Assembly (NCBI GenBank): GCA_013416795.1
Contig: RQSC01001207.1
Location: forward strand, 1-50,972
Reading direction: 5' to 3'
Length of the DNA stretch: 50,972 nt
From: Prasinococcaceae sp. CCMP 1430
Lineage: Eukaryota; Plantae; Prasinodermophyta
Each line of letters starts with the position of its first letter. Position 1 is the first letter of the stretch. The notes beneath the pieces were generated by a model, which searched no databases, had not been told where the DNA came from, and saw only the letters and a list, made by a program, of their open reading frames with translations. Shown here piece after piece: positions 1 through 50,972 of this stretch. The translations under genes were made by a program, and so were the position numbers.

Positions 1-13
1 AGGGTTACAGCGT

Positions 14-49
14 GTTTGGGGTTTAGGTTAGGGTTTGGGTGGGTTGGGG
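14..49 (+). repeat. Degenerate telomere-like repeat tract (TTTAGG/TTAGGG/TTTGGG variants)
   Basis: GTTTGGG GTTTAGG TTAGGG TTTGGG TGGG TTGGGG read directly; resembles plant/green-algal TTTAGGG. Confidence 0.55.
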
Positions 50-95
50 CGACGGCGGTACAGGCTGCCGGGCGTGCGGGCGCGCGCGTGCGCGC

Positions 96-98
<3 letters not shown>

Positions 99-126
<28 letters not shown>
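99..126 (+). repeat. (AG)14 microsatellite
   Basis: Direct count of AG units at 99-126. Confidence 0.95.
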
Positions 127-486
127 GCAGCGGGGCACGGCGTGACGCCGTGCCACTCGGCTCGCTCCGAGCGCCCCGCCCGTTCGCATCACAATGGCGT
201 CCATGATGGCCCAGTCCGCGCGCTCCGCCGCCGCCGCTGCGTTCCCGTTCGGGGGCCGCGCCGGTGACGCGCAGTCGGGGAACCGGCGAGCCCCGCGAAC
301 CACGGTTCACTTGGTGTGAGTTCGTGCGTTCATCAGCGTTTAGGGTAGGGTCTATCCAAATCCGTTTTCAGGCCAGGTGTGGCAGCAGGAGCGTGTCGGG
401 GGCGGAAGGCGTCACCCTACGCGCGGGCGGCGGGTGGCGGGCGGCAGGCGGCGGGCGGAAGGCGGCCGGCGGTCCACTCGCTCGCG

Positions 487-1855
487 ATGCGGCTTCACAT
501 CCCGTCGGCCCTCATCGGCGCGACGGCCGGCGGCGCGGCCGTGGTGTACGTCTCTGGCGGCCTGCGCCGCCCGGCGAGGCAGCGCAGGCGCGACGCCGAA
601 GGCGATGGCGCCGTGGTCGCCGCCGACAAGGGGCAGCAGACCGAGGGGGTGGAGGCCTTTGGCGCGATCGGGACGTTCGGCCTTCCGCGTGGTGAGCGCA
701 TCATCCAAGGTACGCTGCGAGCATGGCGCGTCCTGGGGCGTGCGATCCGCGCCGCAGCCGCGCGCGAGCAGTGCACGGCCGCTTGCACCGGCAGCGTCGC
801 GCATGCCTGGCGAGCGCACGCTGACGCTTGAGGGCGGCGCAGCGCCCGGCTTCATCTCGTGCGTCGATGGCCGATCGCGCACGCCAAAGTGGGTGGTCGA
901 GCGCCTCACGAGGGATTCGACACGCGGCGACGGCCATCGCAAGAATTCGCAGTGGGAGGAGGAAGCGGGCGCGCCGTCGCACCTACGCGCGCGACTTGAT
1001 GACTACCGGGGGTCGGGATACGACAGGGGCCACCTGGCGCCTGCGATGAACCACAAGGGCTCGCAGAAGGCGATGGACTCGACTTTCACGCTCGCAAACT
1101 GCGCGCCACAAGTGGGCGCGGGCTTCAACAGAGGTGCGGCGCGGCGCCCGCGCCCTGCCCGGCGCCCCGGCTGCGCCCCGCATCGGCCGCGCTGACATGC
1201 ACGCCTGCACCCATACGTGCCACCGCGCCTAGACTACTGGGCGAGGATCGAGTGGTTCGTGAGGGGCCTCGCCCATCGCGAGGGGACCCAAGCGGTGTAC
1301 GTGGCCACAGGTCCGCTGTACCTCCCCCAACCGACCGGCGACGGCCGCTGGCGCATGCAGCACGACATGCTCGGCAAGGCGCCGGCGCTCGTGTCCGTGC
1401 CCACCCACTTTTACAAGTGCGTGGTGGTGGAGGGCGAGGGCGGGCGCGGTGCGCCGACCTCGATCGGCGCATTCGTCATTCCCAACGCGCCCATCCCGCC
1501 CGGCGCGCCGCTCGAGGCGTTCGCTGTCCCCCTGAAGGAGCTCGAGGCCGCCGCGGGCATCAGCTTCTTCGACAAGGCCGGGCGGCCTCGCGCCGGCGAC
1601 GAGGAGAGGGTCATGCGTCGCGCACGCGCGGCGAGGGAACAGCTCACGGCCGGCGGGGGGCGCCAGCTCGCGCTCCCTCCACCAAACGAGTCGCTGCCAG
1701 AGCGTGCGTACAGGGAGGACGACGCGGCCAAGGGCAGCCGCGCGTTGCGCCACCTGTGCGAGCGGCCAGACGCCTGCGTGCTGCCGCGCGAGCGTTTCTG
1801 GGAGAACAGTGGTGGGAAGAAGAAGGAGCAGCGGACCCTGCCGCCTCGCCAATGA
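487..1855 (+). CDS. ENDOG: Endonuclease G / NUC1-like DNA/RNA non-specific endonuclease, 3 exons (487-709, 843-1133, 1233-1855)
   Basis: Catalytic YDRGHLAPA at about 1019-1045, plus NCAPQVGAGFNR-DYW, VATGPLYLP and VPTHFYK. Introns 710-842 and 1134-1232 are GT-AG with CTGAC branch points, and splicing preserves the frame. Confidence 0.92.
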
Positions 1856-1938
1856 GCGGCTCGCGTCGTGTATGTAAGTTCTGGTTGCGTTATACAGGGC
1901 AATGGCGCCCGCGCCTACTGTAGCACGTCGCCTCGCGC

Positions 1939-4900
1939 TCAGGCGAGCAGCCGCTTGGCAGCGTCGTGCACGAAGGGGGCCAAGTCGGCCCGCTGGCTGC
2001 GCGCAACCACCTTGGCCGTCGGGTGGCCTGGCACGACGGTCACCTCCACCAGCACGTCCGCTCCAGGCGGCGGGGCCACCTTGGCGCTCATGTAGAAGAT
2101 CTCGGCGCCCGGCGCGGCGCCGGGGCGCTTGGCCACCAGGCCAAGGCCCGCGCCCTGCAGTTTGGCCAGCGCGTCCGCGGGTGCCACCGTCGCAGGCACC
2201 TCCGCGGCGTTGTCCGGCAGTGCGCGCCACTGCTCCAAGAAGGCATTTTGTTCGATCGGGCCGGCGCCTGCAACAGCAGCCGCCTCAAGGGGGATGGTAT
2301 CCGCGAAGTAGTACACACCCGTGTTGCACTTGACGGCCACCTGCAGCGCCTGCACGGCAGGTGCTGGCGTCACCTGACCCGTGAACCCCATCTGCAGGCG
2401 CGTGTTGGCTGACCCGCCGGGTGCCACGGCGGGCACCTGCAGCGCGGCGGCGGCGGCCAGCCCGAAGCTGTTCTTGTTGAACTGTATGGCGAAGCCGTCG
2501 AGCGTCGCCTGCGAGCGGTTCGTGAAACACAGGACGTACGCGGGGCCCGCCACAAGCCGCCCCGAGATCTCCAGCCCATTGCCCTTGCCTGCGTCGAGCA
2601 GCACCGGCATGCTCGGCGCCGCCGCTGTAGCAGCTGGCGCGCTCGCGCCGAAGAGGTCATCCAGCCCCCCGCCCGCCGCGGGCGCCGCGGGCGCGCCGCC
2701 TCCCATGCCCATGAGGTCGGCGAGGGGATCGACGGGCGCCGCAGGCGCAGCAGGTGCCGGCGCAGCGCCGCCACCCAGCCCCATAAGGTCGGCCAGCGGA
2801 TCCACCGGCTGCGCGGCCGCCGGCGCGACCTCGGTGGTCGCACCGAACGACGATGCATCCACGACCTCCGGCTCCTCCACCCCCAACTGGACCTTCTGGC
2901 GCGTGACGAAGGCCTCGGGCGGCTTGTGGTAGACCGACGCCAGCGTCGACATCTGGCCCAGCAGCAGGTCGAGCCAAGCGGGGTCGAGGTTGTTCGAATC
3001 GTCCGAGATGGTGGGCTTCTCCGCGAGCACGACGTCCTTGGCGGCCTCGGGGTCCGTCGACAGCAGGCGCCAGTAAATGTACGCGCGGTCGCGCAGGTCG
3101 GGGTTGTCTGTCTCCTGGGTGGCGTTCGAGAGCACCACCTGGATCATCTGCTGCGGCGCCTCGGTCGGGCGCTTGAGGAAGAGCTTCACCGTGGCGGTCA
3201 GCAGCTGCAGCTGCACGGCGGGCGGCTCCTCCGGGAAGCTCTCGAGGAATGCCTCCAGCAGCTCGTCGGCATTGTCGATGCGCTCGGCGTACTCGCCGAT
3301 GATCCAGATCATCGACGCCTTGGCCGCGGGCTCATCGAGCGTGTCCAGGTTGTCGCAGAGCGTGGCGATGATGCTCTCGTACTGGTTGGGGTACCTGCGG
3401 AAGATGTCCTTGATGACGACGATGGCCTCCTGCACCACATAGTTTACCTTGGTCTGGATGAGCTCCAGCAGCACGTTGATGCAGCGCTCGGCGGCGCGCT
3501 CCAGCGAGATGGCGCAGCGGCCGATGGCGCGCACGGACTTCCGCACGAAGTCCACGTCGACCTCCGTGGCGTACTCCTTGAACTCTTGCAGCACCTGGTC
3601 GATGTTGCGGTCGTTGGCAAGCTTCACCATGATCTCGAGCTTCTCGATTTTGCAGTAGATGGGGTCGTTGTACTTGCAGAAGAACACCTTGATCTCGTGG
3701 CTCAGGATGCCCGGCCTCCTCTGGACGATCAAGTTGATGTTGCGCAGCGCGACGTACTGGATCTCGGGCTCGGAGCTCAGCAGGGTCACAAGCGGCGGCG
3801 CCATCTTCTTCTGCAGGCTGCGCAGCATGTCCGGGCTGGTGATGACCTCCATTTGGCGCATGACGACCTTGACGGCGCTCAGCACCACCGCGCTGTTGGC
3901 GTGCTGCAGGCGCGGGGTCACGCGCTCGACGATCGACTCGGCGTCGCGCGCGTCGCGGGCCTTGTAGCTGGTGATGGCATCCAGGATGAAGACTTGGCCC
4001 CACTCAGTGCATTCATTGAGCGCGGCGAGCAGCTTGAAGAGGGTGTTCTGGTTGACCTGGAACACTGGGCGGCTCGAGGCATCTGAGATCTCCGTGAGCG
4101 CGGCGACTGCGTTGGCGACGACCATCGGGTTCGAGTCAGCCAGCATGTCGACTAGCGCATCGAGGAAGCCGCGCTCCTGCACGAGCTCCGCCGAGATGTC
4201 GAAGAGCTTGGCCACGCACACTGCCGCTGTCTTGCGCACGTAGGGATCCTCGTCGCGCAGGCAGCGCTGCAGCGGGTCGCACAGGTACTCAGTGATCTTG
4301 TCCACGCGGATGCAGCCCATCGTGCGCACGGCCAGCGCGCGAATGAGCGGGTTGGGATCCTGCGTGTCCTTGACGAACGTGTTCACCGCCATGATCGCGA
4401 GGTCCGGCTGCGTCTTGGCGTAGTTGATTAGGTAGAGGTACACGAGCTTCTTCAGCTCGAGGTTGTCCGTCTGCATGCAGTTGGTCACGTCGGGGAAGAG
4501 CATCGACACGTCCTTGCCGACCGTCATCGCTGCGATCACCTTCTTCACGGCGCTCTTCTGCACAGAGCCATCCTGGTGGTGGAGCTCGTCCTTGAGCTCG
4601 GCGATCTCGCCTGCGCGCGCGGTGCGGTCGCGGCGTCAGCGCAGGTGCTCGTAGCGCTCTCGGCGCGCGCGAAAACATGCGATGCGGTTTGCGAGCGCAG
4701 GGCTTCGCGCACGGGACATCACTCGCTCGCATGCTCGCGCGGAGTAGGCTCGCTTCGCCATGCCGCGCCGCGCAAAGGCGCCCGCGGCCCCCTGATGGGA
4801 TGTACCCCCCTGGCGCAACACCCGCGCCTGTCGCAGCAGAGGGCACGAAAAAGGGCGCGGAAACGCGCCCTACCCTGCTCCGGGCAGGCGCAGGCCGTGC

Positions 4901-5011
4901 GCGGCGCCTGCAGGGCCAGCGGCGCCGGCGGCCAGCGGCACGGCTCGGCGCGGCGGCGCGGTCCTCACCCTTCTTGGTGGTGGAGAAGTACTTCTCCATG
5001 ATCGCCGCCAT
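1939..5011 (-). CDS. Beta-adaptin (AP-1/AP-2 complex subunit beta), 2 exons (5011-4969, 4610-1939)
   Basis: Spliced N-terminus [15 protein letters not shown]|EIAELKDEL...[21 protein letters not shown]; trunk motifs [14 protein letters not shown] and [16 protein letters not shown]; Pro/Ala hinge with repeated DPLADLMG; appendage domain. Intron 4611-4968 is GT-AG. Confidence 0.97.
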
Positions 5012-5459
5012 GGCGCGGCCGCAGCGCGCTCGCGGCGCCCGCGCGGCGCTTTTTTTTTGGGGGGGGGGGGGAGCACACCGCGCGCGCGCGCTGTGGCACA
5101 CGCCACGCTGCTGGCTGGTGCCGCAGCAGCGCCGCGCGCGACGCGTCTCCCCCATCTGTCCTTAGGCCAGTGCGAAGATTCCCTCGTTCTTCCTGTTCGC
5201 TTCCCTCCTCTTTACCTGCAAAACGACTGCGGAGCCGCGTCCGCGCCCGCCGCGCGCGCTGGGGCCCCGAGCCAGGAGCATCATCCAGAGTCCGGCGGCG
5301 ACCGCGAGGGGCGCGACGCAGATGAATGTCGGTAACCCCCATTTTCGTACCGGTGTTTCCCCCAGCGGACNCCCCCTCCCCCCATCACCAATAACAAACA
5401 CACATTCGTAGCGCGACGGCGCCGCGAGCCTGCGGCGAGCACGCGGGGGCGCGGGCGAC

Positions 5460-6896
5460 ATGGCGAGGGCGGCGGGAGGCGGCGGCAAGCTGGCGCTCAT
5501 GAGCCGGCAGCAGGCGGTCGTGTTCGTGGTGACGTGGCTATCGTACGTCTTCGTGTACGTGGCGCGCAAGCCCGTGTCCATCGTGAAATCGAGCCTGACG
5601 AGCGAGCTCGGCCTGAGCGCGTCGCAGCTTGGCAACGTGGACACGGCGTTCCTGCTCACGTACACAGCGGGATCGTTCCTCGGCGGCAGGCTCGGTGACC
5701 TCCTGGGCGAGAGGACCATCATCGCATCATCGCTGGCGGTCAACGCCGCAGGCTGCGCAGCTTTTGCGATGGCGCAGGACTACGCGTCAGCGCTTATCAC
5801 ATGGGGGCTGTGCGGGCTCGCGCAGGGTTGCGTGTACCCGTGCTGCCTGAAAGCGCTGGGCACGGCATTCAGTCCGGCAGTGATGGGGCAGGTCACGGGA
5901 CTTTGGTGCACGGCGCACTACACGGGCGGCATTGGGGGAAACATCGGTGGGGCGTGGCTGATGCAATTCCACGGCTGGCGAGCTGCCTTTGCCACGCCGG
6001 CGGCGCTGCTCGCCACGATGGCGGTGGGCGCGGCGCTCTTGCTGCCCGCGCACCCCGGGGGCGGCGCGGGAGGGGCAGGCAAGGGGGCTCCGCAGAAACA
6101 GACGGAGATGGCGCATGTGGGTAGCGTGGGATCGGCGGTGAGCGACCAGAGATTTAAGCGCCTGGGCAATGGCTCCGACCACGGCGGCGTGCCGGTCGCA
6201 GCGGCGCCGCAGCCGCCCATTTCGCGCCTCCTTTGCCTCCCAGGCCTCGCGCACATCAGCGGAGCATACTTCTTCATCAAACTCGTGCGTTACTCGTGCA
6301 TGTTCTGGCTGCCGTTCTTCCTGTCCCACGCGATGGGACTCGGTGAGGCGGCTGCGGGGTACATGGCCACGGCGTTCGATGCCGGTGGGCTGCTGGGCAC
6401 GTTCTCCGCGGGTTGGGCGAGCGACAAGATCATGCAGGGGAGGCGCGCATCGACAGCGCTGCCGCTGGCCCTGGCCACGGCCGCGGCTTTTGCCGTGTAC
6501 AACTGGGCGTTTTCCTCGACTACGCTGCTGGTAGACGTGCCAGTGCTCAATATGCTGCTTATCGGCGTCTTCGGTGCGTGCATCGCAGGGCCGGATTTCC
6601 TACTGGCGGGACCTGCCGCACAGGAGCTCGCGCGCAACGGCGGCTTGCCGCAGTGCACCGCGACCGTCGCGGGCATGGTGGACGGCTTCGGCTCCTTCGG
6701 CGCGGTCATGCAGGGCGCCGTGACAAGCTACACCACGCAGGTGTACGGCTGGAGCGCGCTGTACACGCTCTTCAGCGTCATGCTCGTGAGCACGGCGGGA
6801 TTGCTCGCACAGCCGGCCGCGAGGGAGTCGCGCTTGCTCAGGCACAAGATCGACGGCGACAGCAGGAGGGGGCACGAGGCGGCCTTGCCACGGTAG
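5460..6896 (+). CDS. MFS transporter, organophosphate:Pi antiporter (SLC37/GlpT-like) family
   Basis: About 12 hydrophobic segments; YVARKPVSIVK, GDLLGER, FWLPFFL, FDAGGLLG...GWASDK...GRRA and VAGMVDGFGSFGA motifs. Confidence 0.85.
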   Translation: MARAAGGGGKLALMSRQQAVVFVVTWLSYVFVYVARKPVSIVKSSLTSELGLSASQLGNVDTAFLLTYTAGSFLGGRLGDLLGERTIIASSLAVNAAGCAAFAMAQDYASALITWGLCGLAQGCVYPCCLKALGTAFSPAVMGQVTGLWCTAHYTGGIGGNIGGAWLMQFHGWRAAFATPAALLATMAVGAALLLPAHPGGGAGGAGKGAPQKQTEMAHVGSVGSAVSDQRFKRLGNGSDHGGVPVAAAPQPPISRLLCLPGLAHISGAYFFIKLVRYSCMFWLPFFLSHAMGLGEAAAGYMATAFDAGGLLGTFSAGWASDKIMQGRRASTALPLALATAAAFAVYNWAFSSTTLLVDVPVLNMLLIGVFGACIAGPDFLLAGPAAQELARNGGLPQCTATVAGMVDGFGSFGAVMQGAVTSYTTQVYGWSALYTLFSVMLVSTAGLLAQPAARESRLLRHKIDGDSRRGHEAALPR

Positions 6897-7130
6897 TCTC
6901 GCTGTCCTATATTGTACGGTAATATTCTAATGGCGCACCTGGCAGGGTGCATGCAGACGGGATGTGATACGGGTAGAGCGGGGAAGAGAGGCGCGCCGTT
7001 GGGTGGGCGGAGGGGGGAGGAGGGGAAGAGCTATGCTATACATTGTACACTTGGTCCTACCAATGGCGTGCGCGCTCGCTAGGCACCGGCGCGAGTGCCG
7101 CCGGCGTGCAGTGCTCGCGACAGCTGGTCA

Positions 7131-8615
7131 TCAGATGCCCTTGCGCTTTGCTGAGCGACTCGTCCACAGCCAGACCGAGCTGGCCACCAGGAACAGCGAT
7201 GAGATCGCCGGCACGGTGATGCGCCAGTTGTGTAAGTTGTCCTGGATGAGGCCGACCAACGGCGGGCTAGGCACGTCGCCGAAGACGTGCACGCACACCG
7301 TGCTGACGCTCATTGCCAAGCTTTGCATCGTGGGCTTGACGCCGTCACCCTGCACAACCCAGATGGTGGCGCTGTTGATGGGGCCGGTGGCCGAGAAGAC
7401 CATCATCGAGCCAACGCCAAAGACCACGAAGAACCCCACCTTCTGCGCCACGTCAAAGGCAAATGCTGCCATGCAGATGACCCCGCCGACAGCAGAGACC
7501 AGCGCGCAGAACCTAGCGGCGTTGGCCACGGTGCCTCCCCCTGGCATTGAGTCCAGCAAGAACCCGCCAAGAATCGTGCCCACCAAGCTCGTGCCCGCGA
7601 TGAGGGCGGCGAAGACCAGGTCCGCGTTCGGGACGTCGTAGGCCTCCTTGCCTGCCTTCGGCCCCCAGAAGGCGTACGCGCCTACCACCTGCGAATAAAT
7701 GCTATAGCCGCACGTAATGCCGGTGTACTGCGCGTTGGACAGCAAGTCCTTCAAGTCGCCGAAGAAGCCGCTGAGCGCGTCGCCCAACTTGCCGGAGAAA
7801 GCGCGCGGTCTCCTGCCATCGCCGCGCGGGCCCCCGGCTCCAGTGGCTGCCTGGACGTCTACGTCCGACAGCGCAGTGGGGTCCAGCAGCACGGACTCCT
7901 CCGTCGGCAGCCCCACCTCGTCCGCCTGTTGCGGGCGCAAGTTCGCGTGGGCGAGCGCCATGACTTTCTTGCCAATGCCTCGCGTGCCCTGGACGAGGCA
8001 CACGACGGCGATCGGGGCCATGATGACCGCTTCCAGCAGGAGCGCCCAGCGCCAAGTCAGGCCACACGCCCCCGTCACGATGCCACCATACGCGTAGCCG
8101 AGCGCAACGCCCACGGGTATCGTCGCGTAGAACACCGCGAGCCACGACGAACGGCTCCCGGGCGGCGCGACGGCATCGATGAAAGGGGCGGCAAGGCAGA
8201 CGAAGCTCGCCTCCCCGACGCCCACCATCGCGCGTGCCGCCACGAGCGACTTGTACCCCACCGAGGTTGCGCACAAGACGAGCGCGCCGCACCAGATCAA
8301 GAGGCCGACGAACATGCACAAGAACCCATCATAGTACTTGGTGGCCTCAGCGAAGACGGGCGCAGCCGCCACGAGGCCGAACATGAACGCGCTCGCCAGG
8401 ATGCCGTCCTCGAAGTCGCTTAGCCCGAAGTCCTTCTGAATGCCGTCGCTGTTGACACCATTGGATGCGATTGCGCCGCGGTCCATGTAGGTCACCAGGC
8501 CCGCGAGCACGAACAGCGCCAGCAGGAAGCGTGGGGCCATCGGCGGCGGCCGCCGCGCCTCGCCGACTGCCTCTGCGCCCGCGCCCCCCACGCGCGCAGG
8601 CGCTTCCGCGCCCAT
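7131..8615 (-). CDS. MFS transporter, Spinster-like (probable sphingolipid/lysolipid transporter)
   Basis: TYMDRGAIASNGVN, ARAMVGVGEASF, APFIDAVAPP, WLAVFYATIPVGVALGY and HVFGDVPSPPLVG match plant spinster homologs. Start is the first plausible ATG (8615; 8539 is an alternative). Confidence 0.88.
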   Translation of the reverse strand: MGAEAPARVGGAGAEAVGEARRPPPMAPRFLLALFVLAGLVTYMDRGAIASNGVNSDGIQKDFGLSDFEDGILASAFMFGLVAAAPVFAEATKYYDGFLCMFVGLLIWCGALVLCATSVGYKSLVAARAMVGVGEASFVCLAAPFIDAVAPPGSRSSWLAVFYATIPVGVALGYAYGGIVTGACGLTWRWALLLEAVIMAPIAVVCLVQGTRGIGKKVMALAHANLRPQQADEVGLPTEESVLLDPTALSDVDVQAATGAGGPRGDGRRPRAFSGKLGDALSGFFGDLKDLLSNAQYTGITCGYSIYSQVVGAYAFWGPKAGKEAYDVPNADLVFAALIAGTSLVGTILGGFLLDSMPGGGTVANAARFCALVSAVGGVICMAAFAFDVAQKVGFFVVFGVGSMMVFSATGPINSATIWVVQGDGVKPTMQSLAMSVSTVCVHVFGDVPSPPLVGLIQDNLHNWRITVPAISSLFLVASSVWLWTSRSAKRKGI

Positions 8616-8985
8616 GTCGTCCGTGCGGGCCGGAGTGGTGGCGATGGTGGTGCGTGTGTGTGTTTGTTGTTGTTGTTGTTGGGGGGGGGAGAAGCCGCTC
8701 TGCAGCAGATGCGCCCCGCACTCGCTGTGGCGCCACGCCACGCTCTCGCGCATACGCATGCTCTCTTGCGCCTTTGGCCCTCGGCCCCAAGGTTCAAAAT
8801 CAATATTAGGGTAGACGGAGGGTTTGCGCCCCCCCGTACGTAGAGTTTCGTGTAGTCGCATCGGGCGCGTGCACTGAGGGCCGGACGCGCACGTCGGCAC
8901 TCGTGCGTGCGCGGGTGACGCCGTATGCATATCTGACTATGTTACAGTACTGTACCACTGTACAACAAGGGCATGGTTGTGGGCC

Positions 8986-10293
8986 TCACGCGCTGGGCGG
9001 CGCGGCGGCCGCTGCATCCGCGAGTTCGAGCGTGACATCATCGCTGTCACCTGCGGCACGCTTCGCCTCCAACTCCTCCGCCTTCCGCTTCGCCTCCTCT
9101 CTGTCGGTGGCCGCCGCCCACCGCTCAGCCAAGAACGAGTCCATCACGACTTGCGTAAGGTGAGCCACGATGCAGGGGATGGCCATGAGGCCCGATGCAT
9201 CCACTGTATTGCCCTCGGCATCCACGCTGGTCAGCTCGTCCGCGATGAATGCAATGACGGTGATGGCCACCGGCAGCGTCTTCTCCGTGGAGAGCAGGAA
9301 CACCGCCTTGCGCTCTGGCGTAGGAATGGGTACCAGCGCCACCGCAGGCGCCACCACGGCCATGTAGCCAACGTGCAGCCCCACGCCTGCCGCCAGTATG
9401 GCCAGGAGCTGGCTCACGGTCACCGCGCGCAGCTGCTCGTTGGCCACCGACACGCGCATGAGTGGAACGAGGATGAGGAAGGTCGAGCTCAGCAGGGACA
9501 GCCGGCGTTTGTAAGGCCCGTCTACGCGCGACTGCACGGCGGGCGCGAGCTCGCGCACACCCTTGCCCACCGCCAGCGGCAGCAGGATGGACAGCGCGAG
9601 CTTGTACAGCAACGGGAGCGGGTCTATGGACACCATGCCCGCCGTTGAACCCAGCAGCGCCGAGAGCATGAAGGGCACTGTGATGACGCCCAGCAGGTTG
9701 GTAGTCACCGTGAGCAAGAGTGCGAGCGCGAAGTTGCCCTTGGCCTGCCTCGTGAGCAGCACGCCCGAGCTGAGCGTTGTCGGCATGCACGCGAACACAG
9801 CGAGCCCGAGCATGAACTCGCGTGGCTCCAGCGGCAGCTCGAGCACGACGAGCGCGGCGAGCGGCGTGATGCCCAGAATAAACACGACCCCCAGCAGCAT
9901 GCCGCGCCACTCGGACACCGCGTGTCGGATGTCAGCCGTCTTGAGCCCGAGGCCACTAATGAAGAAGATGGCGCCGATGCAGATCTGGCCCACAAAGCCC
10001 GGCGAAGCGAGCGCCTTGCCGGGCTGCGGCACGAAGGCGCTGAAGATGATAGCCGTCACCAGGCCGAGCGGAAGGTAGTGCCGAAGGCCGAACGATGCCG
10101 CGCGGCTCAGCATCGATGGCGGCGGCGACGAGTCGGGCGCTGGCGTCTGCGCCGACGCAGGCGGCGGCTGACAGAGCTCGGACTCCTGCGGGCAAGGCTC
10201 GGACGGCGCGGCCAGCGGCACCGTCTCGCTCGGCTCGGCGCTCCCTGCCGCCTCATTGTCCTCCCAACGACGCGCCTCTCCTTCCCGACCCAT
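8986..10293 (-). CDS. Bile acid:sodium symporter family protein (BASS4 / SBF-like)
   Basis: IFFISGLGLK, GLAVFACMPTTLSSGVLLT, GNFALALLLTV, EKTLPV and IPCIVAHLTQVVMDS; acidic/Pro-rich N-terminal extension. Confidence 0.88.
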   Translation of the reverse strand: MGREGEARRWEDNEAAGSAEPSETVPLAAPSEPCPQESELCQPPPASAQTPAPDSSPPPSMLSRAASFGLRHYLPLGLVTAIIFSAFVPQPGKALASPGFVGQICIGAIFFISGLGLKTADIRHAVSEWRGMLLGVVFILGITPLAALVVLELPLEPREFMLGLAVFACMPTTLSSGVLLTRQAKGNFALALLLTVTTNLLGVITVPFMLSALLGSTAGMVSIDPLPLLYKLALSILLPLAVGKGVRELAPAVQSRVDGPYKRRLSLLSSTFLILVPLMRVSVANEQLRAVTVSQLLAILAAGVGLHVGYMAVVAPAVALVPIPTPERKAVFLLSTEKTLPVAITVIAFIADELTSVDAEGNTVDASGLMAIPCIVAHLTQVVMDSFLAERWAAATDREEAKRKAEELEAKRAAGDSDDVTLELADAAAAAPPSA

Positions 10294-10980
10294 GCCTCGA
10301 GTCGCGGCCAGGCGGGCTGTTGGCAAACGTTGCCGCCGCCGGGCACGGCGGCGCGGCACGCCCGCGGTGCGCGGTGCGGTGTGGCGCCTCCCCTCACCCC
10401 ACCCAACCCCACCCAACCCCGCCCCACCTCCTCTGCCCCCCGCGCGCGCGCGCGCCGCGCGGCGTGTGGCGCATGTAAGCCCCGCCGGCGGCCGCCGCCG
10501 ACGCGCCCGGTAGACAAACCATCATCCAGCGAGGGACTGTGCGACCGAACGGGGGAGGGCCCGCAGCAGGCCGTTCGGAGCCACTCGGGCGGCGCGGCAC
10601 GCGCCCTTCCCGCGGCACCCACCCACTCAACCACCCTCCCCAACCAAAGAGAGAGAGAGAGGGGGAGAGAGAGCGGCTGCTGCGTGTGGCGGCCGTGGCG
10701 GTTTTGGGACGGCGGGCGGAAGGGGCCGGGGGCGCCTGGGGGCAGGGCAGGCGAGGGCGCAGGGGAGTGAGCGGCAGCGATGGCGGGGGCTACGGCGGGC
10801 GGCGAGCGCGGTTGCGAGCGCAGCTGCGGGCGCGCCGCCCTCTTTGCGATACGCGGGGCACCGGCCGTGCCGGCCGCAGCAGGCGTGCTGGCGCGGTGGG
10901 CGAAGGGATGCGCTGAGGGACAGGCGCGGACACCACAGACGCAGGCGCAGACGCAGCGGCAATGGCAGCAGCGTGGCGGG

Positions 10981-11877
10981 ATGGCGCTTGCGTCGCCGTC
11001 GGAGGGCGTCCCGCTGGTCCCACGCCTCGTGCTGACGGGCATCTCGGCGGCAGCGTCCGAGACGGCGACCTTTCCCGTGGACATGGTGAAGACACGCCTG
11101 CAGATACAGGGCGAGGGCGGCACCGTGGTCGCGCGCGGAGCGCTCGGCATGGCAGCGCACATCGTGCGCACCGAGGGCTTGCGCGGACTCTACCCGGGGA
11201 TCGGCGCTGGCATCATGCGTCACCTGATCTACACGCCGGCGCGCATCGTGCTCTATGAGCAGATTCGCAATGGCGTCACGCCCGAAGATGGCTCAGCCTT
11301 GCCGCTCACGCAGAAGGCCGCGGTGGGCTTCGTGGCGGGTATCTCTGGGCAGGCCATCGCGTCGCCCGCCGACCTCGTCAAGGTGCGCATGCAGGCAGAT
11401 GCGCGCCTGCCGTTGGCAGAGAGGCGGTACACTGGCATGGCACACGCTTTCTCGTCCATCTACAAGAACGAGGGCGGCCTCGCGGGGCTCTGGCGGGGTG
11501 TTGGGCCCAACCTCTCGAGGGCGGGCCTCGTCAACATGGGCGAGCTCGCTTTCTACGACCAGGCGAAGCAGTTGGTGCTGAGCAGCCCGCACTTCGAGGA
11601 CAACGTGTACGCGCATACTGCCGCCAGTATCATATCGGGCCTGTTCGCGACGCTCTTCAGCTGCCCCGCGGATGTCGCCAAGTCGCGCATCATGAACGCG
11701 CCCACGGGAACGTACAGGGGCATCTTCGACTGCCTGGCGCAGACAGTGCGCAACGAGGGCTTCCTCGCGCTGTACAAGGGCTTCATGCCCACGTGGAGCA
11801 GGCTCGGTCCCTGGCAGTTCATCTTCTGGGTGAGCTACGAGCAGCTGCGGTCAGCCGCGGGGCTCGCAAGCTTCTAG
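10981..11877 (+). CDS. Mitochondrial carrier, uncoupling protein (UCP4/PUMP3-like)
   Basis: Three carrier signatures PVDMVKTRLQ, PADLVKVRMQ and PADVAKSRIM; RAGLVNMGELAFYD; FMPTWSRLGPW. Confidence 0.9.
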   Translation: MALASPSEGVPLVPRLVLTGISAAASETATFPVDMVKTRLQIQGEGGTVVARGALGMAAHIVRTEGLRGLYPGIGAGIMRHLIYTPARIVLYEQIRNGVTPEDGSALPLTQKAAVGFVAGISGQAIASPADLVKVRMQADARLPLAERRYTGMAHAFSSIYKNEGGLAGLWRGVGPNLSRAGLVNMGELAFYDQAKQLVLSSPHFEDNVYAHTAASIISGLFATLFSCPADVAKSRIMNAPTGTYRGIFDCLAQTVRNEGFLALYKGFMPTWSRLGPWQFIFWVSYEQLRSAAGLASF

Positions 11878-12081
11878 GTGCGCAGCCGGGGCAAGCTATA
11901 CATAGACGGGCACGGGTACACATTGGTAGTAGGATGGAAGATTCTTTTTGGTGTTGTTGGTTGGGTCTTGTTCGCTTGTGGTCGACAGGCTGTCGCCAGT
12001 GCATGAGCCCTCGCCCGCGGGGCCACGCGTATGCTTGCGTGCGCGCGTGCGATGCGCCGAGGGTTGGCCTAAAGGCAGTGT

Positions 12082-15003
12082 CTAGTGCGGAAGTGCTTCC
12101 AGCCCCTCGCAGAGGGCGCGGCGCACCGTTGCGAGACAGCGCAGCAGCTGCTCACGAGGGATGTGGTCGGCCGCGTACTTCAATCCCGCCAGTCGGCGTG
12201 CTGCCTCGAACTTGAGTGTGCGGCGCGCGTCCTCGCAATCGGTTCGGGCGCGCTGCTCGGCGCGCAGCTCGCGAGTCGCCCTCGCTTCGCCGACCGCGTC
12301 GGCGATTGCGCGCGCCGACGCCACCACGGAGTGAGGAAATCCGATCGCCTCTGCGAGGAGGAGCCCGTAATGCGATGAGGTCACCTCAGCGGATAGGCCA
12401 TCAGAAATTTCATAGCAGAAGTCCAACGTGCCCCCCTCGGCGCGGACAGCCATGGACGCGCACAGAGCGCCGGGGTACAGGTGCTGCAGGCGCGCCAAGC
12501 GATGTTCGTGTGTCGCCATGGCGGAGTACGCACCCGAGCCCATGAGCGCTTCCCCCACCGCCCACGATATCGCCAGGCTGTCGGCGTCGCTCGTGGCCCG
12601 GCCGAGCTCGTCAATCACTACCAGCGCCCTGTCAGAGAGGTTGTGCAGGCAGTAGGCCACCTCCTTCATCTCGAGTGAGAAACTGCTCGCATTGGACTCC
12701 AGGCAGTCGTCCACGCCAAGGCGCGTCAGCATACGGTCAGTCAGTCGGACGGACGCAGACTCCGCCGGCACCCAGCAGCCGATGTGTGCCATCAGGGTGC
12801 ACAGGCAGAGCGCGCGGAGATATGTCGTCTTGCCAGCGGCGTTGGGACCGCAGAGAATGAGAAGGCGCGTCTGCGGTGTCAGGAGGACGCTGTTGGGAAC
12901 ATAGCTGAAGATGTCCAGCGCAGACAGCACGGGGTGCCGCGCGCGGCGAATTGCCAGCGGTGCGTCCGATGCATCTAGCAGCGTTGGGCGGCAATACCCC
13001 TGCTCGCGCGAGACTACAGCGAGGCTGTTGACAAGCAGGTCCAGAAGGTTCATTGCCTCGGCTAGCTGACACAGCGGCCTGGCCGCTGATCGCACAGCCT
13101 CCAACAGTTGCGTTGCGGCTGCTACGGACCGCTGGAGCGCATTGTGCTTCGCCTCCATCATGCGAGCGTTCAGCTGCATGAGCTCGTGCGTCGTGCACTG
13201 CACGGTGGTGCCGCGTGTCGAAGAGTTCACGAAGCCTGGTGGCAACAAGCTGTCTCCCCACTCGTCAAGCACAGGTCCTTCCCGGTCGCGTGCGGGGCTG
13301 TCGCCGATTGTTCCATCCTCTTCAGCCTCCGGCATATCAGAGTCGCGTCCTTGCGGGCCACCGAATTCGCCGCCACCGCCGCTTGGTGCGCGACGCGGCG
13401 ATTTCATCATTTCCTGCCTGCGTGCTGTCTGGCAATCACGGAGCTCTTTGGCAGATACCTTGAGGTAGAAGCCGCGGCGCTGGTCGTAGGGCAGCTTGAG
13501 CGTGCGCAGACCAGTCTCGGCCCGATAGCGCTGCGCAGCCTCGTGGATCTGCTCGGTCGTCTCAGAGAAGAGCTGGCGTGCGAGGTCGAGGAGGCCATCA
13601 GCGCCTTGTTTCATTGCGTAGATGCACTGAACCTGCGACTGAAACGACTGCTTGGCGTGCAGCGCGTCATCCTCGACCTGCTCGTCGATGCGCTCGGAGA
13701 GCTTTCGAAGCGTCCCATGCGGGTCACAAAAGACTGAAGCAAGTGCGCGCAACAGGGCGCTGCGCGGAGCGTCGTCGTGTTCTGCGCCGCCACTGGTGCC
13801 AACGGTCGGGTCAGATTGCTGGTGTCCTTGTTGACGATGATCACTGACCATCGGGAACACGACGGCGAAAGCCTTGGCCACCACCGGCGCGCAGCGCACG
13901 GCAGACTTGACCTTGAGGAGGTCTGAGAGACGGGCGGACAGCGCAGCTTGTGACACTTGCGTGCCGGCGCGCGGAGGTGGCGCTGCTAGCCGCGCCACGA
14001 CGGTGTCGGCATCACTTGGGCAACGGGAGATCGCAGTGACAAGTGCTTGATGCAGCTCTGGCATCTCGAGAAGCTCAGCCACGGCATCTTGCCGCGTCAC
14101 GAGCGTGCTATGGTCGCGCAGAGGTTGCAACAAATTCGCTCGCAGGAGGCGCTTGCCGCCGGCTGTGACGAGCTGCGATCCCATCAGTTGGAATAGTGTC
14201 GCACACGGGGGGGTTGCTCCGGACGATGCCGCAGCCGAGCGCTCGCCGCCTTTGTGCGTCTGCGCATTGGAAGCCACGGTCGTGATTGGAGTGATGACCT
14301 CCAGCTCTGCCAGCGTCGTGCGGTCGATTACCATGTGTGCGCGCAGCGTGTCAAAGTTGATGGTGACAAGCTGGCCCGCGTCGGGCTGGAAGAGGTCGAC
14401 CCCCAGCTCTACCTGCGCGAATTGTGCAACTGCATGCGCTGCACCGAGGGCGAGGTACCAAGCCGAATGTTTTTCTGCGTGCGCCCGCTCGATTGGCTCG
14501 ACTGCGAGCGTGGCCACGAGCTCCCACCCCCTGGTGTCATCGAACGCGGAGCGCTTCATGGCCAATGCGATGGCTTGCAACGATGCGCATCGCTCGAGCA
14601 GGCCCGCGAGGTGCGTCTGGTGTTGCGCGCCTGCGCTTCCGTCGGCCGGCACGAGCAATGTCGAAGGGGCGTGCGAGTCGATTAGCGCCGAGGTTGTTCC
14701 CAAAACTCGGCTTGGCTCAATGATTTGATTCAACGAGAGACGCATTGTGTCGCAGTCGAGCGCCGCGACGCCCACCTCCCTGGCTCGGTTTGCGATGACG
14801 GCGACCACGCAGCGGCTCGCGGGCGCCCCGGCCGTACAGGCGCGGTCGCTCCCGTTGCCATCGCCATCGCCACGATGTCTGTCCATCGCCGGGGCAGCGC
14901 CTGCGCCCACCCCGTTTCCCCGCGCCGCGCCGGCGTGAGCCTCACCTGGCCCGGCATGCGGCTGCGTCGCCCGTGCAGGGACGCGGCCCGCGAGCGACGC
15001 CAT
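12082..15003 (-). CDS. MSH4: MutS homolog 4 (meiotic crossover protein)
   Basis: N-terminus VVAVIANRAREVGVAALD...LSLNQIIEPS, AFDDTRG and HMVIDRTTLAELE match plant MSH4. No mismatch-recognition domain I. MutS ATPase motifs GPNAAGKTTYL, SSFSLEMKE and VIDELGRATS. Start could be 15003 or 14886. Confidence 0.88.
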   Translation of the reverse strand: MASLAGRVPARATQPHAGPGEAHAGAARGNGVGAGAAPAMDRHRGDGDGNGSDRACTAGAPASRCVVAVIANRAREVGVAALDCDTMRLSLNQIIEPSRVLGTTSALIDSHAPSTLLVPADGSAGAQHQTHLAGLLERCASLQAIALAMKRSAFDDTRGWELVATLAVEPIERAHAEKHSAWYLALGAAHAVAQFAQVELGVDLFQPDAGQLVTINFDTLRAHMVIDRTTLAELEVITPITTVASNAQTHKGGERSAAASSGATPPCATLFQLMGSQLVTAGGKRLLRANLLQPLRDHSTLVTRQDAVAELLEMPELHQALVTAISRCPSDADTVVARLAAPPPRAGTQVSQAALSARLSDLLKVKSAVRCAPVVAKAFAVVFPMVSDHRQQGHQQSDPTVGTSGGAEHDDAPRSALLRALASVFCDPHGTLRKLSERIDEQVEDDALHAKQSFQSQVQCIYAMKQGADGLLDLARQLFSETTEQIHEAAQRYRAETGLRTLKLPYDQRRGFYLKVSAKELRDCQTARRQEMMKSPRRAPSGGGGEFGGPQGRDSDMPEAEEDGTIGDSPARDREGPVLDEWGDSLLPPGFVNSSTRGTTVQCTTHELMQLNARMMEAKHNALQRSVAAATQLLEAVRSAARPLCQLAEAMNLLDLLVNSLAVVSREQGYCRPTLLDASDAPLAIRRARHPVLSALDIFSYVPNSVLLTPQTRLLILCGPNAAGKTTYLRALCLCTLMAHIGCWVPAESASVRLTDRMLTRLGVDDCLESNASSFSLEMKEVAYCLHNLSDRALVVIDELGRATSDADSLAISWAVGEALMGSGAYSAMATHEHRLARLQHLYPGALCASMAVRAEGGTLDFCYEISDGLSAEVTSSHYGLLLAEAIGFPHSVVASARAIADAVGEARATRELRAEQRARTDCEDARRTLKFEAARRLAGLKYAADHIPREQLLRCLATVRRALCEGLEALPH

Positions 15004-15117
15004 CGCACGACACCAGCGGTGCCTCGACGAAACAAGTCGGCGCCTGGAGAAGGGGCTTGGGGGTTGGGGGTTGGGGGGTGGGGGGCGAAGGCTGACAAGA
15101 ACAAGGCAGATAGCGCC

Positions 15118-15981
15118 ATGCCCGCCGCGATGAAGCGTGATGTGCTCAAATGGCTGCAGTCGCTGGACCTCAGCCACAGAGTGAGCAACGTCAAGCGCGA
15201 TTTGCAGAACGGCTTCCTGGTCGCCGAGATCTGCTCGAGGTACTACGGCTCGGCGGTGCAGATGCACGCCTTCGACAACGGCGTGGGAAGCGCTGCCAAG
15301 GCCGACAACTGGGGGCAGCTGGTCAAGTTCTGCAAGCCGCGCGGCGTTCCGATTGACGCAGCGTCGGCCGCTGCCGCCTCCGACGGAGTCCCCGATGCTG
15401 CCATATCCCTGTTGGAGCGCCTCTACGAGTTCTTCACCAACCGCAAGCTTCAGGAGCTGCCACAGGAGGTAATCGAGGCGCAGGAAGCACAGCTTGCCGA
15501 GGCTGCACGTGCGCAGGCCGCCGATGCCAAGGCGAGGACCCGGAATGGGGTCAAGGGGCTCCAGACAGGTACGGCGCGCGCGTGAGAGGGGTACTGCAGC
15601 ACGTGCGTGCGACTACTGAGTGGTGCGTTTTTACGTGTTCCTTGTGGGCGCGGGCCGCCGTGCTGGCACACGTGTGCGCGCGGATGACCCTTGCTGTGCT
15701 TTGCTGACCCCCACCTGTGCCCAATTCACACAGCAACTGAGGCCCTTCCCACGCCCGCTGCGCCCACCGCCACTCAGGCGGAAGTCGCCAGCGCCGCCCC
15801 CGCCGGCGGCCTGCCCGCGTCAGGCGGCGCGCCTGTCGTGGTGCCACCTGGGGTTGACCCGCCGCTCTTTACGAGCCGGCCACTCGCCGCCGGCGTGGCG
15901 GGGCCGCCGAGCGTCCACTTCGGCGCGGTGCGCGTCACGCAGCTCGAGAGCGCCACCGAGGCCCGGCGGAGGCTCGCGTGA
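15118..15981 (+). CDS. SPATA4/SPEF1-like calponin-homology (CH_2) microtubule/cilia-associated protein, 2 exons (15118-15568, 15734-15981)
   Basis: RDVLKWLQSLDLS...RDLQNGFLVAEICSRYY...FDNG...KADNWGQL resembles the SPATA4 CH domain. Intron 15569-15733 is GT-AG with CTGAC, and the frame is maintained. Confidence 0.8.
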
Positions 15982-16483
15982 GCGGCGCGCAGCGGGCGGG
16001 CCGCCGCGCGCGATATTCCGTATTCTTCTAAAAAACGCCGACCCCTCTCGGTAAAAATAAACTCAAGTCGAACGCATTTGACTACGCATTTGATTGCGGG
16101 GAAATGAGCGCGAGACCCACTGGTATCGCGGCGCCGGCGCGCGCCCGCGCGCGCGCGTTGCCAAAAGCGGCATGTTCAGGCCCCAAACTGAAGGTTAGGG
16201 TATTGATTTGTTAGGGCTCAGATTGAGCTCGTGGGCGCGCGGCGCCTCGCTGCCCGGCGCTGCTGCTGCCAGAGCGCGCCCGCGCGGCGCGAGCGCCAGC
16301 TCTCCCTCGCCGCCGCCGACAGCCCGCGCAGCGCGGCCCGCCTGCCGCCGCTGCCGGCCGCCCTACGAGAGGGAGAGCGCGCGCCCGTGGTCGGGCGGTC
16401 GCCCGCCCGCGCGGCTGCTGCGGCCCTAGGAGTGCCATTCGACTCGCTGCGCTCAAGCAGCGCGGCTGGTCGCCGCTCGCGCC

Positions 16484-19400
16484 ATGTCGGGACTCGCAGC
16501 GTCGCCCACCGCGATGGCACACCCGGCGATGCACGCGTGGCGCTCCCCTTCGGATGCACAGAGCTCGCAGGGCGCGGACCGGACACACGGCGGCGCGCAC
16601 ACGGGCGGCGGAGCGGGTGGCCAGGGGATCACGCCGCCGCTCTCCGCTGCGGCGGCGTGCTGGCCCGCGCGGCCACCGGCGCATGAGGCGTGCTGCGTGT
16701 GCACCGTCGCGCGCCCGGATGGCGAGCCCGGCGCCAGTGGGGTGGGTGATGGCGTGGGCGCGTGGGTGTTCACGGGCGGCAGGGACGGAGTGGTGCTGCG
16801 GTGGGATGTCGAGGAGGCAAGCGGGGCTTCGAGCGAGGACCTGAGCGAGGGCGAGGGCGCGGCGCGGCGTATGTGGCCGGCGCTGGCCCTCTGCCGCCAC
16901 AGGGCGCCCGTGATGGACCTCGAGCCAATCGAAAGCACGAGCGCTGGCAGCGGCGCCGGGCTTGCAGAGGGGTCCGCGCTGCGCGGCGGCAAAGTCGACT
17001 CCATTCTGAGCTGCGCGGCCGACGGGGGCGTCCTACTATGGTCTGTATCAGACGGGCGATGCGTCGGAGCGTGCGTCTTGCTCCCGTCCGTGGGCTCACC
17101 GCGCGCTGCCAAGGCCTTACCATGCCGCAGCGGCGCGCCTTCCCCGCTCGCGGCGCTCGCGTGTGCGCGCAGCGACCACGGCGTCAACCGCGCCGGGGCC
17201 GCCGAGGGATGCGTGGTCATACTCAATTGCGATACGATGAGTGCGCTGCGGTACCTTGAGGCGCCGCTTAGCCTGCTCGCTCTCGAAGTGCATGTCATTC
17301 CGGGCGGGCCCCCACTGGGTGCCGGCAGCTACGAGACTGGCGATTGCACGGCCGCCAGTGCTGGGTCCGTTCCCGAGGATGAGTACGTGCTCGTGGCTGC
17401 TGGCGCATCCGACCGCACAGCTTGGTGCCTCGGCACATGGTCCGCACTCGTCACATCTGACCCTATCGCACCGGTGAACGAGGCAGGGAAGGACGCGAAA
17501 GGGGTCGCGGGGGAGAGCTCAGCGCGTGGTGGACGACCGTTGGAAGTGACTGACATGGTGGTGCCCCTGCCACATGCGTCGAGCGGTGGTCTGGCGTGGC
17601 CGACGCACGCGGGTGGCAATCGATGGGGCATACCTGCGGTTGCTGTCGCGCCGGGTGGTCAGGCGCTGGTGCGGCGCACCGCTCGCACCGTCACCGTGAC
17701 CTGGGCGCGCAACGGTGAAGTTATTGCCAGCTTGAGCGCCTCCAAGGCTGCCGCGGACATCGCGCGGCGGCTCGGGGCGAGCGAGGCTGCAGGCGATGAG
17801 AGCCGCTGGGCAGGCGCAATGGTCGTCGTTCTGCCCCTCAAAACGAGCGATGATGAGCTCATACATCTCCTCGCATGGCTTGCGGATGGCTCGGCAGTGG
17901 TGTACGAGCTGCCGCTCGCTTTGGGAGGCTGCCTGTCCCCAGCCAAGCCACATTGGGAAGGCACATGCGCACACTCTGGTGGACACAGCTTTATGGACAT
18001 GGAAATGGACATGGAAATGGACATGGACATGGATTTGAAGTTGGGAACGCTCGCCTCCGGTGGTGGCACTCAGCCGTTCCCAAAGCAACAAAGTTTGGCA
18101 GCCGACTCCGCGACAGAGGACTCGGCAGCGACGGACCCGCGCGTGTGCTGGGCGGTGGCCGGTGTGCGCCACTGCCAAGCAGTAGTATATGGCCAGACGG
18201 GCGACCACGTCTCGCGTTCGATCACTCGCGTCGCTGCACGCGATGCTGATGAGGACTGTCCCCCGACGCAGATCACGGAGACAACACTGTTTACGCTTGG
18301 TTCCGACGGTAGCCTCACACGGCTCGCTTCCTCTTGCCTTGCTGACGCGTGGGTCGATCGCACAGGCGACTCGGCGGAGCCTGCCAACGATTCATGCGAG
18401 GGAGCGATTGGAGCCTCGCAGTTGTCAGTGTGCACTGCGTTCCCCGCCGATGCGGGGCTGGATGCCGCTGGAGATTTGGACTATGAGATGGGCTGGCTTG
18501 TGGCGTGTGGGTATTCCAATGGAACCATCGCAGTTCATCAGCTGCCGGGTAGCATGCAGGGCAGCGATGCGCCGCTGTGCGTTTTGCAGGGCGCACATGA
18601 CAGTCGCGTGCGGTGCCTCGCGCCCTCGCGCCGCGCGCCACCGCGTGGCGCTGTCGCGGAAGAGAGGTGGGAGCGCTTGCTAGTTTCGAGCGGCGACGAC
18701 TGGACCGTGCGGGTGTGGGCTGCGCTCAATGGTGAGGCGCTGCTGTGCGTTTCCCCGCACGCAGGGCCGAGTGCGGCGCTTTTTGCTCCCCCATGCGACG
18801 CGCTCTTCAACTGGTCGCAGTGCATTGGCTCGATAGGCGAGGACGGTGGTGTGGCGCTCGTTTCTGTCGCGGACCACGGAGGCGGTGCACAGGGAGGTGG
18901 TTGCAACGAGGGGGATGCTGTCTTTCCGCGCACGGTGGTAGCGAGCTTTCCTGGCCATCCCTCGATGCCAGTGGATGGCGTGTGGGATGCTAGACGCGGT
19001 ATGCTTGCGTGCCTGTGCATCGATCGCGTGCGTGCGACTTTGGCCGAGGGCGGTGCGAGTGTCAGTCCGACCCAGCGGCAATCGCAGGAAGGCCCATCGA
19101 CTCCAGGCCACGGGATGGCCTACGCAGACGTCGCTGAGCACGAATGTGCGCAGGAGGGCTCTGCTGAGTGCCTGCTTGTGTGGGATGTGGACACGTCCAG
19201 CCTGCAGCGCGTCGTGCATGGCCGCGATGCATCCGCTCTGCTGTACCACCTCAAAGCGCGAGCGCGCGCATCCACGTCGGGCGGTAGTCCGGCCCGACAA
19301 GCAGGTGTGCGGCTGTCGAACCCACTGCACGTGTCGTCCCCCATGGGGGGCATGTGCGTGCTGGCGTGCAATGTGCCTCAGCTCCTCGCGCAGCCCGTGC

Positions 19401-21358
19401 CGCAGACGGGCGCGCACTCGTGGGCGGACGGTGGAGGTTTGCTCTCCGCAGCTGGTGTGGGTGCGCGCGCGGCGCTTTCCATCGCCCTGAGCGGATGGTT
19501 GTGTGATGACCAGGGCAGGATCCGTGATACCATGGTGCCGCATGAGCTGAGAACAGCGCTCTGCGGCGAGGGTGGCGCTGGCGTAGCGTTTCTCCCTACC
19601 GTGGCGGGGGGGTGCATGGTCACTCCGGCATTGGAGGGCGTGGCAGGCGCGCTGACGGTGCAGATGCCGCACTCGGGCGACGCACTGCGCACGAGCTCCG
19701 CGGCGCACGCGGCAGTGTCGCGCCTGGGAGCCGCTGCGCTCGCGCAGCGCCTGATGACGCTTGGCGAAGGCGCGTCGAGCGCCTCAGCGACGGTAGTCTC
19801 GATGGCCGTGAAGGACTGTGATGATGCTGCGCGCGCAGAGAAAGATGCAAAATGCGCCCTCGCATCGATGTCCGCGCTCGAGGTATATGCCGCACATTGG
19901 CAGTCGCCTTGCGAGACGCTGCGCATGGCGTCGCGTACGCTCTTACAAGCGTCTGCCGCCGGCCCTGGCACCATGGAGATCATCGCCGGTGCTGCGTTTG
20001 ACGAAGCCGCGCTGGTGCAGGCGCGCTCGGCGCCTCGCGCACGGATGGGGAGGGTGGAGCGTGGGGATGTGGAGCGCGCAGAGTTACACATCATTATGGG
20101 GGGGGCGGCCGCCCTGGCCGCGCCGCTGCCCGCTCGGGCCACGGTCGCTTCTGCAGTCGGCCCGGCACTCGCCGCGCTGGTCCACGCGGGGCCCTCCGCC
20201 GGAGTCGCTGCAGCGGCAGACATCCTCGCAGATGGCATCGACGTTTGGCAGGAGAACCTTACGCCCAGGCAAATGGCGGCACTCGTCGTCGACGCATTCG
20301 CGCTGTCTGCTGAGCTGCAATCGGTTGGGCTGCAGCGCGAAGGCGACAGCGCAGACGGCGCCTCTGGCGAGGGAGGAGGCGCTGGCAGTCTGAGCGCTAT
20401 GGCCGCCGCGGCCGCTCGCGAAGCCACCGCCAGGCTGCTCGCCGCACTGTTGCGCGCGGACACCGCGCTCGTGTTGCGGCGCATCAAGTGGCAGTTGGAG
20501 GAAGTGGAGCCGGGATCGCCCGCTCACGCTACCGCGTTCGTTGCAGTCACGCGCGCGGTCAGTGCTCGCCCCGAGGCGCTGCGCCCGCATCTGCCCTTGC
20601 TCGGCCACGTGCTACACCAGGCGATGCAGCCGGCCAACGACGAGCTGCGCCGCAGCTGCCTGCCGCGATGCATGGCGCTCTGTCGGACGCTGGCAGAGAC
20701 TTACCATGAGGTCGCATTCCACGAGCAAGGGATGCGCCTTGCGATGGCGGACACCATGCCGTCCGCGGCATCGGTCGTCACGGGGGCGGGTGACGACGAA
20801 CAGGTGGCAGCAGCGGCGGCGGCAGCGGAGGCCGCTGCAGCAGCGGCCGGCGGCGCGCGGCCAGCGGCATTGGCGTTCGATCTCGGTGGCGCGGCGCGCA
20901 TGTGGCGCTTTGAGCGATCTTGCGGCGCGCGAGCGGGGTCAAATGCGGTCCGTGCGGCGCTCGCGGCGCGCAGCCGCGCGGCTACTGCCGTGGGCGCCGC
21001 AGGCGCGCGGGCGGACGTGCACATGCTGTCGTTCTCTCCGGACGGGCGACATCTGGCTTCGCTTTCAAGTCGCGACTGTGCCCTTCGCGTGTGGCCGCTC
21101 GCGCGCGTCGCTGGCGATGGTGCGAGCGTCTTCGGTGCGGCGCTGAGCTCGCTGGGTGCCACGTCGCTCGGTGCGGCTGTGGCGGGCGCGGGAAGCGGAC
21201 AGGATCGCGCCACCTCCGTGGGCGTCGAGAGGTGCAAGGAGGTTGAGGCCATGCCTCCTGAGGCGCCGAGGTCTAGGCAGTTCGTGTTCGAATGGTCACG
21301 CGGCGGCGCGGTGGCCGTGCGCAGGACAAAGGATCTGAGCGTGCTCGCGAGCGTTTGA
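16484..21358 (+). CDS. Large WD40-repeat protein, WDR7/WDR72 (rabconnectin-3 beta)-like
   Basis: 1624-aa intronless ORF with N-terminal and C-terminal WD repeats (TGGRDGVVLRWD, SCAADGGVLLWS, SSGDDWTVRVW, SFSPDGRHLAS...LRVW) and a central helical region. FPGHPS...VWDARRGMLACLC and LLVWDVDTSSLQRVVHG resemble plant WDR7 homologs. Confidence 0.75.
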   Translation: MSGLAASPTAMAHPAMHAWRSPSDAQSSQGADRTHGGAHTGGGAGGQGITPPLSAAAACWPARPPAHEACCVCTVARPDGEPGASGVGDGVGAWVFTGGRDGVVLRWDVEEASGASSEDLSEGEGAARRMWPALALCRHRAPVMDLEPIESTSAGSGAGLAEGSALRGGKVDSILSCAADGGVLLWSVSDGRCVGACVLLPSVGSPRAAKALPCRSGAPSPLAALACARSDHGVNRAGAAEGCVVILNCDTMSALRYLEAPLSLLALEVHVIPGGPPLGAGSYETGDCTAASAGSVPEDEYVLVAAGASDRTAWCLGTWSALVTSDPIAPVNEAGKDAKGVAGESSARGGRPLEVTDMVVPLPHASSGGLAWPTHAGGNRWGIPAVAVAPGGQALVRRTARTVTVTWARNGEVIASLSASKAAADIARRLGASEAAGDESRWAGAMVVVLPLKTSDDELIHLLAWLADGSAVVYELPLALGGCLSPAKPHWEGTCAHSGGHSFMDMEMDMEMDMDMDLKLGTLASGGGTQPFPKQQSLAADSATEDSAATDPRVCWAVAGVRHCQAVVYGQTGDHVSRSITRVAARDADEDCPPTQITETTLFTLGSDGSLTRLASSCLADAWVDRTGDSAEPANDSCEGAIGASQLSVCTAFPADAGLDAAGDLDYEMGWLVACGYSNGTIAVHQLPGSMQGSDAPLCVLQGAHDSRVRCLAPSRRAPPRGAVAEERWERLLVSSGDDWTVRVWAALNGEALLCVSPHAGPSAALFAPPCDALFNWSQCIGSIGEDGGVALVSVADHGGGAQGGGCNEGDAVFPRTVVASFPGHPSMPVDGVWDARRGMLACLCIDRVRATLAEGGASVSPTQRQSQEGPSTPGHGMAYADVAEHECAQEGSAECLLVWDVDTSSLQRVVHGRDASALLYHLKARARASTSGGSPARQAGVRLSNPLHVSSPMGGMCVLACNVPQLLAQPVPQTGAHSWADGGGLLSAAGVGARAALSIALSGWLCDDQGRIRDTMVPHELRTALCGEGGAGVAFLPTVAGGCMVTPALEGVAGALTVQMPHSGDALRTSSAAHAAVSRLGAAALAQRLMTLGEGASSASATVVSMAVKDCDDAARAEKDAKCALASMSALEVYAAHWQSPCETLRMASRTLLQASAAGPGTMEIIAGAAFDEAALVQARSAPRARMGRVERGDVERAELHIIMGGAAALAAPLPARATVASAVGPALAALVHAGPSAGVAAAADILADGIDVWQENLTPRQMAALVVDAFALSAELQSVGLQREGDSADGASGEGGGAGSLSAMAAAAAREATARLLAALLRADTALVLRRIKWQLEEVEPGSPAHATAFVAVTRAVSARPEALRPHLPLLGHVLHQAMQPANDELRRSCLPRCMALCRTLAETYHEVAFHEQGMRLAMADTMPSAASVVTGAGDDEQVAAAAAAAEAAAAAAGGARPAALAFDLGGAARMWRFERSCGARAGSNAVRAALAARSRAATAVGAAGARADVHMLSFSPDGRHLASLSSRDCALRVWPLARVAGDGASVFGAALSSLGATSLGAAVAGAGSGQDRATSVGVERCKEVEAMPPEAPRSRQFVFEWSRGGAVAVRRTKDLSVLASV
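17993..18034 (+). repeat. Coding hexamer tandem repeat (ATGGAC/ATGGAA/ATGGAT)x7 encoding MDMEMDMEMDMDMD
   Basis: Read directly from the sequence. Confidence 0.95.
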
Positions 21359-21521
21359 CGAGGGTGGGGGAGCTATAATATCTATGGATGACTTTATTGA
21401 TGTGTCTGCTCGCAACCCTCTGCTTGCCGCCCAGGTGGGCGGGCGTCTACTACGACTCTGTGTGCTCATCATGACGCGGCATGTGCGCATGAGCACGCTC
21501 CGCCTGCCGCGCCGCATGCCT

Positions 21522-23342
21522 TCAGGAGCAGTGGCGCATGGCAGAGAGCAATGCCGAGGACATGCTGTTGTTGTTCTCTTCGAAGGCCGCGTCGTCTAGG
21601 TCGAGCACCGAGCACGCGGTCAGGGGCACTTCCTTGAGAGGCCCACCGCGGTCGTCGGAGGCGAAGCTGCCACCGTCGTCGCTCTCTTCCCCGCACGAGT
21701 CTAAGCCATCGGCCATCATGGCGTCGGCATCGATCCTCTCGAGCGGGGCCACACCTGCGTTCATCGGGATGTCCAGCGGTGGCAGCATGCTCACGGGTGG
21801 CAGCATCGGGCATGCTTGCGCGGAGCCCTCGGGCCCAGACAGCAGCTGCACGGCCGGGAGTCTCGTCGCCGAGGCTGCACGCCCAGCCGCAGCCGAGACG
21901 TCGGGCACCACTGGCGTCGCCGGCAAAGGCGTCAACGGGGCTGTGGGTGACGTCGCCGCGGCAGATGAGAGCATGGGCCTGCCCGACAGGACGACCGCCT
22001 CCGAAGGGTGGTGGAAGAGCTCGACGAAGGTTGCGGCTGGCGCGCTCACTACACGATGAGGCATCCTGCATTGGTTATTCTGCAGCCCCGCGCCGCCGAA
22101 CGCTGGCAGAGGCACGAGCTCGGAGAGAGGCGGTGGCCTGGTCGAGGGGGCAGTAGGCAGCAGCTCGAAGTTCCTGGTCGCCTCGTTGGCCTCGCCTGAT
22201 CCGATGCGGCTGTGGGCGGCAACGCCGGTGGGAGCGGGCGGATGGGTGGACCTCGCGAGCAGCAGCTCGTCGTCCTCGATCGATGACGGCCTTGACGCGT
22301 CGAGTCGCGTGGCGCCTGGCTTGGAACTCGCCCTGCTGCACTTGCCCTCCTTGCTCATGTCGAAGGCGATATGCCGCTGCATTGCAGGCATGTCCTCCTC
22401 CTTGCAGCTCTCGAGCAGTCGCAGCTCTTCCGCGTACTCGCTGACGTTGTAGTTGGTCACAGCCTTTCGGCCCCTCGATGCAATCGCCGCGCGATCGTAG
22501 GCCCTGGCAGCGTCCTCGCCAGTCGCAAAGGTGCCGAGGTACTGATAGCGCTGTCCGAGGAACTTTCCGATGCGAGCCTCCCAGCGTCCCGTCGACGGCC
22601 TCCAGGAGACGCCCCGCCACGAGCTGGTCCCGCGGCTGAACCCCTGCGACTCCCGGCGGAGCTTCACGATGGCCTCTTCGCAACTCAGACCGTTGAGCTG
22701 CTTCATTGCTTCGTCGTAGTCGCTTGGCGGAAAGTTCAGCATCTTGACGGCTGCATCGCGCGGCCGCAAGCGCAAGCACGCCCTGTCGAAGACTCGCGCG
22801 GCCGTCTCCTCGCTCGCAAACGATCCGAGGTACAATTGCCGCCCATGTGCCCACAGATGCGCCTCCCAGCGCCCGGTGGACTTGTGGATGGCCACGCCGC
22901 GGTACCTGCTGCTGTTCTCCTTGCCGCTGCCACCACCAGACTCGGCTGCGTGGTCTGGCGCGGCGAGCGTCGACGTGGAGGGGAGGGCCTCCGACTGCGT
23001 GCGCCTTGGGGCTCTGCTGCGCCTCGAGGAGGGCTGCCGCAAACCGGCCTTCTTGGCCGGGGTGGGGGGCGCGATTGTGCCCCTGTGGGATGGCGAGTGT
23101 AGTTCAATGTCCTGGAGGCGCAGCGGTACGCTCATGGCGTGGGGGTGCGCGGGGAGGGGGGCTGTCGGCGCGTGGGCGTCGTGATAAGAGCGATGCGAGG
23201 GGCTGGGCACGCGAGGGGAAGGCGCGCGCGTGTCGGCAGCGGCGCGCGCATTGTCAGCAGCGCTGGGGCTGGCACCGCCGCCGCTCGCGCCACGCGAGCG
23301 ACGGGATTTCGCCGCGCCAGCCGCGCGGCTCGCGCGGGCCAT
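21522..23342 (-). CDS. AP2-subfamily transcription factor with two AP2 domains (copy A)
   Basis: R1 SSRYRGVAIHKSTGRWEAHLW...YLGSF...AARVFD...LNFP; linker LRRESQGFSRG; R2 SSWRGVSWRPSTGRWEARIGKFLGQRYQYLGTF...AARAYDRAAI...AVTNY. Start uncertain (23342 or 23135). Confidence 0.92.
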   Translation of the reverse strand: MARASRAAGAAKSRRSRGASGGGASPSAADNARAAADTRAPSPRVPSPSHRSYHDAHAPTAPLPAHPHAMSVPLRLQDIELHSPSHRGTIAPPTPAKKAGLRQPSSRRSRAPRRTQSEALPSTSTLAAPDHAAESGGGSGKENSSRYRGVAIHKSTGRWEAHLWAHGRQLYLGSFASEETAARVFDRACLRLRPRDAAVKMLNFPPSDYDEAMKQLNGLSCEEAIVKLRRESQGFSRGTSSWRGVSWRPSTGRWEARIGKFLGQRYQYLGTFATGEDAARAYDRAAIASRGRKAVTNYNVSEYAEELRLLESCKEEDMPAMQRHIAFDMSKEGKCSRASSKPGATRLDASRPSSIEDDELLLARSTHPPAPTGVAAHSRIGSGEANEATRNFELLPTAPSTRPPPLSELVPLPAFGGAGLQNNQCRMPHRVVSAPAATFVELFHHPSEAVVLSGRPMLSSAAATSPTAPLTPLPATPVVPDVSAAAGRAASATRLPAVQLLSGPEGSAQACPMLPPVSMLPPLDIPMNAGVAPLERIDADAMMADGLDSCGEESDDGGSFASDDRGGPLKEVPLTACSVLDLDDAAFEENNNSMSSALLSAMRHCS

Positions 23343-24741
23343 GCGGCAGCCCGCCGTCCCAACTCCCTGAGCCCACGCGGCGCCGGGCTGGTGGTGTGGT
23401 GTGTGTGTTTGGGGGTGTAGGTGTGTGCGTGTGTTGTAGGTGGGTGGGGCAAAGCGGGCGCGCACGCGCGGCGCGGGCGCGCGGCGCTGGCGAGCGGTAG
23501 ACGGAGAGAACGAGGGCGCCCAGCGGCCCCCCCTGCCGCGTCCCTCCCGGATCCTGGGGCGGTGCGCGCCGCGCGCGCCCGGTGAGGCGCACGCCGCCGC
23601 GCCGCGATCGGATGCAATTTCCGGCCGCGAAAAAGGGCGCGTCCGACGCCGCGCGAGAGTGCGAACGCACTTCCTCCGCCGCGGCGTCGCGCGGACCCCC
23701 GCCGCCGAAACCTGCCATCGGCGGGAAAACGCCGCCGGGGCCGCGCCCTGAGGTCGGAAATCGCGCGGCGGCCGGGCCGCCGCGCCGTAGTGACGGAGTA
23801 GGGTCTACAATTTTAACCCTAATGGTGCGTGCACCTGCCCAACGCCAACCGTGTACCATTGGTAGGAGAAAGAGGGAGAGAGAGACCTTTCGTTTTGCCC
23901 TCGTCGGGACGCGCATGCGTTTCGATGGGGCGCGCCGCCCCTCGGGAACGGCGGAGCGCGAGCGCCAAAAACAGCAGCGGGTGCGTCGATGGACGGAATC
24001 GATATCGACCTCCATCGAGATGGTATCATGTGACATATGGTAGGAAGGCGCAGGGCACCTGAGGACGCGCTCCGTGCAGAACGCAGGAAGGCGATGCTTT
24101 GGAGGCAGGAGCGGTTGCGATTTCACGCGCCAGGGCCGCCCGGGTTTTGATGGCATTTTCGAACGCGTCTGGTGAGACCCGCCCCGCACATCCGGATCCG
24201 CGGATCCGCCAACAGCCGCGCTCTGCGCGCGCGCGCGCGCGCGTCGCGCAATCTTTTTCCGGCGCCGCGCAGCGCCCGTCGTTTCGCCCGGGGCCTTCAT
24301 CGAATGAGGCCCGGCGTGGGGGCACACGAGCGGCCCATCGCCGCGTTCCTCTCCTCTCCTTGGCGGGGATATGATCCGGGGATGGGCGGACAGCGCAGGG
24401 CCCCGCGGCCGGCCCGCCCTCGCCCGACTCCGCCCCGCCGCCCGCAAAAAAAAAAAAACGGGACGAAAAAACGCCGCGCTCGCGTGCGCGCTCGCATGAG
24501 GTTTGGCATACACGGACACGTCCAGACAGGGTAAAACTTCCGTAAAACAAGCGAGCAAGGAAAAGGAAAAAAGTTCAGGCATTTTAAAATAATTTTGCAA
24601 CTCCGTTCTGAGGCCTCTGATTATGAGTCACGGATGGATGCGGGGCGGGGCGGGTGCCAATGCACGCGACAATGCCAATTAATTCCAACGAAATTCGATC
24701 AATGTCAGCGCACGCCAGCGCGCGGCTTTTTTTTTTTGGCC

Positions 24742-24761
24742 GCGAATTCAATTGAATTCGC
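24742..24761. promoter_or_regulatory. Perfect 20-bp palindrome GCGAATTCAATTGAATTCGC in the AP2/AP2 divergent intergenic region
   Basis: The sequence equals its own reverse complement (checked base by base). A regulatory role is inferred from position only. Confidence 0.6.
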
Positions 24762-25082
24762 CGTCGCGCGGCGCGCCTGCGTGCCTCCCTGCGGCTTTGT
24801 TTGTTGTTGGCGCGCGTTATGAATTCGACGGCAGGTGTTGAGAGAGAGCTCTCGTTCCGAGGCGCGCTTTTTTATTTTTTTTATCTCGATCGGCGCGGCG
24901 CGCCACAGCGCGCGCTGGTGGCGCCCCTCCCCCTCTCCCGGGGCTGCCGGCCGCGACGGGGTGCCGCCGCTCGCGCGCGTAGGTCGTGTGTGTGTGTGTG
25001 TTGCAGGGGGGGGGGGGAGGGGTGCCGCAAGGGGTGCCACCGTCCCGGGCGCGCAGCGAATAGAGGCCGCGGCCGCCGCGCG

Positions 25083-25194
25083 ATGCCCGCGCGATGCCCG
25101 CGGGCGCTTCCGGGCGCGATGGCAATGCTCGAGTCACCACCGCAGCTCGCGCTGGTGCCGCACGCGGCGCTGGGCGGGGATTGCTGCTACGGGG

Positions 25195-25227
<33 letters not shown>

Positions 25228-27716
25228 CGTCCTCGTCGGGCGTGGTGGTCGCAGTGGCAGTGGCGGAGGCTGCGCGGCCGGGAGAGGGGGGCGAGGGCGT
25301 GGCGGTCGGCGCGGCGCGGCCGGTCGCGAGGGGCACGAAGCGCGCGTCCGGCACCCGCCCACCACGCGCGAGCGGCACCAGGAAGAGGGCGAGCGGCGCG
25401 CGCGCCCCGCGCGCCGGCGGCGAGGGGGCGGCTAAGAGCAGCGCCGCCGGGGGCAGTGGCAAGCCCGCAAGGTCGTCGAGGTACCGCGGCGTGGCGCAGC
25501 ACAAGGTGACGCGCCGATGGGAGAGCCACATCTGGCACGACAAACGCCAGTGTTACCTGGGCTCTTTCGACACGGAGGAGGACGCGGCGGTGGCCTACGA
25601 CCAGGGCGCGCTCAGGCTGAAGGGGCGCGAAAAGGCGGCGCTGAACTTCCCGGAGCGCGACTACTCCGAGTTCGAGCGCGAGACCCAGGGCATGGGAGCG
25701 GAGGAGGCGATCGCCCACCTGCGCCGCGCGTCGTCGGGCTTCTGTCGCGGGCAGGCTAAGTACCGCGGCGTGAGCTTCCGCCCCGCCACGAAGAGGTGGG
25801 AGGCCCGCATGTCGGGCATCACGAGCCGGAAGTACACCTACCTGGGCACCTACGATTCGGCCGCGGAGGCCGCAGCGGCGTACGACCGCGCCGCGATCGC
25901 GTGCAAGGGCAAGGAGGCAATGACCAACTTCGCCATCTCGAACTACTCGGAGGAGCTGGGGGCGCTGGCAGCGGCGTCCAAGTCGAGCCTCCGCAGCAAC
26001 GATGGCAGGCCCTCCCGCGCAACGGTGGCCGCGCTGAATGCCATGTCCGCGGATTACTTCGACAAGGAGGCCGAGCGCAAGCGCAAGGTCGCAGCGTCTA
26101 CCCCCGAGAGCGCGCGCAAGCGTAGGAGAAGGCAAGCGGAGGAGCGGAAACGCGCGGGCATCGCGCGAGGCGCAGGCGCCTTTGGAGCGTTCGGCGGCAT
26201 CGACAGGGACGGAGGGGCCTTTCGTCTTCAGGAGTCGCCCCGGCGTGGGCACGCGCATGGAGTTGAGTCGCAGCGACAAGCGGGTGAGTTGCACGCTGGC
26301 GGCGGGCTCGTCCACAACCCCTTCGGCGGCAGCGCCGGAGCGAATGTGCTGCAGCCGAGCGCGCGCGTCAACCTGAACGCTGCTTTCGATCAGGGAGGCA
26401 ACCCGGCCAGCCCACGCCGCCTGCTGTCGTACTCGAGCGCACCTCCTCCTTACCAGCAGCTGCTGGCGGCGACGCTGCCCATTCTGGGCTCGCCGGTGGC
26501 GCCCCACGGCGGGATGCCCTTCACACAGGCGCATGTCGCGGCGACTCTGCTGCTGACCCCGCCGGGACACGGCGACCCCGTCACCGACGAGAATCGAGGA
26601 CCGCTGAGCGCTAACATTATACGCCACGAGGGTGCGGGTGCCCACCTCGGGATGCCACCTGGAAATGCTGCCGCACAGGCTAAGGTGAAGCGCCGCTCGT
26701 CGATCGAGCTTTTCCCCACGGCGAACGCCGCCTTGCACGGCCCAGAGCGCGACGGCAACGGCGTGTTGCCACCGTCTGGAAGCGAATCACCGGTGCCCCA
26801 TCTGTCAGACCATTCCACGGGATGCGGGGGGGGGGCTGCCGAAATGCAGCAGCCGAGCGCCTTCGCCGAGGTCTCGCCGATTCCGGTGACACCAGCGGAT
26901 CACCAACCACCTCACGACCGACCTGGTTTTGGTGGCGATGCCCAGCAGGGCGCTACGAACGCTGGTGGCAGTGGGCGCCGTGGTAATGCTTGTGCAGCTG
27001 CCGCCGAGCAGCCCGTGCCCGTGGTCTGGGACGAGCTCTTCCAAGCCGGGGGCGGAAGCGGGAACGCGCCCCAGCCGGGCACCGCAAGGAGCGCCGCGAG
27101 TGCGGGGGATGGCGGCCGCGCAGATGCCAACGCCAACGACAGTCTGCGCTTGCCCGGGGACGCCTCGCTGCGCTCGCTGCGCTCGCTGCAGAGCCTGCGG
27201 CACCTGAGCTCAAGCTTCCAGGAAAGTCAATTTTCAAAGCTCTTCCCGCGCGAGAGCAGCAAAAGCCTCATGATGGGAGTCGATGCCACCGCGTTCGAAG
27301 AAACGCTGCGCGTTTGGCAGGACAACGCGGATGAGATGAAGACCCCGCTCCCCGGCCAGCGCGCCTCAGCGACGAACGCGGCGACGCCAGGGGCGCCGCC
27401 GGCTGCAAGGCAAGCGACCAGTGGCGCGAGGGCAGGCACGCAGGCGACGGGCGAGGACTCGACCCCAGCCCCAACGACTGCGATATCCGGCGCGCATACC
27501 AACGCGAAGACTCCCGCAGACCTCCTGGCGAGGCCGACCCCCTTTCGTGCCGTTCCGAGCGGGCGCAAGCTCGGCGCGATCCCGAATGCCGATGAGATTG
27601 GCTCCGCTGTTCAAGCGTGGGGCGAGACCCCGGGAGCCTTGCGCACGCCGTCCTCACTCAGGGATCTGCTGCGAGTGTTCGAGGCGGAGGGCACTGCTGC
27701 TGAAGAGCGCGGATGA
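25083..27716 (+). CDS. AP2-subfamily transcription factor with two AP2 domains (copy B), N-terminal Q10 tract
   Basis: R1 SSRYRGVAQHKVTRRWESHIWHDKRQCYLGSFDT; linker LRRASSGFCRG; R2 AKYRGVSFRPATKRWEARMSG...YLGTYDS...AYDRAAI...AMTNF. In-frame ATGs at 25083, 25119 and 25125. (CAG)10 at 25197-25226. Confidence 0.92.
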
Positions 27717-27958
27717 GGAGAAGTGGGCACGCCGTGCACCGGTGTACTAAATCATGGAGACACAGATGCTCGCGTGCTGTCGCATGATATATCGAGCGAG
27801 AGTTGCCGCGAGCGCACGAGCGAGGCGCGCGGGTCTTATTATGGTGTCGAAAGCAAATATATGCCCGCGCCCGCTGTAAAATGTCGACCACTCGATGCAC
27901 CCGCCCCAACATCGCCCACTCTCTGGGTCGGCGCGTGCCGAGGCACTACTCGCCACCT

Positions 27959-29370
27959 CTAGCCGGAGGCAGGCTCGCCGCCCGCGTCAGGCGCAAGCAT
28001 TGCGGCCAGGCCGTCGCCGAAGTCTAGAGCGACAGAGCCATCGATGGAGCGGGATGCCATCGCATATCCGTCCTGGGCGAGGGCCTCTGCCACCTCTGTC
28101 ATCGCCGCGTCGTCAAAGCCCCAGTTCGGCCGGACTAGCAGGGTGGCGGTGCCGAGCTCATGGTCCGCAGCGGCGTCAACCACGCCAGAGGCACGCCCCA
28201 GAGCCGTGCGAACGTAGGCCGCGCACGCCTCACAGCCCATGCCATCCACCTCGAAGGTGAGCGCAACAAGGTTGCCATCCACTGGTGGCGCGATGGCGCG
28301 CGCGCCGCCGCTCCAGAGTAGCAGCTCCGGCATGAAGGTAAGCCCCATAGCCAGCGCGCTCGCGGTGGTGAGCCTCAGCCTGGCGCGCGTGTCGACCTTC
28401 GCCGAGCTGAGGGTAAACACCCACGCCGTGACAAAATATGCTGCCGTGAGCGCTCGCAGGTGCGGGCGCAAAGGGCCAAGCGACGTGTTGAGCCCGGTGC
28501 ACCCACCCGCAGCGACTCCCAGCGAGGCGAGCCAGTTGACCGCCAGCTGCACGGCACAGCAGCTCGAGCCCAGCAGCCCCCCGACGAGCGCTGCCAGCGA
28601 GTCGCGCGCGTGCCGCCAGTGCTGCCCGAGCTCAACAATCTTCACACCACCGCCGCCGCCCTCTCCGCCGGCGGGCTCGTAGCCCGCCTGGGCGAGCGCG
28701 GCGCGCACCCGCAAACCCAGCGCGTCCCGCTCCGCTGCGCTCCTGCCCGCTCGCACAGCAATCGTCGCCACGCCAGTGGCGACGTCAACCTCGACGCCAA
28801 CCACCCCCTCGACGCTGCGACAGGCCTCTTCCGCTGCGCAGGCGCAGGCAATGCAGCCTATCTTTCCTGCAGGCAGCTCCATAACCTCCTCGCTACCGCC
28901 GCGTGCCACGCGCGCCAGCCGCCGATACGCACCGATAGCGTGGAGCGCCTCGGGCAGCAGCGACATGATGGTCACGCCGCACGTGGTCGCCGCCAGCGCT
29001 GGTAATTGCCAGGCCGTGGCCGCAGACCGCGTAGCCGTCCACCACTGCGCGGCCTGCAGAAGCGCCGCGAACGCGAGCGAGTGCGGCCGCAAGGGGCCGA
29101 GCCACGCGTTGGCGCCCGAGCATCCCAGAGCGAGGGCTGAGAGCGCCAGCTGCAGAGCGCAGCAGGCAGAGGCGAGCATCGACACCACCGACCACAGTGC
29201 GAGGCTGTGCGCCGCGTCAAGCGCTGCAAGCTGTACAGCGAACGCCGCTGCCGCTGCGGCGGCGCGCGCGGGCGCGACCGCAGCGGTCGCAGCGGCCACA
29301 AGCGCCTGCGCTGCGAGCGACGCGGCAAGCGTGCGCGCAAACCCGGGGCTCTGCAGCACGTGCGCCGCAC
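27959..29370 (-). CDS. Membrane protein with duplicated [MerT-like TM module + HMA domain]; 5' end runs into an assembly gap
   Basis: Two TM modules with a Cys-Cys pair (ASACC 29159-29164; SSCC 28556-28561), each followed by LGPLRPH; two HMA-like domains (GCIAC about 28838-28858; GMGCEAC about 28223-28246). Confidence 0.78.
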
Positions 29371-29389
29371 NNNNNNNNNNNNNNNNNNN
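29371..29389. other. Assembly gap (19 N)
   Basis: Run of N; single N also at 5370 and 47227. Confidence 1.
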
Positions 29390-29427
29390 GCTGAGGGGGG
29401 ACGATCGGTGGGCGCGGGCCGCGAGCG

Positions 29428-30477
29428 ATGGCGCGTGGGGCGCGCCAGGCGCTGCCGCTGCTGCTCGCTGCGGTGGCGGCGGCGGCCACGGCGGCGCGGA
29501 TGGCGGCGGCGCGTTCCCCCGCGCGAAGCGCAGTCGAGCTGCACAGCCACTACTACGACATCTTCCCCTCGCGCAACCGAAACGCGGCGTCGCATAAGTG
29601 GGTCACCCACGTCCTGCGCGATGCTACAGAGTTGCGGCGCAGTGAGCTCGAGTCGGTGCTGTCCGGCTTCTGTGCCGTCTCGGGCAGCCCAGTGCGCCCC
29701 ACCAAATACAATCGCTACCGGTACCGCCTGCCGCTCGCCGGGGGCGGCGCCATCACTGGCGACACGTACCACTGCTGCTGGCCGTGCGTCTGTGACGTGG
29801 AGGTGCGCACTTGCGCGCGCGCGCGCACGCATGCACTCGCGCACGCGAGCACGCGTGCTGCGCCTTCGTTCGGGGCTGACGCGTCCCTCGCCTCGGCGCT
29901 GCCTCCCCTCCCCCTTTCCCCCGCTGCATAGGACTTTCTCATGGTCGACTACGTCGATGGCGTGGTGACCCGCGACAGCGGGCCCGACGGGGAGGCGATG
30001 CCGTTCCTCGCGATGGGCGATCCGTGCGCAAACGAAGAGGCGCTGATGCAGCCGTTCATTCAGCCTTTCGACCGCCGCGAAACCACCCTGTGGCGTGAGG
30101 CACCCGAGGTCCGCTGCGAGGGCGGCAAGCTGCGAGGAGCCACGTACACGCGACGAGGTCTCGTCGCAATTGGCGTGTTTGCCCTGGCAGAGGATGAAGC
30201 GGTCGCAGGCGATGGACTGCTCTCAATGGATGGATCATACGCGGACGATGGGCCGCTCGTTGTTGCCAGCCCGCAGCCGGGGCGCGTCACGGTCACGGCG
30301 ACGGGGCTAGCCGTACAGCTGGAGGGCGAGTACGCGACCCAGTGCTACGATCGTGAGCTGGCTGGTTTCAACAGCGGCATGGGCGAGATCTTCCGTCGTG
30401 TCGCGGCCATCAACCCTCCCAAGTTGAGTGCGCCGCGCTGCGAAAGTGAGGGTGTGTGCCTCGAGCCTGCTCAATAG
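29428..30477 (+). CDS. Uncharacterised, probably secreted Cys-rich protein (FCAVSGSP, CCWPCVCD), 2 exons (29428-29802, 29932-30477)
   Basis: Hydrophobic signal-peptide-like N-terminus; GT-AG intron 29803-29931 with CTGAC, phase 0, giving ...CVCDVE|DFLMVD...; coding-like codon usage. Confidence 0.75.
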
Positions 30478-30599
30478 TGCGATTGTGTCCAAAGTAATCT
30501 CGCGTGGAAATGCCGCCTGCAATCCGACGACGCGCAACACCTGGCGACGCCGCGAGTGGCAAGGAATCGATGGTATTACGTCCGCGGCCGGCGTACATG

Positions 30600-32290
30600 T
30601 CAGGTGCTCGCCCTGCTCCGACCCCGGGCAGCCCCCCCCAGCAGCGGCCGCGACTCTGGGTCGCCCGCTCCGCACGCGCGCTCGCCGTCGCGCAGCCATG
30701 TCTCGATGCGCCACCCTGCGCAGAGCGCTCGCCAGATGTTGAGCACGCCCTTGGCCACCCACACGGCCCCGAGCGCCGAATGAGCCGGGGCAAGCGCGCG
30801 CCCCGCCGCGAGCGCGGGCGCGAACAAGGCGATCGTGCCGACCAGGAAAAAGTTGCGGATAAATTTCCACCACTGGCCGGCCGCCAGTAGGCCGTCCTGC
30901 ACGAAGACGACGCTGTTGAGGACCTGCACGGCAGCGAGGTAAGGCCAGAGCCACGTTCGCAGGGTGTCCTTGGCCTCCTCGTCACTCCCGAGGAACAGAG
31001 TCTGCAGCTCTTCCTCCAGGCACCAGAAGAGCACGCCAGCGAGGACGCCAACCGCAACGCCGGCGAGCAGCAATCTGTTGCAAGCTCGGCGCAGGGCGGC
31101 AGAGAGGGAGCGCGCGGTGTCGCCGTCCCCATCTGCCAACGCGCGGTCGCGTGCAGCGGCGATGCGCGGGCACAATACCGTGCCGGCGGTGGCGAATCCG
31201 TCCGCCAGATACGAGGTCATCATCCACAGCTGCGTGACGACCGCGTGCGCGTCGAAGGCTGCCTCGCCGAGCGACCGCGCGAAGCACATTGCAGCCACGA
31301 AGCTGAGCTTCAGCATGGCCGAACGAACCAGCATGTCTGCGCCATCGGCAGCGAATTTGCGCAAAAACGCGCCAAAAGGCGCCGGTGGCGCGGGGACGTC
31401 GCCCTGGCCGTCACCGCCGCCTTCGGCGCTCTCCGCGGCACACTCGTCGCCGTCGTCGTCACGCCTCACCGCCAGCACGTTGCGCCGCGGGCACCCATCC
31501 GGAGGCAGCGCCGCAACCAGTGCCCAGCCCAGCGCCGCGGCGGCCGCCGCCGTGGCGAGCGTCCCAATGCCAACTCCCAAGAGGCCCTGCCGCGTGACGT
31601 ACAGCGCGCCCGCCGCACTGGCGATGCCGCCGGCCGCCTTGGCGACACGCAGCACCGCCGCGGCGCCCACGCGGCCGTTTCCTTGCAGCACCCCCGCCGC
31701 GGCGCTCACCAGCAGCTCGAAGGGCGCAGACGCCGCGAGGCAGAGCCAAAGCGCCGTGGCTCCCGCCGCATGCAGCCCAAGCACATGCACGCCGCCTCGC
31801 GCGCTCGCCGCCAGCGCGACGGCCGCCACGAAACCGCACCCCACGGCAGCGCCCGCGGCAGCGCGTGCCGTCACAGCCGCCTCGCCGTACCGCTGTGCGC
31901 CGACTGCCGCTGCGCATCGCGCGCATACCCTGCTCGTATGCGCGCGAGAGCGAGGGCGAGCGGAAGCAGCGGCGCTGTTAGCAGCGGCGAGCGCGGTGAC
32001 GAGCGATTTGCGCGGCGCGGCGCCCTCCAGGCGCGTGCTGCTGGCGCTATCGGTGCGGGCGATGCTTGCGGACGTACCCGTCCACCAAGAACGCGAACAG
32101 CTGGGTGATGAAGTTGAAGACCGTCGTGGCCGCCGCGTACGCGCCCAGCTCGCCGCGCCGCCCCGTGCGGCCGAGAAGCGCCGTCGTCACCGCGCCGCAC
32201 AACGGCACGGCGACCTGCAGCGCCACCGCCGGCGCCGATACGCCCAGCAGCGCCGCCCAGCGCGCGAGCGACGCCCGCGCCCCCGCCCGC
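30600..32290 (-). CDS. MATE-family efflux transporter, at least 2 exons (intron 31930-32077); start unresolved
   Basis: VTTALLGR...ELGAYAAATTVFNFITQLFAFLVDG|VCARCAAAVG, DMLVRSAMLK, AHAVVTQLWMMTSYLADGFA and QVLNSVVFVQDGLL. Splicing restores the frame. Confidence 0.85.
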
Positions 32291-32685
32291 GCGCCCCATC
32301 GCGCGCAGCTGCGCCGGCCTCGCTGACTCTCTAGCGTCCCATGCGCCGGCCAGCGAGCCGTGTGCAGAGACAGGCGGGACGCGGACGCGTGAGTTGGCAC
32401 TGTAGGTGTACGGGTGTGTATGGGCGTATGGTTGCGTGTGTGTGGAGGGGGGTGGGGTGGGGGGATGGGGGGGGGGTGCCTGCGCGCGGTGTGGCGCATC
32501 GCATCGCACCGTGCAGGACGCAACCAGCCGTTGTCGACGCGCTCTCGTTTTGATAATCAAAATCAAAATGAATGCACTCGGTTCGATTCAGATTCTGCGC
32601 GCGCGCCAGCGGATCGGCAGCGCGGCGCGCCACACCCGCGCGCGCGCTCGCCAGCGGCGCTCCAGCTCGGGCAGGCGGCGTGGGG

Positions 32686-33964
32686 ATGTCGTCGCCGATG
32701 GAGGAGGCCCGGAGGACGTGGCTCACGCCCGAGGAGATTGCCGCCGCGCGCCACTCGCCGGGCAGCGCAAGCAGGTGCGGGCGCGCGCGCGCGCGCGCGC
32801 GCACGCGGAAGTGGGACGCGCGAGGACGCGGCGCGCGCGCGGGCTGTTGACCGGCGGCGCGCGGCGCGGCTCGCGTGCATTTTGGCGGGGCACAGCTCGG
32901 CGACATCGGCGACGAAGCGGACACTGTACGCGCGTCTCGGTGGCGGTGGTAGCCCCTCGCCTCAGCCGAAGCAGGCTCGGCGCTCGCCGGGTGCGGGCAG
33001 CCCGGCAATGTCGCGCGCCGAGGAGAAGAGGGCTGCCGATCGCTGGAAGCACCACGAGAACCCCATGCACGAGGCCGCGCGAGCAGGAGACGTGGAAGGA
33101 GTGCGGGCGCTTCTATCTCTTGCAGCTAGGGATATGACCAACGAAAAGTTTGGCAAGGCAGGCGCATGGGCGGCAGCCAATGCGCGCACCGAGGGCGGAG
33201 CCACCCCGCTGCACGCGGCGGCCGCGCGCGGAAAAGCAGGCGCAATCCGCGAGCTGCTTCGCGCGGGCGCGATGGCTGACATCAGCGATGGCTGCGGTTG
33301 GAGACCTCTGCACTTCGCTGCACTCGCGAATCACGAGGGCGCCATCCGTGCCCTCCTGGAGGAAGGCGGTGCAGACAAAGGTACGCAAGCAAGTGCGCGC
33401 GCGCGCGCACGCATGGCGCGCAGGTGCTGGAGCGCGGGCGAGCGCATCACGCGGGCGTGACCGTCGTGCAGGCGCGTCGTTGCTGACTGCCACTCGTCAT
33501 GGCGTCAACAAGCCGTCTTTACCGAGGACGCAAACCAGGCCTACCCCCGCGCCCCGTGCGACCTCACGGACAGGCAAGATCTCAAGGATTTGCTGGCGCT
33601 CGACCCATCCACGCAGGCGCTCACCAAAGCCGCGCGCGACGAGGCAGCGCGAAAATCTGAGGCGAGCCGGGTGGCCCAACGTGCTGCTGAGACTGCCACT
33701 GCCGCGACGGGCGGCGGTGGCGTCTTTGGGGTCAAGCCGGACACTCGCCGCGGCGCGCAGCGTACCGGGCCTTCCGCAGCGGGCGGCGGCGTGCTGCGTC
33801 TGATCAAGAGGGTCGCCCTCCTCGCAGCCGCTTCGGTGGTCCTTCGGGCAGTGGTCCGCGAGGGATCGGCGAGCACAGGGAACAGTGCCGCTGAGGCGAG
33901 CGCCGCCTCGGAGAACCTGGAGAGCGCACACACGCACACGTGGACAAGGCACGCAGCGTTTTGA
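32686..33964 (+). CDS. Ankyrin-repeat protein with a C-terminal hydrophobic segment, 3 exons (32686-32774, 32896-33380, 33513-33964)
   Basis: NPMHEAARAGDVEGVRALL, GATPLHAAAARG...IRELL and GWRPLHFAALANHEGAIRALL. Two GT-AG introns with phase-consistent joins. C-terminal VALLAAASVVLRAVV. Confidence 0.75.
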
Positions 33965-33998
33965 CTCGTCTAAAGTGCGGACCAGTTATATTTCGTTC

Positions 33999-36509
33999 TC
34001 AGATCCTGAAGCCTATCCCGAAGTGCGTCCGTCCCTTGCCCGCATCGTTCCACGCGTGCTCAAGGCGCAGAGGGCCGATAGGCGTGTCCACGCGCACTCC
34101 GACGCCCGCGCCGTGGCCGTAACCTGGCTTGCCGCGCGCGCCCGCCGGGTTACCCTTGACCTTCGCACCTGTTCCCAGGTCCGAGCCGACGTCAAGAAAC
34201 ACGACGCCCTCCAGCGGGGCGACAAGCGGCACCTGAAGCTCCGCAGAGCCGACCACGTAGTCGCGCCCCGAGCCAACTGCTCCCTCGTCGTAACCGCGCA
34301 CTGAGTTGGTTCCGCCGATGGGAAACGCCTCATGCGGCGGCAGGTCGCCCATCACCTTACCGCCAGCGAATGACACCGCGACAACCACGGGGCCGACCGC
34401 CGCGCCCTTCGCCGCGCGCGCGCGCACTCGGTTGAAGCGAAGCGCACGGTCGCCGATGGGCAACGACTGCTCCGAGGATACCATCATCTGCCCTCCGCTC
34501 CCAGCGCTGTAAATCGCCTCTGCCTTCATGACCGCCATGTGGTCGAAGAAATCGCCGGAGTGCGTCACGGGAAGGCCGAGGGCGTCCTCCTTGATGGCCT
34601 TGCCGGTGTTGTCTGTAGAAAGGCCGCATGCGCGCGCACAGGTGTCAGCGGCGCGACAAAGCACCAGCATGTCATGTCCTGCGGCCATCGCACTCGCGAT
34701 CGACTCGAAGTACGACATCAGAAATCTTGGATTCTGCAGCAGGCTCCATAGGCCTCTGAGTAACACGGACCAAGTAAAATTCATCACATGGGCAGGGTAG
34801 CGCACGCGGGTGTGACACGTTGGGGTGTTGGGAGGAGGGGACTGGAGCTGCTTCCGGCGCAAAACATGACGCACCTCGAACTCCTGCTTGCTGCAGGCTC
34901 ACCCCAAATGTTCCAGCCCACTTGGTGGTCAGTGGGCGGCTCCACTCCACGCCAGCGACTGTGCGCGCAATCGTCAGCTGCTCGCCCAATGGGGACTTGG
35001 CCGCGTCGGCCTCCTCCCCGCCATCCTCTGAAGTGCCATTGGTGGCCTCGGGGGTGCCAGGCCTGGGGGAAGCGCCAGAGGCCGCGTCATCCGCGCGCGA
35101 CCAGCGGCGCATGACCCCAGGACCGAGTGCGGCCGCCATGCCCACACCTGGACTGTTGCTGATCGCGAGGGACTCCTGCTGGTCCTGCGCCGCCTCCGGT
35201 GAGTTGGCCGCGCCGTCGGCGCCACCCTGTACGACGGGGCTGTGCACGTGGTTACCCACCGTGCGCGTGTTCTGCAGCGAGATGGTGCGGCCAGTGCGGT
35301 GCTTGTCGGTGCCGACCCACGGGTCCGAGTGGTGCAGGCGGAAGAGCGTCTCGAGCTGGCCCAGCTCGAGCTTGCAGCTGAGCTTCTGGTTGAGGCCGAA
35401 CAGGTTGTTGTGGCTGTAGTCTGCAGAGCCAACCACGCCACTGAGCGCGCCACGCGTCATTGACGTGGGCGAGATGCCGCCGCCGGCCGAGAAGCCGCCC
35501 GTGGCGCGCTCGACGACGTTCACCTGCAGGTCGATCTGGCCCTCCTCGGGTGCCGGCTTGGGGAGCATGTTGACATCCTCCATGACGGAGGTCTGGTACA
35601 CGGCCTCGACGTCGCGCTTCGCCTGCTGCAGCGAGTACACCTGGCCCGGCTTTGTGCTGATGTGGCGCATGACAATCTCAGGCTTGGTCTTGGCCTCCTG
35701 GACCGGTTCCATGGTTTCCTTGTCCAGGGTGCGCACGCTGACGTTCCTTACGACTGCCTCGGCGACCTTCACATTTGCCACGCCGGCCGCACTCATCTCA
35801 ACGTCGACTACCTGACCGAAGAGACCCCTGGCCTCGTACCAAGAGTTGAGTTTTTCCAGGCCGGCCTTGAACTGCGCGAAGTTCAGCGTACGCCCGTACA
35901 GCTCGGCGAAGACGTCCTCGACGACCACCGCCGGGAGCACTTTGGCGCCCTTCAGCACGACCCCCGTTAGCTCCGGGTTCGGCTCGAGGTTGACGGTCAG
36001 ACGCACGCCGTCGCGCGTGTCCTCCGCCTCAGGCGTACAGCTCGCGAAGTAGCCCGTGGCGAAGATGCGCTCCACGTCCTCCTGGACCTCGCGCAGCGTG
36101 TACGCAAAGTTGGGCTTCACCGACAGGGCGCTGCGCGCGATCGCCTCGAGCGCCTCGTCGCCTTCGGAGCCACGAAGCACGACCTCGCTGTGGGGGCGTC
36201 CAGTGCAGGCGTCGATGTCGAGGCATTAACAGGGCGGGTCAGATCGAATCTCGCGCCACTTTGCCGGGGGGAGGGGGGGGCACGCAGGGCGGCGCGGCGT
36301 TCCGCGCGATTGCGTCCCAACCCTAACATCAAAGCGAACTGTCGCACGCAGCGCGAGTGCGGGCGATCGCCCCCGCGGCGCGGCCCACGCGCGACGCACC
36401 TGATGAGCACGCGCTCATCCTGCTCGGCGACGGGCGCGTCGCTGGCGGACGACGCCTGCTGAGCGGGCGCCGCCGGCGCCGCGGCCGCCGACCGCCCCAC
36501 CCGACACAC
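33999..36509 (-). CDS. OEP80: Chloroplast outer-envelope Omp85/BamA protein OEP80 (Toc75-V); introns 36188-36398 and 34613-34874; start unresolved
   Basis: DERVLIS|EVV...VQEDVERIFATGYF POTRA domains; GGFSAGGGIS, HNNLFGLNQKL and GGTNSVRGYDEGAVGSGR barrel motifs; C-terminal HFGIGF. Confidence 0.92.
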
Positions 36510-36798
36510 AGACGCCGCACCCCCGCACCGCGCGCGCGCTCTGGCCCGCAGCGCGCGCGCCGATCAGATCGCGATCGCATCGCGCCTCCCCCATCAAATT
36601 GCATCGATTGGCGATTGCACTGGGTCCGCCCCTTCATCCGGGTCTGATCCCCCACCACCCCGAGTAACTCGCATGCTTCACCCAGGTCAGTCACGGGTCA
36701 GCCCTGGTCTATCCCCGCAACACCAAAACGCATGCGCTCCGAAATCCGCTGCTGACGCGACGCGTGCGGGCGCGCGGCGTGCATCGCCGCCTGCGACA

Positions 36799-36860
36799 TT
36801 TAGGGTTTTATCCATCTCGCGTCGAAGGTAACGTAATATGATGTAATGAACAAACCCTAA
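36799..36860. promoter_or_regulatory. Pair of telo-box motifs (TTTAGGGTTTT 36799-36809; AAACCCTAA 36852-36860) in the OEP80/DDX27 divergent promoter
   Basis: Exact plant telo-box AAACCCTA in both orientations, 124-185 bp upstream of a ribosome-biogenesis helicase. Confidence 0.6.
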
Positions 36861-36983
36861 TCAGACGACATTCTGCACCCCAATCCGACCAGCCGCCAGG
36901 CACAGCCGCCGCCGGCGGCTGGCGCGGCGCGCGGGGGCACAGCGCGAGCGCTCGGCGGCCCCGCTGGGGGCTCTGGGGCGGCG

Positions 36984-39350
36984 ATGGACCCCTCGTTCCG
37001 CTTCGACGAGGGGGCTCTGGGGGACCGTGGAGCACGGCGAGGGTGCAAGGTCTGCCGCGCGGGGCAGCGTGCGATGGACGGCGGCGGCGGCGCGCACCCG
37101 TGGGAGTTTGCGACGGCGGCGCGCGAGCAGGCGCGCCGCGACGGTGTGGTGGGCACGTCGCTCGACGCCAAGATTGCGGCGCGCAGGGGGCGCGGTGGGG
37201 GGGCGAAGGGTGGTGGGGTGGCGGAGCGGCGCAGGGGCCGGGCGGTTGACGGCGGTGGCTCGGAATCCTCAGAGGAGGAGAGCGGCTCCGACGACGACGA
37301 GGATGATGACGTCGAGGAGGCGTACGAGCAGCGGCGCCAGCGCGGGGGGGCGGCGGGCGGCAACCGGACCGCCGCCACAGCCAAGCAGCTGGTGAAGTCG
37401 ATCGATGACGACGATTCGAGCGATGATGATGGCGAGGAGGAGGGCGGGGAGGAAGACGAGGGGGAGGAGGAGGAGATTGACGAGACGGACGACGAGAGCG
37501 ACGGCGAAGGCCGGGGCCGCCGCGCGGGCGGCCGCGAGAGGAACGAAGCCGTGGTCGCGCCCGCGTCACGCGCGTTCTTCGACGACGCGGCTGCGAAACA
37601 CGCCGTGTTCAGCGCGACGACATTCGGCGAGCTCAACCTGTCCAAGCCGCTGGTGCGCGCTTGCCAGGTGCTCGGGTACAAGCAGCCCACGCCCGTGCAG
37701 GCGGCGTGCATACCGCTTGCGCTCACCGGGCGCGACATATGCGGCTCGGCGGTCACCGGCTCGGGCAAGACGGCCGCATTCATGTTGCCCATTCTCGAGC
37801 GTCTGCTGCATCGAGGAAAGCATACGCGCGCGGCCATCCGCGCGCTGGTGCTCACCCCCGCCCGTGAGCTCGCCGTGCAGGTGCACTCGATGGCGCAAAG
37901 CCTCGGCCGCCACACCGACTCGCGCTGCGCGCTTGCCGTGGGTGGGCTGAGCCTCAAGGTGCAGGAAGCTACGCTGCGCGAGGCGCCCGACGTCGTTGTG
38001 GCCACACCTGGGCGCCTTCTGGATCACCTGCGCAACACCGTGTCGGTGCATCTTGACAACCTGAGCATCCTTGTGATGGACGAGGCGGACCGATTGCTCG
38101 AGATGGGCTTCGAGGGCGAGCTGCGCGAGATCCTGCGGGACTGCCCGCGCCAGCGCCAGACGCTGCTCTTTAGCGCGACCATGACCGACCAGGTGGAGAG
38201 CCTCATTAGGCTCTCGCTACGATCGCCCGTGCGCATCCGCGCGGACCGCGACCACCGGCCGGCGGCCACGCTGACGGAAGAGTTCGTCAAGCTGAAGCGC
38301 GGCCGCGAGCACGAGCGCGAGGCGGTGCTGCTCGCGCTGTGCCTGCGCACCTACCGCTCGCACACCATTGTGTTCGCAAAGACAAAGGTGGCGTGCCACA
38401 GGCTGAAGATCATTCTGGGACTGGCTGGCATCCGCGCGGCCGAGCTACATGGCAACATGACGCAGGCGGGCCGCCTTGAGTCGCTTGAGGCCTTCCGGGT
38501 CGGCGAGGCAGCAATCCTGGTGTGCTCTGACGTCGCCGCGCGGGGGCTCGACATCATGGGCGTCAAGGCCGTCATCAACTTCGAGTGCCCGCAAACGCTG
38601 ACAACGTACACGCATCGCATCGGGCGCACGGCGCGCGCGGGCGCGTCCGGCAGGGCGATCACCATCGCCACCGACGCCGACCGCGCGCTGCTCAAGCAGG
38701 TGTCCAAGCGCTCTGGAGGCAGCCTTCGCGCGCGCCAAATCGCACCCGAGGCCATCGCGTCAGCGAGTGCAGCGGTGGACGGGATGGAGGCAGACATCGA
38801 CGGCATTCTGAGGGAGGAGGGCGAGGAGGCCGCGCTGCGCAAAGCCGAGCAGGAGGCAACCCGCACACAGAACATGCTCACGCACCAGGACGAGATCCTC
38901 TCGCGCCCCAAGCGCACGTGGTATGAGACGGGCAAGGAGAAGCTCAAGCGCATCGAATTTGAGAAGGCGGCGTACAACGCCTCTCAGGGCATCGCGGTGC
39001 CCGAAAACAATAAGGCCGAGAAGAAGCGCAGCCGGAAAGGTGTGGTCGACGAGTCGCGCAACAAGCGCATGCGTGGGGCGGACGATGAGGACATGAGGCT
39101 CATGGCCAAGGCCAAGGGCAGAGTGAGGGCCATCAAATCGGCGGCGCGCAAAGTGGCCAGCGGCACACTCGTCAAGCTTCCGCAGCACACGGGCAAGAAG
39201 AAGAAGAAGCCGGCCCAGACGGCGGACGGCGGCAGCGCGCCAGCGCCGCGCTCGACGTTCGGCGGCAAGGGGAAGGCCAAGGTGCAACACGCCGGCCAGG
39301 CCGCCAAGAAGAAGGGTTTCAAGTCCTCCAAGAAATACAAGCGGCGGTGA
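36984..39350 (+). CDS. DDX27: DEAD-box RNA helicase DDX27/DRS1 (plant RH28-like), 60S biogenesis
   Basis: Acidic N-terminus; Q-motif FGELNLS...GYKQPTPVQ; GSAVTGSGKTAAF, PARELAVQ, TPGRLLDHL, DEAD, SAT and HRIGRTARAG; Lys-rich tail. Confidence 0.92.
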   Translation: MDPSFRFDEGALGDRGARRGCKVCRAGQRAMDGGGGAHPWEFATAAREQARRDGVVGTSLDAKIAARRGRGGGAKGGGVAERRRGRAVDGGGSESSEEESGSDDDEDDDVEEAYEQRRQRGGAAGGNRTAATAKQLVKSIDDDDSSDDDGEEEGGEEDEGEEEEIDETDDESDGEGRGRRAGGRERNEAVVAPASRAFFDDAAAKHAVFSATTFGELNLSKPLVRACQVLGYKQPTPVQAACIPLALTGRDICGSAVTGSGKTAAFMLPILERLLHRGKHTRAAIRALVLTPARELAVQVHSMAQSLGRHTDSRCALAVGGLSLKVQEATLREAPDVVVATPGRLLDHLRNTVSVHLDNLSILVMDEADRLLEMGFEGELREILRDCPRQRQTLLFSATMTDQVESLIRLSLRSPVRIRADRDHRPAATLTEEFVKLKRGREHEREAVLLALCLRTYRSHTIVFAKTKVACHRLKIILGLAGIRAAELHGNMTQAGRLESLEAFRVGEAAILVCSDVAARGLDIMGVKAVINFECPQTLTTYTHRIGRTARAGASGRAITIATDADRALLKQVSKRSGGSLRARQIAPEAIASASAAVDGMEADIDGILREEGEEAALRKAEQEATRTQNMLTHQDEILSRPKRTWYETGKEKLKRIEFEKAAYNASQGIAVPENNKAEKKRSRKGVVDESRNKRMRGADDEDMRLMAKAKGRVRAIKSAARKVASGTLVKLPQHTGKKKKKPAQTADGGSAPAPRSTFGGKGKAKVQHAGQAAKKKGFKSSKKYKRR

Positions 39351-39433
39351 CCCGTGCTGCGCGAGAACTTTGTAAAACTACGCTGGCATTCTCACTCGAG
39401 CGCACGGCGGGCGGAGGATTGCATCCGGTGCTC

Positions 39434-42010
39434 TTACAGGGGGGCGGTGTACATTGCGAGCTGTGCATGCGCCGCGGGCGACATATCGAGCGGCGCACGG
39501 GCGGCGAACGCGCGGATCGCCTCGAGCTGCGTGCGCGTGACGCGCCCTGCATCCGACGATGCCGCACGCCGCCCGGCCTCGTCATGCAGCGCGCGCGCGG
39601 CAGCAAGCAGCAGGTCGGGCAAGAGCGACTTCACGGCGGCGTGCAGCTCCGGCACCCGAGCGGCGGCCGAGTCCGCGCGGAAGGGCTCGAGGGGGAGCGG
39701 CAGGTTGTGCAGGGCCGCGAGCGCCGTCCGGTTGTCGTTGCGCGCCGAGGCGTCGAGCAGCTGCTGCGCAGCCTTGAGCGTCTTGAGCGCATCCTCCTCG
39801 GCGGACAGCTTGGGCGACGGCGTTCCATGCGCGTCAGCCTCCGCGATGATGGTTCCACCGAGGCGCAGGGCGTCATCCGCGGATCCCCCGGCGGTAGCGG
39901 TCCGCTGCGAAGCAACAGCCGCACGACGCGAGGCGCCGCTGAGAGCGTCCGCGGCGGCGTGATTTGCGAGGGCGAGCGCATTCGCGTATTCGCCCGCCGC
40001 GCGGTACAGATCGAGCGCCTTGGAGTAGGACCCGTCAGTCTCGGCGTCTGAGGCGGCGGCAGCCACGCACTGGCGGGCGCGCTCTTCGCCTCCGAGCCTG
40101 GCGGACAGAGCGCTCGATGACTCGAGCTTTCCGCGCGGCAGGAGCTTCGACAGCTTGCCGCTGCGGCGCAGGAGGTGGCGCGCGCGGCGCGCCAGGGCCT
40201 CGTTCTCGCCGAGCGCCGAGCGCTCCTTGAGGCGCTCGCCCCACGCCTCGCGGAACTCGAAGCGGTTTGCGCCGGCCTCGCCTGAGTTGTGTGTGGCGGC
40301 CTCCGCGGCAGCCGCCAGAGCGGCGTACTCAATGGCGACGTCGTCGTGGTCCGCCCCAGCGGCGGCGACCGCCCAGCCATCGAGCGCGCCCGCACAGGCC
40401 GCGCCCGCGCCGGCTGAGAGCGCGGCGACGGGGTGGCGGTGCGCCAGGACCGCCGCCACGTGAGGCGCCTCGAGCGGAAAGGCCTTGGAGACCGCCTCCG
40501 ACCTAAGCACGTCAAGCGCCTTGGTGAACTGCTGCGTGAGGAGCAGCACCATGACAAAGAGCAGCGGCTCGGTTCCGGTCTTCGTGTAGTGGTCGTCAGG
40601 CACCAACGCAAGCTGCTGGCACAGCGACGCCAGCGTGCACTCCTCCCTGAGGCCGCCGGTGGCTACCAGCGACGGCGATGGCGACTGTGGCGCCACTGCG
40701 TCCGAGTCAGCGGAACGAACGCAGGCGAGCTTGAACCACATGTAGTCCTCGATGTTTTCAAACGACTGCCCCATGGCCTGCAGCTCGCCCTCCACGCGAC
40801 TCGCGATGCCACGATCGCCAGCGAGCACAGCAAGCAGCAGCAGGTGTTCGCGCGTGCCCCTCGGTGCGGCTTGCGGGTTGGCACCGCCCGCACTGGCGGC
40901 GGCCCCGTAGGGCACGAGGGCGGCGGAGGAACGAGCAGCAGCGCGTTCGGCGAGCAGCTTGTCCGCAGCGGAGGCGGCGGCCGTCGCCGAGCTGACCGAC
41001 ACGCTCGCTGCGCCGCCCGCCGCCCACTCGCGCAGCCACTGGACGGTCTCGCCGCCGGCAGATCCGCGCAGCTCATCGGCCAGCTCGGCCGCCTCCGTGG
41101 CGTAGCCCGATCGCACGAGGAGGAACAGGCGCTCCCAGGTCGTGTCGACGCTGCTTCCAGCGCCGCCCTCAAAGTCCATGCGCTGCAGATCGCTGCCGTG
41201 CCCGACACCGCCGTGGCTGGCGTTCACGCGCAGGAAGGCGTGAACGCGGGCGAGACCTCCGCCTACGCCGCCGAGGCCAGCCTGCTCGCGGTATCTGTTG
41301 GCCCAGTCGAGCATGAGCTTGTCTTGGCCGCGCTCGAGCCAGGCGCGCGCGCCGCGCACGAGCAACATCGCGCCGCTCGCGGACCCGGCCGGCGGGGAGC
41401 CCTCCCCGAGCACGGAGGACAGCACGTCGTAGACGTAGTGCGCCGCCTGCGAGCTCCCGTGCTCGCGCGCAGCCTTGGCGAGCATCGCGGCCGCGTCGTA
41501 CTGCCTGCGCTGGTCGCGCGCGTCGTTCATCGCCTTGGCCACGGCGGCGTACGCGCCGGCCCCGCCGCCGAGGGCACTCCCACTGCCTGCGGCGCCGTGA
41601 GACACCCCCTTCATCGCCTCCCCGAACGCCGCGGACGCATCCGCGCCGTCGGCGCCCATCGCCACACGGCCGTACGCCTGCATGAGCTTGCGCTTGTCCT
41701 CCTCGAGCAGGTCCTGCAGCCGCGCCTCGACGAAGTCGTCGTAATCCTTGAGCAGCCGCTGCTCGGCGGTGAGCAGGGCGCTGCTGACGACCGACTGGTG
41801 CACCGACTCGAGGTACTTCTCGAGCGACGTGTGCTCCACCGGGAAGACGTCCTCGAAGGTGGTCTGCAGCTCCAGCCCGCGCACGTTGCGGCGCAGGCGC
41901 TCGCTGTCGAAGCCCTCCCGCGCGAGCACGCGGTCGGCCACGCCGCTCGCGACCCCCGCCGCCACGCGCTGTGGCGGCAGCTGCGCCGCCGCTCCCGTGC
42001 GCCCTAGCTG
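39434..42010 (-). CDS. NUP93: Nuclear pore protein Nup93/Nic96; first exon unresolved
   Basis: RVLAREGFDSERL...ELQTTFEDVFPVEHTSLEKYL, DTTWERLFLLVRSG, FENIEDYMWFKL and LLLTQQFTKAL match plant NUP93. Confidence 0.88.
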   Translation of the reverse strand, partial: QLGRTGAAAQLPPQRVAAGVASGVADRVLAREGFDSERLRRNVRGLELQTTFEDVFPVEHTSLEKYLESVHQSVVSSALLTAEQRLLKDYDDFVEARLQDLLEEDKRKLMQAYGRVAMGADGADASAAFGEAMKGVSHGAAGSGSALGGGAGAYAAVAKAMNDARDQRRQYDAAAMLAKAAREHGSSQAAHYVYDVLSSVLGEGSPPAGSASGAMLLVRGARAWLERGQDKLMLDWANRYREQAGLGGVGGGLARVHAFLRVNASHGGVGHGSDLQRMDFEGGAGSSVDTTWERLFLLVRSGYATEAAELADELRGSAGGETVQWLREWAAGGAASVSVSSATAAASAADKLLAERAAARSSAALVPYGAAASAGGANPQAAPRGTREHLLLLAVLAGDRGIASRVEGELQAMGQSFENIEDYMWFKLACVRSADSDAVAPQSPSPSLVATGGLREECTLASLCQQLALVPDDHYTKTGTEPLLFVMVLLLTQQFTKALDVLRSEAVSKAFPLEAPHVAAVLAHRHPVAALSAGAGAACAGALDGWAVAAAGADHDDVAIEYAALAAAAEAATHNSGEAGANRFEFREAWGERLKERSALGENEALARRARHLLRRSGKLSKLLPRGKLESSSALSARLGGEERARQCVAAAASDAETDGSYSKALDLYRAAGEYANALALANHAAADALSGASRRAAVASQRTATAGGSADDALRLGGTIIAEADAHGTPSPKLSAEEDALKTLKAAQQLLDASARNDNRTALAALHNLPLPLEPFRADSAAARVPELHAAVKSLLPDLLLAAARALHDEAGRRAASSDAGRVTRTQLEAIRAFAARAPLDMSPAAHAQLAMYTAPL

Positions 42011-42653
42011 GAGAGGGCGGCCCGCCGCCGCCGCCGCCGCCTTTTTTCCGCGCGAAAACACAAACACACGGGAAAAAACGGGAGATTGTAAGCAGGTGCC
42101 ACCGTTCGGTTTGATGAGAGGTCAAAATGCACCCGATCGCGCGCGCGCGCGCGCGCACGCGGCCGCCCTAGCTGAGGTGCACACGAAGGGGGGGCGGGCC
42201 ATGGCCAGGATTAAATACAACGATGGCGATGAGGAGGAGATGTGCGTGCGCTGCATCGTTGGTGCCAAGCGGGAGTGTCAGGCGTGCAAGAAGGACGCTG
42301 CGAAACAAGGGTCTTAAAAGTGGGCATGTTCGCGCGGTGCGCCTATTGCGCTGAGCGAGCGCGGCCCGCTCCGCGTGCTCCCGCTATCGTGACTCGGCCG
42401 TGGTTGGGTCAGCTTCTCGTCGCTCCCAAGCTGGGCGGCGTAAGCATCGACAAAATGCTGCGCGACGAAGTGTGGGAGGACCTGAACAAGGCCTTGCAGT
42501 GCCCTGACTGCCATCGCAAAGCGGGCAACGTCTTCGACAAGGTGCGGCGCCGTGGCGCCGCCGCCGGAGGCGACCGCCCAGGCGCTCGCTGAGGCGATTT
42601 TTTTGCCCGTGCCCCTGGCCTCTTGCCCGCGCTCCCCCTCCTTCCCCGCCGCC

Positions 42654-45600
42654 ATGGACAACGCCCGGGCGGCGGAGAGGAGGGGGAGCGCACGCAAGAG
42701 GCCAGGGGCATCGGGCCGCCGCCTGCGGGACGGGGCCTCACGCGGCGCGGGCGGCGCGTCGGCGCCGCCGAGCTCCATGTCAACGCAATCATCTACGCGC
42801 ACCGCGAGGAGCCTTCCGCGCGCGCCCGCCGCGCCCGAGGTCAAATCGCAAGTATCGCACCCCGTGTTTTCGTTCGCCCCATCTGCTCCCATTGCCATCC
42901 GACGGAAGATCTGCCGAAATCCGCATTCTTCCGCAGATTGGATTTTTCCCCCGCCGCGAGGCGCCGCGCCCGCCCCCCACGGCGGGCGCGCGCTGCGCGG
43001 CGGCGTGCCGCGCGACGTTGGCGACGGACGGCGCGTGCCTGTGCGCTCTCGCGCCGCGGGTGGGATCGTGGCGTAAGGAGGGGCTGTGGAAGCGCGTGCC
43101 CGACAGCGTGACGTCGCTCGGGCCAGACCCGGGGGCGGCGCTGCACGCCGCGCCGGGTAGTGCTAATGGCAACGCGAAGGTGCGCTTGTGCTATGCCTGG
43201 GTATCTGTGCACGTTCTCTGCGCGCGCGGGCGCGGGCGTGCGCGATTGCTCCAGGTTGGATCGAGCGTGGTGGATGCTCACGCGCGCGCTCACTCGCGCA
43301 CGCACGCACACGCACTGCCAACGACGAGCAGGCCAACGGCAAGCGGCCAAACAACGCCAACGCGCCCGCCGGCATGCGCAACCTCGGCGCGACGTGCTAC
43401 GTGGCGGCGGTGCTGCAGTGCCTCTATGCGCTGCGGCCATTCCGCGCGGGCGTGTATACTATCGGCGAGAGCGAGGGCTGGGGCGAGGGCCGAGGGGACG
43501 AGGGGGAGGGCGAGGGCAGCGATGGCGCGGGGGGCAGCGGCGGTACGCGCGCCATAACCGCCGCCGGCAGCGTGCTCCCACGCCTGCGCTCGCTTTTCGC
43601 GCGGCTGCAGCTGGGCGGATTGCGCTTCGTAGACCCGATGGAGCTCGTGCGCGCCCTGCAGCTCGATCGTGACGTGCAACAGGATGGTCACGAGTTCATG
43701 AAGCTGCTGCTGGGCCTGCTCGAGCGCCACCTCGCGGCGGCGAACGGCGGCCCTTATGCATCGGCCGCGCCGGACACAAACACACGCGGCTCATTCATCG
43801 CGGGGCTCTTCTCCGGGCTGCATGCATACCGCACGCAATGTCTCACGTGCGGTCGAGCGAGCGAGGCCTCGCGAGCTGCGGTGGAGCTCGCCGAGCTCGA
43901 GCTCAACGTGCAGGGGTTTAAGACGCTCGAGGAGAGCCTCGACGACTGGTGCGCCAAGGAGACGCTCGACGGCGACAACAGGTTCCACTGCGATCACTGC
44001 GGCTCCAAGCAGCCAGCCACACGCGGCGCCGAGCTGTACGCGGCGCCGCCCGCGCTCTGCGTGCAGCTGAAGCGATTCGTCTTCGACCTGCAGACGCTCT
44101 CGCGCAAGAAGGTCACCTCGTTGATCACCGCGCCGCTCGAGCTCGACCTGGCGAGGTGGATCACGCCCGTTCCGGCCGACATGGTGCCTGCGGACGCCGA
44201 GCGCGCGCGGCGCGTGTGCGCCGACGCTGAGGCGCTCGCCGCGACCGTCGCCACGGGCGCAGCGGGCGGCAAGGGGGCCACGAGGGATGCCGGCGCCCCC
44301 GCGCCGCCCGCGAAGCGCCAGAAAGGCGCCTCCTCAGCGTCTTCGAAATCTCCGTGGGTGTACGATCTGCACGCGGTGCTCCTCCACAAGGGTGGCGGCA
44401 CCGCCTCGGGCCACTACGTCGCGCAGGTGCGCCATGCGAATAGCGGCGACTGGTGGCAATTTGACGATGAGGGGGTGAGCCGCCTGGGATCGCACCTCAC
44501 CACCGCCGACGTGTGCGCGGCGCCCAAGGGCAAGGGCAAGAGGGCCGCGAACGCGCCACCGCCGGCGGGCGCGGGGGGCGGCAAGGGCGCCCGCGTGTCG
44601 TCGTCGCAGGCGTACATGCTCATGTACGTGCGCCGTGGTGCCAACGATGGCCCCGAGCCGCAGCCGCCCGCAAGCGTGGCGTCCGAGGTGCAGGCCGAAG
44701 CGCGTGTGATGGAGGCTGAGCGCTCTGCCCACGCGAGGAGGGTCGCCGACGAACGCGCCGCGGTGGAAGCGCGGCGGGAGGAGGTGCGGCGCGTGCTCGC
44801 GGCGGCGAGGCTGCCGCTCGACGCGGCACCAGACGCCCCCTTCCGCTGGGTGGCCACGGAGTGGCTGCGCAAGTGGGCGGACGGCGTGGACGCGCCGGGC
44901 GCGATCGACAATGCGGGCCTCCTGTGCAAGCACGGCAAGGTCCCACCGAGCGCGGTCCCACGCATGCGCCGCATCACTGTCGAGGCGTGGCGCACGCTGC
45001 AACGCGCGCACGGCGGCGGGCCAGAGCTGTGCCTGGATGATCGGTGCACCGAGTGCATGGCGGCCGCGTCGAGCGCGGCCCTCGCAGAACGAGCACGCGG
45101 CTCGGACGCCGCAACGGCGGCGGCACAGGTTGAGAGGCTGCTGAAGAGCTCGGGTATACCCGAGGCGGTGCCTGCGAAAGCGGGCGCCGCGGAATCGGCG
45201 GTCGTTGACCTCACCGAGGGCGGGCCCGCGCTCGTCACCCAGGGATTCTTCGTCACCAAACGTTGGGCCAAGGCGTGGGTCCGGCAGGTGGGAGGCGGGA
45301 AGGCGCTCGGCGCGGACGCCCCTTGCGAGGGGCTGTTGTGCGAGCACGGCCACCTCGCACCCCGCGGGCCGCCCAGGTTGCTCTTGCCGGCGCCGCTGTG
45401 GAAGCAGGTGAGGGCGCTCATGCCCGCTCGCGGCGAGGCCGAGCGCGGGCCCTCGACACAGGGCGTGCAGATCGCCTCGGAGGTCGCATCCGACACGACG
45501 GAGTGTCCCCTGTGTGCGGCTTCCGTCGCTTCAGCTGATGCCCTGGCAATGAGCGCCGCTGCTACCGCAGCTGCGGAGCGGGAGAGGGCGCCCGGCGTTG

Positions 45601-46505
45601 CCGCTGGCAAGCCGGCGCACATCAACGTGACAGGGAGCGGCGCGCAGTCGTGCGTGCTGCTCCCCGGCGCGTGGGTGGATCAATGGCGCGCCTACCTCTC
45701 CTCTGCGGCCGCTGCGAGGCACGACGTGCCTCCTCTGGATCGGCCGCGACCATTCGACTACTCGAAGATGTTGTGCACGCACGGAGGGCTAATGGTCAAG
45801 CCGCCGCCGCTCGTGGTGCGCAAAGGGGGCTACGCGGCGCCGAGCAAGGCCAGCGCGGGTGAGGGCGGGCGGGGCGCGCTGGCTGCTGTGGCTGAAGTGG
45901 AGGCCGAGGCGCTCGCGGAGCTTTACCCGCCGCCGGAACAGCAGCAAAGGGAGCTCGTGCGCGCGAAGGTTGAGGTGGTCGTCGACGTCGCCGAGGAAGG
46001 AGCGGCCGCGCAGGAGCAGACCGCGCTGGTGTGCTCGCCCGCGGTGTGCATGACCTGCTTGTGCCTGGCTACCGAAGAGGACACCACACGCCGCGCCACC
46101 TTCGCCGTGGCCAGGCTTCGCTTCCGCATGATCCCCGCGGACAAGTACGCGATCGCTGAGCAGGCACCCGACCCCGCGATGAGGGCCACGAAGCGGCGGC
46201 GTGCGCGTAAGCTGACGGTCACGCTCGACGTCGGGTCCGCCCTGACGCTGGGGGAGCTCTCACTGGCCATCATGGCCGAGACGAACGTCAATCCGCGGGA
46301 CCAGCGGCTCCTCAAGGACGGCGTCGAGCTCAAGGGTGCCGGCAGGACGCTCTTCGACTGCAGGGTCACGCCTGAGAGCGAGCTCGAGGTCGTCTACACT
46401 GAGGATCACCAGGGCAACGAGGACCTGGTCGACTTGCTTGACAGCGGCGCGCAGGGCGGCGGCAAGCTCGAGCGCGGGTTCGCCGGCACTGCGCTCACTC
46501 AGTGA
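42654..46505 (+). CDS. UBP26: Ubiquitin-specific protease USP48/UBP26 with DUSP and C-terminal ubiquitin-like domains; intron 43180-43331; 5' exons uncertain
   Basis: CLCALAP...GLWKRV...SLGPDP N-terminal segment; Cys box GMRNLGATCY; QQDGHEF; His box HKG...SGHY and WWQFDD; DUSP-like WLRKW...IDNAGLLCKHG; UBL domain and terminal ERGFAGTAL. Confidence 0.9.
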
Positions 46506-47181
46506 GGACCTTGGCTCGCGCTGGGCGCCTGACGGACCTTCGTTCGTCTGTATACTATGGTGGTACCATATCGTCTTTGTATCATTGCTACTTTTGTACA
46601 TGTACACCTTGCTATCTCTAGCTAGAGTAGAGCTCTCTCTCTCTAGCTATGGCCCCGCCTTCCCGAACATCCACTGGCTTGTGTCGCCCGTCGACGAGCG
46701 GAACAACACCAGCAGCCAAACACACGCACCCGCGAGTGCGGCGACAGTGTACGTCCACCTTGCTGACTCGTACACGTTAGCTACGTACCAAAGTGCAGAG
46801 AGTGCGAGGAGGGGGAGGGAGCGCGCCCGCGAGGAGAGGGGTGAAGGATGGCGCGCAGCATGAGCGAGTAGCGGGGTTCCGTGGGGTCAGCAGCGGTGTC
46901 GGCGACATTGCGTGTGGAGACGCCGCACGCGCGGCAAGCTCAGCCCCAAAAGCACACGCGCGCGGCCACCAAGCGCGCGCGCGCCCCCGACGCGCGCTGG
47001 CCAGCGCAGTCCGGCGTCTGCACGTGCGCGCTCGCGCGCTCGCTCGCGCGCGGGAAGGCGCGAGAGAGAGAGAGTGGCGCCACATCCGTCGCGTCGCTGA
47101 CGCACCGAAGAGCGGCACGCCTTCCTTGGAGCTCATCGCGCGCCCGGCGCCCGGCGTGCGAGCGCGCGCGGGGGACGGGTA

Positions 47182-47207
47182 GGGGGGGGGGGGGGGGGGG
47201 GGGGGGG
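47182..47207 (+). repeat. G26 homopolymer
   Basis: Direct count; lies 20 bp from an N, so the length may be unreliable. Confidence 0.8.
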
Positions 47208-47409
47208 ACCTTTCCCCCGTGCAGGCNCGAGCGTGACCGCGCCCCGACTGGCGCCCCGACCCGGGTCGTTTCCCACACGACAATTCGTTTCGCAAAAAAA
47301 AGCAGCGCAGCGCGCGCGCTTTAACAGCCTCGCATGGTGGGCGCGGCGCCACACCGCGCGCGGGGAGGAGGGGGGGGAGGGAGGCGAGGGGCATTGGCGG
47401 CGCATCGCA

Positions 47410-49338
47410 ATGGCCTCCCGCGCGGCCGTGCGGCCCCTGCCGCGGCTGGCCCGCGCGCCGGAGCAGCAGCAGCGCGGCCGCGAGAGGCGGCAACGCGGCA
47501 GGCCCGGGGTGGCGAGGCGCGCGCGGCAGCAGGCCGCGTCCGGCGCGAGCGCCGCGGACGGGAGTCCGGCCACTCCGGCAGGCAGCACGCCCTTTGGTAT
47601 CGAGCAGTCTGGCTCTCTCGCGCGCTGCACACCCGTCGTGCCGCCCGAAGTCGTCGGTGTTGACGTGATCGTGATCGGCGGTGGGCCTGTGGGCATGGAG
47701 GTGGCCAGTTTGGCGCGCGGCCTCGGCAAGAGGGTGCTCGTAGCGGAAGTGCGCGGCTGCCTGCTGGCGGCACCTACTGCGACGGCCTCGAAGGCGCTCC
47801 GCGAGGCCTCTTGTCGCCTAGGCGCGCCGGACGGTTCGCGTCGCGTGCCGTGGGGAGACGTTCAGGCGGAGGTCAACGCCGCGATCGCCCGTGCGGTCGA
47901 CCTGACAGAGAGGCGAGGCTTCGCGGGCGCCAAACCAAAGAGGATCGACGTCGCCGCGGCTCCCCATTCCGCGCCTTCCCCGTCGGAGCCCGGGCCAGAG
48001 TCGTTGCAGATGGCGTCACCACGCTCGCGCGGCTCAGTGTGCGTCGTAGCGACGCGCGCGCGCTTTGCGGAGGGCGGAAGTGGTGACGTCCTTTTGGAAT
48101 ACGCAGGCACTGGTTCCGGTCTCACGCCGTGGGGCGGCGCCGTGCCCTGCACCGTGCGCGCGCCGTTGGTCTTCCTGGCCACCGGCTCGCACGCGGCCCG
48201 TCCAAGCGTGCTCCCATGGGACAGTGCGGACGCCCGCGGATGGCTTTTCGATTCAGACTCGGTGGCCAACCCCGCGAGCAACCTCGGCTTTGTGCCAGAG
48301 GATCTGGTCGTCCATGGCGGTGGAATGATCGGCACTGAGTACGCCGCCATCATGAGAGGACTAGGCGCGCGGGTGACCCTTGTCTGCCGCGAGGACGAGC
48401 TGTTGGTAGAGCAGCAGGTAGACGAGGACGTGGTCGTTGCGATCAGGCGACGGATGGAGAGTCTTGGCATCGACGTGCGTCTCGCGCAGGACATCGTCGC
48501 AGCCATCCCTCCGAACCGGTCAGGCGGTGACTCACGAGGAAGCGTGCGGCTCACGAGTGGGGACGAGCTGAAGTGCGACGCACTCCTCTCTTGCGTCGGT
48601 CGTGTAGGCACGAGCGAGCAGCTCGGGTTGGATTCCGTCGGCCTGCACGCGAATGGAGACGGCAAGATTGAAGTCGATTCTTCGATGTGCTGCGGCATCC
48701 TGAGCCGCGAGGTGGAGGAGGGTGCCAGTGGTGGGGTGTCCACCACTGCGGTGTACGCCATCGGCGACTTAGCAGCGAACGCGCCCATCGAACCGGTGGG
48801 AATCTCGTCGACCGGGCTCGCCCAGGCGCACCTGGCGTTGCGTAGGGCGCTTGAGTCGGAGTTCGAGCTCGCGCACCCCAAGTGGCCCCGGCACATCGTG
48901 CGAGCCCCACCGGTCATGATATGGACAGAGCCTACAATTGCGTTCGTTGGAATGTCGGCGGCTCGCGCGGTCGAGCTGCATGGCGAGGCCGAGGTGGGCT
49001 CCGAGATCGTGCACTTCAATGAGACGACGCCGAGCATCACGCACCCGATCGAAGGCTTCTTAAAGCTCGTGTACCGCGTGGCCGACGGGCGCGTGCTCGG
49101 CGTGCACGTTGTGGGCAACGCGGCGGAGGAGATCATCCACCATGCCGCCGTCCTGGTCAACGCCAACGGCTACGACTCCATTTATTGCCTCATCGCAGAG
49201 GTGCCGGCGGGGCACACCTACTCGGAGGCCTTTCGCATCGCGGCCGTACGCGCGGCGGAGCGCGTGGAGGATTGCGTTGACTCGGTCGGCATGCCGCGAG
49301 CGCAGCACGAATGGGCGGGGCAGTGGCTCGACGAGTGA
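47410..49338 (+). CDS. Flavoprotein pyridine nucleotide-disulfide oxidoreductase, soluble transhydrogenase (SthA/UdhA)-like, with a transit-peptide-like N-terminus
   Basis: DVIVIGGGPVG (FAD); SKALREA with no CxxxxC; ATGS; FDSDSV; GGGMIGTEYAAIMRGLG; GRVG...LGLDSVGL; VYAIGD; IWTEPTIAFVG; FLKLVY...LGVHVVG...EIIH; TYSEAFRIAA. Confidence 0.75.
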   Translation: MASRAAVRPLPRLARAPEQQQRGRERRQRGRPGVARRARQQAASGASAADGSPATPAGSTPFGIEQSGSLARCTPVVPPEVVGVDVIVIGGGPVGMEVASLARGLGKRVLVAEVRGCLLAAPTATASKALREASCRLGAPDGSRRVPWGDVQAEVNAAIARAVDLTERRGFAGAKPKRIDVAAAPHSAPSPSEPGPESLQMASPRSRGSVCVVATRARFAEGGSGDVLLEYAGTGSGLTPWGGAVPCTVRAPLVFLATGSHAARPSVLPWDSADARGWLFDSDSVANPASNLGFVPEDLVVHGGGMIGTEYAAIMRGLGARVTLVCREDELLVEQQVDEDVVVAIRRRMESLGIDVRLAQDIVAAIPPNRSGGDSRGSVRLTSGDELKCDALLSCVGRVGTSEQLGLDSVGLHANGDGKIEVDSSMCCGILSREVEEGASGGVSTTAVYAIGDLAANAPIEPVGISSTGLAQAHLALRRALESEFELAHPKWPRHIVRAPPVMIWTEPTIAFVGMSAARAVELHGEAEVGSEIVHFNETTPSITHPIEGFLKLVYRVADGRVLGVHVVGNAAEEIIHHAAVLVNANGYDSIYCLIAEVPAGHTYSEAFRIAAVRAAERVEDCVDSVGMPRAQHEWAGQWLDE

Positions 49339-49399
49339 GCCCGGGGGCAAGCGCGCGCCCTCGGTAATATTATTATTATATCCGCGCGCGTGCCCTCGG

Positions 49400-50765
49400 T
49401 CAGCGCGTCCCCGCGAGCTTGCGCCGCTTGTTGCGGCGCTCTATCTCGCGCAGCCTGTCCTGGACGCCACCGGCGCCCTTGCGCTCGCCCTTATCGGCCA
49501 AGGGTCGCATGGCAGCGCGGATGCACGTCCGCTGCTGCTCGCCCACCGGCCACTTCTCGGCGGCCTCGTCGGTCTGGAGGAAGAATATCGCCGTGTCGTA
49601 CGACGAGGGCCGCTCGCGCTCCGCCGCGGGCCGGGAGTGCTGCGCACCGTCTACATACACGTGCTCATCCGCCGGCAGCATCAGCGGTTCGCCGCGGCGG
49701 AACGTGCTCCCCATCAGCGCGCTGTAGAACTTGCATTCGCGCCACACAGGCACGACCACGGCGAAGGACAAGGCACGCGGCTTCCCGCGCTTGCCCCCGC
49801 CCTTGCCGTATCGCGAGGGTGCACCGGCGGCGGCAGCGCCGAGGAGGCCCTCGACGTGCTCAGCCATGGCTGACATCGTCTCCGGGACGAAGACGGGGTT
49901 GGCCTCGTACGAGCCGCGCTCCGGGTAGAAGTCGAGGAAGTTTCCGGACGATCCAAACGGCGCGTCCACATCGGCGAACGCGCTGCAGTACGAGCCGGTC
50001 CGGCAGTTGAGCGGGCTGGCGAAGCACTCCCCGCCTGCGCACACGGCCTCGCGCAGCGCATCGAAGCCTGCGGCGGGAACGGCACACTGGTAGCCCGCGC
50101 CGCCGACGGCGTCGTAGCGGCACAGGAGGCAGAAGAGCGCCCGCAGGAACTTCTGCTCTGCCTCGTCGACGGAGGCGGAGCGCGCGCCCGGCGGCAGGTT
50201 GCGCAGGTACAGAGTCTGCAGCTTGTCGAGGTGCGCCTCGGAGACGACGAAGTAGGGCTTTGCCTCGGGGTGGCCGAGGGCAACGTTGAAGAGCTCGCCG
50301 CGTCGCGTGCAGTGCACGCGCTCGAGCTCGTCTGCGCCGCCGCCGCCGCCCACCAACTTTGCGGCGGCCGCCTTGCCGGCCTTTGCGAGCGCTGCGGCCA
50401 CCTCCTGCGCCGCCCTGCCGCCCAGCGCGTGCCTCGAGAGGTCTCGCGCGAGGCCCGCGTCGGGAACGCCCGAGCACGGCAGCAGCAGCTCGCCACGCTC
50501 CCTGTCTTGGCGCAGCGCGTCGCGGCACGCCCAGCGCTCGTACGCGAGCGGAGGGACCTTGCCCGACGGGGCGCGCGCCCTCGGGCCGGCCTTGCCATCC
50601 TTGCTTCCCGCTCTGGCCGCCTCCTTGACGCCCTTCACCAGCCTCGACCGCAGCTTGGACGCCGCCGCGCGCCGCGCGAGGCGCCGCACCGACCGAATCC
50701 CAGACAGAAAAGATGCTCAACATCCACCCACACACCGACCCATCGATCGACCCACCCGACGACAT
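49400..50765 (-). CDS. PCIF1/CAPAM-like cap-specific adenosine N6-methyltransferase domain protein; 5' end unresolved
   Basis: CLLCRYD, ECFASPLNC, YCSAFADVDAPFGSSGNFL, GSYEANPVF, LSFAVVVPVW, HVYVDGAQH and TAIFFLQ follow the PCIF1 motif order. Coding frame is ORF 49400-50689. Confidence 0.82.
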
Positions 50766-50972
50766 GGCCGCGCGCCGCTCCGCTCGAGGAGCGCGTTCAC
50801 TGGATGAATGATGGGAAACTCGCGCCGCGCGCGCCGCTTCTCGGCCGAAGGCCCGCGGGGCGCGCGCGGGCTCCCGCCGATCGCGCCGATTTCAAGTCGC
50901 GTGCGCGCGCGCGCGCAGAGGGTGCTTCCGCGCGCGTGCGTGCGCCCGGGTGCGGGGGTTGAGGGGCTCGCA

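Follow-up and report, generated by a model that had tools for sequence, protein, structure and literature searches.

The window, by which is meant the whole 50,972-nucleotide stretch of Prasinococcaceae sp. CCMP 1430 DNA that was analysed, carries on its minus strand a gene for a membrane protein in which a MerT-like module followed by an HMA domain occurs twice. MerT-type transporters are regarded as peculiar to mercury resistance in bacteria; here their building block forms the core of an old and widespread eukaryotic family, which is unnamed and so far unstudied in the literature searched, where nothing on it was found. The protein probably transports a soft metal by a Cys relay, a reading held with rather more confidence than doubt. 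Transport is inferred, as sensing would be, there being no functional datum, and it is undetermined which metal is moved, in which direction and across which membrane.

The minus-strand open reading frame, listed as 27959..29359, extends in the same frame in the 5' direction to 29369, where it meets a 20-N assembly gap (Table 1). The start codon and the 5' end of the gene lie inside this gap, which conceals the first ~18 codons (MPWPGLALRAVRARAPR...) together with the intergenic stretch between the gene and a divergent one at 29428+. The missing N-terminus is supplied by a 99%-identical protein (P0001) and by a TARA Oceans contig (L001), also 99% identical, that spans the gap and in whose translation in-frame stops are followed by the first ATG (MPWPGLALRAV...), giving a protein of ~485 aa. 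The gene has no intron, no splice joints being present in the RNA-library contigs and the marine metatranscriptome that cover it, and it is confirmed as real and transcribed. Its neighbours in the window are eukaryotic, one encoding a plant-type AP2 factor and another an unknown Cys-rich protein, and no metal-related context or conserved neighbour gene was found around the gene and its relatives.

Some further ideas about this locus were considered and set aside. The divergent neighbour at 29428-30477, encoding a CCWPCVCD protein, was rejected as a conserved partner; it matches no family in Pfam, and two homologues have unrelated genes upstream of them. Association with a MerA-like reductase was also dropped, the oxidoreductase at 47410-49338 being SthA-like and that found 5 kb from a relative being dihydrolipoyl-dehydrogenase-like. 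Finally, a long organellar transit peptide, whether plastid or mitochondrial, is unsupported because the HLxxSPGF motif stands at the extreme N-terminus in most relatives and is preceded here by only ~18 residues.

From the N- to the C-terminus the protein is composed of the HLxxSPGF motif, an extra helix (TM0) that is found solely ahead of the first module, a 3-TM module (M1), HMA1, a linker, a second 3-TM module (M2) and HMA2. Its two 233-aa halves share 36% identity over 178 residues (E 1e-16), which establishes the internal duplication that the earlier note had perceived. The motifs quoted there (MLASACCALQL, LLGSSCCAVQL, GCxGxN-xx-LGPLRPH twice, GCIACAC and GMGCEAC) are all present in the minus-strand frame. 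A structural model built by AF2 from the single sequence of P0001 reached a pLDDT of 46, and a model based on an MSA (pLDDT 76.7, pTM 0.53) was used instead. It has three helices per module, with the invariant vicinal CC in the first helix of both. By hydropathy averaged over the family TM1 and TM3 are clear, and TM2, especially TM2', is weakly hydrophobic with a conserved Arg.

Table 1. Positions of the gene and of the features of its protein, numbered from the first letter of the window.
Feature	Position	Strand	Basis or remark
Coding region in window	27959..29369	minus	469 codons plus TAG stop (27959-27961); ORF list, sequence, RNA contigs
20-N assembly gap	29370..29389	no strand	hides ~345 bp; window aligned with L001
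N-terminal motif HVLQSPGF (family consensus HLxxSPGF)	29339..29362	minus	consensus of 42 tandem members; marks M1-type proteins
Extra hydrophobic helix TM0	29273..29332	minus	family-averaged hydropathy; AF2 helix 27-47 (pLDDT ~90); charge bias
MerT-like module M1 (TM1-TM3)	28943..29239	minus	MerTP_fusion E 0.002; Pfam MerT weak; invariant residues
M1 vicinal CC in TM1	29159-29164	minus	
M1 loop GCSGAN	29108-29125	minus	
M1 LGPLRPH	29081-29101	minus	
M1 PE motif	28943-28960	minus	
HMA domain 1	28673..28888	minus	second Pfam HMA stretch; AF2 beta-alpha-beta-beta-alpha fold, pLDDT ~90
HMA1 CxxC (CIAC)	28844-28855	minus	invariant in 42 members
Gly-rich linker between units 1 and 2	28610..28672	minus	AF2 pLDDT 52-69; poorly conserved columns
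MerT-like module M2 (TM1'-TM3')	28319..28609	minus	profile matches; family consensus; fold match to bacterial MerT-HMA fusions; charge bias
M2 CC	28556-28561	minus	
M2 loop GCTGLN	28487-28504	minus	
M2 LGPLRPH	28460-28480	minus	
M2 PE motif	28319-28336	minus	
HMA domain 2	28055..28273	minus	Pfam HMA 9e-11; PDB sequence and fold matches
HMA2 canonical GMGCEAC	28223-28243	minus	Glu in CEAC invariant in M2 units
C-terminal tail	27962..28054	minus	no consensus; pLDDT <50 for last 11 residues (475-485), 54 for preceding block

The relationship of the membrane part to MerT is carried by profiles and by fold. The NCBIfam model MerTP_fusion (NF033556) matches the window protein with E values of 3.9e-13/4.1e-14 (49.4-52.6 bits) over positions 3-183 of its 186, the match falling in unit 2, where the MerTP order of a MerT-type membrane part followed directly by a MerP-type HMA domain is met. 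All 42 tandem relatives match the same model, the best at 1.1e-25, although neither that relative nor the window protein (52.6 bits) attains the equivalog cut-off of 180 bits. NCBIfam MerT (PRK13751) is matched by 22 of the 42 (best 1.8e-9) without its cut-off of 150 bits being met, and Pfam MerT (PF02411) by 21 (best 1.7e-8); the first module of the window protein scores 9.6 bits (E 1.2) against the latter, below the cut-off of 32.9. When pieces consisting of the TM part alone were used, four of the four tested matched the same TM1-TM2 part of MerTP/MerT. With the AF2 model as query, Foldseek returned family members first and then bacterial MerT-HMA fusions labelled ‘MerT’, aligned over residues 260-460 (E 1e-7..1e-6). 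Profile and fold thus uphold the earlier note's description of a eukaryotic tandem of MerT-like membrane part and HMA domain without a P-type ATPase part.

That note had named MerF and MerC beside MerT as transporters for comparison, and here only the resemblance to MerT/MerTP and to bacterial MerT-HMA folds was borne out; no profile or PDB match to MerF, MerC or MerE was obtained for the window protein. Foldseek against the PDB and a wide VIA-align search matched only the HMA domains, with no solved structure resembling the TM part, for which the structure searches gave generic helical matches (Z ~7) and neither MerF nor CcdA. MerT is defined by a second Cys pair in its cytoplasmic loop, known from the Tn21/Tn501 proteins, and no Cys is present in the TM2-TM3 or TM2'-TM3' loop of either the window protein or the family consensus. 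The context of a mer operon (MerR, MerP, MerA) was not met either, the locus being eukaryotic and the oxidoreductases noticed not being MerA. The modules are best described as distant homologues of MerT, as sequence and fold support; they are called MerT-like and not MerT because all the curated thresholds are missed and the second Cys pair is lacking.

The two soluble domains are firmly identified. Pfam HMA (PF00403) matches the protein in two stretches with 42.4 bits, against a gathering threshold of 24.8, and 40 of the 42 relatives also match. Both domains have the ferredoxin-like beta-alpha-beta-beta-alpha(-beta) fold (AF2 pLDDT 85-93) with a CxxC loop at the start of helix 1; TM-scores to MerP and CopZ structures were 0.78-0.84, and Z values in the structure searches reached 10.7. 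HMA2 matches CopA, MerP, CopZ and ZntA domains in the PDB by sequence and fold. The CxxC of HMA1 is invariant in the 42 tandem members and that of HMA2 in 28 M2 units, in which G-C-E-x-C is likewise invariant; the Glu within the HMA2 motif could point to a divalent metal rather than Cu(I).

The family to which the protein belongs is visible only by profile search. A word-indexed homologue search with the full protein gave three relatives, and an exhaustive profile search gave 659 representatives at E<=1e-3. These range over green algae, haptophytes, diatoms, alveolates (chromerids and parasitic dinoflagellates), pelagophytes and a choanoflagellate. The named members (Chromera, Amoebophrya, diatoms, a pelagophyte and the choanoflagellate) are all eukaryotic, in answer to the question of taxonomic distribution that the earlier note had raised, and are labelled in the databases only as HMA domain-containing or hypothetical. 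Nothing relevant came from a search of the literature for eukaryotic MerT-like proteins and for the accessions of the named members, in agreement with the earlier note, to which no characterised eukaryotic MerT-type transporter was known.

Among 42 tandem members with 27-43% identity, 22 columns are invariant. They include both CC pairs, whose lack of conservation would have counted against the earlier reading, as well as the HMA1 CxxC, the Cys of the M1 loop and the Q, GP, R and PE residues; in M2 the loop Cys is nearly invariant here and fully so in the 28 M2 units. Within M1 the invariant residues are S, CC, Q, G, C, G, GP, R and PE. The resulting signature, SSCCxxQL ... GCxGxN ... LGPxRP ... 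PE followed by an HMA CxxC, occurs twice in the window protein and is invariant or nearly so in the 42 tandem members and the 28 M2 units.

The two modules are of different types. Scored with M1 and M2 HMMs, the first module of the window protein gives 109/47 and the second 58/120, which places an M1 type before an M2 type. Both types are also found as stand-alone genes, and 104 single modules sort 66/38 between them with none ambiguous. A tree of the modules, made without a bona fide MerT outgroup, has one M1/M2 split (support 0.956) and no module misplaced. As judged from these sequences, M1 and M2 are ancient paralogues whose duplication predates the lineages in the family, and an obligate M1+M2 pair would fit, because the two are separate ancient types. 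The bacterial origin that the earlier note had considered possible does not hold as a recent transfer into this alga, the family being broad and the M1/M2 duplication older; any older transfer is undated. When the genomes of 185,579 prokaryotic species were scanned for the SSCC pattern no true carrier came to light, a result that excludes only close copies, the pattern being narrow. The sole candidate, in a Rhizomicrobium MAG, was a chance out-of-frame match between two unrelated genes.

The orientation of the modules is inferred from the distribution of charge. In the 42 tandem proteins the N-terminus has a K+R of 3.2, the segment following TM3 one of 4.6 and the TM2'-TM3' loop, which is also rich in K/R in the window protein, one of 4.5, against 1.0 in the TM2-TM3 loop and 0.8 after TM3'. 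The same reciprocal pattern is observed in ~250 modules, stand-alone genes included. This suggests that M1 and M2 are antiparallel, HMA1 facing the cytosol and HMA2 the other side of the membrane, an arrangement that would follow because TM0 stands ahead of the first module only and is expected to turn M1 over with respect to M2. Antiparallel pairing remains an inference, and the pTM of the AF2 model is only 0.53. Moreover, the span count is uncertain because TM2 and TM2' are weakly hydrophobic with a conserved Arg; it could be wrong, and with it the assignment of HMA1 and HMA2 to different sides.

On this basis a mechanism can be proposed, of which the order of the relay and transport itself are inferred. 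The protein is a polytopic member of a eukaryote-wide family, putatively derived from the bacterial MerT/MerP (MerTP) soft-metal relay. Each half joins a 3-helix MerT-like module to a ferredoxin-fold HMA domain bearing CxxC; the module has two vicinal Cys within TM1, a third in the GCxGxN loop, a GPxRP turn and a PE motif. HMA1 is placed at the cytosolic face and HMA2 at the opposite, lumenal or extracellular one. The CxxC of one HMA domain would capture a thiophilic metal ion, which may then move through exchange of ligands, first to the adjacent module with its loop Cys and its CC within the membrane, next to the inverted module, where the CC precedes the loop Cys, and lastly to the HMA domain at the other face. 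No ATP would be used, and the bacterial chain of MerP, MerT and NmerA would be merged in one polypeptide. The physiological metal is most plausibly Cu(I), again by inference; Hg(II), Cd(II), Ag(I) and Zn(II) are not excluded.

It remains possible, if unlikely, that nothing crosses the membrane and that the protein is an anchored metallochaperone or metal sensor, which binds, buffers, hands on or signals metal, with a P1B-ATPase or cuproenzyme as an example of a partner. In its favour, chaperones and regulatory proteins typically use HMA domains, the membrane part is small, each module having but three helices of which TM2 is weakly hydrophobic, and no energy-coupling domain is present. However, the best-conserved residues (CC, Q, PE) lie inside the membrane helices and not just in the HMA domains, the homology is to a transporter, and the charge bias places the HMA domains on opposite faces, which a pure chaperone would not need.

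If transport is accepted, the substrate may be asked about again. The only homologues of known function are Hg(II) importers, and HMA2 also matches MerP and NmerA, from which one might infer a strict Mer-type Hg(II) importer that feeds cytosolic detoxification, or an importer of one other toxic metal such as Cd, rather than a carrier of a nutrient metal. This is judged improbable. No MerA, MerR or MerB was seen near the gene or its relatives, the oxidoreductases there being of the SthA-like and dihydrolipoyl-dehydrogenase-like kinds, and import of Hg without a reductase would be harmful. The breadth and antiquity of the family in marine eukaryotes, among them a non-photosynthetic parasite and a choanoflagellate, suggests instead a housekeeping metal.

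There is also a slight chance that reducing equivalents rather than metal are shuttled, through a transmembrane thiol-disulfide (electron) relay like that of CcdA/DsbD. An antiparallel 3+3 layout such as is inferred here, each repeat having Cys in its first helix, is reminiscent of these proteins, and the feature neighbours in the atlas include DsbD_2+HMA clusters, at a low score of 0.63. Nevertheless no profile or fold match to DsbD or CcdA was obtained, the soluble part consists of HMA rather than thioredoxin-like domains, the vicinal CC together with the HMA CxxC is a metal-ligand signature, and all the significant homology is to MerT.

That the gene is an artefact, whether contaminating bacterial DNA, very recently acquired by horizontal transfer, or dead, can practically be discounted: although the closest characterised relatives are bacterial and an assembly gap adjoins the gene, its G+C (~0.70) equals that of the flanks, it lies between eukaryotic genes in the window and on the independent TARA contig, it is present in the RNA libraries and metatranscriptome, its frame is intact and a natural variant, a 3-nt deletion at 28303, is in-frame, there are dozens of eukaryotic orthologues, and the prokaryotic scan with the narrow SSCC pattern found no true carrier.

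Should the transport of copper or another thiophilic metal by the Cys relay prove true, the family would be a missing component of trace-metal acquisition or distribution in marine protists. It would then bear on Cu/Fe co-limitation, on the bioaccumulation of Hg and Cd at the base of the marine food web and on metal bioremediation with algae. The occurrence of M1 and M2 as two stand-alone genes or one fused gene, with an extra helix that is predicted to invert one of them, would also provide a clean natural case for the origin of inverted-repeat transporters.

Several known systems invite comparison. CcdA/DsbD offer an analogy only: they too have two antiparallel 3-helix repeats with a catalytic Cys in the first helix and conduct thiol chemistry across the membrane, but they carry electrons, with thioredoxin-like partners, and bear no detectable sequence or fold relation to the window protein. 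Among eukaryotic systems, Ctr/COPT proteins, P1B-type HMA ATPases, Atx1, CCS and HIPPs handle Cu(I) and other soft metals via Cys/Met ligands and involve HMA donors and acceptors. Unlike these, the window protein lacks a Ctr fold, ATPase domains and an isoprenylation site, and its membrane part is MerT-like, which is undescribed for eukaryotic metal transport in the literature searched. One may tentatively entertain, short of favouring it, a third class of eukaryotic soft-metal transporter beside Ctr channels and P1B-ATPases, namely an ATP-independent Cys-relay carrier made of antiparallel M1 and M2, from fused or separate genes, with an HMA domain at each face as built-in donor and acceptor.

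The closest likeness is to the bacterial MerTP fusions (NF033556) and MerT-HMA fusions, the fold match to the latter spanning the whole second unit. One unit has its parts in the order found there: TM1 with a vicinal CC is followed by a G-x-x-G loop, a P-x-R-P turn and two further helices, and an HMA domain bearing CxxC forms the C-terminal end. In contrast to the bacterial MerTP proteins, the eukaryotic family has its own signature of SSCCxxQL, GCxGxN with a third Cys and PE, has by duplication come to comprise two paralogous types of module, one with an extra helix ahead, and stands outside any mer operon. MerF, MerC and MerE are, like the window protein, small membrane proteins with Cys pairs; their role is Hg(II) uptake and they have two or four spans (PMC3466566). 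MerT itself has three membrane spans and imports Hg(II) taken from periplasmic MerP, MerA being cytoplasmic; in the Tn21/Tn501 proteins the CC lies in the first of the three spans and thiophilic metal is relayed between HMA-fold proteins on the two faces (PMC3466566). The layout inferred for the window protein, with HMA2 outside, CC in the membrane and HMA1 inside, would mirror the order of MerP, MerT and NmerA, with an inverted second MerT-like module in place of the second Cys pair and with the HMA domains covalently attached.

The minus-strand gene at 27959-29369 encodes a protein in which an HLxxSPGF motif and a helix termed TM0 precede two units joined by a linker, each unit formed of a MerT-like three-helix membrane module (M1 or M2, the helices of M2 being TM1', TM2' and TM3') and an HMA domain (HMA1 or HMA2). 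Every motif quoted in the earlier note, which had proposed a eukaryotic tandem MerT-MerP-like fusion, is present in the reading frame: the vicinal Cys-Cys (CC) pairs of TM1 and TM1', GCSGAN...LGPLRPH and GCTGLN...LGPLRPH, and the CxxC motifs GCIACAC (HMA1) and GMGCEAC (HMA2). The halves align with 36% identity over 178 residues (E 1e-16), so the internal duplication described there is real and spans the membrane part and the soluble domain jointly. Both HMA stretches exceed the Pfam threshold and match CopA, CopZ, MerP, NmerA and ZntA domains in PDB sequence and fold searches. The NCBIfam model MerTP_fusion matches the second unit (E 3.9e-13, model positions 3-183 of 186). Since the HMA part could account for this score, membrane pieces were scanned separately, and all four (both modules of the window protein and both of a 38%-identical relative) match the same TM1-TM2 region of the model (E 4e-4 to 2e-2), one of them also matching the MerT models of Pfam (1e-3) and NCBIfam (5e-3). 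MerTP_fusion is matched by 42 of 42 full-length relatives (best 1.1e-25) and the HMA-free MerT models by 22 (NCBIfam, best 1.8e-9) and 21 (Pfam, best 1.7e-8), with no curated MerT or MerTP cut-off reached. An AlphaFold2 model from the alignment of the 42 relatives (mean pLDDT 76.7, pTM 0.53), searched against AlphaFold DB clusters, retrieves first eukaryotic family members, including R1ET79, taken to be an Emiliania huxleyi entry, the search itself giving no organism, and next bacterial proteins named 'Mercuric transport protein MerT' (E 1e-7 to 1e-6), which are MerT-HMA fusions aligned over the entire second unit, residues 260-460. From these profile and fold matches, the membrane modules are homologous to MerT and each unit to a MerT-MerP fusion. 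The tandem proposal is thereby borne out, and confidence in homology and architecture is high.

A profile of five membrane modules, used in an exhaustive search of 1.84 billion representatives, recovers 659 proteins at E<=1e-3, 277 at <=1e-10 and 42 at <=1e-30. The top 150 have a common signature, consisting of S-S-C-C-x-x-Q-L in TM1, G-C-x-G-x-N in the following loop, L-G-P-x-R-P where TM2 begins, P-E where TM3 ends and the CxxC of the HMA domain. Across 42 tandem proteins only 27-43% identical to the window protein, 22 columns are invariant, including both CC pairs, the Cys of GCxGxN (loop Cys) in M1 and the HMA1 CxxC; the M2 loop Cys is nearly invariant in this set, and in 28 M2 units neither it nor the HMA2 CxxC varies. 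Source-named members are all eukaryotic: Chromera velia, Amoebophrya, Thalassiosira profunda, Skeletonema potamos, Attheya, Chrysophaeum taylorii and, marked 'complete', the choanoflagellate Diaphanoeca grandis and an MMETSP transcript; haptophyte and diatom clusters occur in the ESM Atlas. Genomic contigs of other members have eukaryotic neighbours (MORN, TMEM260, Erv1/Alr, PPR, Mak16), and a pattern scan of one genome from each of 185,579 prokaryotic species finds no true carrier of the SSCC motif. The family is therefore an old eukaryotic one; of the bacterial origin entertained in the earlier note, a recent acquisition by the Prasinococcaceae alga does not hold, the ultimate origin being left aside. 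The sole prokaryotic match to SSCC, from a Rhizomicrobium MAG, is not a relative: MLASACCALQ occurs there by chance, in a short ORF that is out of frame and flanked by two unrelated genes. Members are annotated solely as 'HMA domain-containing protein', 'copper chaperone CopZ' or 'hypothetical protein'. In the 38%-identical relative P0003, HMA2 is cut short and gives way to a Pro/Ser-rich tail without counterpart in other members (residues ~440-571), probably because the gene call on the metagenome read through an intron or contains a frame error. An ESM Atlas cluster (rank 5) of ~179-aa proteins, with HMA at 83%, Pfam MerT at 25% and Mucoromycota as commonest phylum, possibly represents a single-unit MerT-HMA lineage of fungi (or of fungal endosymbionts).

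The two modules are distinct types. With HMMs built from the first and second modules of 36 tandem proteins, 104 single-module matches divide into 66 M1-like and 38 M2-like with none ambiguous (each score gap >10 bits), and in a maximum-likelihood tree of 176 modules one split (support 0.956) parts 74 M2 from 102 M1 with none misplaced. This single clean split places the M1/M2 duplication, as judged from sequence, before the sampled diversity. Many single-module matches are tandem-gene fragments, and complete stand-alone genes of both types occur: M1-type genes (contigs L002, L004) have the HLxxSPGF motif and TM0, and M2-type genes (L009, L011, complete transcripts) are ~210 aa and begin directly at TM1'. 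None of these genes has a partner module within 5-9 kb.

Family-averaged hydropathy marks TM0, TM1 and TM3 of unit 1 and TM1' and TM3' of unit 2 as clearly hydrophobic. Hydrophobicity is weak in TM2 and most of all in TM2', where Arg is conserved, and this weakness is the main risk to the topology reading that follows. In 42 tandem proteins mean K+R is 3.2 at the N-terminus, 4.6 after TM3 and 4.5 in the TM2'-TM3' loop, against 1.0 in the TM2-TM3 loop and 0.8 after TM3', and net charge in the TM0-TM1 segment is -1.0. The reciprocal pattern recurs over ~250 modules, stand-alone genes included, M1 averaging 1.2 in loop 2 and 3.5 after the P-E motif and M2 4.6 and 1.7; the Mann-Whitney p-values are tiny and only descriptive, as the sequences are related. 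Read by the positive-inside rule, with packing in the model unchecked, this distribution suggests a cytosolic N-terminus, an outward TM0, M1 running out-in-out-in with HMA1 in the cytosol, and M2 running in-out-in-out with HMA2 on the far side. The extra helix TM0 would thus invert M1.

The reading frame is open as far as 29369, where a gap of 20 N interrupts it. P0001, 99% identical to the window ORF, is encoded on the 8-kb TARA Oceans metagenome contig L001, which has matching neighbours on either side and bridges the gap with ~345 bp absent from the window. There two stops close the frame and the first ATG thereafter yields MPWPGLALRAVRARAPRAAH-VLQSPGF..., so a product of ~485 aa is likely on sequence grounds; the GTG start of P0001 was picked by a prokaryote-style gene caller. 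The gap removes the start codon and first ~18 codons, and swallows the entire intergenic region toward the divergent gene; in an annotation of this assembly the gene would be truncated or given a wrong start. No splice joint appears in the contigs that cover the gene, which come from the same organism's RNA-type libraries and a marine metatranscriptome. P0001 and the metatranscriptome contig lack 3 nt, in frame, at 28303 (WSGARA in place of WSGGARA), between TM3' and HMA2, the pattern expected of constrained coding sequence. At 27400-28630, a 1775-nt RNA-type-library contig runs across two convergent genes, taking in the AP2 gene at its 3' end and the MerT/HMA gene in its 3' part. Only ~240 bp separate the two, so overlapping transcripts are possible, with DNA carry-over not ruled out.

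The flanking genes are eukaryotic. The two divergent ORFs are probably one gene with an intron or frame change; it has no Pfam family and is absent beside the MerT/HMA homologues on L006 or L007. A mer-type pairing with a MerA-like reductase is supported neither by the L002 oxidoreductase, whose top match is dihydrolipoyl dehydrogenase (383 bits vs 283 for MerA), nor by the window's own SthA-like enzyme.

Coordinates of the features discussed (window positions unless a contig is named)
Feature	Position	Strand	Remarks
MerT/HMA ORF	29359 to TAG 27959-27961	minus	ORF list
MLASACCALQL	CC 29159-29164	minus	TM1, first module
LLGSSCCAVQL	CC 28556-28561	minus	TM1', second module
Run of 20 N	29370-29389
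Plant-type double-AP2 factor	24801-27716	plus	convergent to MerT/HMA gene; eukaryotic neighbour
Divergent neighbour	29428-30477	plus	two consecutive ORFs (167 and 178 aa); CCWPCVCD motif, signal-like N-terminus
SthA-like enzyme	47410-49338
Gap-bridging segment	L001:about 3400-3745
Class-I pyridine-nucleotide-disulfide oxidoreductase	L002:6348-7877		5 kb from stand-alone M1-type gene, eukaryotic MAG
Chance SSCC match	L005:5001-5093
P0003	L006:1547-3262

In Tn21 and Tn501 the Hg(II) acceptors are the intramembrane CC of MerT and the N-terminal HMA domain of MerA. A comparable relay, ATP-independent and based on ligand exchange, can be envisaged for a thiophilic ion, which would pass from the CxxC of HMA2 outside to the M2 loop Cys, the CC of TM1', the CC of TM1, the M1 loop Cys and finally the CxxC of HMA1 in the cytosol; the reverse direction would also be possible. 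This mechanism is somewhat favoured, with metal, direction and membrane unknown. Cu(I) is the preferred candidate because the family is old and resembles a housekeeping one in marine protists, and because Hg import without a reductase would be harmful; a divalent metal stays possible given the Glu invariant within the HMA2 C-E-x-C of 28 M2 units. The main alternative, a membrane-anchored chaperone or sensor, is possible but unlikely, as the intramembrane residues are invariant and the HMA domains are predicted on opposite faces. A strictly Hg-specific Mer role is improbable without any MerA context, and a CcdA/DsbD-like electron relay, an analogy with no sequence or fold support, deserves equally little weight. 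Contamination or a pseudogene is hardly credible, given a uniform window G+C of ~0.65-0.72, the same neighbours on L001, coverage by RNA-type and metatranscriptome contigs and the 659 family proteins.

Full-text literature searches find no eukaryotic MerT-type protein described, in keeping with the earlier note, nor any text that cites the accessions of named members; merT is reported absent from a red-algal genome (PMC9812998). MerT-like helices and HMA domains are already known as components, and the novelty lies in a eukaryotic family that has a signature of its own, in the M1/M2 paralogy and its inverting helix, and in the tandem fusion. In bacteria, MerP in the periplasm hands Hg(II) to MerT, and cytoplasmic MerA reduces it (PMC3466566). 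The predicted orientation of M2 is that known for MerT, and HMA2 would occupy the side on which MerP is found. Unlike MerT, the window protein lacks a second Cys pair, for which the inverted M1 might stand in, and the locus lacks the mer operon context; these differences, together with the cut-offs not reached, make 'MerT-like', rather than 'a MerT', the correct filing.

Follow-up and report, generated by a model that had tools for sequence, protein, structure and literature searches.

An SthA-like flavoprotein gene of a prasinodermophyte green alga and its algal relatives beside the bacterial soluble transhydrogenases

Does a green alga encode a soluble transhydrogenase of the bacterial SthA type? 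The question is raised by a gene on the contig of Prasinococcaceae sp. CCMP 1430 analysed here (the window, 50,972 nucleotides in full length), whose product a first-pass annotation had taken for an SthA-like enzyme, possibly plastid-targeted and possibly acquired horizontally. Bacterial SthA, also named UdhA (EC 1.6.1.1), is a soluble pyridine nucleotide transhydrogenase which exchanges reducing equivalents between NADPH and NADH. Reviews and recent structural work limit its occurrence to certain bacteria (bioRxiv 10.1101/2025.02.04.636493), and papers on eukaryotic or algal SthA were not found in the literature searched. The Prasinoderma genome paper is silent on transhydrogenases.

The coding sequence of the SthA-like flavoprotein (47410-49338, plus strand, as all features described below) is defined by the open reading frame list, the Pfam domains and colinear contigs of two runs, X1 and X2. 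The reading frame extends from 47233 to 49338 with the first ATG at 47410 and the stop codon at 49336-49338, and the protein comprises 642 amino acids. Both runs are presumed to be RNA; they leave intergenic stretches uncovered and one of the contigs has a GT..AG joint nearby, as would fit transcriptomes. One contig of 1896 nt from run X1 aligns to 47487-49382 with zero gaps and mismatches, and contigs of run X2 cover 47526-48527 and 48604-49275. The description of the gene as intronless is thus confirmed by a colinear contig of a probable transcriptome that spans it without a gap, and the gene appears to be expressed. It is flanked by two eukaryotic genes, a UCH/DUSP/ubiquitin protease gene upstream and a PCIF1_WW gene downstream, and its base composition (GC 0.68, GC3 0.79) resembles that of a neighbouring gene (0.71 and 0.85). 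Furthermore, wild strains carry the same gene with 98% identity. In comparison to a wild strain there are 15 nucleotide and 7 residue differences, the latter mostly within the presequence and the insert described below, and the pN/pS ratio of 0.41 is uninformative at 15 differences. The SthA-like gene is a genuine nuclear gene of this GC-rich green picoalga.

The protein contains the Pfam domains Pyr_redox_2, Pyr_redox and Pyr_redox_dim, and Pfam, the AF2 model and the structure match all show the class I pyridine-nucleotide oxidoreductase fold consisting of FAD, NAD(P) and dimerisation domains. In an alignment of 94 sequences all nearly invariant cofactor positions are retained. The FAD-binding GxGxxG motif (GGGPVG, residues 90-95, 47677-47694) has invariant Gly columns and a nearly invariant Pro column in this alignment. 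The second FAD motif, VYAIGD, is followed by an insertion of 6-7 residues, NAPIEPVGISSTG (48751-48816 for both, from the alignment), which is common to the other proteins of subclade A and to protein P0112. Between residues 173 and 201 (47926-48012) the FAD domain carries a lineage-specific low-complexity insert, which is predicted to be disordered (AF2 pLDDT < 50); among the other aligned sequences a similar insert occurs only in P0002. The NAD(P)H-binding Rossmann motif GGGMIG...TLVCREDELL (residues 303-332, 48316-48405) was assigned by alignment with E. coli SthA, Lpd and Gor and by Pfam Pyr_redox. Where beta-2 ends it has no acidic residue of the Lpd type, and where E. coli Gor has its first Arg it also has Arg.

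The catalytic residues of disulfide reductases are missing, as the first-pass annotation had stated for both the cysteine pair and the HPT motif. The site of the lost redox disulfide, RGCLLAAPTATASKALR (residues 115-131, 47752-47802), is identified by motif tables and alignment; no CxxxxC was found in the window protein aligned with E. coli SthA, Lpd, Gor and MerA, and the only cysteine at the site, Cys117, stands where most relatives have Leu. Where SthA has the loop GGxCxHxGT(I/L)PSK(A/T)LR, the window protein has LLAAPTATASKALR, of which only SKALR corresponds. RGCLLAAPTATASKALR is instead a variant of the motif (G/A)PTGxxSK(A/C)LR of the algal clade introduced below and is 2 residues shorter than GGxCxHxGT(I/L)PSK; the Cys-free short loop of the clade is present as AAPTATASKALR, and within it AAPTATASK has PTATASK in place of the consensus PTGxxSK. 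In length and sequence the flavin-side loop is unlike that of SthA, which counts against a reading as transhydrogenase. The C-terminal segment PAGHTYSEAFRIAA (49204-49245) aligns with SthA NYPTMAEAYRVAA and lacks the catalytic His of HPT..E; His602 aligns with the Pro position of this motif and is not conserved in the relatives. All SthA-like segments pointed out earlier were found again and align with E. coli SthA, namely FDSDSV (residues 280-285) with YDSDSI, GGGMIGTEYAAIMRGLG (residues 303-319) with IGCEYASIFRGMD and PAGHTYSEAFRIAA (residues 599-612) with YPTMAEAYRVAA.

Among the NCBIfam models, SthA (NF003585) scores best with 175 bits, followed by Lpd (143.5), GR (123.6) and MerA (123.1). 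The score is far under the curated SthA equivalog cut-off of 465 bits, an observation that also counts against a transhydrogenase. The tested algal relatives (171-301 bits) stay below this cut-off as well; a Bacteroidota SthA (Aquimarina, P0151) reaches 525 bits and lies above it. The disulfide-reductase models (GR, Lpd and MerA) give 123-144 bits against cut-offs of 409-606, and NF005883, the model of the LpdA-type NAD(P)H-quinone dehydrogenase, gives 85 bits against 479. The best PDB sequence match is 9n4y (E 2.9e-27), the SthA filament of A. vinelandii, and the same entry is the solved structure closest to the AF2 model (E 2e-35, TM 0.87 by target); solved Lpd and MerA structures match this model with TM 0.80-0.84. 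The model has a pLDDT of 85.1 and a pTM of 0.87, and it is less confident in the flavin-adjacent loop (pLDDT 69, model residues 41-50). Nine of the ten listed ESM Atlas clusters carry the SthA name; the feature search of the Atlas returned generic pyridine-nucleotide oxidoreductase clusters only and did not discriminate. The assignment as SthA-like therefore stands as far as SthA is the best match by HMM, PDB sequence, structure and tree. However, the protein is not a canonical SthA, because it scores 175 instead of 465 bits, belongs to a separate clade of eukaryotic type and has a shorter, Cys-free loop.

An initial word-based search yielded just three informative relatives, followed by Lpd-like proteins of high-GC Streptomyces that share low-complexity words, and the algal clade became visible through a profile search of representatives. 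In a careful maximum likelihood tree (67 rows, 474 columns) SthA and the algal clade are split from Lpd, Gor and MerA with a support of 100/99, which puts the window protein on the SthA side, where it had been expected; a quick tree of 106 rows repeats this split. In the 67-row tree the algal clade is supported by 100/98 and is sister to the bacterial SthA group including E. coli SthA. Within the clade, the window protein forms a subclade with Porphyridium, Aureococcus and Chloropicon (100/99) and has the longest branch of this subclade (0.98). The clade has named members in diatoms and dinoflagellates, in pelagophytes, in one cryptophyte and one chlorarachniophyte, as well as in the red alga Porphyridium purpureum (paralogues) and the green alga Chloropicon mariensis (transcript MMETSP1311). 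The proteins of Seminavis robusta (CAB9503753) and Guillardia theta (XP_005839650) are automatically annotated as Si-specific NAD(P)+ transhydrogenase. The Aureococcus protein (KAK7254105) bears the name 'glutathione-disulfide reductase' and one of the two Porphyridium proteins 'Glutathione reductase, chloroplastic'; judged by the missing catalytic cysteines, these glutathione reductase names are wrong. An AU test in which the window protein and a Chloropicon-like group were forced into one clade nominally rejected this grouping (p 0.0146). As a signal of transfer the rejection was discounted, the window branch being long, four of the six group rows being metagenome proteins and the group having been picked after the first tree. 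The algal SthA-like family is widespread, and the window gene is one divergent member of it and not a unique acquisition.

The N-terminal extension (residues 1-84, 47410-47661) is missing from bacterial SthA in the alignment and is, by this and by its composition, a candidate organellar presequence. Its length is about 78 amino acids, as the FAD GxGxxG begins at residue 90 instead of residue 12 in E. coli SthA, and residues 1-84 include 15 Ala, 14 Arg, 10 Pro, 9 Gly and 7 Ser. The description as an Arg/Ala/Ser-rich extension of about 80 amino acids is hence accurate, with Pro and Gly to be added. Three of the seven residue differences from the wild strain lie within it, as well as a strain insertion of 3 residues (9 nt). 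In the subclade, the Aureococcus relative has a mitochondrion-like presequence of 14 residues without signal peptide, P0002 a mitochondrion-like presequence and the Chloropicon relative a presequence peptide of about 40 amino acids, and the Porphyridium relative has none; the presequence of the window protein is the longest. Bipartite plastid-type signals are limited to other subclades of the algal clade. The presequences of the closest relatives point to a compartment other than the plastid or to none. In the window protein, an N-terminus longer by about 80 residues hints at organellar import, be it into plastid or mitochondrion.

Since both Rossmann motifs and the FAD motifs are kept and the disulfide and the His are lost, a mechanism like that of SthA is the most likely one. 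NADPH would reduce the bound FAD, NADP+ would depart, and NAD+ would then accept the hydride at the same site; the outcome would be a reversible, energy-independent exchange between NADPH and NADH. We infer the transhydrogenase activity, its direction and its compartment; enzyme assays of any member of the algal clade were not found in the literature. On balance we lean, with moderate confidence, towards an expressed intronless nuclear gene for a dimeric-type FAD flavoprotein of an algal clade sister to SthA, which likely is a transhydrogenase with the SthA mechanism.

Several other explanations have to be weighed. Relatives of the same fold without the cysteines can act as NAD(P)H:quinone reductases, and for one of them, the mycobacterial LpdA-type NAD(P)H-quinone dehydrogenase, electron transfer to quinone or other small acceptors has been reported. 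It is possible, if unlikely, that the window protein is an NAD(P)H:acceptor oxidoreductase of the quinone reductase or diaphorase type and not a transhydrogenase, so that its flavin, once reduced by NAD(P)H, would hand the electrons on to some small acceptor such as a quinone. Where the disulfide was lost the loop is altered and short, and the SthA scores stay below cut-off throughout the clade; both allow a changed acceptor, and NF005883 is detectable. However, its 85 bits are half of the SthA score and far under its own cut-off, and the protein goes with SthA in the tree as well as in the structure comparison. A disulfide reductase, either glutathione reductase or lipoamide dehydrogenase, agrees with the public names of the Aureococcus and one of the two Porphyridium relatives, but it is hardly tenable. 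The window protein and its relatives have neither CxxxxC nor the catalytic His, the GR and Lpd models score below SthA and far below their own cut-offs, and the group is separated from Lpd, Gor and MerA with high support. Without a redox-active disulfide and without the His of the His-Glu dyad, disulfide reduction is impossible.

The longest branch of the subclade, the deviation of PTATASK from PTGxxSK, the low-complexity inserts and a pN/pS of merely 0.41 (from 15 nucleotide differences) could also indicate a paralogue whose catalysis is lost or in decay and whose role is structural or regulatory. This is quite improbable in view of the open reading frame, the apparent expression, the retained cofactor positions, the confidently modelled core and the location of most wild-strain residue differences in presequence and insert. 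Contamination by bacterial DNA, or a recent transfer from a bacterium confined to this alga, is just as remote as a disulfide reductase, in spite of the missing introns and of the description of SthA as otherwise bacterial (bioRxiv 10.1101/2025.02.04.636493). Against contamination, which had already been judged unlikely, stand the eukaryotic flanks, the matching composition and the copies in wild strains. In addition, the protein has its closest relatives among algae, at 37-44% identity, and its distance to bacterial SthA is far larger (about 25-30%). A recent bacterial transfer is unsupported because members of the clade are spread over many algal lineages, Chloropicon mariensis and Porphyridium purpureum included, and the proposed horizontal acquisition by the window alga is therefore not indicated.

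The preferred reading, an SthA-type transhydrogenase, touches on a gap in algal metabolism. Work on the organellar NADPH/NADH balance of algae considers solely a membrane-bound, proton-translocating transhydrogenase, discussed for the plastids of diatoms and for apicoplasts (PMC9292941), or else a transhydrogenase of unidentified nature as a supplier of NDA2 (PMC11314055). The missing activity has a concrete candidate in the SthA-derived algal family, which shows organellar presequences and, in certain lineages, EF-hands; some of its members are misnamed glutathione reductase in public records despite their lost catalytic cysteines. As a speculation of rather low probability, the algal clade might be a eukaryotic family of soluble transhydrogenases, serving as a plastid NADPH-to-NADH valve in this early-branching green alga and being controlled by calcium in the EF-hand paralogues elsewhere. 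Such a plastid valve could for example supply NADH to a type II NAD(P)H dehydrogenase in chlororespiration and cyclic flow.

With bacterial SthA/UdhA the window protein shares the three-domain FAD/NAD(P)/dimerisation fold, the loss of both redox disulfide and catalytic His, and the motifs (F/Y)DSDS, IGxEYAxIxRGxG and T(x)xEA(F/Y)R(I/V)AA. It differs from SthA in its Cys-free loop AAPTATASK, 2 residues shorter than GGxCxHxGT(I/L)PSK, in the extension of about 80 amino acids, in two disordered inserts and in the 6-7-residue insertion after the GD motif. The Cys-free short loop and a C-terminal segment of the type xxAVT(Y/F)xE are common to the window protein and the algal clade, and the insertion after GD is a trait of the subclade; PTATASK instead of PTGW(V/I)SK, the longest presequence of the subclade and an own insert set the window protein apart. 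An EF-hand pair at the C-terminus is found in diatom and dinoflagellate members and a tandem duplication in two-copy (probably dinoflagellate) members, but neither in the window protein. Fold and cofactor motifs are also those of E. coli Lpd and Gor and of plasmid MerA; however, these disulfide reductases possess GGxCxNxGCxPSK, and Lpd and Gor in addition HPT..E, both of which are missing here. The same purpose, interconversion of NADH and NADPH in an organelle, would be served by PntAB/NNT, which belong to an unrelated, membrane-bound and proton-coupled family, whereas the window protein is a soluble flavoprotein without a transmembrane part.

The open reading frame at 47233-49338 (+) has its first ATG at 47410 and encodes a protein of 642 residues with three class I pyridine-nucleotide oxidoreductase domains (Pfam). 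Its best NCBIfam model is the bacterial soluble transhydrogenase SthA (175 bits), followed by lipoamide dehydrogenase (143.5), glutathione reductase (123.6) and MerA (123.1); all scores lie far under the cut-offs, which for SthA is 465 bits. The top sequence match among solved structures is the SthA filament of Azotobacter vinelandii (9n4y, E 2.9e-27). An AlphaFold2 model of residues 75-642, based on an input alignment of 94 sequences, reaches a pLDDT of 85.1 and a pTM of 0.87, and its low-confidence segments are essentially two lineage-specific inserts (residues 173-201 and 235-243 of the full protein) and the tail. In Foldseek the 9n4y chains rank top (E 2e-35, TM 0.87 by target) with lipoamide dehydrogenases just behind, and 9 of 10 among the clusters listed by an ESM Atlas shape search bear the SthA name.

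In an alignment with SthA, Lpd and Gor of E. coli and a plasmid MerA, both GxGxxG motifs as well as the ATG and GD motifs are intact. Where disulfide reductases possess GGxCxNxGCxPSK and bacterial SthA GGxCxHxGT(I/L)PSK, the window protein reads LLAAPTATASK, which is two residues shorter and lacks the conserved cysteines. The motif HPT..E of the disulfide reductases, YPT..E in SthA, corresponds to GHTYSE, whose histidine aligns with the proline column and is not kept in the relatives. The first-pass annotation, which described a SthA-like flavoprotein without CxxxxC and HPT, is thus borne out in all observed details by reading frame, domains and alignment. In the NAD(P) domain, the second strand is followed by V-C-R-E-D; the acidic residue of Lpd is missing there, and an Arg occupies the position at which E. 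coli Gor has its first Arg. The segment would be compatible with binding of NADPH as well as NADH.

Because both the disulfide and the acid-base histidine are missing, thiol-disulfide chemistry, and with it a function as disulfide reductase, is ruled out. Presumably NAD(P)H reduces the flavin, which would then be re-oxidised by an acceptor. Because the protein is related to SthA, NAD(P)+ is the best candidate for this acceptor, and energy-independent transhydrogenation, with FAD as the intermediate of a ping-pong mechanism, is slightly more probable than not. An acceptor other than NAD(P)+, such as a quinone, is less likely but a serious alternative, given the altered loop beside the flavin and the remoteness from canonical SthA. 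There is little to suggest a dead paralogue, since the nearly invariant cofactor positions are retained and the gene seems to be expressed.

Evidence for expression comes from two sequencing runs assigned to the same organism, X1 and X2, whose RNA nature is a guess. A single 1896-nt contig of X1 equals 47487-49382 with no mismatches and no gaps, and two contigs of X2 cover 47526-48527 and 48604-49275, while coverage by both runs is absent from the intergenic stretches 46836-47103 and 47238-47371. In another X1 contig 47106 is directly followed by 46780, so that 325 nt with GT..AG ends on the minus strand are left out. The gaps together with this joint are the pattern of a transcriptome, and the SthA-like gene is very probably transcribed. 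It is also very probably intron-free, as had been claimed, across at least 47487-49338. The spliced product, located between the SthA-like gene and its upstream neighbour, contains a 54-codon reading frame (ATG at 47136, stop at 46649-46647, minus strand) with one hydrophobic stretch; no Pfam match was found for its second exon. A run of about 26 G with an N at 47227 (47183-47227) lies about 200 nt 5' of the SthA-like start codon, and contigs from all runs are broken there, which leaves a poor assembly of the promoter and 5' UTR.

The eukaryotic flanks and matching composition noted earlier are confirmed. Upstream lies a eukaryotic ubiquitin-specific protease gene (UCH, DUSP and ubiquitin domains). 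Downstream, tail to tail, follows a eukaryotic gene (49400-50689, minus strand) with a PCIF1_WW domain, the mark of the cap-specific adenosine methyltransferase family; the two stop codons are just 61 nt apart. GC content is uniform across the window (65-72%), and the SthA-like coding sequence (GC 0.68, GC3 0.79) is close to the upstream protease gene (0.71, 0.85). The GC content of the window is consistent with the 69.8% published for the Prasinoderma coloniale genome (PMC7455551).

A word search returned just three useful relatives, and because the claim rests on phylogenetic position, a profile was then run against 1.84 billion representative proteins. Ordinary bacterial SthA proteins (460-480 aa) scored about 165-200 bits; above them stood dozens of longer proteins (500-1500 aa, 250-520 bits) with the common loop (G/A)PTGxxSK(A/C)LR. 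Exact look-ups named some of these: the diatoms Seminavis robusta and Grammatophora oceanica, the pelagophytes Aureococcus anophagefferens and Pelagophyceae sp. CCMP2097, the cryptophyte Guillardia theta, the chlorarachniophyte Gymnochlora, the dinoflagellates Breviolum and Kryptoperidinium, the red alga Porphyridium purpureum with two paralogues and the green alga Chloropicon mariensis. Every algal member tested has SthA as best NCBIfam model, yet with only 171-301 bits, compared with 525 bits for a Bacteroidota SthA (Aquimarina).

A quick tree (106 rows) and a careful one (67 rows, 474 columns, LG+C20+F+G4 PMSF) agree in separating Lpd, Gor and MerA from all else (100/99 in the careful tree), with the window protein on the SthA side. 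In the careful tree bacterial SthA, including E. coli and Komagataeibacter, forms one group (95/83) and the algal clade has a support of 100/98; the quick tree nests this clade among bacterial SthA proteins. The window protein falls into a subclade (100/99) with Porphyridium, Aureococcus together with a culture transcript, and a Chloropicon group, and branches there as sister to all other members (100/93), on a long branch (0.98). A tree constrained to unite it with the Chloropicon group is worse by 13.2 log-likelihood units (AU p 0.0146), which, given the long branch, the mostly unnamed rows of that group and its choice after seeing the first tree, we take only as a sign of a deep and divergent copy. 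By these sequence comparisons the clade is an old gene family of red and green primary algae and complex algae, and the window gene one divergent member. For a form of the horizontal acquisition suggested earlier, namely that this alga recently received the gene from a bacterium, a family so widely spread gives no support.

The N-terminal extension (residues 1-84: 15 Ala, 14 Arg, 10 Pro, 9 Gly, 7 Ser) looks like an organellar presequence. It is more variable between strains than the mature part: three of seven residue differences fall within the first 49 residues, and in the other strain, represented by DNA run X10 and Tara contig L003, a 9-nt insertion follows 47482 (47482-47483), matching the three extra residues of its 98% identical protein P0001. 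The P0001 gene model, from a Tara metagenome, has a start codon located more 5', where the window encodes Trp, so that the window copy begins at 47410. Targeting signals of the relatives are mixed. In other subclades many complex-alga members show a signal-peptide-like hydrophobic stretch, a small residue followed by F/W/Y, and a basic region, which is the bipartite plastid signal of complex-plastid import. The Aureococcus member of the window subclade begins with MLLRRALSSLSIRRF and has no upstream in-frame ATG; its sister transcript P0002 has a similar basic N-terminus preceded by stop codons. Such a stramenopile presequence without signal peptide points to the mitochondrion. The Chloropicon member has an N-terminal peptide of about 40 residues, Porphyridium P0309 no extension. 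An organellar location of the window protein is likely, as first proposed, but the plastid is not favoured over the mitochondrion, both being roughly equally probable.

Many diatom and dinoflagellate members, e.g. P0099 (Seminavis robusta) and P0246 (Kryptoperidinium foliaceum), carry a C-terminal EF-hand pair and seem to be hitherto undescribed candidates for calcium-regulated soluble transhydrogenases. P0076-P0080 are two-copy proteins, P0078 combining His_Phos_1, two SthA-like units and EF-hands. Six proteins of about 900 aa (P0123, P0143, P0156, P0169, P0182, P0221) are SthA-like in the C-terminal half, with the loop FGG(P/S)(T/S)GLxSKA(F/L/M)R; the N-terminal half of P0123 matches DUF5939. 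The Aureococcus model KAK7254105 has a KH_1 match, is unaligned past about residue 330 and seems mis-spliced at its C-terminus.

Source names in the clade are 'Soluble pyridine nucleotide transhydrogenase', 'NAD(P)(+) transhydrogenase (Si-specific)', 'hypothetical protein' and 'glutathione reductase'; P0088/P0244 (Aureococcus) and P0086 (Porphyridium purpureum) are publicly named glutathione(-disulfide) reductase, yet have no CxxxxC pair. The bare idea that members are SthA is thus already in databases through automatic annotation. Our literature search found no paper on a eukaryotic soluble transhydrogenase: a recent preprint restricts SthA to certain bacteria (bioRxiv 10.1101/2025.02.04.636493), and the algal papers found treat only the membrane enzyme (PMC9292941) or an unidentified transhydrogenase activity (PMC11314055). 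Compared with bacterial SthA, the algal clade possesses a shortened, cysteine-free loop as well as presequences, to which members other than the window protein add EF-hands and tandem copies; these differences set it apart as a variant of SthA.
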